Of a stretch of 64,000 nucleotides of DNA, positions 1-64,000 are shown in pieces. The stretch spans positions 111,352,001 through 111,416,000 of the forward strand of contig NC_042998.1 in assembly GCF_006345805.1 (NCBI RefSeq). Reading direction: 5' to 3'. The position numbers and the translations under genes are program-made. The notes beneath the pieces were generated by a model. It did not search any database and was not told the DNA's origin. It was given only the letters and a program-made list of their open reading frames with translations. The number at the start of each line of letters is the position of its first letter. The first letter of the stretch is position 1. The stretch is from Octopus sinensis. Lineage: Eukaryota.

Positions 1-80
1 ATGTATGCATGTTAATATTGCCAATTTATGTTTGTATGTACGTTTGTATGTATTTAGGTATGTAGGTAGATAGGAGGGAA

Positions 81-1050
81 GGCAGCGAGCTGGCAGAAAC
101 GTTAGCACGCCGGGCGAAAAGCTTAGCAGTATTTTGTCTGCCGCTACGTTCTGAGTTCAAATTCCGCCAAGGTCGACTTTGCCTTTCATCCTTTCGGGGT
201 CGATTAAATAAGTACCAGTTACGCACTGGGTTTGATATAATCGACTTAATCCATTTGTCTATCCTTGTTTGTCCCTTCTGTGTTTAGCCACTTATGGGTA
301 GTAAAGAAATAGATATTTCGTCTGCCGCTACGTTCTCAGTTCAAATTCCGCCGAGGTCGACTTTGCCTTTCATCCTTTCGGGGTTGATAAATAAGGTACC
401 AGTTACGCACTGGAGTCGGTGTAATCGACTTAATCTATTTGTCTGTCCTTGTTTGTCCCCTCTGTGTTTAACCCCTTGTGGGTAATAAAGAAATAGGTAT
501 TTCGTCTGCCGTTACGTTCTAAGTTCAAATTCTGCCGTGGTCGACTTTGCCTTTCATCCTTTCGGGGTCGATTAAATAAGTACCAGTTACGCACTGGGTT
601 TGATATAATCGACTTAATCCATTTGTCTGTTCTTGTTTGTCCCCTCTATGTTTAACCCCTTGTGGGTAATAAAGAAATAGGTATTTCGTCTGCCGTTACG
701 TTCTAAGTTCAAATTCCGCCGATGTCGACTTTGCCTTTCATCCTTTCGGGGTTGATAAATAAGGTACCAGTTACGCACTGGAGTCGGTGTAATCGACTTA
801 ATCCATTTGTCTGTCCTTGTTTGTCCCCTCTATGTTTAACCCCTTGTGGGTAATAAAGAAATAGGTATTTCGTCTGCCGTTACGTTCTAAGTTCAAACTC
901 TGCCGAGGTCGACTTTGCCTTTCATCCTTTCGGGGTCGATTAAATAAGTACAAGCTATGCACTGGAGTCGGTGTAATCGACTTAATCCCTTTGCCTGTCT
1001 TTGTTTGTCCCCTCTATGTTTAGCCTCTTGTGAGCAATAAAAAAAATAGG
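81..1050 (+). mobile_element. tRNA-derived SINE (family 1): head followed by 5 tandem 184-bp body+tail-B units
   Basis: Head GGCAGCGAGCTGGCAGAAACGTTAGC (A-box-like) at 81 and B-box-like GAGTTCAAATTCC in each unit. Units start at 130, 314, 498, 682 and 866 (184-bp period). Confidence 0.9.
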
Positions 1051-1225
1051 TAGGTAGGTAGGTAGGTTGGTAGGTAGGAAGGTAGGTAGGTTGGTATGTA
1101 GGTAGGTAGGTTTGTAGGTAGGTAGGTAGGTAGGTTTGTAGGTAGGTAGGTAGGTATGTAGGTAGGTAGGTAGGTAGGTAGGTAGGTAGGTAGGTAGGTA
1201 GGTAGGTAGGTTGGTAGGTAGGTAA
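1047..1225. repeat. (TAGG)n microsatellite directly following the SINE array
   Basis: Direct reading of the sequence. Confidence 0.95.
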
Positions 1226-1605
1226 GTGTATATTATATGTGAAGGCGCGCGCGTCTTACGGATTATTGTTTTCAGTTCATGATCATAATATCACCGCTCA
1301 ATTTCTGGACTGGGTAAAGTTGTGGCTTTGAGCAAAACTACATTCATTGTTCCAGGCTACTCAGCTGTAATGCAGCTAAGTGCTAATGCAACTGGATACT
1401 AATGCAGTTCGTTGGTACTCATTAAAATTGTCGTGTCCTCCCCTCCTCCTGGTTATTCTGCTTGGTCAGTGGTAGTATAACTGAGAGGAAGACTTTCCAC
1501 GACACTGCAGACGTCTAAAACTATTGGAAAAAACACGCTACGTGTTTTCTAGCAATGTTCGCTCACGAATGACGCCTGTACTATACTGATACACATGCAT
1601 AATCA

Positions 1606-1649
<44 letters not shown>

Positions 1650-2789
1650 GTATTACTACTACTGCTACTGCTGCTGCTGCTGCTGGATGAATGTCAACCT
1701 ACTGCTGGTAGTATCTTTCTAACTACAAGCGGGATTAACAACTCACGTAGTACACGTCTCCATCGTCAGTAGCAACAGCAACACCAACACGAGGAATCTT
1801 TTTATAAAAATAACTGATATTGTTACCGGTAAATAAATGAAGGGATGATTTCAAGACACCAAATTCGAACAAGTGATATTAACCACTATAATGGAAGCTG
1901 AAGAGAAGGGATATTATTTAAAAGCCCCTGATTTAGATAAGAATTGTTGTAAATAGTCTACATCAGAAGAAAACATATTTCCAAATATTATAAATCACGT
2001 GAACAGTTTCACTTTGCTCGAGGAATAGTCAATATAGAATCAAAGAATTAGACAAATATATTCATTCTTTGCATTAAAGTAAGACGGTAAAATTTTGAAT
2101 ACAATTGGAGGAACGTCAAGGTAGTCATTAAGCCGCTCTGCCAGAGAAAGATAGGATACCTTTAATATTTATTTCTAAAGTGACAAATACTTGACTACTT
2201 CATTTGGAGTAGCCCTCAGTTTAAAGCATTTGTAACTGTAAACATTGCTATCGTATCTTCGTGAAGAAAGATCAAAGGTAATTTTTGAAATAAATGGAAC
2301 AAATCAAATAACAATCTCTCAGACATGAACAGAACAATTCCATTTCGAATTATTGTCAAAAGCGGCAGACAAATGTAATGTGATTCTTACAGATCAATGT
2401 TTGGATTCCAGTGAAGCAGATTTAATAAATAAGACAATTTCGTTACGCAATCAATTTTGACGAATATCTCTCATGTAAGAGCTGTAGTTACACAGGAAAG
2501 TACGGCAGTTTATATTCGTTTATTTACTTTAGAATGTTTTGGTTGAATTAGTTTAACAAAGATTCTTGTTAGGATAAAATACTGATTCATTATAGTAACA
2601 ACTGAAGTAGGTAACAGAGTCGAACGCCATTCCACTCAATATCTCACTAGGAAGATATGTATATAAATATGTGTGTGTGCGTGTATGCGTGGATGTATAT
2701 ATTCATGCATATACGTATGTATGTATGGATGCATACATACATGCATGTATTTATGCATGCATGATCATATATATATTGTCTGTGTATGT

Positions 2790-3070
2790 TTTAATATTTC
2801 GCTTAGGCATTGCAATACTAATAATCTGGTGTAGAACTCAATATGCGTATGCTTCTGAATAAAATGTTAGTCGAGTACAGAACGATAATTGGAAAAAAGG
2901 CGACAATGTAATAAATGATTATCTTATGCACTTCATTAGCTTGCAGCTGTTTCCTCTATACGATGTGGTGGATTTATAGTTGAGCGCCTGAGAACGCCTT
3001 ACAGATTCATCAGAGCCTTAAACAGGCAGTGCGATTTATTTGGGAAAACAAATACATTTAAGCATACAGA
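2790..3070 (+). mobile_element. Interspersed repeat, possibly a Penelope-like terminal-repeat remnant; related pieces at 18887-19238, 20700-20810 (inverted) and 49255-49440
   Basis: Shared blocks CTTAGGCATTGC..CTGGTGTAGAACTCAATA, CTTCATTAGCTT(A/G)CAGCTGTTTC and GCGATTTATTTGGGAAAAC. The Penelope assignment is inference from the GAAACAGCTGTA motif. Confidence 0.55.
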
Positions 3071-5573
3071 CTGTGAAGCGTTGCCAATGAGAAAATATAA
3101 ATTCCACAACTAGAAAAAGATTAATTTTAAGATTTGTATAATGATGGAGTTGGCCAGATGTAGAGAAAAAGTGAGTAGATCTATCAGTAAGAATATATGT
3201 ATACACATACATACATACATACATACATACATACATACATACATACATACATACATACATACATACATACATAGAAAAACAGTAATAATATAGAAAACAG
3301 AGAGAACTCAATACAGTTATAAAGTGAATATATGCGTGTTAAACACTTTATGTATTCATGCTACCATTACTGTACAGTTTCACCATTGTACAGATAGTTA
3401 TCAAAATTCCTGTTGAAATCTTGGCAATACAGATTATGCCGAAAAATTCTATATCATAACTCAAGTGCCAAACACCAGCCAAATCTCCCTCAAATTATAC
3501 ACTGCGGATTAAATAAAGGCCTTGTCAGATAATGTAATGCAATTTACTCGTAAAAAATCCTGAAATATCTTTGATCAATGGTCTATCCATTAACATATCG
3601 GCTACCATGATGTTTTGATTGTAATATGTTTGTTAAGGGTTATTGTTGGTGTATGAGGCAAAATCGGAGTTACGTTTCGTTCTTTTCCCATCTCAGTTCA
3701 AACTCGGCAGTAACCAATTTTAGCTATCATTTTTGAGAGCGCTTACAGAAGGAATACCAAACACCTCTTGTGTTATATTTAATCAACTATTGCCACCAAG
3801 AAAGTATATGTGATTTTTTCCTAGATAATAAATTTACATGGGATTTTGTAAAATTCTAAAGATAGCATATGTGATAGCAAACGCACTGAGAAATATAAAT
3901 TGTGTCAAAGAAATACTCTTCTAATATTAATTTTATTTTTGTCAGTGGAGCACAAAATGTTAGAGGAGTGGCATGTGAATTGCAGCTAGCCTTTCTCGAA
4001 ATGGCTAACGGCTTATATCAAAAAATGGTTCATGGACTCCATTCACTTGGAAATTGGTTTTTGCTGCCACCGTTTGCAATAATGTATATCAATATCGCTT
4101 GCTAGGTGACTGCGTTACCGATTAGAGGACAAGGTCTGTTAGATCAGAGTTGACCTGGGGCTACACAGCCAGCCACATGCATGGCAATTTAAACATGCTT
4201 CAGCAAAGAAAGCAGCATCAAACATGTCAAAATGTTAAACATTATACAGAATTTCAACTGAATAGAAGTATTTAATCATAATGCAAAAACCGGATGAAAT
4301 AGCCTAATAGCTCTTTGTAAGAGAATACACAGCTGAACAGATAGTGAAGTTGACGAGATAGTTTGAATAATATTAAAATCAAGTGAATTATTAAATAAGA
4401 GCTGAATAATTTCGCGTCCAGAACAAATAAGACAGCACACAGGATATCATCACTTGATTAACTACAATAGACTACAACTGATAATATTTCCAAAATATAA
4501 ATTTAAAGATGTATTTTGCATTATTAAAATATAAAATGCAATGTATCTGTTAATCAACTTAAAATAATTCTATATTCCTTGATGAAGGAACTTCTACCCT
4601 TCTTATATTACGTCATACCTATAACTACACTGATAAAATATTCTTTGTTCTATGTATTTGAAATCACTTTCTATGTCATAAATCATATCAATGTCACTGA
4701 ACATAGCACTACTAGAATCGTTTAAAGAAATGTCCATCGAAAATTTACGAGGCTTTAAATATTTTAGCCAGATTCTCTTAAATAACTTCTCACAAACAAT
4801 TTTTTTCCTTTCAACTAATCTCTCAGCATCAATGATTGAAGAGTAGCATACTGTGACAGTTCCACTAAATATTAGTTGTTACCATCACTTCAAATATACC
4901 AGATAAAAGAGAACAAAGTAAAAAGAATAGACGGCCTTTTATAAAATAGTTGGAACTAGTTATTATAGTTGTTTAAATGCTTCAGATTCCAAACGGTAAC
5001 CTTGATCTTATTCAATTCTCTCTTCCAATCTACAGCTAGTACACTTTCCGACCATTTGGTACGGTATCCTGGGAGTTTTAAAGGTGTCATTATTGTAATT
5101 TTTAATTTGGTGGGCTTTCTTTTGAAAAGCGATGAGAATTGATTATCAAAAGTAGGATCCAATTTAACAGTTTATTACTGTAGAGGTTTCAATAATCAGT
5201 AATTGATTTCTGCTTGAGATATTGACTAAATATTATGATTGTAAATATCACGAGACATTCCCGATAACTTGCCGTGTAATATAAAATTATATAGATTGTT
5301 GACATTACTTTGGAACATTTCATGTACTATTGCAAACGAAAGATTCTGACGTTGAAGATCTACGATGAAGCAGGATGTTTCTGCCACTAATCATGCAAAA
5401 TGAATGAAAATTGATTTGTTGAAGAACAGCGTTGAAATAGCATTGATCTTTGTCCAATAGAAAAGTATTAGTCATACTTTATACATGCAACTAGACATTC
5501 ATATCACGGCCTCGTTCCCAGAGGTAGATATTGTTCGTAAAATTTACACATGCATATACTATATTAGATAGGC

Positions 5574-5689
<116 letters not shown>

Positions 5690-6504
5690 GAGAACGTATG
5701 CAGGCATAAGTACAATATATATGGATATTTGTATGTATGCATGTTATTAGAAATCAAACTCAATGTAGCTGATGTTACAAGGTCTTGACGTATAATAAAA
5801 AAATTGCAAAATTTGGCTTCCTAATCCACTCCTTGTATTTTTACAGTTTATTCACAAGCGAGTTTATTCACATGCCCAATTTTGTTTTCAGGTTGTTGCT
5901 GATGTTGACGCTTGTAGTGATGGGTGGAAGGATAATTGTAGTAGTGGTGAATGCTGGAATAGTGATATTAGTGGTAGTAATAATGTGTATTATATTGTGA
6001 GACATGCATTTGGAGATTGTTTCTGTGTGTTAATCCATGCTTCACTCAGAGATGAGATAAAGAGAGTATGCTTGCTTCTATTAGAATTCATCGGAAAATT
6101 AGAGTAGATTTAACTGTTTGACAATTCAAACAAAAATTCAAATTATTCTAGATAACCAAATTAAATCCAAGTAATAAGTTACATTAATTGACAAATACCA
6201 AGTAATATCTAAATTACTTTCTATAAAAAGAAATATGTAAAGTGAGACTGCATTGTGTTTTAGTTAATACGGTGTTGAACAGAGATTAGAAACTCCGGTA
6301 CGTTTTGGTTATCTCATCACCATTGAAAAAATTGGGTTTTCTCACCCCGTTTTATGAAAAATATCAGTACTTTTCGTTATTTCCCTACCCATCCCACCCA
6401 ATTAAAAAAAATTGTTTAACCCCCAATAAAACGAAAAAAAAAACTGAAAAGATTAAACATCTTATTATATCTAATAACATTTTTATAACAAATCATACCA
6501 GAAT

Positions 6505-6695
6505 CAAAGCTGGACCTCTTCCTGTCGAGAGTCCCAGATGAGCCTACCTCACGGCAAGAGGTGCAAATGAGGGTAGCTATATCAAACTCCATTCTTCATC
6601 AAGTGCCACATATTAGAGGAGGCTCTTAGTTATAACAGTGTAGCGCAAAACGGCGGTGCATCAGCATGGCCGCAACTCTGAGCTTACACTTTAAA
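6505..6695 (+). mobile_element. CR1-type LINE 3' end fragment
   Basis: Translates to KLDLFLSRVPDEP, a typical CR1-group ORF2 C-terminus. Its 3' UTR is similar to 10880-11000. Confidence 0.7.
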
Positions 6696-8114
6696 AAAAT
6701 GCCTATTGAGGTCAAAAGTCAACAATACGTTGAAGTATCGAATCAAAAGGATGTAACCCTTTTAATGCAACCTTTTCTCATCACATAAGCTCAATGTTTT
6801 AGTGAGGAGATAGCCCAATTTTTTAATGGCGATCTTTTAAAGGGGGTGAGATAAACAAAAAGCACCGACACTCCGTTGTGACGTTTGTTTCATATTTTTC
6901 GCAGATGATTATAATTTCAAATCAAACGGAACTACGATTGCTTCTTCTGGTCAGCATAAGCTTCAGCACTGAGACACTCACTCATAGAACTAAAAGGGAA
7001 GCTTTATGTTGTCGTTTGACTTGCTACAAACAACAGTTAAATCGTTTTATTGCTTTCGTATTTTATCATACTGTCTTGTTAAAAAGAATAAAGTACTGTA
7101 AGATATTCAAAAATATGGGATGGTCCATGCTTGGACACCTTTAAACAGCTGCCAGCACCTATATACACATACACATACATACATACATACATACATACAT
7201 ACATACATACATACATACACACACACATACATACATACACGCTGGAGCGAGCGCACATGCACGCACAGGGTTGACCTTGTATCTGCATCTGGAAAGTCAT
7301 TATCCGGAGTACACAACTCGACAAGACGTGTGTGCCTGTGCGCGCGTGCGTGTGTGTGCGCACTTGCACCTGTGTATGTATTGTGGCCATGAGCTTTCAA
7401 GACCTAATGGATTTAGAGAGGTGTCTTCGCCAATTTTTACCGGAGGGCCTCCAGGCTGTGTTTGTGCGTTGTATGCAATTGTTCATATTACAAGAGTTCC
7501 AATGATAAAACTCCAGCTTCCAGCAGACGAAATAATCATCCGATTGAGTGTTATCGCTATCTGTTTCTTCTGTCACGCTAGTTTTTTCTTGTTTTATTTT
7601 TTTTGTGTGTGTGTTGTAGAAAACAATTAGATGCCATGGAAAATCAGAGTGAGAGAATATAACTCAGAATATTTTGGTATCATTTTAAATACTTTTGTTC
7701 ATTCATTCATTCATTCATTCGTACATGGTGGTTGTCTATTCCTTTGGTGAGCAGGACCGTCGCTGACAGGTATGTGTCATCAATGCGCGTGCAAGGGTTT
7801 TAAATTGAGTGTAACTTGCACAACACCACATCACACCACAACGACTTTCACTAGCATTACTGAGAAACCGAGAGACGTGCAAGATATCCGGCTCAGTAGG
7901 GCAGCTGGTTTTATATACGAGCCAGCCTTCTCCTAAAGAGGTTCCTTAACAAAAATTACGGAGTCTTCATTCCCAAGAGCCTTACTGCGTCCTCGGACAC
8001 CAACGCAAGTATTTCTACGTCCTGACTTCCATATGCAAGTTAACCCCATTGCCGGGACTCTAATAAGTGCCACTATGCTGGACAGTGCAGACGGAAAACT
8101 ATTTTCTTATATAT

Positions 8115-8148
<34 letters not shown>

Positions 8149-8163
8149 ATATATATATATATA

Positions 8164-8248
8164 GAAAACAGTTTTCCGTCTGCTGCGGGACTCGAGCCCA
8201 CAATGTTGCAATCATGAGTCTAGCAGCCTTACCACTAGGCCAGGTGCC
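8164..8248 (-). mobile_element. Short tRNA-derived SINE-like element ending in (TA)n
   Basis: Minus strand GGCACCTGGCCTAGTGGTAAGG (A box) ... GGGCTCGAGTCCC (B-box-like), then CAGACGGAAAACTGTTTTC into (TA)n. Does not fold as an intact tRNA. Confidence 0.65.
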
Positions 8249-9540
8249 TTCACTTTCATCAAACTACAATCGATTAAACCTACATAAAGGTAACATCGTG
8301 ATATTGAATTGGGTGATAGATTATGTTTGCCGCCCTGTTATGTGAACAGTCTCTCACTACTGAATTTCACCTGAACTATATTAGAAGACACTTGCCTAAA
8401 GTGCCGTAAGGTACAGTCTAAACGAAAACCACGTACTTGCCAAACAACCTTCTTAAGTAGACAGCCATCTTTGTACATGCTGTATTAATATGTTGCTCTT
8501 TGCCTTACACAAGTTTTGTGGTGATGTTGCTTTCGACGGTGGGTAACATTTTTCGAATGCACACGGACTCCATTGTGATATCTTCTTTGAATGAGATTAA
8601 AAATTTTCGTTTTTAACGGAGAAAAGTTTAATTTGTTTAATCAGTTCAAACGATCTAAATCGAGCATGCGTTTTGTTATTATATTGATTTATCTCTACTA
8701 CAGAGCTTCAATTCCCACTCTGTCTTTTAGTAAGCAGTCGGCTCCAGCAATAGTCTAAACATAAGATTGAAGAAAGAGTACCGCTGCACACGCACAGCAT
8801 GAAAGAAAATTGTAAGTTTGGTGCTAATATACTTGCATAGTAGGCTAAGAAATTTGGACTAATAAAAATTTCCCTGTTTTTTTGTTTTGATTTTTTTTTT
8901 GGTCTTTTGAGGAAGAAAGAATCGTTAACTCAATGGTTAATTCTCATCTAGAAATACAAGGGAAGCAAAACTATTTAATTAATTAGACTTAATTATAAAT
9001 AAAATGTGACCAATTCAGTAAGGAGTGATTGAAAGCAAGAACAATTATACGTTTCAGTATTATCAGAATTCTTAAATGAAACGGTGTCTTTACTAGTAGA
9101 AAAATGATATATTTGGACAAAAGTAAAGTACAAAATATTCGTATTACAGTAACTTCACCAGTACATTCTAACTATTCACTCTTTAGAATATATTATTTGC
9201 AATATCGGTTTTAATTATTTATTTTCATTTTTTTTCGGTGGGTAGGAATGGAAGTCCAGTTTTTATATTGATCCATGATAATTCACGGATATTTAAGGTT
9301 ATCTGATAGTATTTTCAATGACATTTCATTAATCATTTGAATGAAGTTGTTTCTGTTTTTGTTTAATTCCAGATCAGTACTGATCTAACAAGCTTCTGAT
9401 TAACATTATTCTAGCAATGACCATCTCATTACTTTTTCATAATCATTATATCTAGCTTAACATTATTCATCAAGTCCTGTCTCTTTAAAAAAATACACAA
9501 GTCGTTGGCAAACTGAACAAACCTCTTTATTTTCATTATC

Positions 9541-9762
9541 GAGTAGAATTGCTAGCGAGTCCGACTAACTACTTAGCTGAATGTCTTGCGTCTCTTTACA
9601 TTCCCATTTCAAATTCCACTGACGCCGATTTTAATTTTCATCCTTTCATGGTAGATAAAATAACTACCAGTCAAGCACTGGGGTCGATGTCACCTTCCCT
9701 CAATGCTCACCTCCCCTCAATGCTTCAAGCCTTATGCCTATAGTAAAAGAGATTATTATTAC
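9541..9762 (+). mobile_element. SINE family 1, old degraded monomer with tail A
   Basis: TTTCAAATTCCACTGACGCCG..TTTCATCCTTTC..GCACTGGGGTCGATG..GCCTTATGCCTATAGTAAAAGAGATTATT. Confidence 0.75.
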
Positions 9763-9770
9763 CATCATTT

Positions 9771-9831
<61 letters not shown>

Positions 9832-10699
9832 TAGTAGTAGTAGTGTACCTTGGATTGCATTCTAGAATCTGGCCATTTTAAAAATATGTGATTTCCGTGA
9901 GAGTAAAGTAGTACAAAGCAATGTTATTTATCTTAATCAGATGGTAAATAGTGTATACCAAGAGAATCCTAGTAGACATATTTCAGAGAGGAGATGTTGC
10001 TAAATCAGAATGGCCTCCATCTTTTCAAACTGAAAAAAATGTGCTGTGGATGAATTCCTGTGTATTTATTTACAAACACGTGTTTTCTGATACTGAACAT
10101 CTAAGTTTATAATGTAGTGCATGTCTCTTATGTGTCTCAGCATTGACAGTTTCAGCTGCCATCTCAGAAACAATTCTACTTCCTCTTTAGTGCTTCCAGA
10201 GCTACCATTCAAAGGGTTTTGGAACCATTACATAGGGCGTAACATCTGCTTCTTCTCAAGAGTTGAAAACATTAATCTCGAAAGAGACCACTAGCCAAAA
10301 CAAGTGTACAATATTGATAAAACTAGCCTTTGACGCAGCTGCAAACCTACTAGGACTTCTTTGTCACATTAAGAAAAGTCACCATCTGCTTTAACGCTTC
10401 AAGGATTACGCTATGTGAATTAGCGTTTACTTCCTGTAGCTCTCATTGCACCATCACCGCCTACCACTGTCGTTTACACAATCTGCGGTGAGTACATACA
10501 CTACAATGACACTATTATATACTTATTCATTCCCTAGTGCCTTTCCCTCCAGATATTTTTATGTATACATTCAGTATATGTATAAAAGTTGATATTATCA
10601 TGCATAAATATAGTTATATTACTTGTTGGAAATATATAAACGTTTCTCTATATATATATATATGTGCGCGCGCATGTGTGTACATAACTCTGACATTGA

Positions 10700-11000
10700 A
10701 AGTTCCACAAACTGCAGAACGGGGTGCCATTGCATAGTACCGTAAATCCAAAATTTGCCATCAGGATACAGGAACAGATATTGCAACAGCTTGAGTTTCA
10801 AGAGCTTACATCTTTTCAATATCTTCCCAAAGAGCCTCAGACCTACACAGGATAGATGTAGTCATCTTCAAAATATAACTGCATCTCGTCCTTCATTCTC
10901 CAAATGCCACATATCAGAGGCGGTTTTATGTAGTGTAGCAAAGCTGACGGAGGGGCCCCAGCATGGCCGCAGCTCTCGTGCTTACACTAGTAAAGAAAAA
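10700..11000 (+). mobile_element. CR1-type LINE 3' fragment (ORF2 C-terminus plus 3' UTR)
   Basis: Translates to RTGCHCIVP*IQNLPSGYRNRYCNSLSFKSLHLFNIFPKSLR, matching the NSxSxxGPxLFNxLPxxLR pattern of CR1-group C-termini. Confidence 0.7.
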
Positions 11001-11522
11001 CAAAGAAAAGAAAATATTGCAATTGGTGCACCTCTCTTTTTGTACTTTAACACCTGAAATAAGCTACAGTAAATAAATATAAAGCAAAGAAATTTAGTAT
11101 ACATCCTCATATCACTGAATAAACTAAACACCAAATTTTTCATAAGGCTGTTCAAACATTTTGTGAAATATTATGTAGAGGAAAGTATCTCACGACAATG
11201 TAAAGACTACTAACTACAGAAATAAGCTATCTACTGTAATAACTTCTTGAAAATGTCTGCCACCACTCAAACGCCTGGACAGATTTGAATGAAAGTGACA
11301 CTCGAAAAAGATAATCAAAATCTATAATTCCAGAAAAAGAAACTACATAATAATATAAATACAATACAAATTTCTCTCAATATTTGTTTGCCTTTATACA
11401 TACCTGTTCAATCTATTCTTATTTGCAGACAAAACAATATGTGCAAGGTAAGCATATATTTCTATACGGCACAAGAAATCTCACAATGGAAGATGGAAGT
11501 AGTAGTAGTAGTAGTAGTAGTG

Positions 11523-11587
<65 letters not shown>

Positions 11588-13607
11588 CCTTCAATGAAAT
11601 TAATATACAGCATCCTTCATACAGAAGCAATGCAAATATCAAGCAAACTCACTATAGCTGACTCAGTCAACTGCAGTCAACAAAAAGTTTACATTACATT
11701 TAGAGGCCATAAAAGAAACAAATTCAGCATCTTCAAAGTCAGGTCTTCTGAATAAAACAGCTAATAGATTTTTATTTCATAAAAATCACTAATTAAGTTC
11801 TACAAAAAAAATTAAAAGTAGAAAAATACTACTAGTAGAATAAACAGTTGTGTTTTTCTAAATTTTTATTTTCGATTAAACAGATCGGCAGTAAAAACAA
11901 ATGCAGTTATGTCTAATTTGTCATTGTTGATTTTTGCCATCTTATTACTAAGTACTTTATTCTATAAAGCCATGCAGTTCACATCCAAGCATTCAGCTCT
12001 ATTATCAAAGGAGTCCAAAGTTTTAGCGCAGTCTCCTCATTTGATATTTAACAATACCGAATACTGAATATGAATAGGAAACTCTAAATGTTTCCATAAT
12101 TAGCTATTATGACACACAAGTCTCTGATATCGATAGTCTATTTTTCTCGATTGGCCAAGAACAGATACAAACTAGCAATAGAAACTAAACTAGTATAGAA
12201 ATGATATATCAAATTTCACATTTAAAAGAGTCCTGTATAAAAATTTACATCCAAAATTTTTATGTATACTTAGGTTCCAACCACCGATCATATTATTTTT
12301 TTCTTTTAAATGCTATAGCAGTAAGCAAACATTAGCAGTCTCTCTGCTGACGAAGATATTTATCACCAAGCATTCGTCCTTTTTCACTTTACGATTCTTT
12401 TTCTCTAGTTTCAGCTCAGACCTGAGGCCATACTGATGCACCGTCATTAGCTTACAAGTCGTCCATCTATAAGCAACAAAATATCCAACACCAGGGAGAG
12501 AAACGTGACCTGTTTCAACCCAAGATGCATCAAATGTGTCATGACCAGCAAGATGAAGCAATTGCCCTTGTTAATCAGCAAACAAACATATTCATAAAGA
12601 GAAAACAATTTAGAAAATTATTCAAATTATCAACGAAAAGTTATATAAATACTTGCTAGTCAACAAACAATTGAATAAGAAAAATAATTTTGTCGTATGG
12701 CAACAGAATTCTTCAACGCAATACATACAAGCCAAATCAAATTTCACCATGATGTTTCCCGAATTTTAAAGGTTTCGGCATCAAAGTGAAGAAAGAAGAA
12801 TATGTAGAAGCGTTTAATTATCGTTATGTTTCCTTAATATTTCACTACGTAGAATATTCTTAGTTTGAGGACTTGCATTTTAGCAACAGTGAGAAACTTT
12901 TCCAGTAAGAGGAAATTGTATAATAACCTGTCGAACACATCTATGCTGAAAGAAAATAAGATTGGGAATGGGTGTAATAGTGACGGTTTAAAAAGCGCTA
13001 ATGCAGTGTTTATCGTAGAAAGGCTGCACTCTCTTTCCCCTTAGGTAGTCTTGTGAGAAATAAAAAAGAGGTAGACAAATTGTCGTGTTGAAAATAAAGT
13101 AATCTGAAACTTTCAAAACTTAACCACTACCAAGGTGAATAAATCAGTAATTATATGGAGACAAACTCTATTGCAATCAGTCCGAATATGCATGATGCTC
13201 GTTCGAACTGGGGAACAAGCTACTCACTGTGTTTTGTCACGAGGAATATATCTCGCTTGTTGACATATGGTGTGTATACACCTAGATCAGCTCGAAGCGC
13301 CATCTACCTGGACTGTGAGATGCTAACATTTCGGAGTAGTTATCTCTTTATTAGTCACAGATACTAAGCAGATGACACTATGAGCTGAATCAAGAGATTA
13401 CTTCTCTTATGCTTTTCCAGTCACTGTACGATGACTGGCAGCGCAATATGACGGCTCATCGTAAGGAGGAACGCTAGGTAGTGATAAGTGAAATTGCAAT
13501 GCTATTATCAGTTCGAATATGCTTGATGCACGTTCGAACTGGGGAACAAGTTGCTCACTTCTCGTTAATGAAGCGGGGCAGGAATTTATATATTTCGACG
13601 ATAGTAG

Positions 13608-13652
<45 letters not shown>

Positions 13653-15964
13653 GCTGCTGCTGCTGCTGCTGCAGCTGAGTGGAGGGAGAGTGTGGAAAGA
13701 CCGAGGGAATCTCATGCATTCTTTGATTTTGAATGTGGGTATCGTTATTCAGAAAACTGGAGAGGAGATAATTTAAAAAGTTGAAACTTTTATGGAAAAT
13801 ATTTTTCAGCAGTGTAATTTCCGTACATTTTGTAATGTTTTCTTTCCTGTTATAAGACATTAGTAGTGGAGTAAGAGAAATTAAGGTGTTGTGTCTAGCA
13901 TATCAAGTAACACCATTGAGGCCTCCGGCTGGTTCAGCAAGTCTCTGTATATAAATGAGTGAGTTTAGAAACCTCCAAGAGGTGGGTGTTAGTATTTTGA
14001 AAGCAAGATGGGGGTATTTTGAAAGGAGAGGAAATTTTAAAAAACATTAAATCTTGAGAAACTGACACACCAGTCTAAAAATATATAAGAGTGATCCTTT
14101 TAATCTTGCCCACTTCCTACTTAGGCCGTTGTTGTAGAATTTAAGGAAGGTCTCAGGGATGCTAGTCCTCACAATTTACCGTCTCTTCGTGTCATCCTAC
14201 CATAAATATGAAAAACATAAATGTCCAAAGTTTGAGAAGCCATACCTGCTATCGTTTCTACAGTGTTCATCTGATTCTGTACCATCTTTTGTCTATTGCT
14301 GATTTTAGTTTAGTTTGTTTGAGAGGCTATAATAATTGCTATGGCACCGACTTTTGCCATAAAACCCCATTTTACAAACTTCAAATCGTTCGCCTATTTT
14401 AAAAACCTATTTAAATTATGAGCCAATGAATTGGGAAACTTCTCTATGGCTGCTTGATAGATATACAAACCAGCCCCCTTCTAATCACTCTCTTACACGG
14501 TTCAATATATTTATATATTATACATTAAGCGTAAAATAAAGGCGGGATAATTACAGCTTGAAAGTCTTTTTTCAAGAGTTTTTCTATGACTAAACAACGA
14601 AAGGCAACAACTCTTTAAATCAAGTAAAAGGAAGATGTACCCTAAACAGTATCTTGACATAAAGACACTTAGAAAAGATATTTTCCTGAAGTCAACCAGG
14701 AATATTTTTATTAGATATAGAGAAAGATAGATACGTATTTAGACTTTAACATTTCATATTCTTCAATGATCGGTCAGCTCTGTTGATCGGTTATGGTTGA
14801 ATGCTACCAGTAGTTTACATGAAATGAAAAATATAGATATCATAAATGAAAGTTATACGGATGTGATTGATCTCGGAATGAAATCTGCGTCGTAAACTTC
14901 GTTCGGCAAGTGTTTCTTTCCGTCTTTTCCGCACTCACAGGATTTTCATATTTTTCAGCTTTATTGAAGACAACCGAGATATCTGAGAGGTGATATGATA
15001 ATATTCATACGATATCACTGACGTTGTTATATCTCTATAGCAAGACACATAAAACTTGGCAGATAAGTTTATCAAACTTAAGTTAAATAGAATATACAAC
15101 ACTACCACTAAAATTTCATTAGTAACTCTGGTTTGCAGTATAGTTGCTAATCAACTGTTCCCGCAGGAATGTAACTCTTGTTATAACCATGAGCCCTAAC
15201 TCGAGTAAGATTGATTCATCATTCATTTAACACTGGGGAAACTAAAGACTCGCTTTACTTCTATACATCCTTGTGATTCAGTAAAGGATTAGTTATTTAT
15301 TTCTTTATCTCAAAGGAGTAAATGGATGATGATTAATATTTTATGTTTCAATCGTTGTTTATTGTTCTCATTGCTTTGTTTGAACTGTTTGCAGTTTAAC
15401 TAAACAGCCAATGTATTTTTGTTATTGTTCTAACATAGAAAAGGAGACTTAACATGCACTTAACGATATTTATCTCTGCCTTATTTAAGATTAATATATA
15501 CATTACTGGTGTATTACTTGTCATTTTTCTCGATTTTTGCTTAATATTCTACCATATCACAAACATGGTTTTGTTATTCTGATAAACATGTTACCTTTTA
15601 TTGTTACTTTCGCTTTCATCAGAAAAATACAGTTGCTTTTATGTTATCATAAACTATAGTGTCCTTTCCTTTCAGTGTTTACCGATTTCTTTCTACCATT
15701 CTTTTGATAGGTTTCTTTACTAAAGAGCATTAAATGTGTTTGATGTTCCTATATGTTAGCGAAAACGTTATTTTAACAGGAGATATTTTACAGTTTCATT
15801 TAGGTTACTCCCAGTAAGTATGTTCAATACTTGCATCTGTTATCTTTACATTTCGTCCCTATGAATATATCAGTTTATATACCCTAGCGTCAGTTTAAAT
15901 CAAGTATAAATTCCAGATCTTTTCACTTATATAAAGGACCCTTAGTCTAGCACTTTCCCAACTG

Positions 15965-16150
15965 ACCTGTTTCTGAAAGGGAGAGCCTTAGCATGATTGC
16001 TCAGACTACTAGAAATAGCAGCAATGTCCTTTTAAATTATACCCGCAGTACTATCATTAAAAAGGAAATTCATGTGGAACAATGTAGTTCTAAATATTCA
16101 AATGGGAGGCAATCATGATGGAAGTGGGACTAAGCAACAGCAATAGCAAC
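15965..16150 (+). mobile_element. Third interspersed family (CTAGAAATAGCAGC core, AAC-repeat tail); degraded copies also near 3470, 4080, 9370, 21870, 23790, 30820, 32000, 37520, 38150 and 55260
   Basis: Recurrent CTAGAAATAGCAGCCAAATCTCCCTCAAAT-like and GTTGACCTGGGGCTAAACAACAAC-like blocks. Confidence 0.55.
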
Positions 16151-16289
16151 ATAAAAGGCATTACAGTTCACGTAAGTAATTCTTTATTATCATATTTTGT
16201 ACATTGGTAGCTTTGTCTTCAAAGGTCTCATGAATTCAATGATTTATCATAGTTTTGTATGGACAATGATTGCCCAACCCTAAATGCAG

Positions 16290-16525
16290 TTAATCTTGTG
16301 TTCCCAGAATTTTCGAGCGTGGCGGGCTACTCGAGCTGAAGAAAATTCTAACTGCGCCCCCACCCCCACCCCCACATCAAGGTCATGTGTTGTCTATCTC
16401 AATATGAGATCACCACATGATCTCATATCGTGGTTGTGATGCAAATGCCTGGTATATCCTTATCGGACGGGTAGTCATAATGGGCAAATTGAGCTTCGTA
16501 CATTTGTACCCAGTGTCACTTTGCT
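16290..16525 (+). mobile_element. Partial, diverged copy of the 542-bp TAA-associated element
   Basis: Aligns to about 46280-46480 (GAAGAAAATTCTAACTG..CAAGGTCATGTG..CCCAGTGTCACTTTG). Confidence 0.75.
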
Positions 16526-17288
16526 GGCATGCACTGATGAAAGAAACCTTAAAAAAAGAGACTGAGAGCAATATATTGGCAGCGCAGGATCAAGCTTTGG
16601 CCACGAACTGGAGGGTCGACCTTAGGAATGATCAAGTGTCTCGGCTGTGACGCATCTGCAATATAGTCGGTGAAATCATTGCCCTTATAACAAACGAATG
16701 TACCACAGTTACCCAAAACCACTACAAGTTGTGGTGACACGACTAGGTAACGAAAGTACTACATTGGAAACTGTGCGAAAAGCGGGGGCTAGAGAGAGAC
16801 AAGACGTGGTATGAGCACGAACCTCAGAGAGTGGTGGAGTCGCAGACAAACAAAATTCTCTGGGATTTCCCAATCCAAACAGATTAGGTGCTAGAGCATA
16901 GCATGCAGACCTAGTGGTCGTGGGCAAGATGCACCACATATGCTATATAGCTGATGTTGCATACCACTTTCACCCACGAATAGTCAAGAAGGAAGGCAGA
17001 AATATAGATACAACCCCCTTAAGTACAAAATAGCCCGGCTATGGAAAATGAAGAAAGTGAAGATAGTGCCAATTATCCGAAGGCATCAAGAATAATATAA
17101 AGAAAATTGGAATAGAGTGCCCAGTAGAACTGTTACAAAAGGTTTTCTCCTTAGCATAACCAGAATAATCGGGAAAGTATTAGATAGCTGAAAAGAACGA
17201 ATAGCATGATACCGTAGGCAACAGGTAGTAAGCTCGCTACGCCTGCAAGACTCCAGGAGCTCCAACAAAACATGTGCTAAAGAGAAAC
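16520..17288 (+). mobile_element. R4/Dong-clade non-LTR retrotransposon, subfamily B, decayed 3' part
   Basis: LKKETESNILAAQDQALATNW..RICN..HD..LHWKLCEKRGL..WYEHEPQRVVE..ILWDFPIQTD, with stops and frameshifts. Ends at (TAA)n. Confidence 0.85.
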
Positions 17289-17340
<52 letters not shown>

Positions 17341-17411
17341 TAATAATAATAATAATAACAATAATAATAATAGTAATAATAGTGATAATAGTGATGATGA
17401 TGATGATGATG

Positions 17412-17482
<71 letters not shown>

Positions 17483-17483
<1 letters not shown>

Positions 17484-17809
17484 TCATAGCCATGTGTTGA
17501 GAGGGATTCTTTGGGGTTTGAATAATTCACCTCTGGAAACATGGGTGGTTCTTTCAACATCCTTAAACAACCCTTATTCAAGGACCTTTTGAGCGAGATG
17601 GGCTACTCAGCCTGAAGAAATTTCTAACTGGGCCCCACCTGCAAGGTCATGTGCTGTTTATCTTGATATGAGATCACCATGTCGCGCACATATGGTTGTG
17701 ATGCATGTGCCTAGTGTACCCTTATCAGACGGGTAGTCATGATGGGTATATTGGGCTTCGTATATTTTACCCCAGTGTCACTTTGATGGCATGAACTGCT
17801 CTCTCACTC
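17483..17809 (+). mobile_element. 542-bp TAA-associated element, 5'-truncated copy
   Basis: Matches the right ~320 bp of 45951-46492, ends CTCTCTCACTC|AATAAT, and is flanked by AAT repeats. Confidence 0.85.
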
Positions 17810-17827
17810 AATAATAATAATAATAAT

Positions 17828-17858
17828 CACTTTGATGGCATGCACTGCTCTCTCACTC
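17828..17858 (+). mobile_element. 31-bp extreme 3' end of the same element
   Basis: CACTTTGATGGCATGCACTGCTCTCTCACTC between AAT repeats. Differs by one base (GCACT vs GAACT) from the adjacent copy. Confidence 0.8.
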
Positions 17859-17898
<40 letters not shown>

Positions 17899-17902
<4 letters not shown>

Positions 17903-18125
17903 GAGAGGTTTGATTAGTTTCCAGGACTAAATGTTGTGGATCCATTTTTGAAGCATGCGAAGAAGGCCGACGTCATCAAAAATGAAAATTGTGTAAAGAA
18001 AGAAAAATTGAAATAAGAAGTGAGCAGAAAAAAAGAAAGAGCGCATGGAATGAAGAAAAATGTACGGTCAGTTTGCAAGAGATGTGAACGCCAAGACGGA
18101 TACAGAGAACCGCTGGCTACATGAG
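17899..18125 (+). mobile_element. R4/Dong-clade fragment (region just upstream of the zinc knuckle)
   Basis: RGLISFQD..DPFLKHAKK..MYGQFARDVNAKTDTENRWL, with frameshifts. Follows (AAT)n. Confidence 0.6.
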
Positions 18126-18796
18126 GAGGAGTGTCGGTCTTTTAATAGTTTCTTTAAAGGAAAGAGTCCTCCCCAAGAATGAAGTATCTCCGAATATCTT
18201 TCTAACAACCTTAAATGACAGTAAACATTTAACATTTCTTATAACTAGAAAAAGTGTCACGTGATACCTGACTCACTTCTCATTAACAAACACTTTGACT
18301 TTCGAACGCATAATTTATTATTCAATATCTATTGATCTCTGCAGGAAACCTCAAGTTTAGAATATTATGAAGATTGCTTTGAAGTGACTTTTCTTTCTTT
18401 GCGGATAATTACTTTTGTTCTATAAGGTATCCTATGGCTGCTGTTACAATTCTACAAAGTCCACATAGGTTTAGTTCTTTTATGTACATGGCAAATCTTC
18501 TACGATCATTATAATTCTAGAACCCATAGGCATCCACTTGGTTGATCGACAAGGCAGATAGAAACCTTAATTCAGTTCCATTCTCTTTGTCTCTCTCTCC
18601 CTCTATCTATCTCTGCCTCTCTCCCTCTCTATCTCTATCTCTCTATCTCTTTCCCTCTCTGACTATCTATCTCTATCTCTCTATCTCCATCTATCTATCT
18701 ACCTATCTATCTCACAGACACGCGCGCGAACATGTACACATCTGTGTGTACATATACGTGCATATACATATACACACAAACTCACACATGCATCAA

Positions 18797-18886
<90 letters not shown>

Positions 18887-18889
<3 letters not shown>

Positions 18890-19238
18890 AAAACGAGATG
18901 ACAAAGGAAAAAACGGTTATATAATAAATTCCGTTAGCTTACAACTGTTTCCACTTTCAGATGCATGGACTTATTGTTGAGGGCCTGAATAACATTTTGG
19001 ATATGCACTTTTTTATAAGCATCAGTACTTTCTCACTGGTAATGCATTCCCTATATATTGTACAAATGTAATTCGTTTCCCCAAATAAATTGCACTTCAT
19101 ATTCGACGCTCCAATGCAGCTATAGGATGTTATTCAGGCACTCAACTACGAGTCCACTACATCTTATAACTGAAACAGCTGTAAGCTAATGAAGTTCATA
19201 ACACAGCAGTTTTTCTTCCTTTGTCTTCTTATTTTCTT
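18887..19238. mobile_element. Element with imperfect inverted arms (~110 bp) abutting (TA)n
   Basis: Left AAGAAAACGAGATGACAAAGG..TTAGCTTACAACTGTTTC; right GAAACAGCTGTAAGCTAATG..CCTTTGTCTTCTTATTTTCTT. Confidence 0.65.
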
Positions 19239-19242
19239 ACTA

Positions 19243-19645
19243 GGCGTAGGAGTGGTTGTGTGGTAAGTAGCTCGCTTACGAACCACATGGTTCCAGGTTC
19301 AGTCCCACCGCGTGGCACTTTGGGCAAGTGTCTTCTACTATAGCCTCGGGCCGACCAAAGCCTTGTGAGTGGATTTGGTAGACGGAAACTGAAAGAAGCC
19401 CATCGTATATATGTATATGTGTCTGTGTGTGTGTGTGTGTGTTTGTGTGTCTGTGTTTGTCCCTCTAACATCGCTTGACAACCGATGCTGGTGTGTTTAC
19501 GTTCCCGATAGAGAGAGACCGATAGAATAAGTACTAGGCTTACAAAGAATAAGTCCTGGGGTCGATTTGCTCGATTAAAGGCGGTGCTCCAGCATGGCTA
19601 CAGTCAAATGACTGAAACAAGTAAAAGAGTAAAAGAATAAAAGAG
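19243..19645 (+). mobile_element. tRNA-derived SINE family 2, near full length
   Basis: A-box-like GTGGTTGTGTGGTAAG, B-box-like GGTTCAGTCCC, TTGGGCAAGTGTCTT core, internal (GT)n, and tail GGCGGTGCTCCAGCATGG..AAGTAAAAGAG repeats. Confidence 0.85.
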
Positions 19646-20256
19646 TGAAATCCGTGGAAATTCTAAAGAACGAAAAAGATTAACAGAAGCTATTTAAGAA
19701 AGAAAGGATGATTTGCATTTTTATTTTTGATTTGCTAAGTTATTTCACTTCCAGTTATAACAATATTGTATATTATGATGTTAAAATTTCCCTCTGCTAA
19801 GCTCTTTATATTTCTCTCTTTCTCTCTATCTCTTCAATAAACGTTTTAACCATGTAATTCCCTTTTCGTGACTTTAGCATTTTCCCCTTTCTCTTAATCT
19901 CTCGCTTCTACTAAGCATATGAGAGACAGCATAATGTATCGGTTGGTTATCTGCTCTGTCTCTCACTCACATATTTCCTCTTTCTCTCTCACTTTCCTTT
20001 TCCGCCTCCTCCTCCTCCTTTCTAATAAACTAAAGCGTAAAGTCTGAACGAACAGGTAGAAGAATACTATTATAAATATAATAAAAAAAAAACTTTTTTT
20101 TTTCACTATCAGTAAACCATCATCATTACTATAGTTTTCAGTAACGAAGCTCATTTCGTTTAATTTCAGCTATTTGGTTATACCCACTTTTTCTTGCTGT
20201 CGATGTATCTATGCTATATATGCTATCCCTCTCTATCTCTCTTTCTTTCTCTCTCT

Positions 20257-20326
<70 letters not shown>

Positions 20327-20867
20327 TGTAACTGCCTACCCCGTCCATCTCTCTCGATCTCCTTTTCTTTAACCTTACCACCAAAACATCACCCTCTGCT
20401 AAATATTATATCCTACACATATCTCTTCCTCTTTACTTTTCCCTTCCCACCTTACTACACATCGTTAACACTTTTCTCTCCCTCATTTTCTCTCTTTCTT
20501 CGACACTCCCTTCAACTAACCACGTGACGCATTTAGCCTTAGTATACATCTTTCTCTACTTCTTCATTTTCCCTCTCTTCTCTCTCTCTCTCTCTCTCTC
20601 TCTTTCCCTCTCTCCCACTCTCATTTTTACTCCACTTCTCACTCACTCAACCTCCACCTCTCTTACTAAGTAAAGTATAATGGGTGAACGAACAAATAGA
20701 TTATTAATTGCCGCTTTATATACGTCTAACACTTCGTTCTGAAGCCTAAGTGTATTGAGTTCTACACCAGGTTATTAGTCTCGCAATGCCTAAGCTAAAT
20801 ATACATATATATATGTAAATGTAAGTATATAAGTGTGTGTGTATGTTTGTAGGTATGTATGTATGTG

Positions 20868-20908
<41 letters not shown>

Positions 20909-20957
20909 ATATGTATGTATATGTATATGTGTATATATATATATATTATATATATAT

Positions 20958-21003
<46 letters not shown>

Positions 21004-21010
<7 letters not shown>

Positions 21011-21703
21011 TAATTAAGGGCTAAAGAGGGTTATTCTAAAGCCAATACACTGATTTATCCACTTATAATCCGCTTGCTACAAGAGAATTGAAACTGAAAA
21101 CGGGCAACTAACCTTTAGAAAATTTAAATTTCGTTATCTCTATATTGAATCAATTTCGGAATTAATCTTATAAAAGATATATTCTTTCTTCTGTAGAGCT
21201 TTCGATGGGATATAAATAAAATACTCACGTATGATCATGGAAAAATCACAAGCTAAAAACATAACTACACTTGAGTACATCACTTATATCTAAAAATAAA
21301 AATTCTTTGGTCAGCCTCAGAAACAACGTCTTGAACTTTCGCCGCTACAAATTGTAATGGTTACCGGTCCTCCCGTAGCAAGCAGCGAGTTTACTACTAA
21401 CAATATTTATTTTTAGATATAAGTGATGTACTCAAGTGTAGTTATGTTTTTAGCTTGTGCTTTTTCCATGATCATACGTGAGTATTTTATTTATATCCCA
21501 TCGAAAGCTCTACTGAAGAAAGAATATATCTTTTATAAGATTAATTCCGAACTTGATTCAATATAGAGATAACGAAATTTAAATTTTCTAAAGGTTAGTT
21601 GCCCGTTTTCAGTTTCAATTCTCCTGTAGCAAGCAGATTATAAGTGGATAAATCAGTGTATTTGGCTTTAGAATAACCCTCTTTAGCCCTTAATTATATG
21701 ATG
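21004..21703. mobile_element. Foldback/MITE-like element: ~296-bp near-perfect inverted arms with a ~105-bp spacer
   Basis: CATCATATAATTAAGGGCTAAAGAGGG... at 21004 and its reverse complement ending at 21703. Only a handful of differences between the arms. Confidence 0.9.
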
Positions 21704-21805
21704 TTTATACTTCAACCGTAACGGGTTTTTTTTAATATACTGCCCACGCTTCCTGATGGATTCCTTTTCTGTAGAGAAAGGGACTTCATCCTATATTGTT
21801 AGTAG

Positions 21806-21843
<38 letters not shown>

Positions 21844-23080
21844 TTATAATTAAGAGTATCTAAAAGATATCACCATGCTAGAAATAGCAGTCAAAGCTTG
21901 ACTCTAAAACAACATCTAGTATTCATACAGTACCAGGAGAAAAGACAAAGAGATAAATACACTAGCAAAAAATTATTGGATATTCCCAGATCCGGATTTC
22001 TGGCTCTGTATGAAAATATACTCTGCCTTTAATATGGAGGCAACCTGGGTCAACTTAACATCCGCATCTTATCCAAGCACCCAAAAGACCCAACACTCAG
22101 ACAAATACGAGAGTACATCCTTATAAATGAAACTTCCCCAATACTAAATAGGAAATATACATAGTAGATATCATACCCCCATACTCACAGTTTACACAGG
22201 TAGAGTAGAATAGTTAGTGGGCTGTTATGTAGATAGATGTATGTGTATATGCACATGTATGTAAGCATATGGATATGAAAATAAAAAGATCAACATACAG
22301 ACGGAGAGGTACATAGGCTATATGAACAGACAAGCACACATACGCAAATGGAGACTGAAACACATGATCATATATACACACACACTTTACTTCACACAAG
22401 GACACATCGAGACACGTGTCCACACATATGGAGATGCACATCCAAACATACAAACATGGTACATAGTTGCAAATAACACACACACACATTCAGACATGCA
22501 CACACAAAGAGACAGAGGTGCATACATATACAAGCACACACACTCACACACATACATAAGAAACACACAAACACGGACATGCAAGCACATGAATATGCAG
22601 AATACATACATACAGATGCACACACATACATACATATATACATATGCATACACACAAATATACATACACGCACATGCATATATACATACATGCATGCATG
22701 CATAGGCACATACACACACACACACACACTGTCCCACACACATGCGCACAAGCAAACAAAAAGGAACGCAGTATAAATAACGGATATATGTACATATACA
22801 CATATAAATATACATACACACCACACACACACACACATCTATCTACATAACAGCCCATTAACTATTGAAAAAGTTGCAAGACACAACTAAAATTTTAGAA
22901 AAATAAAAATAAGAAATAAGTGGAAATTTTACTGGTGAGTGTGTTATATTATAAGGCATAAAAAGAAAATGACTCTCTCCAGACACAGGAAAATATGCTT
23001 CAACACATGAACTCACATAAAGAATCTTGCAAGCCAAATCCCAAAATTATATATACATATATATATACATATATAATATA

Positions 23081-23152
<72 letters not shown>

Positions 23153-23457
23153 GACTGCTTTCCACCACTTTGATCTGTTTTTTGTATTGAATACGTATCG
23201 CCACCGTGGGCCACTGCATCGAACACTTTGAACATATAGCATGAATGAACTTACTTCAAACTATATTTGAACTTTAAGATGTCTGACTCCGTTGTGTATT
23301 GTAAATGAATTTCTTGTGTTTGACGGCATGAGCTGTCTTTTTTTATATATAACATTTTTGATAAGGTTCATTTCAGGAACTGAAACATGTTATAATGTAT
23401 ATATAAAAATTTAAAATTGTATAATATAGCAGCATTTTCGAACTTCATTTTTTACAA

Positions 23458-23488
<31 letters not shown>

Positions 23489-24244
23489 ATATAGATATAT
23501 ATATATATATATATTATATATACAATATACGTATATTTACATATACGCACGTATACATACATATATATATACGAATAAACACGACCGGTTTAATTGGCCG
23601 TCTAAACTTCACGTGCTATATGGTCAAAATACCACCGCAGTGAATATATTGACGAAGTAAATATATAAATTTTTATATAAATATGGATAAGATCCTTAAT
23701 TGAGATACCGATCATATCAGGTGGCCAGCATAGGAATAAAAACCTTATAGGTATTAATCATTATTAAAATTATAATTAAGGGTTTCTAAGAGATACCACC
23801 ATGCTAGAGATAACTATCAAAACTTGACTCTAAAACCATATCATCTATTCATACAGCAACAGGTGAAAAGACAAATAGACAAACTAGCAAAAATATAATT
23901 GGATAAACCCAGTTCCGGATTTCTGGCTCTGTATAAAAATATACTCTGCCTCATCAGTGGGATATACACAGATAGAACATAATTACAAATGTATATATAT
24001 ACAGCACACGAATACTTACATATACGCACGTATACATACATATATATGTACGTATATACACGACCGATTTAATTAGCCGTCTAAACTCCACGTGCTATAT
24101 GGTCAAAAAGGTTTTTATTCCCATGCTGGCCAATTGATATAATCAGTATTTTAAATAACGATATTATCCTTATTTATATAAATACATACAAACATATATA
24201 TATAAATACACACACACACACATACATATACATATGTATATATA

Positions 24245-24759
24245 TCTATAAATATAAAACTCAAATTGTGTGTCTGTGTGTGTATCTGTGTGTGTGTCTG
24301 TGTGTTTAACTTCCCGGCACATCTCCTCCTAGCCAATAAATCGTAGAACCACCAAAAATGGGTCACTTAAAGTTTAGGCGAATGAAAATTGAACTGCGCT
24401 ATTTCTGTTCCGAAATTCACCTCGCAAGTGCAAAAATCGATAGTGTGTTTGTTTAGGCCTTATCCCATGCATTGAATAGTGAACTTTACTCAGTCAGCTG
24501 TTTGACGTGAACTGTGTTCACCACGCATGCAAGCATGCGTAAATTGGATGAAAAATAAAATATCAAGATATAAAAACGAATCGCCGTAAACATTGTAGAA
24601 ATTCGGCAAAGAAATATATTTTCGGGATGTAGCCTGGAGGGTTTTTTCGTATTAATCGTTTGGACTTTGTGAACACAAAGAGAATAACAAGCTACATAAT
24701 GCAAAATTTTTACTTTTCAAAAATTCCAATTCTAAAGCAACGCCGGGTGATACTGCTAG
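24245..24759 (+). mobile_element. Non-autonomous Helitron-like element
   Basis: A|TCTATAAATATAAAA 5' end, internal (GT/CTGT)n, and 3' GCAACGCCGGGTGATACTGCTAG|T. TC...CTAG termini at an A|T site with no TSD. Confidence 0.7.
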
Positions 24760-24769
24760 TATATATATA

Positions 24770-24874
<105 letters not shown>

Positions 24875-25514
24875 AGGATTAGAGGACATTTCACATACAT
24901 TGAAAGGATACCAGTGGGGTATCCATGACACGAATTCAATAAATGCAAGAAGCACAACAGACAGGTATGATGATATAGAAAGGAAACTACGCAGAGCAGA
25001 GCTGTTGAAATCAGTTGTCCAGCAGATGGCAGCATAATGTTAATGAAAATCAAGATAAAAGACATCTATGCTGAACTGATTGGAAATTTGTAGTCACACC
25101 ATCTAGACTATAATTTTAGATTTCAACTAATAATTACTAGAGCACTTGGCAGTCTATTAACTGCCTCAGTACCAATTTTGGGAAGGTAGATTCTACAAAA
25201 CCAGCAAGAACATGATTAATCGAACGGTTACAGTTAAGACCTATCAAAGCTACTAACATGTAAAGCATTAAGTTCAGCATGTATTGAGATCTACATATGC
25301 AATGTATATAGATCTTCTTACATAAGATATTACATGCATTGCAGATCTTATGCAATCTATAATGAGTATATATATGCATTTGTGCATCCATGTACATGTT
25401 CGTATGCATACGTATATGCATATACGCATACATTCCTACATGTGCGCATAAAATCTTCTTGTTTTCTATTGTCTAAATTCCAGTGAAATTGTTTTGTTTT
25501 TGTTTTTACTCGTA

Positions 25515-25900
25515 AGGGTGGCGAGCTGGCAGAAACGTTAGCACGCCGAGCGAAATGCTAAGCAGTATTTCGTCTGTCGCTACATTCTCAGTTCAAATTC
25601 CGCCGAGATCGACTTAGCCTTTTATCCTTTCGAGGTCGATTAAATAAGTACCAATTACGCTCTGTTGTCGATATAATCGACTTATTCCGTTTGTCTGTCC
25701 TTGTTTGTCCTCTCTGTGTGTAGCCCTTGTGGACAGTAAAGAAATAAGAATCGTTAGTACTCCGGGGAAAATGCTTAGCGGTATTTCGTCCATCTTTACG
25801 TTCTGAGTTGAAATTCCGCTGAGGCCGACTTTACCTTTCATCTTTTCAAAGTCGATAAGATAATAACCAGTGAAGAAAAGGAGTCGATGTAATCGACTTA
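25515..25900 (+). mobile_element. SINE family 1 dimer (head-body-tail B, re-entry at the A box, second body)
   Basis: GGCGAGCTGGCAGAAACGTTAGC..CCCTTGTGGACAGTAAAGAAATAAG|AATCGTTAGTAC..TTCTGAGTTGAAATTCC. Confidence 0.85.
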
Positions 25901-26221
25901 TGCTCTCTTCGGAAATGATCGGAAGAACAAAACTATGAAAACTCAAGTTTAAAATTCGACATTACTTTGTCATCTACATTGCAACGAAGAAGCTTTGTAT
26001 CGTTTTCGAAAGACGCTTATAGTGATGTCAGGGTTGTCATTTTATAGTGGTAATGTCGATTAAATGACACACTATAATTTAATGAATATGAGAGACAGAT
26101 GGGTCACTATCTTGTGCCTAACAACAAGTAAATAGAAATTCCCGAGACGTTTGTAATAAGTCAAATCATATTTATTACTGGAGGTAATGCGTTAACATAT
26201 AAGGTTAATTGAAGGAAAGCT

Positions 26222-26538
26222 TGTAACATGACATGAATATATTCTGTTTACAATCACATATCTCCAAGTAAATGAGAGTAAATGAGACGAACGTGCGTGC
26301 GTGCCGGTATGTATGTGGTGGCTTGAAGCAAATGCCTGTGGAAGAATCAACAGACTCTGAGTGGCGCGAATTTAGAAATTCCTTCCTTTATATAAGGGAT
26401 CAACCGGAAGTCCCCGACTTCCACGTAAACCGGAAGATTCCAGAATGTTCGAAAACTTTCTAGAAGCTCGAAAAAGATTACTCTCGTTAAATCCCTTTTC
26501 CGTTTTGCTTCCTAAAGTGACCACCAGGGTTCACTACA
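26222..26538 (-). mobile_element. Solo LTR (317 bp), Gypsy-like
   Basis: TGTA...TACA inverted termini and a perfect 4-bp TSD AGCT (26218-26221 / 26539-26542). Internal TATA box, ETS-like and HSE-like motifs. Orientation is inferred. Confidence 0.8.
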
Positions 26539-26965
26539 AGCTCATTCCTTCACTTAAACATCAAACTATTAATAATCAAAGAGAACATGCATACAGACTT
26601 AAATACGTTGGCACATTATGACCGAATGGTTAACAAGTATGTTTTTCTAAGACAGGGTTCGATTCCTAAGTGGCGACTTGACTAAGTCAAATTTACTATA
26701 GCCTCTGGTCGACCCATACTTTATCAGTGGAATGAAATAGACGGAAAACCATCGAACGGACTGTAATTTTGATACAAATATCCAGTCTTATCATGCCCAG
26801 TGCCACGCTGCTTCTGCCTGAAAATTACGTTCAACGTAAACGATTGTGTGGATTTCTCAGTCTCTTATTAGTTAATTCATTGAAATAGAAATACAGTTCA
26901 CCGAGTAACTGAAAATTCATTGAAAGAAGAAATTCTTATGAGCATCGTCATACACACAAATATAC

Positions 26966-26999
<34 letters not shown>

Positions 27000-28025
27000 T
27001 AGTGTGTGCGTAAGCTTATAACAATGTAACATGTAACGTTTATATGCGAGTGTGTGTGTGTGTGTGAAGACAAATCTAAATTATTTTTTTTAGACACTCA
27101 CAATATAACTATATATGAAAACTAAAATACTTGTAATACATAACACAGTTTCAGGTGAAAGCGTGATAATGAATGAGTATAACTATTCACATGAAGGCGG
27201 TGTGTTTATGTCTTTCAACGTTGGATCTGTAAACATGCGTGAATGCATGTGTGCGTGTGTGATTACATAAAATGATAATATTATCTAATAGTATTAAAAC
27301 TACTCACAGATAAAATCAACATTGAAAAATAGTGGTATTCATATACGCATACGTGTGTTTATATGCATATACGTGTGCAGTATTCACATGTGTATTATTG
27401 AGTGTGTCCACGTGTGTGCTTGTATAATGTGTGTTGTGTAAAACTGTCTCTGTATGTATAATTCAACCAATACACATGCCAACAAAAGCTATAAGAACTA
27501 CAGCTAGTCGTCCGAAACAAACTAACAAAAACAGACACAAATAAACCGTCAGCATCAACAACTAGAACAACCTCAAGAACATCAACAGCACAAACAATAG
27601 CTGTATAACAATGAAGTAAATAAATAAATTAAAGAAAAATAAGAGAAAAGACTGATGGCGTGTTTCCTTACCAGCTTGTAATGAAGATGTGTAGGATAAA
27701 AGAGAAGATGATACGAATGATAAAGTAGCTGTCTTGAACATACTTCTTGCTGGAACCTGACTTTATGAAGATTAGGTCGACGAAACAAATAGTAAAGACC
27801 AGCGTAAGTGAGATGTAGAGGGAGAGAAGGAAGGAGATGAGAGGACAGAGTAAAACAGATAGGAAGAGGAAGAAGAGATACATACATACCTACATACATA
27901 CATACATACATACATACATACATACATACATACGTACGTACATAAGTATATAAGAAGGAGGAACGAGAGGAAAAAATGAGAAAAGTCAGCAAGAAAAAAA
28001 AGTTTCAAAGCAGAAGTACAAGAAA

Positions 28026-28089
<64 letters not shown>

Positions 28090-28319
28090 AATTCCCAAAG
28101 AAACAAAAAATATGAATAAACTAAGAGAATAAAGAAGCGAAGGAAAAACGAAAGCCAGTGGAAGAGAGAATAAAATATGATAAAGAAATGCAATCAAAAG
28201 ATTAATATTGACTTGTCTGCTATTGTTTCTGTTAGTAAAAAAAAACAGATTTGTTGGAACGACCGCCTCTTGAAATGTTTCGAACGGGATTGTTATACGC
28301 TGTTTATATTTCTGTTTGT

Positions 28320-28710
28320 AGTTTAAATTAAACTATATTTCATGTCTTCTACTTAATATTAAGTTCTTCAAGTATTCCGAGTTGAGAGAAGTCAACAGTT
28401 ACTAACATTGATAGAACTAAACTATAATATTTCTTGTCTTCTCTGTGTTGATTCTGGAAGTGAAACTTCGTTAAGAGGAGTCAGTAGTTACTAACACCAT
28501 TAGAACTAAACTATTTATATTTCTTGTCTTCCACTCTATGTTGATTCCTGAAGTGAAACTTCGTTAAGATGAACCAGCGGTTACTAAGTCTGTTGAGGCT
28601 AAATTAATATTCCTTGCCTTCCACTCTATGTCGGTTCTTCAAGTAAAACTGCTTTGGGAGAAGTCAATTACTATATATTTTTTCTTCCTCACTATGTTCT
28701 TCAAATGGAA
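28320..28710. repeat. Diverged ~90-bp minisatellite, about 4.5 units
   Basis: TTCTTGTCTT-like anchor at about 28339, 28431, 28521 and 28611. Confidence 0.8.
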
Positions 28711-29859
28711 TGATGTAATGGAACCAACATATACTAATACTGTTGCTTACTTTTCATGTGTATCGTAAACATCAAGCATTGAAGCCTATTTTTTTTTCTT
28801 TTGCATTGTCTGGCTTTTTTTTTTGTCAGAGATGAAACTGTATAGTAAATTCTGATTTTGTATTTATTATTATTGCTACTGTTGTTATCGGTTTCTGTGC
28901 TGTATTGGTTGTTATTGCTGCTGTTGCTGGTGCTGGTGCTGATCTGTTTCTTGTTCTTAGTGTTGTGGTGATTGTTACAATTGCTTTTTGAATATAATAT
29001 TGCAAAAGTATACAATACCATATATATATATATATATATATATACACTGTATGCTGAACATAATGAACAGTTACAGAATTATAGAAAATACTGTAATAAC
29101 ATTATAAAACATTAATATATTTTTTAGACAATTATGTGTAAAACTTGATATTTCTGGTAGTGCTGTTGCAGCTGCTCTTCGTGTTATCTTTGCTTTGCTA
29201 AGGTAATTGTTGTTGTTGCTAGTGTTCATGTGGTTGTTATTTTTGCAGGAGCTCTTGTGGCTCTTATTATCGCTGTTGATGTTACTGTAATTAGTATTGT
29301 TGTTGTACATATTGCTGTCACTGACGCTGTGCTGGGTTGTTACCGTTGTCGGTATCATTGATATCGTTCTTACTGTTCCTCATTCTTGCTGGTGTTGCTA
29401 ACGTTGTTAGTGTTGAAGATGCTGCCGTTGATATCATTTTGGTGGTGTGATATTGTCGTAATCATTGCGTTTGCTTATGTTGTTATAGTTGAATTTGTTA
29501 GTGTTATTATTGTTGTTGTTGCAATTTTTGTCAGTTCGTGTTTGTAATCGAATGTTTATTCTTATTGCTGTCATTTATTCTATTTTATATCGCGCTAGCG
29601 ATTCTTCGCCTTCGCTACTGTTGCGTTAATTGTAGTGATAGCGTTAGTTCGTGGAGTTGAAGTGGTTTCAGAAAGTGTTGGTGATGATAGCTGGAGGACG
29701 GCCCTACTGCTGCCACTACTACGAGTGATAATTATAATTTTTTTTTTATTCATGTTAGCTCATCCCCTCTGAATCATTTCAACTCAGAATGTATAGCTGG
29801 AAGAATTTCGGCGTGCTAATGATTCTGCCAGCTTGCCGCCTTACTAAGAGTGAAAACAA

Positions 29860-30043
29860 TTCTTTTTACTATGGGCACAAAGCCTGAAATTTGTGGGGAG
29901 AGACACTAAGTCGGATTATATCGACACCAGTGCTCAACTGGTTCTTGTTTTATGGAAAGGAGGAAATACAAAGTCAACTTCGGCGGAATTTGAACTCAGA
30001 ACGTAAAGACGGACGAAAAAATGATTCTGCCAGCTCACCGCTT
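29860..30043 (-). mobile_element. SINE family 1 monomer with tail A, internally deleted
   Basis: Reverse complement of the head, B box and GGCTTTGTGCCCATAGTAAA tail. A separate head fragment lies at 29790-29842. Confidence 0.75.
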
Positions 30044-30059
30044 TACAACGAGTGATAAT

Positions 30060-30487
30060 AGTTTCAAATTTTGACAGAAGGCCAATCATTTCGAGGTAGG
30101 GAGAAAGTCAATTACATCGACTCCATTGCTTCACTGGTAGTTATTTTATCGACCCCGAAAAAATGTAAAGTAAGTCGACCTTAGCAGAATTTGAACTCTG
30201 AACGTAAAAATTGGCAAAAAGTCGCTAAGCATTTTGCCTGGGGTACTAACGATTGTTATTTCTTTACTCCTCACAAGGGGCTACACACAGAGGGGACAAA
30301 CAAGGACAGACAAACGGATTAAGTCGATTACATCGACCCCAGTGCGTAAATGGTACTTATTTAATCGACCCCGAAAGGATGAAAGGCAAAGTTGACCTCG
30401 GCGGAATTTGAACTCAACGTAACGGCAGACGAAATACCGCTAGGCATTTCGCCCAGCGTGCTAACGTTTCTGCCAGCTTGCCGCCGT
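30060..30487 (-). mobile_element. SINE family 1 dimer (tail-B unit plus tail-A unit)
   Basis: Two body copies separated by tail B at about 30255-30320. Confidence 0.85.
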
Positions 30488-31129
30488 TACAGATAAAAAT
30501 AATGATTGTACAAATTTGTGTTATATCTATAGCATGTACTAAGAATAACATAATTCTAATAAGTTTAATTTTTCCTTTGTCTTTTGTTTTATATGTATAA
30601 CTGTCATTTGTGTATATCGTTGTTGCTATACTATGAATAATGCTACTACTTCTATTGCTGTTGTTTCTTCTAATGTTGCTACCACTATTACTGCGACTGT
30701 TTTTGCTATTGCTTCAAGATTTGAGGAACACAATTAGTCTTCTGAATTAATTATGATGTAACGCGTTATTTTTCTCTAAGTGACTTTCTGGATTTTTATT
30801 TTTTTATTAAACCTGTTCTAATTGGCCAAGCTGAGATGAAGAAATAAGCAAACCGTGTGGGAGTATTATTCAAATGACAGGGCCAAAGAATAAGGCTTTA
30901 TGGGATAAATCTTCCTCGAAACACACCTTACAGTCTTAAGCGAAAAGATGTATTTTGTGCATTGTAATCCTAGACACAGTCTGTGTAATACGAAAATGGA
31001 ATGGCAATAAAGGTGATTAACCATAGATACACTTGGGGCTAATTTAGGATTAAAACAACTTCAGCAATAACAACAACTACTACTACAACGACGATGATGA
31101 CGATGATTACGATTATATTGATCATTTCT

Positions 31130-31510
31130 ACTAAAAGCGCAAGGCCTGACATTTTGAGGGGAGGCACTAGTTTATTGCATCGACTGCTTGACTGGTACTT
31201 ATTTTATCTACCCCGAAAGGATAAAAAGGCAATATCGACCTCGGCGGAATTTGAACTAAGAACGTAAAGACGAGCGAAATACCTATTTCTTTACTACCCA
31301 CAAGGGACTAAACACAGAGAGGACAAACAAGGACACACAAACGGAATAAGTTGATTATATTGACCCCAGTGCGTAACTGATACTTATTTAAACGACCCTG
31401 AAGGGATGAAAGGCAAAGTCGACCTCGGCGGAATTTGAACTCGGAACGTAGCGGCGGACGAAATACCACAAAGCATTTAGTCCAGCATGCTTATCATTCT
31501 GCCAGGCAAA
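31130..31510 (-). mobile_element. SINE family 1 dimer (tail-B unit plus tail-A unit)
   Basis: Same architecture; junction AAAGAAATAGGTATTTCG on the minus strand. Confidence 0.85.
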
Positions 31511-32519
31511 ATGTCATGCAGTATTTTTCCGGCTTTTTAAAATTCTGCGTTTAAATCCTGTTGAGGTATTTTGCCTTTTATCTTTCCAGCGATGATGCCA
31601 ATTTACAATGTTATATGGTACACTAGCTCTCAGATGGCAAGTCAAATGATACATCAGTTTAGCGTACTTTGCCGTATCATCATAATTATCTATCAGTATC
31701 ATGCCAACAGAATACAGTCATACACACTTAATTTGAACGCGATAATTACCATTATTGTATCTCTGCTAAAGGTGCAGCGTATTCATATACACACATTCTC
31801 TCGGAAAAGGTATAAAACAAAAAGAAAACCGTAATTGCAGTCTTAAAATAATTTAAAATTGATTAAAGATTTCTGAACTCTTAATCATATCTTCTGTTTA
31901 TTTTTGTCTAATTTCTAATTATCCGTGAATGTTAAATTAGTTCACACATTTCAGAACACAGAAATTTTGAGGTAACATTTTCTTTCGTTTCATTATTGTT
32001 TTTTTAACTCAACGTTAATCAGCCCTGATCGAAAAGTCCTGTGTTATTTCGTCCTGTATTTAGACGTAGCATATCCAGGACAGTGTAATAAAAATAACCT
32101 TTTCTTTTAAAAGGTAATAGGACATCGTGAGACACGGCAAATATTTCGAGCCTATCGAATGACATCATGTATGTTCCGGCATATGTTGACATTGTTTATG
32201 CTGCTTACTGGGGTTTTTTTTAAATTTATTTTGTATGTGTATCCCTTTATTTCATAAAGACAAATATTATTTAGAGGTCTAAGTTGGGCATCCTGACCCA
32301 TTATGTAAAGTCACTGGTTTGATTGGGTATTTCCATCTAACGCCTTCTTCATATTCTCGGGAAAAAACTATAACCTTTGCAGTCTTGTATGTCTTTCTAT
32401 ACAGTCATTATATGTTCTACTACAACAAGGAATCAGTCAATGCTGTTGCATTCCAAATAAACCAAATACAATAAATCAAAACTCATGGATTATATTATAA
32501 ATAAGGATTATAAGGTTTT

Positions 32520-32760
32520 ACATAGGTATGGCTGTGTGGTAAGAAGTTTGCTTCCCAACCACACGATTCAAGTTTCAGTCCCACTGAATGGCATCTTAGC
32601 CCTGGACTAATCAAAGGCTTGTGACTGAATTCAATAGACGGAAGCTGAAAATAGCCAATCGTTAATATGTATGTAGGTGTGTGTATGTTTGGGCACGCGC
32701 GTGTGTCTATGTATGTATTCTTTGTGTTTGTCAACCACTGATGGTAAGTTTACATCATCT
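32520..32760 (+). mobile_element. SINE family 2, partial copy
   Basis: GGCTGTGTGGTAAGAAGTTTGCTTCCCAACCAC..CAGTCCCACTG..AAAGGCTTGTGA. Further degraded copies near 8360 (-), 26620, 40950 and 56590. Confidence 0.75.
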
Positions 32761-33013
32761 TACTTAGCGGTTCAGAAAAGCAACCCAAAGATCACGCACG
32801 CATGCAGACACACACACACACACACACATAAACTCAATCCGAAATCATCGATGATTTGACACTCCACGTTTGCTGTACGAAGGCTGGTCTTACTTGTCAG
32901 TCAATAGACAAGTGTTTGCTCGTGGCCAAGAGTTGTTTTGCCTCTTATTTCTAGCAATGCTGGTACTGATTTGAACTCTTAGTCACTTAGTGACGTTTGT
33001 ATATGTATATATG

Positions 33014-34272
33014 TAGGGTGTGGTGAATAAATTGTCGAATAAATTACGCAAAAATGAAAAATAACACCGACATCTCATTTTAACAGGTATATTTACCAAA
33101 ACTACATAAAGATAGCTTGAAATACTAAAAAGTAAATTAGTTCAATAAAATCGTCATTGGCTTCAACCACGGCCTCCAGACGACTTCGGAATCTCCTGCA
33201 ACTCTTCTAGACGGTCTCCTTGTTTGTTTAAGTTGGTAAATGCTGCCATAATCTTTGGTGTTACAAGGAGTTCTGTTGGTCTCTCGCTCAACTGCGCCCC
33301 ACACATAATAAAGGGGTTTGTAGTCTGGAGAGTTAGGTGGCCAGATGGTAGAAATTGTCTGACTACCATAAGTGGGTTCTCCTGCTTGGATGACATTGTG
33401 CAGAGTCATGTTGCCAGACATAGGATCTTCCAGCAGCTACCTCCTTGACCCAAGGCAGCACTGCCTCCTCCAAGCACTTGATGTAGGCCTCCATGTTGAG
33501 TATGAGGCTTTGTAGGAAGATGGAGGCATAACGTCGCCATCACTAGTGATCATTCAAAACACTATGATGTTGGCTGAATGTTTGGTTTTTATCATTCTCG
33601 GTACATGTTTTGTGGACACGGCAAGCCAACGATCGTTCTGAGTTCACCATCTGACCCTGGCACAAATTTTTCTCGTCTGAGAAACCAAAGCATGTTCGGT
33701 TAGAAGGGGTGCTTGAGTTTGTTCAAAAACTTTGCAGCGCGGTCTTTCCTCTTGTCCTTGGTGTCTTGGTATAGAAATTGGCCCTTTCTCATATTGTATG
33801 AGGAATACCGAAGGCCTTCATGCACCACCTGCCTGATGAAAAACTCAGACACTCCCAGGTCCCTGGCCAGGGACCTGATTGACTTGGAGAGATTGTTGTC
33901 AATCATGGCCTTGATCTCACCAACAAATTCAGGAGTTCTTTTCTTATTAGAACGATCAGAGTGAGTTTTCCGATCAGTTGTACCTTCGTAATCACCATTA
34001 GTCTCATCCAACTTTTTCCGAATCCTCTGCACTCTCCTCAGATTGTCACCCGAACACTCTGGAATGTTCGTATTGGAGCTTTCGTCGCCAATGCCAAGCA
34101 GTACAGCCTTGTCGTTTCCAAATTTCTGGTAGAGTGAATGACGTCATAGTGGTGATTTTTCACAAACGGTGCGCAACTAACCCTACTCTACTGTTTAGTC
34201 GACAAAATCAAAAACAAATAATTCGCAAGTGCTAAAGATATAAAATAGCGACAATTTACCCATTGCACTCTG

Positions 34273-34274
<2 letters not shown>
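33014..34274 (-). mobile_element. Decayed Tc1/mariner transposon, DD37D (maT/Bmmar1-like) type
   Basis: Frameshifted transposase: SIRSLARDLGVSEFFIRQVVHE (HTH), WF(F)SDE-like, WQHDSAQCH, WPPNSPD, YVWGAVER. Degenerate TIRs share (C)AG(A/G)GTG..TAAATTGTCG and are flanked by TA. Confidence 0.9.
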
Positions 34275-34338
<64 letters not shown>

Positions 34339-35011
34339 GTATATATACATACGCACACACACATGTGCACGCATGTGCGTATAAGAGAGAAGCAACGCCA
34401 ATTTAAGCCTTCTTATTTTCCACAGGGAGGACGTAAAGACAAATATAAGCACCAAAACAAAGGAAAGCTAAAACATATGTCGATGACGCTACTGACTTGA
34501 AAGTGCAGGTGATGTCTGAAGAAGGTGCTCGTGTTCTCAAAATAAAGGCTCCATAGGTGGAGCGTCTTTTGGTATGGTCTAGTTTGAAATATGTCTTATC
34601 TGTTGAAGTGACGGCAACATTCAAATGTTATATAGAATATTGGCACTCGAATGGAAATACATATGAAGGACATAGGGAATCGTTAACAGTACAGGAATGG
34701 TAATGTTCGACGCTTATAGTAGAAGTGGAATATTATACGAATACAGTTAGATCCACAATGGCCTACTTGGTTGGCCTTCGATGTAGAAATAATAATGAAA
34801 CGGCATCACAAACTAGAGATGGAAGCAGAAAATACATTGCTATAGATATGATAGAGTCGTATATGAGAGAAAGGCAAAATCCAAGAACGAACGACAAAAT
34901 TTTTTGCAAGTATGAAACAATTTAGTTACTGTACTGTTGGTGTGGTTACAGCTACATCAGGCTCGGTAAGGTGGCTGCTTGGATAGTAAATAAAAGAAAG
35001 CATTATACAGT

Positions 35012-35230
35012 AAAGCGGCGAGCTGCAGAAACGTTAGCATGGCGGGCGAAATGCTTAGCAGTATTTCGTCGGTCTTTACATTCTGAGTTCAAATTCCGCT
35101 GAGGTCGACTTTGCCTTTCATCCTTTCGAGATCGATAAATTAAGTACCAGTTGCGTTATGAGGTCGATCTAATCGACTGCCACCTCCCCAAAACTTTTGG
35201 GCCTTGTGCCTAAAGTAGAAAGGATTATAC
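35012..35230 (+). mobile_element. SINE family 1 monomer with tail A
   Basis: GCGGCGAGCTGCAGAAACGTTAGC..GAGTTCAAATTCC..GGGCCTTGTGCCTAAAGTAGAAAGGATTAT. Confidence 0.85.
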
Positions 35231-38200
35231 AGTATAGCCCAGAGATTCTCTGACAGCATCAATATTGACCGACAATACTGGAGAGACAGCAACATTTGCG
35301 AAAGGCGCCGAAGTGCTTTTGATCTCCAATCGACAGCCGATTACAGGGGTGACCCGTAGTGCAAGCTTTATACGAAATATAATTATCTAACTCGGTGAGT
35401 GCGTGTTTGTGTGTGTATGCATGTGTGTATGTATGTATTATGCATGTATTTATATGTATATACACGTTTCTATGTATGTGTATCTGTATTTTTGCAAGTA
35501 TGAGAATGAGAGAATATTCATTATTTTTCATATGCAGAGACGAGGTCTGTATTAGTTTCATAATACGAGTGCGCGTGCATGCGCATTTGCGAGAGAGAAA
35601 CAAATGGAAGCGATGGGGAGGGAGACAAAGAGAGAATATGAGAGAGAGAAAAGAAGAGAATGATAATATATTTCTTGACATTCATTCAATTAAGAAGCCC
35701 ATTTCGACCTCGACAAGAGTCGATAGAATTCACTGACATCTTGGCAAAGACGACTTAATGTCCAATATTAAACAGAAAGTGAAATATTTTAGACAAACTT
35801 ACTAACAATGAAGTCTGTGTCTGTATGATTCTGTGTAACTAGAGAATTGGTAGATGGAATTATGAGTCCTGTGATTCTCTCTTCTGACTTCCGACAACTC
35901 CTTTTCACCCTCCTCGCATCATTGTTTGCGAAATTCAATGCTATATTATATTTGATGGTCTGTAAGAAGAATTCATAACTTCCAACAATAATTTGCATGT
36001 GTGTGTGTGTATATATGTGTGTGTATGTATGTATGTATGTGTGCGTGTATGTGAGTGAGTGTGTGTGCGTGTGTGTGTGAGTGTGTGTGTATGTGTGTGT
36101 GTGGTTATGAGTTTATAGAACTTTGTCGTAGGAAATACATATAATTATTAAGCCAGTGTTTGGGTCTGTCTATGTGCAAATTCATATATACATATATATA
36201 TATATATTTATCTAAGTACATATTTATGTGTGCATGCATGTATTTATATATGAATACATGTTTTCTATGTATGTATGCATGTATGTTTGTATATACAGAT
36301 TTTGTGTCTAAATAAGAAACCATTATATACATGCATAAAGACACACATACATACATACATACATACATACATACATACATACATACATACATACATACAT
36401 ACATACAAACATACAAAATATGTTATAACTACTGATGCATGTGGTGACTTTCTGTCTCGTTTTTCTATCCGAGTGTTTGCCTCTATCCCTATGCAGAGCT
36501 GTATCTAAAAGATTTATATGGGCTCTCGTTGGGGCAAATAAAAACTACGTCCTTTCGAAATTTAGCCATATTATGAAAAGCAACTCGGTCATCATCTCTG
36601 TAGTGTGTGTTCTATTGATTTTCCTAGAGTTATCAAAAGCTATGACTTCGTGTTGATACTAAATAGTATATGAGATCGGGAAAAGGTGGTTATTATATCC
36701 TTCTTATAGCTGTTAAATTTATTATCAAGGAATAATAAACAATTACCGTTGGCTTGTTATGAGTCATCAAGGACAAAATGCTATATATGCTGGTGATTCA
36801 TTGAGGGCAAATAACTATACGTGCTTGTAGATCATTGACGATACATGTTATATATGCTGATGAACACTTCTGGTTACTAATTACGCAGGCTAGCGAACCA
36901 TGGATTGCTTTTGAGTATTCTGTCTTGTAAAATGTTGATGTCTAACAGCTGTACATTTTGTAAGGGTCTTCATGAATAAATGGTACATATACAGTCCGGC
37001 AAGGAAAGAGTGATTAGTATCTACGTAGATTTTGAGTCCTTAATGACTAATAACAAAATATGCTGGTGAGTCATTGACGGCAAGAAAATTGGTGTATCAT
37101 TGATGACTAGTAATTATATGCACTATCGAACTATTGATAATTAGTAAGTGTGACTAGTGACTCATTGGTGGCCAGCGAATATACATGTATGGGTGTTATT
37201 GATGGCCAACAATTCTAAAGCCGTTAAGTCACAGATACCTAGAAGTTGTCAGGTTGTGGAGTTATTGATAACTAGTAGCTATATAAGCCAGTGTGTGATT
37301 GATAATTGGAAGAGCCAGTGATTATATGTCCCCATACAGGTTATTGGCCTATTTGATGATTTGTAGCTATACAGATTGTTGGCTTATTGATGTTTCGGAG
37401 ACATACAGTTTGTTGGCTCGTTGACAAACAGGCTTATTGCTATCTTTTCCGACTAGTCTATGTTGACAAGTTTGCTATTTCATTCCGATATATACGTTAA
37501 ATATAGTGTAGCACGGTGAAGCTTATGTCATGCATAGAGGTCAGTCCTGACTGAGCAAACTAATGATCAAAAGTTTTTCATCCGTTACCATCCTTTCTTT
37601 GATTTGGGCACTTGAGGCATGTTTCCTCTATTTTGCAAAGTCAGTGGAGTGGAACTTGAAACTTTGTCTATTTCTAGCAAGTACAGTAGTTTAAAATCTG
37701 TTGTTCTTACCGTGGCCTGTAGGGCCATTGTCGCTGAACACTTAAGGAAACATTCATTAATTACATAATACTCATGTTGCTGGCTCTATAGGCTATAACT
37801 GCTTATGGTATAGGTAGTTATTACCTACACATATATAGTGTATATTTGTATCTGTATATAATATATAGTATTCTGATCCACGAGACTTTACGAGATTGAA
37901 GCTTGCCGGTCACTGAACCTTGTGTTATTTATGTAATACTCCATCAATACTATTACATAGTTTGTTAATTGATGGCTGATTAGTTACTGATTGGTGATTA
38001 ATTAGCAATTTATTAGTAACTAATTGTTGATTGATTAATAACAATAATGAACACTAAACGAATGTGGCTACCACAGTGTATCATAAATATTCCATTAGTT
38101 TCAGTCTGATGACTACTTTACATTCTTAACATATTGTCATTGATGTTGAAGTTGTTTAACCCCAAGTCAGCACAGATCGAACCAGCCTATGATGAGAAGA

Positions 38201-39508
38201 ATTAAAGACATGGCTTTCCTATATTTTATTCAGATATAAGGTATCAGATGTGTCATTTCATTTCGTGATCATAGGGAGATTTTGTTGCTATTTCTTGCAA
38301 GTCCAGCAATATCGCTGATGCTCCTTTCTGTTCTTGACGAAATTCAATCGCTATTGCCGATAAGATATTAGCATTCGTGGCAGAAATAAATATTAATTAA
38401 GTATTAAGAGCAGAGATCTCATTCTGTTCGGGGGAGACCCAAAGTAGTGTGGATGTTACAGGTAAAGGTAAAGTCTTTCTCACCACAACCCAAATTCTAG
38501 CGGGTGTGCTTATTGTTTTCTTTACTTCTTGTGTACGTGCTACTAGTTCTTCGAATTGACTGCATACTTTCCGGATCTACAACCACACGTCACGTAAGTC
38601 ATCTTAACTGCGTCTCATCTATTTAATCTTACAATAAGTACTTCACCTAATAAATCTGTACTGAAGCTATAAGTTTCAAGAATTCCTTCCCCACCAACAT
38701 TTTTCTTATATACATCGACCTGGCTCTTGACAGACTCTTAATCTGAGCACCAACCGCATCTTTCTCGTCAGTCTTGGAGTGTCCTGAAAAGTCATAGACA
38801 TTGACTTTCTACCTTTGATTACCTTATAAAAGAAAGACACAGTTAGTGACTCAGAATTTAGATAAAGTTGTTACAGTCTACAAGAAATCGGAGATTCTAT
38901 GCTTCTACATAAACTGCTCGTGAAATCGAAAACAAATAATAAAATCAACTGAAGAATGTTCGTGTCAAGAATACAAGTAAACTATAGAAAGTAGATAGTA
39001 CGAAATATATTTTACTCAAAAACAGTACGTTATTATATTTATTAGAAAAGATGAGAGACAGAAGAAGATAACACAATCACCATGCACACACATCACACGG
39101 ATATGCAGATATATATGTAAACTCATACAAGTACCTATATCTCTTTATTTGCTTATCTCTATCTCTCTATCTAACCATGAGTATATATGTGTGTGTGTGT
39201 GTATGCATATAAATGAACGTATATACACACATGCACAATATGTGTGTACATAAACATACATGAAAGTATATATAACAAAAAATATATACATAAATATGCT
39301 GTTTTATATATATATATATATATATACAATATATATATATACATATACATGGTGGTAATTATATGTGTAAATACATACATACACACGCATACATAATCAG
39401 TACTAGTAGAAGTATTGCAATAAATTCTCCAGTTCATAACATGGCTTCAATAAATTTCTATTTTAGTATATTCTACTACTAACTACTAGGACGACAACCA
39501 CCACCACA

Positions 39509-39540
<32 letters not shown>

Positions 39541-39589
39541 CAGCGCCATGACAAGCATCACAACTACAACTAATAGTAGTAGTAGTAGT

Positions 39590-39632
<43 letters not shown>

Positions 39633-40227
39633 TCTCTAGTCTAACGCAGAACTTAACTTTCCTTTCATACAACACAACAACAAAACACAACACATACCAC
39701 AACAGAAGATACATCCCTACCCAACCTCCACCTCTACTACTATTCGCTACTATCTTAACATTATCTAGTACAGCAAAGACACACTTTACACACATACACG
39801 CAAACACACACACACACACACACATACACACTCTCTCATTCTCTCTATCGCCCTCCCCCCCACACACACACACATACCTCTACCATCTCCTTCAATAACA
39901 ACCATACATTCTACCAAACACAACAATAGTTACACCGCCACTATCACCACAGAATATATACACAAGTCACTAATTATACATGCTTTGCTCTAACATTTCC
40001 AATAATGACAAGGTAGACAAACTGAAACCTAGAATGAATTATAAATCAAGAAAAATTCTGACATCTTTAGAATTGAAGCTGTTCCGCTACCTACCATTAT
40101 TGCCACCACGTCACCTCAAAGAGAAAATTAGATAAGTTTCAAGTAATGCAACTCGAAAATTACTGACTTGTTTTCATATGAAATGCAAATGCTTTTAGAT
40201 GTATAAATTTATTATTACGTGTTTATG

Positions 40228-40327
<100 letters not shown>

Positions 40328-40725
40328 CGTATGTGTGTGTGTGTGTGTGTGTGTGTAAAGGTATGTAAGGATGGATAAGTGGATGGATGGATTGGCTGGA
40401 TGGATGTATATGGGATACATGTAAGTACGAGTATGTATGCATGCATACGTGTATGAGTATGCATGCGTGTACGTGTGTGTGTATGCATGCATGTATGTAT
40501 GTACGTACGCGTGTACGTATATATGTATGTATATATGTAAATATGTAAATATATGTATATTTATATATGTGTGTGTATGAATATATATATATATATATAT
40601 ACATATATATAAATATGTGTGTATATATCTATGTTCGTACGTATGTATGTACATATGGGTATATATGTATATGTATAGGCATATATGTGTATATATATAT
40701 ATGTGTATACATATATAGGTATATA

Positions 40726-40778
<53 letters not shown>

Positions 40779-40949
40779 GTGCATGTACGTATGTATGTAT
40801 ATATATGTACATACGCATTTATGTATTATGCATTTATGTGCGTACGTATGTGTATTTTCGTACGTCTGTAAGTCTGTATATATCTATGTATATGCGTAAA
40901 TGTATGCTTGCATGTTTATGTGTAAACATATGTATATACGTACATACGT

Positions 40950-41155
40950 TCATAAGTATGCGGACGCAGGTTTGGCCAGGCAGTTAAGAAGTTCGCTTGC
41001 ACAGTAACAAGGTCTGCTGATCGATCTCACTGCGCGGTATCTAAGACTCTTTAACCATGACCTTGCCCTAAACCGAACTGATGTTTGGTAGACAAAAACT
41101 ATGTAGTAAACCATCAAAAGGCCTGTGCATGAATTTTCTATGAACCAACTTAGTC
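40950..41155 (+). mobile_element. SINE family 2, degraded
   Basis: GCAGTTAAGAAGTTCGCTTGC..TTTGGTAGACAAAAACT. Confidence 0.55.
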
Positions 41156-41336
41156 GCATAGTATGTCATACTAATGCGGTCACAATTTTAGTCATGGGGC
41201 CCAGGAATTTTAATTTGATAGTCCATAAGTATTTCATTTATGCAATAACTGAATACGCCATCGTCGAAAACCGACGAAGGAGATATATTTGGTTTCTTTT
41301 TTAGTTCTTTGTCATGTTTTTTTTTGTATGTGCGTT

Positions 41337-41392
<56 letters not shown>

Positions 41393-41600
41393 TATGCAAT
41401 ACACATACATTTACACACACATACATAGATACATACACACTCACCTATATGCAAGTATGTCTATTTACGTAGATATATATATATATATTATATATACGTA
41501 TATATATATACATATGTATATGTGTGTGCGTGCGTCTGTGTGTATGTGCATAAATACATATATAGATGAACACTCACACAAATATATAGATATATTTGTA

Positions 41601-41695
<95 letters not shown>

Positions 41696-41714
41696 ATATT
41701 TATTTTATAGAAGG

Positions 41715-41765
41715 AGCTTCTACAGGACTAGAACTGTTTCATTCAAATGAAATCATCAGGAAGCT
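41715..41765 (-). ncRNA. Type I hammerhead ribozyme motif with intact core
   Basis: Minus strand AGCUUC-CUGAUGA-UUUCAUUUGAAU-GAA-ACAG-UUCUAGUC-CUGU-A-GAAGCU: 6-bp stem I, CUGAUGA core, short stem II (UUC/GAA with U-U at 10.1:11.1), GAAA, 4-bp stem III, GUA cleavage triplet. Confidence 0.75.
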
Positions 41766-41771
41766 TCCTGT

Positions 41772-41904
41772 AGCTTCCTGATTATTTCATTTGAATGAAA
41801 CAGTTCTAGTCCTGTAGAAGCTCCTTCTATAAAATAAATTAATTTACTCTGCTATGTATTGAGTACCTTATTTACTGTGGTTAACCCCGACTCAACCCGG
41901 GACC

Positions 41905-41909
<5 letters not shown>
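41772..41909 (+). mobile_element. Short (TA)n-embedded element carrying a hammerhead motif with a core substitution (CUGAUUA), Penelope-like/retrozyme-like
   Basis: 41772-41822 is the inverted copy of 41715-41765. It continues to GTTAACCCCGACTCAACCCGGGACCTAC and then (TA)n. Confidence 0.65.
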
Positions 41910-41941
<32 letters not shown>

Positions 41942-42032
41942 CTACATATATACTATATATATAATTATATATACATGTACAAATCTATTCATATGTGTAT
42001 ATATATGTGTGGGTCTTTAGACAGTTTATAGG

Positions 42033-42071
<39 letters not shown>

Positions 42072-42314
42072 TTTACATGCCGATACACTCATAACCTGAC
42101 GTTCTATACATTTCTCACCCATGCACTATGACACGCATTAAGTTATTAACAATTTGTGACACTAAAAGGATCTAGCTTATAGACGACGTGTCAAATGCTG
42201 CATTGCAATGTCCTCAATGCGGCATTATAAGATCAGTGTAGAAAATGAACAGAAACATCACTACCACCACTACTACTACTACTACTACTACAAATAATGA
42301 TAATAATAATAACA

Positions 42315-42363
<49 letters not shown>

Positions 42364-42492
42364 TAATAATAATAGTAGTAGTAGTAGTAATAATAATAAT
42401 AATATTAATAATGATGATGATAATAATAATAACAACAACAACAACAATAATAATATTAATAATAATAAGGAGGAGGAGGAGGAGGAGAAGTA

Positions 42493-42523
<31 letters not shown>

Positions 42524-42804
42524 AAGAAGAAGAAAAAGACGAAGAAGAAGAAGAAGAAAAGAAGAAGAAGAAGAAGAAAAAGACGAAGAAGAAGAGAAGA
42601 AGAAGAAAAAAAGAAGAAGAAGAAGAAGAAGAAGAAGAAGAGAAGAAGAAGAAAAGAAGAAGACGAAGAGAGAAGAAGAAGAAGGAAGAAGAAGAAGAAG
42701 AAGAAGAAGAGTAGCGGTAGTGTAGCCTTAGCGACATCGCAGCCTTAGTGACTGGACGTATTCTTCGCTGCTCTGAGCAAAGACAAATAAACACTATATT
42801 AACT

Positions 42805-43040
42805 AAAGACAAATAAACACACCCCACCTGGTAGCACTGCCAAGCCAAGAGCATCTGGAAATTATCCATGATAGTTCCCGACTGGAAAGTCCTACGGAAT
42901 AAACTAGCCAGTTCGTTCTCGTCGGTCCCCAGAGTTTCCCCGAGAACGTAGTCGCACTTCCTCGCCACTAATCCTCTATAAATTTCTAAAGCAGAACATT
43001 CCGATCCCATTGCCCAACTTGTAGAGGGTTGAGAGCGCCT
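42805..43040 (-). mobile_element. Tx1-like LINE ORF2 fragment (region just upstream of the C-terminal zinc finger)
   Basis: IYRGLVARKCDYVLGETLGTDENELASLFRRTFQSGTIMDNFQMLLAWQCY. Confidence 0.6.
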
Positions 43041-43060
43041 GACGACATTTTAGCTGCCCA

Positions 43061-43358
43061 CCCTGATGCAGTACTAGGCAGTGACTCTCATGGCTACTTA
43101 TCTTAACTGATTGGAAGTGTTATCATGTTCATTGTTTTGTCTTGGTATAAAAGATAGGCTAATATTCTGCTCCATGTGAATATTCTGCTCCATGCCACAG
43201 ATTTGCTTGTCAGTTGCTCGATCTTAACCAAATGAACATGACCCTTGCGATGCATGCGCCTAGTGTACCCCTATCAGACGGGTAGTTATGATGGACATAC
43301 TGGGCTTCGTATATTTAACCCCAGTGTCACTTTGATGGCATGCACAGCTCTCTCACTC
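43061..43358 (+). mobile_element. 542-bp TAA-associated element, internally deleted copy
   Basis: Same left end (CCTGATGCAGTAC) and right end (CTCTCTCACTC|AATGAT) as 45951-46492. Confidence 0.85.
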
Positions 43359-43384
43359 AATGATGATAATGATAATAATAACAA

Positions 43385-43449
<65 letters not shown>

Positions 43450-43630
43450 TAGTAATATCATTACAAGTATTATCATCATTATTGTGATTATTCATTATTC
43501 ATCATTATCATTAATATTATTACTCTCAAGATTGATGTCTTTTATTCTATGGCTGCCATAATGCATTTGTTCATTCATAATACATAAAAGGTGACAATAA
43601 AAAGGAAAACAACATCATTAATAATTATTA

Positions 43631-43679
<49 letters not shown>

Positions 43680-43685
43680 GTTATT

Positions 43686-44023
43686 ATTTCTTTTATTAGC
43701 CACAGGGCCTTACATAAAACAACGTAAAATGACATGACACAACATAAAAGACAACACAAGACGAGACAAAGGGTTTTCATCGTGTAAACAATGTATATAA
43801 CAATAAAAAAATTAAACTAAAGAGAACTCCCAAAAGAGGAGGCGCTTTAAAGGTCCTCGTGGGAAAAAAACCCACAAAAGCCACGAGCGCCTGATCAATA
43901 GGGCAAGAGCCCGTCTCTTTTAATTTTTCATAGGTGTATTCTCAGAATTCGTCCTTTCACACCGGTCATTCTTCGCTCCACCCTCAACTATCTCTTCAAA
44001 CGAAACTTGAAAAGTTGATGAGG

Positions 44024-44025
<2 letters not shown>
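43686..44025 (-). mobile_element. 3' end of a second Tx1-like subfamily within (TAA)n
   Basis: LINF-KFRLKR*LRVER is homologous to [17 protein letters not shown] at 52.6 kb. Terminus GCCCTGTGGCTAATAAAAGAAATAATAA. Confidence 0.7.
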
Positions 44026-44109
<84 letters not shown>

Positions 44110-44250
44110 TAGTACAACACTAAGTACAAAACCAAATATATGGCACCCTAAGCATCACACCAACATGAACTCCCAACTTGTTGTCTCTTGAGGTCTCTGG
44201 GTGAGACTTGGAGCCAGCTTGTGCAAATGTAAAGCAAAAGTAAAACATAG
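44110..44250 (+). mobile_element. R4/Dong subfamily A, 3' UTR-only copy
   Basis: Matches about 45590-45727 and ends AAAACATAG|AATAAT. Confidence 0.85.
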
Positions 44251-44296
44251 AATAATAATAATAATGATGATGATAATGATAATGATAATAATAATG

Positions 44297-44364
<68 letters not shown>

Positions 44365-44365
<1 letters not shown>

Positions 44366-45726
44366 TCGTTATCTGATCAATTACTGAAACATGTCAGCTC
44401 GACAGAAAAATAAGAAAACTGTTGACAATGCATAGAATGCACCACCCTAAGGCAGATACAGAACGACTTTATCTGCCAAGAAAAGAGGGAGGCCGTGGTC
44501 TTTTGCAACTGGCAATAACAATGAAGATTGCTACAATTGGCCTAGACACCTACCTGAGAAAGTCTGAGGACTGCATGTTAAAACTTGTCTCAAAACCTGA
44601 AAACAAGAAAGCATCATACTCAGTAACAAAATAGGCAAAGGAATATCTAAGTGAATTCCGAATACAACAAATTTCGGAATTAGAGATAGACATACAAGAA
44701 ACAAGCACAGAAAAAGCTAGGCGCATGAAAACCCGTGCCAAAATTGCGGCCTTAGATATTCTGAAAAATAAATGGCAAGAAAAACCTCTCTATGGCAAAT
44801 ACCCAAAGAGAGCGAATAATGCAGATATTGACAAAGCCCTGACCCATCAATGGCTAATGGCCTCTGGCTTAAAATATGAAACAGAAGGGTTTATCATAGC
44901 AGCTCAAGATCAATGCCTACCAACAAGAAAGTACCAGGCCAACATATTAAAGAACGGCAGTAGCCCAACATGTCGTGTATGCCGACAACAAAATGAAACC
45001 ATTGATCATGTTGTCTCCAAATGCAGTCTTCTAGCGCCTACAGAGTACCTCAATAGGCATGATAGAGCTGCACAATATATTCACTGGGTAATTTGCAAAA
45101 ACCTGGATTTGCCCCATGAAAAAAACTGGTGGGAACACAATCCACCTCCAGTGCTTGAAAATGACCACATCTCACTCCTCTGGAACTTCACCATTCAAAC
45201 TGACAGAAAGATAGATGCAAATAGGCCAGACATCATATTGAAAGACTTCAGACAAAGAACATGCCTCCTCATTGATATGACTGTCCCAATCGATATAAAC
45301 GTATCTGTCAAGACCTGCCAAAAACTGAGCAAATATAAAGATCTTGAAATAGAAATCAGCAAAATGTGGAACCTGAAGACTAAAACAATACCTGTTGTCA
45401 TAGGTGCCCTGGGAATGATAGCGAAAGGGGCTAATTGCTACCTAACTCAGATACCAGGAAACCACAAAATGGCAGAAATTCAAAAGATAGTGCTCATGGG
45501 AACCGCTCATATCCTACGCAAAATACTCTCTATGTAATCTCAAGATTTAAAACAAACTTTTTTTTTAAATTTAATTTATGTATTAGACATTCACTAGTAC
45601 AACACAAAAAAAATATATGGCACACTAGGCATAACAACAACGTGAATTTCCAACCTGTTGTCTCTTGAGGTCTCTGGGTGAGACTTGGAGCCAACTTGTA
45701 CAGACATAAAGCAAAAGTCAAACATA

Positions 45727-45727
<1 letters not shown>
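44365..45727 (+). mobile_element. R4/Dong-clade non-LTR retrotransposon (subfamily A), 5'-truncated, within (TAA)n
   Basis: LYLPRKEGGRGL (RT thumb), CRVC..ETIDHVVSKC (CCHC knuckle) and RPDIILKD..LIDMTVP..KLSKYKDL (restriction-like endonuclease). One in-frame stop at 44632-44634. Confidence 0.95.
44725..45537 (+). CDS. Transposon-derived ORF remnant (270 aa): CCHC zinc knuckle plus RLE endonuclease
   Basis: ORF track translation. It is part of the truncated element, not a host gene. Confidence 0.85.
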   Translation: MKTRAKIAALDILKNKWQEKPLYGKYPKRANNADIDKALTHQWLMASGLKYETEGFIIAAQDQCLPTRKYQANILKNGSSPTCRVCRQQNETIDHVVSKCSLLAPTEYLNRHDRAAQYIHWVICKNLDLPHEKNWWEHNPPPVLENDHISLLWNFTIQTDRKIDANRPDIILKDFRQRTCLLIDMTVPIDINVSVKTCQKLSKYKDLEIEISKMWNLKTKTIPVVIGALGMIAKGANCYLTQIPGNHKMAEIQKIVLMGTAHILRKILSM

Positions 45728-45788
<61 letters not shown>

Positions 45789-45824
45789 GTAATAATAATA
45801 AGAAGAAGAATGATGATGATGATA

Positions 45825-45862
<38 letters not shown>

Positions 45863-45886
45863 AATAATAATAATAATAATAATAAC

Positions 45887-45950
<64 letters not shown>

Positions 45951-46492
45951 GCCTGATGCAGTACCAGGCAGTGGCTTTCATGGCTTCTGATCTGAACTGA
46001 TTGGAAGTGTTTTCATGTACATTGTTTTGTCTTGGTATAAAAGATGGGCTACAGCAAATATTCTGCTCAAAACCACAGCTTTGCTTGTCAGTTGTTTGAT
46101 CTTAACCAGTTGGACATGTCCCTTAGTGGCTGACTATATGTGCATCTCTGATCAGAAGTTGTGGAGGAGCATCATAGCCACGTGTTGAGGGGGATTCTTT
46201 GGGGTTTGAATAATTCACCTCTGGAAACAGGTGTTTCGTTCAATATCCTCAAATAACTCTTATTCAGGGACCTTTTGAGCAGGATGGTTTACTCGACCAG
46301 AAGAAAATTCTAACTGGGCCCCCCTGCAAGGTCATGTGCTGATTATCTTAATATGAGATCACCATATCGCGCACATGATTGTGATGCATGTGCCTAGTGT
46401 ACCCTTATCAGACGGGTTGTCATGATGGGTGTACTGGGCTTCGTATATTTTACCCCGCTGTCACTTTGATGGCATGAACTGCTCTCTCACTC
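45951..46492 (+). mobile_element. 542-bp non-coding TAA-associated element, longest copy
   Basis: Flanked on both sides by (AAT)n. Five copies or fragments in the window, four sharing the same right end. Confidence 0.85.
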
Positions 46493-46545
<53 letters not shown>

Positions 46546-48129
46546 ATTCGGTGACGTGACTGTGGTTTCGGAGGAGGCGATGATGGTGATGCAAATGCTG
46601 GTGGTGGTGGTGGTGGTAGTGGTGGTTGTGGTGGTGGTGGTGGTGGTGGTGGTTTTGGTGGTGGTGGTGGTGGTGGTTTTGGTGGTGGTGGTGGTGGTGG
46701 TGGTTTTGGTGGTGGTGGTGGTGGTGGTGGTGGTGGTGGTGGTGGTGGTGGTGGTGGTGGTGGTGGTGGAGGCTGCGGTTGATAGTGGTGGTTATGTTGA
46801 TGTCAGTTCTGATGTGATGGTGTTAATGGTGGCGATGATGGTCTTCTTACTTAGGCTGGAATGCCTTTGACCATAATTCTGATCAATCCGCGCTAACCTG
46901 AATCCAGACAGCATTGAAGGCAACAGCCGGTATCTAACCTCTAGATGGTACGTCTTGATGCTTTTGCCGTTTAGAAAGTCATCAGATGATCACTCGACAT
47001 GCTAGAAACAGTAACCAATTTTCGTCAAATTCTTTTAAATAGTCATCTAAAAATGGAAGCAAACGTTGGATAATGCAATCCACGATACAGAATATCTGAA
47101 CAAAGACGGGATATTCCCAGTTAGAAAAATATTTTGTTCGAAGTTCTACACTTTGCGCACAGACATAAAACCAAATAAAACATGGATATGAACCCATACA
47201 ACTTCAGACTAAGTTGCACATGCGCACACATAAACGCAAACATGGATACAAGCATGCACCGAAAAATATACGGCAGGTACTTTTACCAAATATTTTGATT
47301 CTGGAGACCATGAGGTATAGAAGTAAATGTTGCTCTTGATGTTTTTTCTTCTTGGCAGTATTAAGCAATACTTTATGTTTGAAATCGAATTTATCCCAGA
47401 TCTTAAACCAAAATGATTTCAGACATTTCTTGAAATATGAACCCCAGTATGGAGATATTTTCTTTGATCTTCCAGTAAACCCTTTCTGTGACAGTAGTTG
47501 ACTAACAGTTAATGTTTCCTTGAAATGATCCAGTTCTACGGAATCATTTTTTCTGTTTTCCATTCTTTTTTATTTCTGTTTTTTCACTCAGCATCTAGAT
47601 TTCATGACTTCAAGTTGTTAATTTTCGTTGCAGTTTTTAAACGTAAGACCTCTACGCATTTCAGGGTTTTTTCGCCCCACGTAAGTTACAGTCGGCGAAT
47701 GTTGGTGTTAGTATTCAACATACACATCATATTTGTAACGGAGTGTCCGATTCTACAGCACAGGGCGTTGATATTTATTTCTTGTGTTGTTAACTATGTA
47801 ATTTCCTTATAAGGGGTATTTCATTTCTACATGTTCTTTCGAGTATACCTTGGGGTTTCCTTTCCAATGGTTACATTTGTATACATGTAGATAGGGATTG
47901 TCCAATATTGATTATAATAAGTTATCAAAAAGGCTCCCGCAATATTACCAACCACTTTTAACTACAAGATTCGAAAGTTTCCTCACCTGTATTAAAAATG
48001 TTAGCAAGGAGTTCTGTATCTAGTTGCAATCCTTGCAAGAAATAAGAGCCTAATTCCTCGCACATTATCTCATCACTTTAGAAAAATAATGACACCATCA
48101 CTTGTCGCAAATAATTTAGTGTAATATCC

Positions 48130-48500
48130 GCTGTTTCTGGTGAGGAGGGTGTTTATTGGACACCCTGCGGGATGAAAAACAAAACCCGTCAAAGGGCGGA
48201 GGAACTCTTGAGAGTCAACGGCCATCCAATAAATGTCTTAAGGCTGTATCATGCGCGGAAACGTAGAAATAATCGGACTGAATACCCGATCACGCGGTTA
48301 AACCATTGGGAGTGAAGAACTCCTAGCCTTTGTTAGGGCATCCTACAAGGAGAAGGTAACTCAAGTAACTGGGATAACACCGACATAAAACCTGCGGCTC
48401 AGTGGTTACCGATGATATTGACTTGTTCTTCTTTTCGGATTATGGCTGCTGTTGCTTAGTGAGTGGGATTGACTCTGTGCACAGCCTTTCCTCACTTTAA
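48130..48500 (+). mobile_element. Possible RTE-type LINE 5' UTR fragment
   Basis: GGCATCCTACAAGGAGAAGGTAACTC..TAAAACCTGCGGC resembles RTE 5' UTR motifs as recalled; not aligned. Confidence 0.3.
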
Positions 48501-48864
48501 AAAAAATATCTTCTGGCACAGTCATTGCACGATAACAACATTGATTAAGCTTCGTGCAATGGCCATACTCGATAACGAGGGGGCAGCCACCATATATATG
48601 TGTGTGTGTATATATATATATATATATAATATATATACACCAAACCAGCAGATTGCAAAATTTTGTGGTATTATTTATTCACCATTACACATGTTCCATT
48701 TGCTAATACTATTTGTTTATCTGTCTGAAGAATTTCTAACAGGAGTTATTTTACATGTTTCTTTTGCATGTAGTAAACGAACCATGTGTAATGGCGAATA
48801 AATAATACCACAAATTTTCCTAATCCCTTGTTTTAATATATAATTATTCTGCAGAAAATATTCA

Positions 48865-49035
48865 TTTCTACTCTAGGCACAAGGCCTTGAAAAGTTTTGG
48901 GGAACGGGGATAGTCGATTCTAGGATAAAAGGCAAAGTCGACCTCGGCGTAATTTGAACTCGGAATGTAGCGGCAGACGAAATACTGCTAAACATTTAGC
49001 CGGCGTGTTAACGATTCAACCAGCTCACTGCCTTC
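48865..49035 (-). mobile_element. SINE family 1 with tail A, internally deleted
   Basis: CTAGGCACAAGGCC..AAAGGCAAAGTCGACCTCGGCG..GAACTC..CAGCTCACTGCC on the plus strand. Confidence 0.8.
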
Positions 49036-49175
49036 TCAGCAGAAAATATTTAACAGGATTTTCAACTCTTATGTATACGTCATACAAATATAAAATCTGC
49101 ATACGGATTTGGAATACCGCAATAGGTTGATGTACTTCCAGAGGACACAGCTTGAATTTTAACCCTGCCTACGTA

Positions 49176-49253
<78 letters not shown>

Positions 49254-49516
49254 AATTTAATTAATGAGTATGAAAAAGAAATTTTGTTATGAACTTCATT
49301 AGCTAAAATAGTTCATTACATGATTTCTTGTTCCCTTGCCATTTATTTAATTTCTTTTTACGCTCTATACTTGGCTAATGCATTTTTCTGAAGCATATTG
49401 AATTCTAACACAAGGCTATGCCTAAGCGAAATATTAATGTGTGTGTACATACGTACATACATGCATACATACACACACACCCACACGCACACACACACAT
49501 ATGCATTGATATATAT

Positions 49517-49619
<103 letters not shown>

Positions 49620-51130
49620 GCAGACAGACATATACATATGCATATACGAATGCGTCTGTTCCCATTTAAAAAAACCCTGTAAAAATCATAATCATAAATA
49701 CAAGCTTCAATTAATCCATCTTCTAATAACAATGAACAGAGAACTAGATAATTAAAAACTGCGTAACTTAAATTCTCCCCAGTTCAATCCAGAAACAGCA
49801 AGCGAATCGGAATCAGAAATTCATTCAATACCCAGTATTTTAATTAGTAGATCTATCCATGAATAATGGTATATAATAAAAATATAAAAAGGGGAAGGAA
49901 ATTATGAACGAGCTAGATAAATAATATGTTTGGAATTAATGTTGACAGTAGATTCCGTACTCAACCACTTAATTAAAAGAACCAAATTAATCTACTGGAT
50001 ATAAACTGATTTGTCAATCCTTTTTAAAATCATTAATGAATTTGACTAAATCAATGAATTCTCTAGATAAGCTTAAAATTAATCATATATATGAAGGGGG
50101 AAAACAGAAAATTACATTGACGCTGTCCATAGTGCATAAAAGATTTCTTCTAACTGAGCAGAAATATCTGTTTGCTAGTGTTCAAGTGGATACACATAAT
50201 CGCATCGACCATCCAGGTAAACATTTTTATCTTCTTCGCAAGGAGACAATTCAAGGATGACTTACATTGATGAAATTTTTAATTAACATGTAAGAAGAAA
50301 ATAACTAAAGCTTCTTATTTACGAATCGCAACATGGATTTCAGGATAAGTAGATCTGACGGTGTACGTTTTTGCTCATATTTTATATTTTTATTTGACCA
50401 AGGGCCAAACCGAATATACCAGAGCTCCTTTTCAAGGAAGAGTTTCACCCAAAACACTACACATCACCTCCAAACAATAGCCCTTCGAAGAGGGACCTTA
50501 TCTGAAGCAAAAGTACTCACCTTCGAAAAATCGGCTCTACCTGAGACATGACTATTCTATATCGAAAATGGATTCTTCCTGAAACATTACAACTCTGTTA
50601 AAAATTGAAGCAGCCTAATGCATCGTCAACTTATAGATAATCTAAGTTATCTAAGGACCCTGCTCGAAATAGATAGAACTCACGAACTCATTTGCCAAGA
50701 AATACTCAAAGAAGTTTCTGTATTTACCTAGGAAAGAATTTTCTACCTGAATAATAATGACCTGTGAAAGTCATTAACAGTTATTTGCCGGCACAGACAC
50801 ACTAAACATTTCATACGGCTCTCTACTTTTAACGAGTGTCTGAAGGACAACTGCTGTCAGAAACGTCATAGTTCACAACTCCTTAAAATAAACGAGCTTA
50901 TCTTACTTTTCAAATTTTATCGACTGGTTTCCACAGGTGAGGAGGGCGTATCACTGACACAGGCCGTCACCACTTTACTTTGCTGAACAGCTGTGGGTGA
51001 TTACACTATAACGATTTGATTATTGCCATCGTTCAACGAGAGGCCTTCTATGAAGAGGTTCTTTCAACTCACTCTGTGTGTGCGTGTGTGTGTGTGTGCG
51101 TGTGTGTGCGTGTGTTTGTGTGTATGTGTG

Positions 51131-51212
<82 letters not shown>

Positions 51213-51214
51213 TG

Positions 51215-51720
51215 ACTCTATTGTCCATGAATGAACAATAACAAACGTCTTCTTATAGTCTACCTTTACATTCGGCAAGTTTCAAAGTGCTGTTTTGCTT
51301 CCTTAACGACTGCTATATTTAAGAGGAGCTGTTCGGCACAACCCCAGGTTCCTTTCTTTTCTCCTGCTTGCTCATCAGTCACCATACACATATTTGTATC
51401 GCATTGATCCTGGAGAGATGTATCGAAGCAATCACTATGTAGTTTAAACATCGCATTAATGCACGTTATACGCTTTTTTTTTTTTTTCATTTTTTTGCCA
51501 CATGCATCTTCTGGATTTTAGCTACTAGTGCTGTACGTGCGGCAGCCAACCTGTCTGGCACATCAACTCTGAATTCATCGTTCTTTTGAACACGTTAACG
51601 AAGGCTTCCCTGTAGGACAAGAGCTTTTTGTTCCAATAACCGACGATCAGGTCTCTCTGCCCCAAGTAATTTTCCGTTCGGAAGATTTGCGACATCAGTC
51701 AGGGGAGTTTTACTAATGAT
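51215..51720 (-). mobile_element. R4/Dong-clade reverse transcriptase fragment
   Basis: RDLIVGYWNKKLLSYREAF..ITCINAMFKL..EQAGEKKGTWGCAEQLLLN..VDYKKTF..VHSW, frameshifted. Confidence 0.8.
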
Positions 51721-51891
51721 ATTATAAGTTATGCGAGAGGCATTTACTCAATACTCGCTCTGTGGCCCATGCAGCTACATTGCATCATAGCTGTGTTGTT
51801 TGCTTGCATTCCAGAACTTTCTTTTAAGACCTTAGAGATCATGCAGTTGAGGAGCTTCAATAATTCCATGTTACGATATATATGGCTGTGT

Positions 51892-51957
<66 letters not shown>

Positions 51958-52115
51958 GACACTTATGTATGTATGTATGTATGTATGTCGATAGGTAGGT
52001 AGGTAGGTAGGTAGATAGGTAGGTAGGGGGTAGGTATGCTGGCACACAGACAGATAGCCAGACAGACAGACAGATAGACAGACATATAGACAGACAGATA
52101 GATAGATAGATAGAT

Positions 52116-53035
<920 letters not shown>

Positions 53036-53201
53036 GATATTTATGTATGTATGTATGTCGATAGGTAGGTAGGTAGGTAGGTAGGTAGGTAGGTAGGTAG
53101 GTAGGAGGTAGGTATGCTGATACACAGACAGATAGCCAGACAGACAGACAGACAGATAGACAGACAGACAGATAGACAGACAGATAGACAGACAGACAGA
53201 T

Positions 53202-53298
<97 letters not shown>

Positions 53299-54236
53299 TG
53301 ATAGATAGATAGATAGATAAACATTTATGTATGCATGCATATTCTTGTATGTATGTCACAACTTGTGACCTGTCGGCTTGCTCTAAAATATTACATCTCC
53401 TCAAAAGGTTTTCAGTAGTATATCATGCTATTTAAATTAAACAAAATGTTACACATTTTGCATTGGAAGTAGCGGACAAAGTCGATGAGAGCTATCTGCG
53501 TAGGTGATATAAAAAAAGAAAGAGTCATCCTATTCCGGATCTGAACTCAGCACATAACAAAATGTCACGAGTTCTCGTACGACGCTCTATCGGCTTTTGT
53601 CATTAAGATAAAACATTTTATAATCTATATTTACACAGTTTTTTTTATAATTATAAATAGGTTTCAATATGCGAAGAACTGAAGTTTTATAGATAAATGC
53701 AAGGGCTCCGTGTGAAATAAGGAGCTGAACACGAAAACAGAACATTTTCCTTTCAAAAAAAAATGTTGAAACGTTGTTAAGAAGAAAATAAATGTTCAAA
53801 CAATTCAACATTAATTCTACATGCTAAATCTCAGGAAAAACCATAATAATAATTATTATCCACAAACTTTCAAAATCATAATCGTTATTATTTTACACAA
53901 CATTGAATATATTCACATTAACAAATCATGCATGATAGAGCCACATCTGTTGTTATTGTCGTTTATCATGTTTTTTTGTTGTTTTTTTCGTGTTTTTTTT
54001 CTTCTTTAATTTTGTTGTGTTAAAAACTATTTAAAATAATATGAAAATTTTAAAAGCATTTCTATTATAAAAGTTGCATAATTTATATTAAATTGACTAA
54101 CTTTTCTACAAAGGTTTTAAGCGCTAGTTGCGAAATTTATTCTGAAATATAACCTGTTAGAAATGTTTTAGAGACAAAAATGTAAAAAAAAAACACACAT
54201 ACACACATTCATACCCACACGAATATATGCACAAGC

Positions 54237-54268
<32 letters not shown>

Positions 54269-54627
54269 ACATACACACACATTCACACACACATACACAC
54301 ACACATACACACACATTCACACATACACAAATACACACACATGCACACATCCTCGTTCCCCGACGAAAGTGATAGCTTGCCTGGTTTGTGTAACGATAGT
54401 AATAGCAACAACGAGATACTACATTTAGAAGCAGTTTCATTTCATATCATTGCACTATTTTATCATATTTTTATAATATTTTATTTTATTGATCGATTTC
54501 TCTGTATGTGTCTTTTCAGGTGTCATTCCTCGCCCCCGTTGGCTCATCTGAATTCTTGAGGTGTGTATGTGCTTGTGGCTGTTTGTATGAGTGTGTGTGC
54601 ACGCGTGTGTGTGTGTGTGTAAGCACT

Positions 54628-54664
<37 letters not shown>

Positions 54665-54989
54665 TTGTGAATGTGTAAATATTTCTGGAAACCAATCTTG
54701 ATTTGATTCCTATTTTATTTCTAGAACTTATATCTTTATCTCCTAACTTAAATCCTTCCTTCTGGATGGTAGCCCCCTTCCCCTCGGATCGCCTTCGCTA
54801 TATATTCGTCACCATCTTCATTACCATCATCGTCATCATCATCATCATAATCATGATCATCATCATCATCATCATAATCTCCTCCACCACCACCACCATT
54901 CGTACCACCTCGATCACCTCCACGATCATTCACATGATTATTCAGCGCTACCACGATGACGACCACCACCAGCACCACTACTGCTGCTG

Positions 54990-55041
<52 letters not shown>

Positions 55042-55759
55042 CTCTACCATATTAAGAATCATTGATTATCGTTTTCGAATTACGTCTGCAAAATAAATGC
55101 TGCTTGTCGAATCATACGAGGTATTTATAAATTTACCCAACCTCATTAGGCATTTTTCTTTTTGCTGCAAAACTGAGTTAAATATCACTTATGCTTTGTT
55201 TTAATTCAGTATTCAAACAGTTATTTAACTCCATACCAAAATCCACTCTAATGAGCTAATGAAAGAGTCTCTAAGCAGTTGCTCGACTGCTAGATACAGC
55301 ATCTAAATTATCTTCAAATTCCACCGTATCACCTTCAATGAGTAAAGTTACTATGCAACCACTGGTACACAAGATCTACTTGATCGGGGCTAGCTTTGAA
55401 CTAAATAACAACAACAACAACTACTACGTCGTTTCCCAAAGCTGCTCATTAATTCACAAACCTCGGTTTCATTCTTAAATCGTTGCCGTATCCTGAAGAG
55501 AATTCTATTATAGCATAGCTTCCTCACACCCGTAAACACTCATAAATATTATTCGTATCACTCTCAACCTGATCTCCTTTTATTCTTGTTATGCTGCTTT
55601 TATTACCTTTTAAACTCCCTTCTCTTGTTTCTCTTTCCTTCTCTCTCTCTCTCTTTCTCTCTCTCATTCTCTCTCTCATTCTCTCTCTCCTTCTCTCTCT
55701 CTCTCTCCCTCTCTCTTTGAACTAACCGTTTTCGTAAACCTACCACCATCCACACGTAT

Positions 55760-56260
55760 ACACCAAGAGCTAAACATTCTCAGTCGTTTAAGATCAACGA
55801 GACCACCGTCAATGAGAACGTCTCTTCCATTACTCTTGAATAATGCACTCCAGAGATAGTTCCTTTCTTCATTAAAGTCGCCATTCTCTATATATAATGA
55901 GATCTAACCAGGCCATTGGAAGCATACCACAGCATATTCATCTCAAAGAAGAGATTCTCTCTGACATTACTAACTATCGGCTTATGTTTTGTAACCTGTC
56001 AAAAGTGAAGAAACAGTAGTTAACAAATAAAATCTTCAATAGCGTGAGTCTCTCTTTCACCTCAGTACGAAGCCGTATTAACACCCTATACGGTTTAGAT
56101 CTACTGGGGATGGGTGGTCTTTGAAAAATATTGTCGTTGACATCAGCAAAATATTTTACCGTGTTTGACATGAGATTCACTCAGCTAAGCTACTCATTTG
56201 TCTTCTCCCATCTGTTGCATCTTTCCGATCTTAGTAAGTCTCATGTGAACCAAAAGTTCT
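55760..56260 (+). mobile_element. Highly degraded CR1/Jockey-group RT fragment
   Basis: TNYRLM (xNYRPI-like) and DISKIFYRV*H..AKL (DISKAFDRVWH-like). Confidence 0.55.
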
Positions 56261-56589
56261 GTTATGTCATCTACACTTTTTTTCCGTTATATCACTTTTC
56301 ACTAATTTTCCATACATAGGTGTCATCACATCCAACTAAGAAACTTCACATTAAACCTGCACTGCTTTCATGTGCAGAGACTTGGAAGTCGTTCTCCAAC
56401 AGGGACATGACAATCTTATAGCTTTCCTACAACAGTGCAAAGTCACAAATACAGCACAAATCAAGGAAACCACCGCATAACTCATCTCTTTTTAGTCTTG
56501 CATGTATTTCTCGAGTTAGAAAACATTCAAATAAAATCGTTAAAGTTGCTACAAATTTACTTAGTTCATAATTCAAAATAATATTCCAT

Positions 56590-56850
56590 AGGTGCAGGTA
56601 TGGCTGTGTAATAAGAAGTTTGTTTCTCAACCACATGGCTCTGGTTCAGTCTCACTGTGTGACACCTTCAGCAAATGTCTTCTGCTGCAGTTTCAGACCG
56701 ACCAAAGCCTTGTGAGCGGATTTGGTAGGCGGAAAATTAAAGAAGCCCATCGAATGTGTGTGTGTTTGTCTGTGTTTGTCTACAGCTTGACAACCGCTGT
56801 TGGTTTAGAAAGAGATCGATGGAATAAGTACCAAGCTTTAAAACATGAAA
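56590..56850 (+). mobile_element. SINE family 2, partial copy
   Basis: GGCTGTGTAATAAGAAGTTTG..GGTTCAGTCTCAC..CCGACCAAAGCCTTGTGAG. Confidence 0.75.
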
Positions 56851-58154
56851 AAGTAGAATACAGTCCTGAAATATTTTATACTTAGACAAATATACTTATT
56901 TCTTTACCTCGAGTTTATAACATTTGTTATGGACGACAATTTAATACAGCAAGGACCTGTGTAGCAAGACATGAACTCGTGTTGCCATCGTAGACTTCAA
57001 GCCACGATTTAGCAACGACTTGATCATGTACGCAACCGAGTTATTGACAGATCAGTAGCCAGACATCACCTAAAAGATTATTCTGGAAGGCCCTAGAACA
57101 CTTCCCTACCAGGATTATAGATAGAGTCCTTTTCAGCGCCGAACTTCAGTGTGTCCTTGGTGCCGTGGCGCGAAATACATGTTCTTTCTTTCGTAGTTGT
57201 TATATTCCTTATAATTACTCCAGCCTCGGTGGTAAATTTTGATATCTAGCTACTTTGCATCTTGCATCATATTTCTTTCATCTTGTTGACTCTACGTAGA
57301 TATTTTGCAGTTCTTGAATAACTTCATATGACTCGTGCGGCGTTAATAAATCATGTTTAAATGATCACTTGATGTTAAACCTTACGCACAACCCCCGTAA
57401 ATCACCCAGCAACAATCACAACCACAACACGTCCCAGCAACATTGGTGTGAACCAAGCAATACCTGCAATAAGCACGCAAGAACATAGAGACTTCCGTTT
57501 TAAATTCTATGTATTACATAAAGTAATGAGTCAGACAGATAGCCTATTAAAGTGACTCTAGCGATTTAATGGTACTTATTTCATTGACCAGAAAGGAGAA
57601 TAAAAGGTAAGGTATCCTTCATAGGTTTTAAACTCAAAAGGCTAAGGGTTGTAACTACTATTACAAGACATTTAGTCCTTCACTATAACGAGTCTGCTAA
57701 AACGTCACCCAAAAATATTGATAGTAATATTTTTATCGTATATTTACTTTGAAATTCTAGTACTGTAGCCTGAATCATATTTTAGTATCGCAGTATGTGT
57801 TTCACTGCTTTAACAACTCTCTCTGTTAGTTAATGAAATATCAATGCAGACAACTTTTCAAAGTAATGTGTATTTTACTTTCCAAATCATTTCATAAACC
57901 GGTTTTCGTTGCCGAGGAAACTGCAACATTCATCCCAAAATATAACTTTCGGATGTTAAAATATTTTATTCATCTGCAGTTTCAAATATAGATCAGTTCG
58001 TATGGAACTTTTTTTTCTGTCTTTCGTTTTAACAGAAAATGAATTTTCAAATTGGGACTTATTTTGTGTGAAAAATATAATTCGTACACAAATATAATAT
58101 GAACAGAAATGGTTGTGATTCTTTGAAAGACAAATGTTGAAGAAGATTACATAG

Positions 58155-58240
<86 letters not shown>

Positions 58241-58928
58241 GTGTGTATGTGTGTGAGAGTGTAAGGTGCTTATATATATACATATATAACATGGTAGAGA
58301 CGGAAAATGGAATATGCAAGAAACTTTATTGCTGACAACGATCGTTTCAACCTATCCTGCATCGATCCCTCGCGAGAGGAACACTGTGCAGTTGTGATAT
58401 AAACATGTATGTGTGCGTGTGTGTGCACGCGCGCGCTGCGAAACGTCAAAGACTTTTCCGTTTTTCCGAGTGTTCGACTAACACACCTTGTTCCTTCACC
58501 TGCCTCCGTCTTTGTTTTCTGTAAATTTGAACTACATATATATATACCTCACATATACCTCACATAGATCACGATATATGATGAACTGCGATCAAAACGT
58601 TGGTGGAAGCAGAAGAAATAAAGATCGAAATCGATAAAGAGAATGATTCATGTTATGTGCGTAAAATTAAAGTGGGTGGCCAGTTGGGAGCAACTGAAGC
58701 AGCTCGGCCAAATGACTAATGTAAAAAAAAAAAAACCTTGAAGTGTATACTTGAAAAGAATAAAAAAAATATGAATGACTTAGTCGCGTCATTTTAAGGT
58801 TGCTCATCGTACTGCGTTCGATTCTGCTGTGCAGTACCTATGGCGAGAGTCTTCAACGAGAACCTAGGGTTGACAAATGACTTGTGAGTAGAATCTGATA
58901 GATGGAAAGCATGTATAAGCCCATCGTG

Positions 58929-59008
<80 letters not shown>

Positions 59009-59025
59009 CAGATAGATAGATAGAC

Positions 59026-59081
<56 letters not shown>

Positions 59082-59082
<1 letters not shown>

Positions 59083-59398
59083 TGTTTCTTTAGTAGCCAC
59101 ACAGGGCTGCACACAGACAGAACAAATTACAAGGTAGAGCTTTTCTTTTGGGGGTAAAAAAAAGGGGGTTGGTTTTCGATCAAAAGGGATCGTAAAAGGA
59201 AAGAAAGAGGACAAAAAAAGGGGAGGATTTAAAAAAAAGGAGGGGAGAGGGAAAAAAAAGAAAAGGGGAGAGTAAAAAAAAAATTGATCAATAGGGATCG
59301 TAATCACAGAAATGTCAATATGAAGTGTAAAGGGGAGGACAGGTGAGGTTTACCCGTGGAAGGAAAAGCCTACGGAAAAGACCACGGTAACCTCGGTC
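59082..59398 (-). mobile_element. Tx1-like 3' UTR copy within (GATA)n
   Basis: Homologous to about 52116-52400. Confidence 0.9.
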
Positions 59399-59457
<59 letters not shown>

Positions 59458-59474
59458 CAGATAGATAGATAGAC

Positions 59475-59558
<84 letters not shown>

Positions 59559-59559
<1 letters not shown>

Positions 59560-59875
59560 TGTTTCTTTAGTAGCCACACAGGGCTGCACACAGACAGAAC
59601 AAATTACAAGGTAGAGCTTTTCTTTTGGGGGTAAAAAAAAGGGGGTTGGTTTTCGATCAAAAGGGATCGTAAAAGGAAAGAAAGAGGACAAAAAAAGGGG
59701 AGGATTTAAAAAAAAGGAGGGGAGAGGGAAAAAAAAGAAAAGGGGAGAGTAAAAAAAAAATTGATCAATAGGGATCGTAATCACAGAAATGTCAATATGA
59801 AGTGTAAAGGGGAGGACAGGTGAGGTTTACCCGTGGAAGGAAAAGCCTACGGAAAAGACCACGGTAACCTCGGTC

Positions 59876-59876
<1 letters not shown>
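59559..59876 (-). mobile_element. Tx1-like 3' UTR copy within (GATA)n, near-identical to 59082-59398
   Basis: 477-bp offset and the same truncation point. Confidence 0.9.
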
Positions 59877-59958
<82 letters not shown>

Positions 59959-60374
59959 TGGTTGCTATTTATTGCAAGTCAAGTGGTTGTGTTGAATTTC
60001 CTTCGCCCTCCGTTACTATCTCTGAAATTAGATGACTATAAAATATTGAACCAATCCATGTCACTTTAGGACATGTTTTTAATGATTATCTTTGTGTTTG
60101 CTTCATTTTCATTTATTTTGTTTCATTGTTTGTGTAAATCTGAAAAATGCATGAAAGCTGTTCTTAGAAAGTGAGAACCTAAACGTTTAATTTAGAATTA
60201 TTTGTTTAATTGTTGTTATTTATTTGTTACCGATTACTGTTATACATCTAAAATATTAGTATTGATGGTTTGGTTGAGTAAACATTGCGTATTATTTTAT
60301 TAAAAGCTTGATGTTTCCCAACATCGAAAATAGTGCTCTGAACCTGCTAACCTATTGAATATATTTCAGCGGAA

Positions 60375-60980
60375 GGCGGCGAGCTGGCAGAAACGTTAAG
60401 CACGCCGGACGATATGCGGTAGCCGTATTTCGTCTGCCGTTACATTCTGAGTTCAAATTCCGCCGAGGTCGACTTTGCCTTTCACCCTTTCGGGGTCGAT
60501 AAATAAGTACCAGTTACGCACTGGGGTCGATATAACCGACTTAATCCGTTTGTCCTCTCTGTGTTTAGCCCCTTGTGGGTAGTAAAGAAATAGGTATTTC
60601 GTCTGCCGTTACGTTCTGAGTTCAAATTCCGCCGAGCTTGACTTTGCCTTTCATCATTTCGAGGTCGATAAATTAAGTACCAGTTACGCACCGGGGTCGA
60701 TGTAATCGATTTAATCTCGTTGTCTGTCCTTGCTTGTCCCCTCTATGTTTTGCCCCCTTGTGGGCAATTGAGAAATAAGAAACGTTAGCGGACGAAATGC
60801 TTAGCTGTATTTCGTCCGTCATTACGTTCTGAGTTCAAATTCCGCCGAGGTCGACTTTGCCTTTCATCCTTTCGGAGTCACTAAATTAAGTCCCATTTGC
60901 GTACTGGTGTCGATTTAATCAACTGCCCCACCCCAAAAAAACATTTTGGATCTTGTGCCTAGAGTAGACAAGAATATATT
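60375..60980 (+). mobile_element. SINE family 1 trimer (two tail-B units plus one tail-A unit)
   Basis: Head at 60375, re-entries at about 60594 (TATTTCGTC) and about 60778 (AGAAACGTTAGC), tail A at about 60920-60980. Confidence 0.9.
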
Positions 60981-61621
60981 TCAGTGGATCCTATCATGCA
61001 AATGTATCATATATAGCGACATTTCTATATAGATATTTGACGATAATTTGTGCTTTTATTTATTCATTAAACTCTGTTTCACTTTCTTCTCACGTGAGAA
61101 GTACTAGAAATTCAATTCTGAAGTAAAATCAGAAAACTGAAAATGTCCATGCTAGAAATAAACTTGACAGGGAGAATAAGCTTGCCAATTTTTAAATACT
61201 TGAAGAAATTTCTCTGTGTACCATTACCATCTCTAAAGTTTATAGGAACTGGCTTCTTGTGAAAGATAAGAGAGTCTTTGAAAATGCATCAGGAGATGTC
61301 AATGTCAGTGATTGAAGTATATTAGAGGCTGAAATACTTTGATTGCCTTGACCGAACAGAATTTCATATGATGAAAAACTATTTGGTTTGATGAGAGAAA
61401 ACATACAAGTTAGTCTATGAAATCATTAACCTTAATATTTCTCATCTAATAATGATAGTAATTAATAACAAATAATTATTAATAAAAAGTCAGTTTCCTT
61501 AAATTAAATATGGTCTCAGTAACCATTTCATTCATTCTTGAGATGCAAAAATTGGCAATCTTACCTTTGGTTTACTTCTTGATTTCAGTTTATCTATTTA
61601 TTTATATATTCATTTATATAT

Positions 61622-61656
<35 letters not shown>

Positions 61657-62316
61657 TTAACTTGTTGCTTGCTCGTCATTCCCTAGTTATTTGCTTGTTA
61701 ATCCATTTGTTAATTAATTTACACCTTCTGGATGTGTAAGTAAAATATTAAGCTCATCTCACACGCCACCTGCTGACATCATGCGGCGTTTCTCAGTAAG
61801 AAAGCCCACGAGACATCTCTACAGACATCAATGAGTTTGAGAAATAATACCTGTTTTTGTTTTTAAATTATTATTTCTTTTGCAATTATACACCTACTTG
61901 CTATTTTACTGTAAACTGCTTGCAGACAGTAAAATGTATTCATGCTGGGCCAACGCCAAATATATGTGACATTACAGCACAATTTTCAGCAGAAACTTTC
62001 TGACGAAAGCTGAAATTAGTTTCTGTATGTCTGTTGATGTGTGAGCGAAAACACGGATGATGAAATTATCCTTTGCTACAAATCTCAAAGCAGAAGAGAA
62101 ATAATGTATATTTGTTATTTTTTGTTTTTCTCGTCAACGTCACTATTATATTCCTACAATAACTCTAAATTGATGTCTTGATAGAATCAATAGATTACAT
62201 TATTGTGGAATATGACACGTGTTTCATAGCATCTCCTTCGCAATAACAAAATACTTTAATATGTGTTAACGTACTTGGGTGTGTATGTATGCATGTATGT
62301 ATGTATGTATGTATGT

Positions 62317-62352
<36 letters not shown>

Positions 62353-62517
62353 TAACATATACATGAGTGCATGTATACATGTAAGTCTTTGTATGTATAT
62401 GTGTTGTTATATATACATTTATCTATACTAATACATACACCTATACGCACACAGACACATATATGTATATATACATACATATATATAAACATATATATAT
62501 ATATACATATACTCATA

Positions 62518-62558
<41 letters not shown>

Positions 62559-62930
62559 TGTAAATATGTGCTTGGAAGTGAGCCTGTGCTTATGTGCGCA
62601 CAGACAATGTGATTATATATATTTTATGTATGGCTTTTGTTGCAAAGACAGAGAGAGAAAGAAGAGATGTGATTGTATGTGTATAAGTATCTGGGCTGTG
62701 AATCTCTGTGTATGCGTGCATATGTGTGTATGTGTTTACGTGCGTGTGTGTTCGTGTTTGCGTATGTGTGTATGTTTGCGTGCGTGTGTGTGTGTGTGAA
62801 GATATACACACTACAGCATATCACAAACATATCTAAGAGTAGCATATCACTAGCGTATCACAGAGTGCGTAAGTGTCAGTCAATAACAGCAACAATAACA
62901 ACAATAACAACAACAGCGACGACGACGACG

Positions 62931-62969
<39 letters not shown>

Positions 62970-62970
62970 G

Positions 62971-63007
<37 letters not shown>

Positions 63008-63388
63008 TGCAGCAGTAAAATGATTTTAAAAGAATAGAGAAAATGGAGAAAAATAAAGAACGGAAGAAAAAATACTATTTCAGAAAAGTTTGCTATATAT
63101 TTTTTTTTTTTTGTAGCTATTCACTTTGGTTGCTGTTCTTATCATTGTTGCTGTCTTCGTCGATGTTCTTTCTGTTATCGTGTTGTTTTATTCTCTTATT
63201 TTTGTATTTATTGATATGTGTTTCTGGTTCTTTTTTTTTTTTTTATTATTATTGTATGACCTTTTCAAAAGTTCTGCCAATGAATACAGATGACAATGAC
63301 AAATAGTATATGGAATGATCTTTTGGTATTCAAGCAGATAATAGGATTTAATCAATCATTTAAACCGTTTTCAAATCGCTTAACAGAA

Positions 63389-63421
<33 letters not shown>

Positions 63422-63610
63422 GCTCTTTCACTATCTTCTGCGAATGTGGTGTGCTCATGACACGATTATATTGCTTACCCAGGATGGTGCCCTACTGAAA
63501 GAAATAGATCTTCCATAAATCGGATGTACACACTTTCCAATTTTACATGATTCCATGCTGGTATAATTTCTTCTGAACGAAGCATCTCAAATATCTTTCG
63601 TCATTAATAG

Positions 63611-63661
<51 letters not shown>

Positions 63662-63743
63662 TGTGTGTTTCTATGGATGTGGATGTGTATTTGTTCGCAT
63701 GCATGTGTGTGTGTCTATGAGTATGTGTATATATATATGTGTA

Positions 63744-63777
<34 letters not shown>

Positions 63778-63794
63778 CATATATATATATATTG

Positions 63795-63837
<43 letters not shown>

Positions 63838-64000
63838 GTATATATATATACATATATCTATATATATATATATGTGTGTGTGTGTGTACATACATATGTG
63901 CATGTGTGTATGTATGATTGTATGTATGTATGGATATAAATAAATATATATATATATACATATGTACATACATGCATATATATGTATATACATATATATC

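What the first reader, a model, noticed from the sequence alone, without database searches (positions are those of the whole stretch)
440..497. SINE family-1 tail B is homologous to the Tx1-like LINE 3' terminus
Seen: tail B CCTTG---TTTGTCCCCTCTGTGT(T/G)TA(A/G)CCCCTTGTGGGTAATAAAGAAA aligns to the Tx1-like end CCTTGTAATTTGTTCTATCTGTGTGCAGCCCTGTGTGGCTAATAAAGAAA (minus strand, 52116-52168) at 38-40 of 47 positions by hand alignment, ending at the same AATAAAGAAA. Established: SINEs are mobilised by the LINE whose 3' end they share. Inference: this SINE acquired a Tx1-type tail, an uncommon partner class, and then became a dimer or multimer whose last unit carries a different tail A. The composite architecture recurs at 25.5, 30.1, 31.1 and 60.4 kb.
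Basis: partly seen in the sequence, partly recalled or inferred. Interest (0 to 1): 0.75.

Follow-up and report, generated by a model that had tools for sequence, protein, structure and literature searches.

The report
Octopod SINE tail copied from LINE
A short mobile element in this octopus-like genome ends in a roughly 50-base tail that matches the 3' end of an L1/Tx1-type LINE, and other cephalopod sequences show the same pairing, so this is an ordinary kind of SINE-LINE partnership with an unusual partner class.

Summary
Tail B (440-497 and nine other copies) matches the 3' end of the LINE fragment at 52116-52168(-) at 33/42 ungapped, or 38/47 with one gap. Both stop at AATAAAGAAA. The local alignment score lies 8-11 sd above dinucleotide shuffles (0/5000).

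- The LINE is a 5'-truncated L1-superfamily element. Relatives carry an APE endonuclease, RT and a CCHC zinc finger. 'Tx1' is likely but rests on published mollusc classifications, not on a phylogeny here.
- The same tail closes the 3' UTR of four diverged cephalopod LINE lineages. One is a full-length Argonauta hians copy with a 15-bp TSD.
- In Argonauta, 10 SINE copies within 22 kb end in this tail next to unique DNA, and four have TSDs. The tail does terminate independent insertions.
- The closest LINE tail to the window's tail B (31/34) belongs to a sister lineage (locus L015), not to the LINE in the window.
- In the window, tail B is terminal only at the 61-1050 array, which grew by local tandem duplication inside a (TAGG)n repeat. 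Elsewhere it is internal, upstream of units that end in tail A.

Verdict: a new member of a known kind, of moderate interest.

The parts
440..497 (+). Tail B of array unit 2, the copy named in the finding
   Evidence: 33/42 ungapped and 38/47 gapped identity to the LINE end. z is about 10 against shuffles.
61..1050 (+). SINE-B array. One unit has the full head (61-312). Four further 184-bp units start at head position ~69, and each ends in tail B (256-312, 440-497, 624-681, 808-865, 992-1050).
   Evidence: TRF reports period 184, 5.0 copies, 91% matches. Units 2 and 4 are 96.7% identical and units 1 and 3 are 92.3%, which indicates duplication of a two-unit block.
1047..1224 (+). (TAGG)n microsatellite directly after the last tail B. 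TAGG-like repeats also lie 5' of the array (about 40-60).
   Evidence: The string TAGGTATGTAGGTAG occurs on both sides of the array.
25521..25930 (+). Composite SINE. Unit B (tail B 25692-25746) joins at AAAGAAATA|AGAATCGTTAG to an A-type unit that lacks its first ~12 nt.
30080..30485 (-). Composite SINE. Unit B (tail B 30257-30312) has the same junction type to an A-type unit. Two further SINEs follow downstream (29765-30043).
31130..31505 (-). Composite SINE. Unit B (tail B 31282-31339) joins at AAAGAAATAGG|TATTTCG to a partial unit that ends in tail A.
60371..60972 (+). Composite SINE of units B, B and A (tails B at 60548-60594 and 60721-60777). The whole is flanked by a 13-bp TSD, GAATATATTTCAG.
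35012..35226 (+). Monomeric SINE with tail A and an 11-bp TSD, ATTATACAGTA. It serves as the reference for tail A.
48861..49035 (-). Internally deleted SINE with tail A and a 12-bp TSD, AATATTTTCTGC
52116..52905 (-). 5'-truncated LINE. It holds the last 142 codons of ORF2 (52475-52903, CCHC zinc finger), a 359-nt 3' UTR (52116-52474) and the tail (52116-52168).
   Evidence: Weak zf-RVT Pfam hit. It is 73% identical to P0003, which aligns end to end with the C-terminus of the 1153-aa APE+RT+zf-RVT protein P0155. It is 59% identical to the Argonauta LINE protein P0234.
52905..53319 (-). (TCTA)n-based composite microsatellite 5' of the LINE fragment. A ~220-bp copy of the same composite block lies 3' of it (51871-52115).
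59082..59400 (-). LINE 3' UTR fragment ending in the tail, embedded in (TCTA)n. It is one copy of a 477-bp tandem duplication.
59559..59877 (-). Second copy of the same duplicated LINE 3' fragment
   Evidence: period 477, 98% matches
43683..43760 (-). Another LINE-type tail, ...GTAAGGCCCTGTGGCTAATAAAAGAAA, followed by (TAA)n. No ORF is attached.
42828..43056 (-). Separate coding fragment of the same LINE family (P0003 residues 128-203)

Best explanation
Tail B is the 3' tail module of an octopod SINE family. It descends from the conserved 3' end of a group of cephalopod L1-superfamily (most likely Tx1-clade) LINEs.

These LINEs end in a roughly 50-60-nt block: ...TTTGT..TCTRTGT, then a short hairpin, then AATAAAGAAA, followed by a few bases or a tetranucleotide repeat. 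SINE RNAs that carry the same block are inferred to be picked up in trans by the LINE's ORF2 protein and copied into the genome by target-primed reverse transcription. This is the 'stringent' type of SINE/LINE partnership.

The LINE copies in this window are relatives of the donor, not the donor itself. A sister lineage carries a tail nearly identical to tail B.

In this genome B units occur in three contexts.
(a) A locally duplicated array sits inside a (TAGG)n microsatellite.
(b) B units are fused upstream of other SINE units at two recurrent junctions. Tail B always stops at ...AAAGAAATA, and the last unit carries tail A.
(c) At least one such composite (60.4 kb) is enclosed by a single TSD.

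Shown: the homology, its position at the element ends, the LINE architecture, and terminal use with TSDs in Argonauta. Inferred: trans-mobilisation by the LINE protein, the LINE-to-SINE direction of transfer, and template switching as the origin of the composites.
For: 1. Tail B against the window LINE end gives z = 7.7-11.1 with 0/5000 shuffles. Within the window the LINE end otherwise hits only tail-B copies, apart from two short hits of about 21-23 nt.
2. The LINE belongs to the L1 superfamily.
   - The 142-aa C-terminus is 73% identical to P0003.
   - P0003 aligns with the last 367 residues of the 1153-aa protein P0155, which has Exo_endo_phos, RVT_1 and zf-RVT.
   - Relative P0103 hits human L1 ORF2p at 2e-73, against 3e-25 for R2.
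3. Argonauta hians locus L008 holds a 5767-bp LINE with a 15-bp TSD. It has an ORF1 with a weak CCHC knuckle, an ORF2 with APE, RT and zf-RVT, and a 3' UTR ending ...TTCTGTGTCGGCCCTTGTGGCTAATAAAGAAATCTA. Its tail matches the window LINE tail at z = 11.
4. The bodies of the UTRs no longer align between Argonauta and the window (z about 0). Only the tail is conserved.
5. LINE contigs L015 and L013/L014 carry the same tail about 110 and 190 nt after their ORF2 stops. The L015 tail matches tail B at 31/34, z = 10.7, including the terminal AAATAG.
6. In L008, 10 SINE copies of at least two families end in the tail next to unique DNA. Four have TSDs of 10-13 bp. SINE and LINE tails there share 50-54 of 61-64 aligned columns, z = 14-16.
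7. The Argonauta B-type SINE is homologous to the window's B unit from the B-box-like motif through the tail.
8. In the window, tail B ends at the same nucleotide in three different downstream contexts.
9. The hairpin is 84.6% paired, and its third pair is G-C, C-G or A-U in different lineages.
Against: - Tail B is terminal at only 1 of 5 loci in the window, and no TSD can be read there because it sits in a microsatellite.
- The terminal repeats differ in the window: (TAGG)n after the SINE and (TCTA)n after the LINE.
- Identity to the in-window LINE is only 79-83%.
- The Tx1 assignment has no phylogeny behind it. No hit carried a 'TX1' name.
- RNAalifold predicts no consensus hairpin. In the counted alignment, all seven double-change cells come from one lineage.
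- No genome-wide data for the window's own species could be reached.
- ARAGORN and Rfam do not recognise the SINE head as a tRNA.
Confidence: 0.8

Rival explanations
1. The LINE family seen in the window (52 and 59 kb, with a (TCTA)n end) is itself the donor and mobiliser of tail B.
For: It is the only LINE with this tail in the window, and the similarity is significant. Both the LINE and the terminal SINE-B array lie inside tetranucleotide microsatellites.
Against: The L015 LINE tail matches tail B much better: 31/34 against 33/42. It shares the CCC/GGG stem version and the terminal AAATAG, whereas the window LINE has GCC/GGC and ends CATA(TCTA)n.
Confidence: 0.12
2. In this genome tail B is now only an internal linker. 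B units spread as passengers of composites mobilised through tail A, and by local tandem duplication. The LINE similarity is then a fossil with no present function.
For: Tail B is followed by another SINE unit at 4 of 5 loci. The 60.4-kb composite has a single TSD around all three units. The array shows higher-order tandem duplication.
Against: B units from five loci are 82-94% identical and form a coherent family, while the downstream A-type units are heterogeneous at 64-83%. One locus has tail B terminal in a microsatellite. In Argonauta the same tail is terminal in 10 of 10 copies. This rival concerns present activity, not origin, and it is compatible with the best explanation.
Confidence: 0.3
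3. The transfer ran the other way. A LINE captured the 3' end of a pre-existing SINE.
For: Sequence similarity alone does not give direction, and several SINE families carry the tail.
Against: The tail closes the UTR of four LINE lineages whose ORF2 C-termini are only 45-74% identical. The rest of the UTR has diverged beyond recognition. This fits an ancestral, constrained LINE feature. The SINE families that share the tail have unrelated heads.
Confidence: 0.06
4. The last ~300 nt before the (TCTA)n at 52.1 and 59 kb is a separate non-autonomous repeat. It merely abuts a poly(A)-ended LINE, so no LINE tail is involved.
For: An A18 run lies 35 nt after the stop codon. The 59-kb copies begin 22 nt after that run.
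Against: In Argonauta, L013/L014 and L015 the same tail follows the ORF2 stop by 110-270 nt with no poly(A) run. The 52-kb fragment has (TCTA)n at its 5' end and after the tail but none at the A run, as expected for a single 5'-truncated insertion.
Confidence: 0.04
5. The similarity is due to chance or low complexity.
For: The region is T/C-rich and short.
Against: 0/5000 dinucleotide shuffles reach the observed score. The match is reproduced in three other LINE sources and in a second genus.
Confidence: 0.01

Closest known systems
Stringent-type SINE/LINE pairs that share a 3' tail (for example eel UnaSINE1/UnaL2 and tobacco TS/RTE; the survey of 58 pairs in PMC3747384 and PMC3472496)
   Same: The SINE 3' end is homologous to the extreme 3' end of a LINE UTR. 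The shared region holds a small stem-loop and runs to the terminus. Short terminal repeats follow it. Several SINE families share one tail.
   Different: Known pairs come mainly from the CR1, L2 and RTE clades. In that survey L1-clade pairs appear only in maize/sorghum and Chlamydomonas, and Tx1 is mentioned nowhere in the table. Here the partner is an animal L1-superfamily LINE. Mobilisation has not been tested.
SINEU and Tx1-Mar in crocodilians (Kojima 2015, PMC4494074)
   Same: A SINE is thought to be mobilised by a Tx1-clade LINE.
   Different: The SINEU link rests on a shared target preference. SINEU elements end in poly(A), and no LINE sharing their 3' terminus was found. Here the link is a shared 3' sequence.
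Microsatellite-specific Tx1-clade LINEs Kibi, in (TC)n, and Koshi (Kojima and Fujiwara 2004, as cited in PMC4494074)
   Same: The window's two independent LINE insertions lie inside (TCTA)n, with the repeat on both sides. Two other (TCTA)n loci in the window are empty.
   Different: The full-length Argonauta copy lies in ordinary AT-rich DNA with a 15-bp TSD. Strict site specificity is therefore not shown. The pattern may instead reflect priming by the element's own (UCUA)n end.
Tandem SINE arrays and mosaic tails of bivalve HCD SINEs (PMC11481361)
   Same: A first unit with a complete head is followed by head-truncated repeats. One body type combines with different LINE-derived tails.
   Different: The bivalve partners reported there come from at least four LINE clades, of which Nimb and CR1-Zenon are the ones named in the passages I read. 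Here composites join units with two different tails.

Membership tests
SINE/LINE pair with a shared 3' tail (stringent type) | The SINE 3' end is significantly similar to the LINE 3' end | tested here: met
   window; L015; Argonauta. z ranges from 7.7 to 16, and no shuffle reaches the observed score.
SINE/LINE pair with a shared 3' tail (stringent type) | The similarity runs to the very 3' terminus, with the same terminal bases or repeat | tested here: inconclusive
   Both end at AATAAAGAAA. In Argonauta both continue with TCTA. Tail B and L015 both continue with TAG. In the window, however, the SINE is followed by (TAGG)n and the LINE by CATA(TCTA)n.
SINE/LINE pair with a shared 3' tail (stringent type) | Independent SINE insertions end in that tail and carry TSDs | tested here: met
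   Met in Argonauta L008: 10 terminal copies, four with TSDs of 10-13 bp. In the window only the 61-1050 array ends in tail B, and it sits in a microsatellite where no TSD can be read.
SINE/LINE pair with a shared 3' tail (stringent type) | A pol III (tRNA-type) head on the SINE | tested here: inconclusive
   A B-box-like motif, GAGTTCAAATTCC, is visible. ARAGORN and Rfam find no tRNA.
SINE/LINE pair with a shared 3' tail (stringent type) | A conserved stem-loop in the tail | tested here: inconclusive
   The named 4-bp helix is 84.6% paired (0/500 shuffles). Its third pair is GC, CG or AU in different lineages. RNAalifold predicts nothing, and single-sequence z-scores are weak.
SINE/LINE pair with a shared 3' tail (stringent type) | Tail-dependent mobilisation by the LINE protein | not testable with these tools
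   This needs a retrotransposition assay.
Tx1 clade of LINEs | ORF2 with an N-terminal APE endonuclease, RT and a C-terminal CCHC zinc finger | tested here: met
   Met in relatives (P0103, P0128, P0155) and in the Argonauta element. The window copy keeps only the CCHC C-terminus. The L1 clade shares this architecture.
Tx1 clade of LINEs | RT phylogeny places the element with Tx1 references rather than L1 proper | not tested
   No Tx1 reference sequence was reachable and no hit was named TX1. Indirect support: published annotations list the L1-type LINEs of octopus and other molluscs as L1-Tx1 or Tx1.
Tx1 clade of LINEs | Target-specific insertion (true of many members, not all) | tested here: inconclusive
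   Both independent window copies lie in (TCTA)n. The Argonauta copy does not.
L1 clade proper (relaxed, poly(A)-dependent) | A 3' poly(A) end with no specific tail shared with SINEs | tested here: not met
   The elements end in AATAAAGAAA plus (TCTA)n, TCTA or TAG, and SINEs share the tail.
L1 clade proper (relaxed, poly(A)-dependent) | ORF1 of the Transposase_22 (L1 ORF1p) type | tested here: not met
   The Argonauta ORF1 gives only a weak zf-CCHC hit and no Transposase_22 hit.
Deu / Nin-DC SINE superfamily | A conserved central domain | not tested
   No reference sequence was available. This is a lead from memory, plus the published statement that octopus SINEs are mostly classed tRNA-Core or tRNA-Deu.
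SINE-derived tandem array | Head-to-tail copies of a SINE unit with a regular period | tested here: met
   TRF reports period 184 and 5.0 copies. The identity pattern shows a two-unit higher order.

The most novel reading that the evidence does not exclude
Octopods may carry a group of L1/Tx1-type LINEs that recognise a specific hairpin-containing 3' tail, unlike the poly(A)-driven L1 of mammals. This one tail may have been adopted by several unrelated SINE families. If so, these LINEs would be drivers of part of the very large octopus SINE load, and an animal example of 'stringent' recognition within the L1 superfamily.
Probability: 0.35. Interest if true: 0.6.

Novelty: new member of a known kind. 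Interest (0 to 1): 0.4.

Why it matters
SINEs make up more than a tenth of octopus genomes, and most families are listed as unclassified (PMC13282606). In the paper library I searched, no partner LINE has been reported for them.

A sequence-specific tail shared with an L1/Tx1-type LINE would name a driver for at least one SINE group. It would also add an animal case to the question of whether stringent 3'-end recognition is ancestral in the L1 superfamily, a question raised from plant and algal examples (PMC3472496).

The mechanism itself, tail sharing, is textbook. The value is in annotation and in the partner class, not in a new principle.

Tried and rejected
- Homologues of the 142-aa LINE C-terminus: the word-indexed search gave only two short fragments.
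- Source names to settle Tx1 against L1: none of the hits to P0029 or P0128 carried a clade name. The supplement of Kojima 2015 is not held.
- A metagenome scan with a degenerate pattern covering both tails returned three stretches. I read one, a chance match in non-cephalopod sequence. The other two gave only short 24-nt matches.
- Look-up of the window ORF 44725-45537: not on record.
- Contigs L001, L005-L007, L011 and L012 match only coding sequence and stop before any tail.
- The L001 UTR against the window UTR is not significant. The window UTR body against the Argonauta UTR body is not significant either.
- ARAGORN and Rfam find no tRNA in the SINE head.
- RNAalifold on 23 tails predicts no consensus structure.
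- I suspected that tails A and B are related, because both carry CCTTGTG..TA...AGAAA. The similarity is not significant (z = 0.9-2.2), so I dropped it as a claim.
- No LINE with a tail-A-like end occurs in the window.

Full report
**What is at the coordinates.**
Positions 61-1050 hold a SINE with a tRNA-like head (61-~130) followed by five 184-bp units. Each unit ends in the same ~57-nt 'tail B'...TTTGTCTGTCCTTGTTTGTCCCCTCTGTGTTTARCCCCTTGTGGGTAATAAAGAAATAG. The copy at 440-497 is the tail of unit 2. Ten tail-B copies occur in the window.

The purported LINE end at 52116-52168(-) reads CCTTGTAATTTGTTCTATCTGTGTGCAGCCCTGTGTGGCTAATAAAGAAA, followed by CATA(TCTA)n.

**Is the similarity more than chance?**
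- blastn aligns 42 nt without gaps at 33/42 for the 440 copy and 35/42 for the 25.7-kb copy.
- Local alignment scores of 23-28 compare with dinucleotide-shuffle means of 8-9.6 (sd 1.6-1.9). No shuffle out of 5000 reaches them.
- Used as a blastn query against the whole 64 kb, the LINE end finds only its own three copies, tail-B copies and two short hits of about 21-23 nt, one of them at a microsatellite edge.
- Both sequences end at AATAAAGAAA, at the boundary of their elements.

**What the LINE is.**
The piece at 52116-52905(-) is 5'-truncated. It holds the last 142 codons of an ORF with a CCHC motif (weak zf-RVT hit), a 359-nt UTR and the tail.

- The exhaustive profile search found P0003, 73% identical.
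- P0003 aligns end to end with the last 367 residues of P0155. That protein has 1153 aa and carries Exo_endo_phos, RVT_1 and zf-RVT.
- Relative P0103 matches human L1 ORF2p at 2e-73 over endonuclease and RT, against 3e-25 for R2.
- All named relatives are cephalopod: Acanthosepion pharaonis and Argonauta hians.

This is therefore an L1-superfamily LINE. I could not separate Tx1 from L1 proper, because no reference or 'TX1' name was reachable. Indirect support for Tx1 comes from three sources.
- Published octopus and mollusc annotations list L1-Tx1 or Tx1 as the L1-type group (PMC13282606, PMC8967140, PMC10294476).
- The Argonauta ORF1 has a CCHC knuckle and no L1-type ORF1 domain.
- The elements do not end in poly(A).

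The two copies at 59.08-59.88 kb are one insertion doubled by a 477-bp tandem duplication. Both independent insertions lie inside (TCTA)n, with the repeat on both sides. Two other (TCTA)n loci, at 5.6 and 49.5 kb, are empty.

**Evidence from outside the window.**
No sequence of the window's own species could be reached. Relatives were informative.

*Argonauta hians locus L008 (22 kb).* It was fetched through P0234, which is 59% identical to the window's ORF.
- It holds a 5767-bp LINE flanked by a 15-bp TSD.
- The element has an ORF1, and an ORF2 with APE, RT and zf-RVT that is interrupted by one in-frame stop.
- Its 3' UTR ends ...TTCTGTGTCGGCCCTTGTGGCTAATAAAGAAATCTA.
- This tail matches the window LINE tail at z = 11. 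The UTR bodies no longer align. That is the pattern expected if only the terminal ~50 nt is under constraint.

*Two further LINE lineages from Logan assemblies.* They show the same motif at the end of their UTRs.
- L013/L014: ...GGACCCTGTGTGGTCAATAAAAGAAAT.
- L015: ...ATGTTTTACCCCTTATGGGAAATAAAGAAATAG.

The L015 tail is the best match to the window's tail B. It shares 31/34 positions (z = 10.7), the CCC/GGG version of the stem and the terminal AAATAG. The tail is thus an ancestral feature of this LINE group. The LINE in the window is a cousin of the probable donor.

These results also dispose of one rival reading, that the last 300 nt at 52.1 kb is a separate repeat abutting a poly(A)-ended LINE.

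**Does the tail terminate independent SINE insertions?**
In L008 the motif occurs 12 times. Two are the LINE. Ten close SINE-like elements of at least two families, and each is followed by TCTAT-like bases and then unrelated DNA. Four have TSDs of 10-13 bp around elements of 203-262 bp.

SINE and LINE tails there share 50-54 of 61-64 aligned columns (z = 14-16). The larger Argonauta family is homologous to the window's B unit from the B-box-like motif through the tail, although the heads differ.

**What the window itself shows.**
Tail B always stops at ...AAAGAAATA, but three different sequences follow it.
- (TAGG)n follows at 1050.
- GGTATTTCG, head position ~69, follows at the array junctions and at 31285 and 60594.
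- AGAAWCGTTAG, head position ~13, follows at 25746, 30257 and 60777.

A fixed end with variable continuations marks a true module boundary.

B units from the five loci are 82-94% identical. The downstream A-type units are only 64-83% identical to one another. The 60.4-kb composite (B-B-A) has one 13-bp TSD around all three units, and tail-A monomers have TSDs of 11-12 bp.

The array at 61-1050 has a two-unit higher order: units 2 and 4 are 96.7% identical and units 1 and 3 are 92.3%. It is bracketed by TAGG-type repeats. It therefore grew by local duplication inside a microsatellite.

Whether the composites arose by template switching during reverse transcription, or by insertion of B elements into resident SINEs, cannot be decided here. 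The Argonauta LINE carries an internal second UTR copy inside one TSD, which shows that such switching occurs in this system.

**Hairpin.**
All the tails can form a 4-bp stem with a 4-6-nt loop just before TAATAAAGAAA.
- Window LINE: AGCC/GGCT.
- Argonauta LINE and SINE: GGCC/GGCT.
- Argonauta short SINE: GGCC/GGCC.
- L013: GACC/GGTC.
- L015: ACCC/GGGA (three C-G pairs; the outermost A-A does not pair).
- Window tail B: (A/G)CCC/GGGT.

The third pair is G-C, A-U or C-G in different lineages. On a MAFFT alignment of 23 tails the helix is 84.6% paired, with 0/500 shuffles reaching this. All seven double-change cells come from one lineage, and RNAalifold predicts nothing. I treat the hairpin as plausible but not established.

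**Comparison with what is known.**
Tail sharing between SINEs and LINEs is textbook. Surveys list about 58 pairs, mostly CR1 and RTE, with L1-clade cases only in maize/sorghum and Chlamydomonas (PMC3747384, PMC3472496).

The one reported Tx1-driven SINE group, crocodilian SINEU, is linked to Tx1-Mar by target preference. SINEU elements end in poly(A), and no LINE sharing their 3' terminus was found (PMC4494074).

I found no paper that reports a partner LINE for an octopus SINE. Repbase and Dfam entries could not be checked. Tandem SINE arrays and mosaic tails are known in bivalves (PMC11481361).

**Verdict.**
- The partner class is L1-superfamily and probably Tx1.
- The direct donor is a sister lineage, not the LINE in the window.
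- The array is a local duplication.

This is a new member of a known kind. It is of moderate interest because of the partner class and because of the size of the octopus SINE load.

Noticed in passing
window 51871-53319: A ~220-bp composite microsatellite block lies on both sides of the LINE fragment. Its order is (TCTG)n, GGCTATCTGTCTGTGT..CAGCATACC, (TACC)n, (ATAC)n, (TCTA)n. This could be a long target duplication or an unequal crossover with a period of about 1.1 kb, which is above TRF's period limit.
   Followed up: partly
window 58929-59958: A 477-bp tandem duplication (2.2 copies, 98% matches). Its unit is a LINE 3' fragment plus (TCTA)n.
   Followed up: yes
window 44725-45537 (+): A 270-aa ORF that looks like the C-terminal part of another retroelement protein. 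It has a weak zf-RVT hit and a CX2C...HX4C motif. It is unrelated to the LINE studied here, and this exact product is not on record.
   Followed up: partly
window 43683-43760 (-) and 42828-43056 (-): A further LINE-type tail (...GGCCCTGTGGCTAATAAAAGAAA, followed by (TAA)n) and a separate coding fragment of the same LINE family lie about 0.6 kb apart. Their order is wrong for a single element.
   Followed up: partly
window 35204-35226, 48861-48885, 60950-60972: Tail A ends ...GGCCTTGTGCCTARAGTAGAAA. It can form a GGC/GCC hairpin with the same CTTGT loop as tail B. The sequence similarity to tail B and to the LINE is not significant (z = 0.9-2.2). No LINE with this end occurs in the window.
   Followed up: partly
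window 29765-30043 (-): Two more SINE units sit directly after the 30.4-kb composite. Together they are flanked by the repeat ATTATCACTCGT(T/A)GTA, so SINEs have inserted next to or into each other here.
   Followed up: no
L008 12014-12652: The Argonauta LINE carries two copies of its 3' UTR, separated by a ~135-nt insert, all inside one 15-bp TSD. This suggests template switching during reverse transcription.
   Followed up: partly
L009/L010 (ENA contig ctg122906l): Full-length copies of the related P0155 LINE lie in tandem, 6596 bp apart.
   Followed up: no
L008 1944-2075, 5126-5390, 13887-14010, 14236-14330 (-): A second, shorter Argonauta SINE family has a different tRNA-like head and the block ...CCATTTATCTG.CC. 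It uses the same LINE tail.
   Followed up: partly
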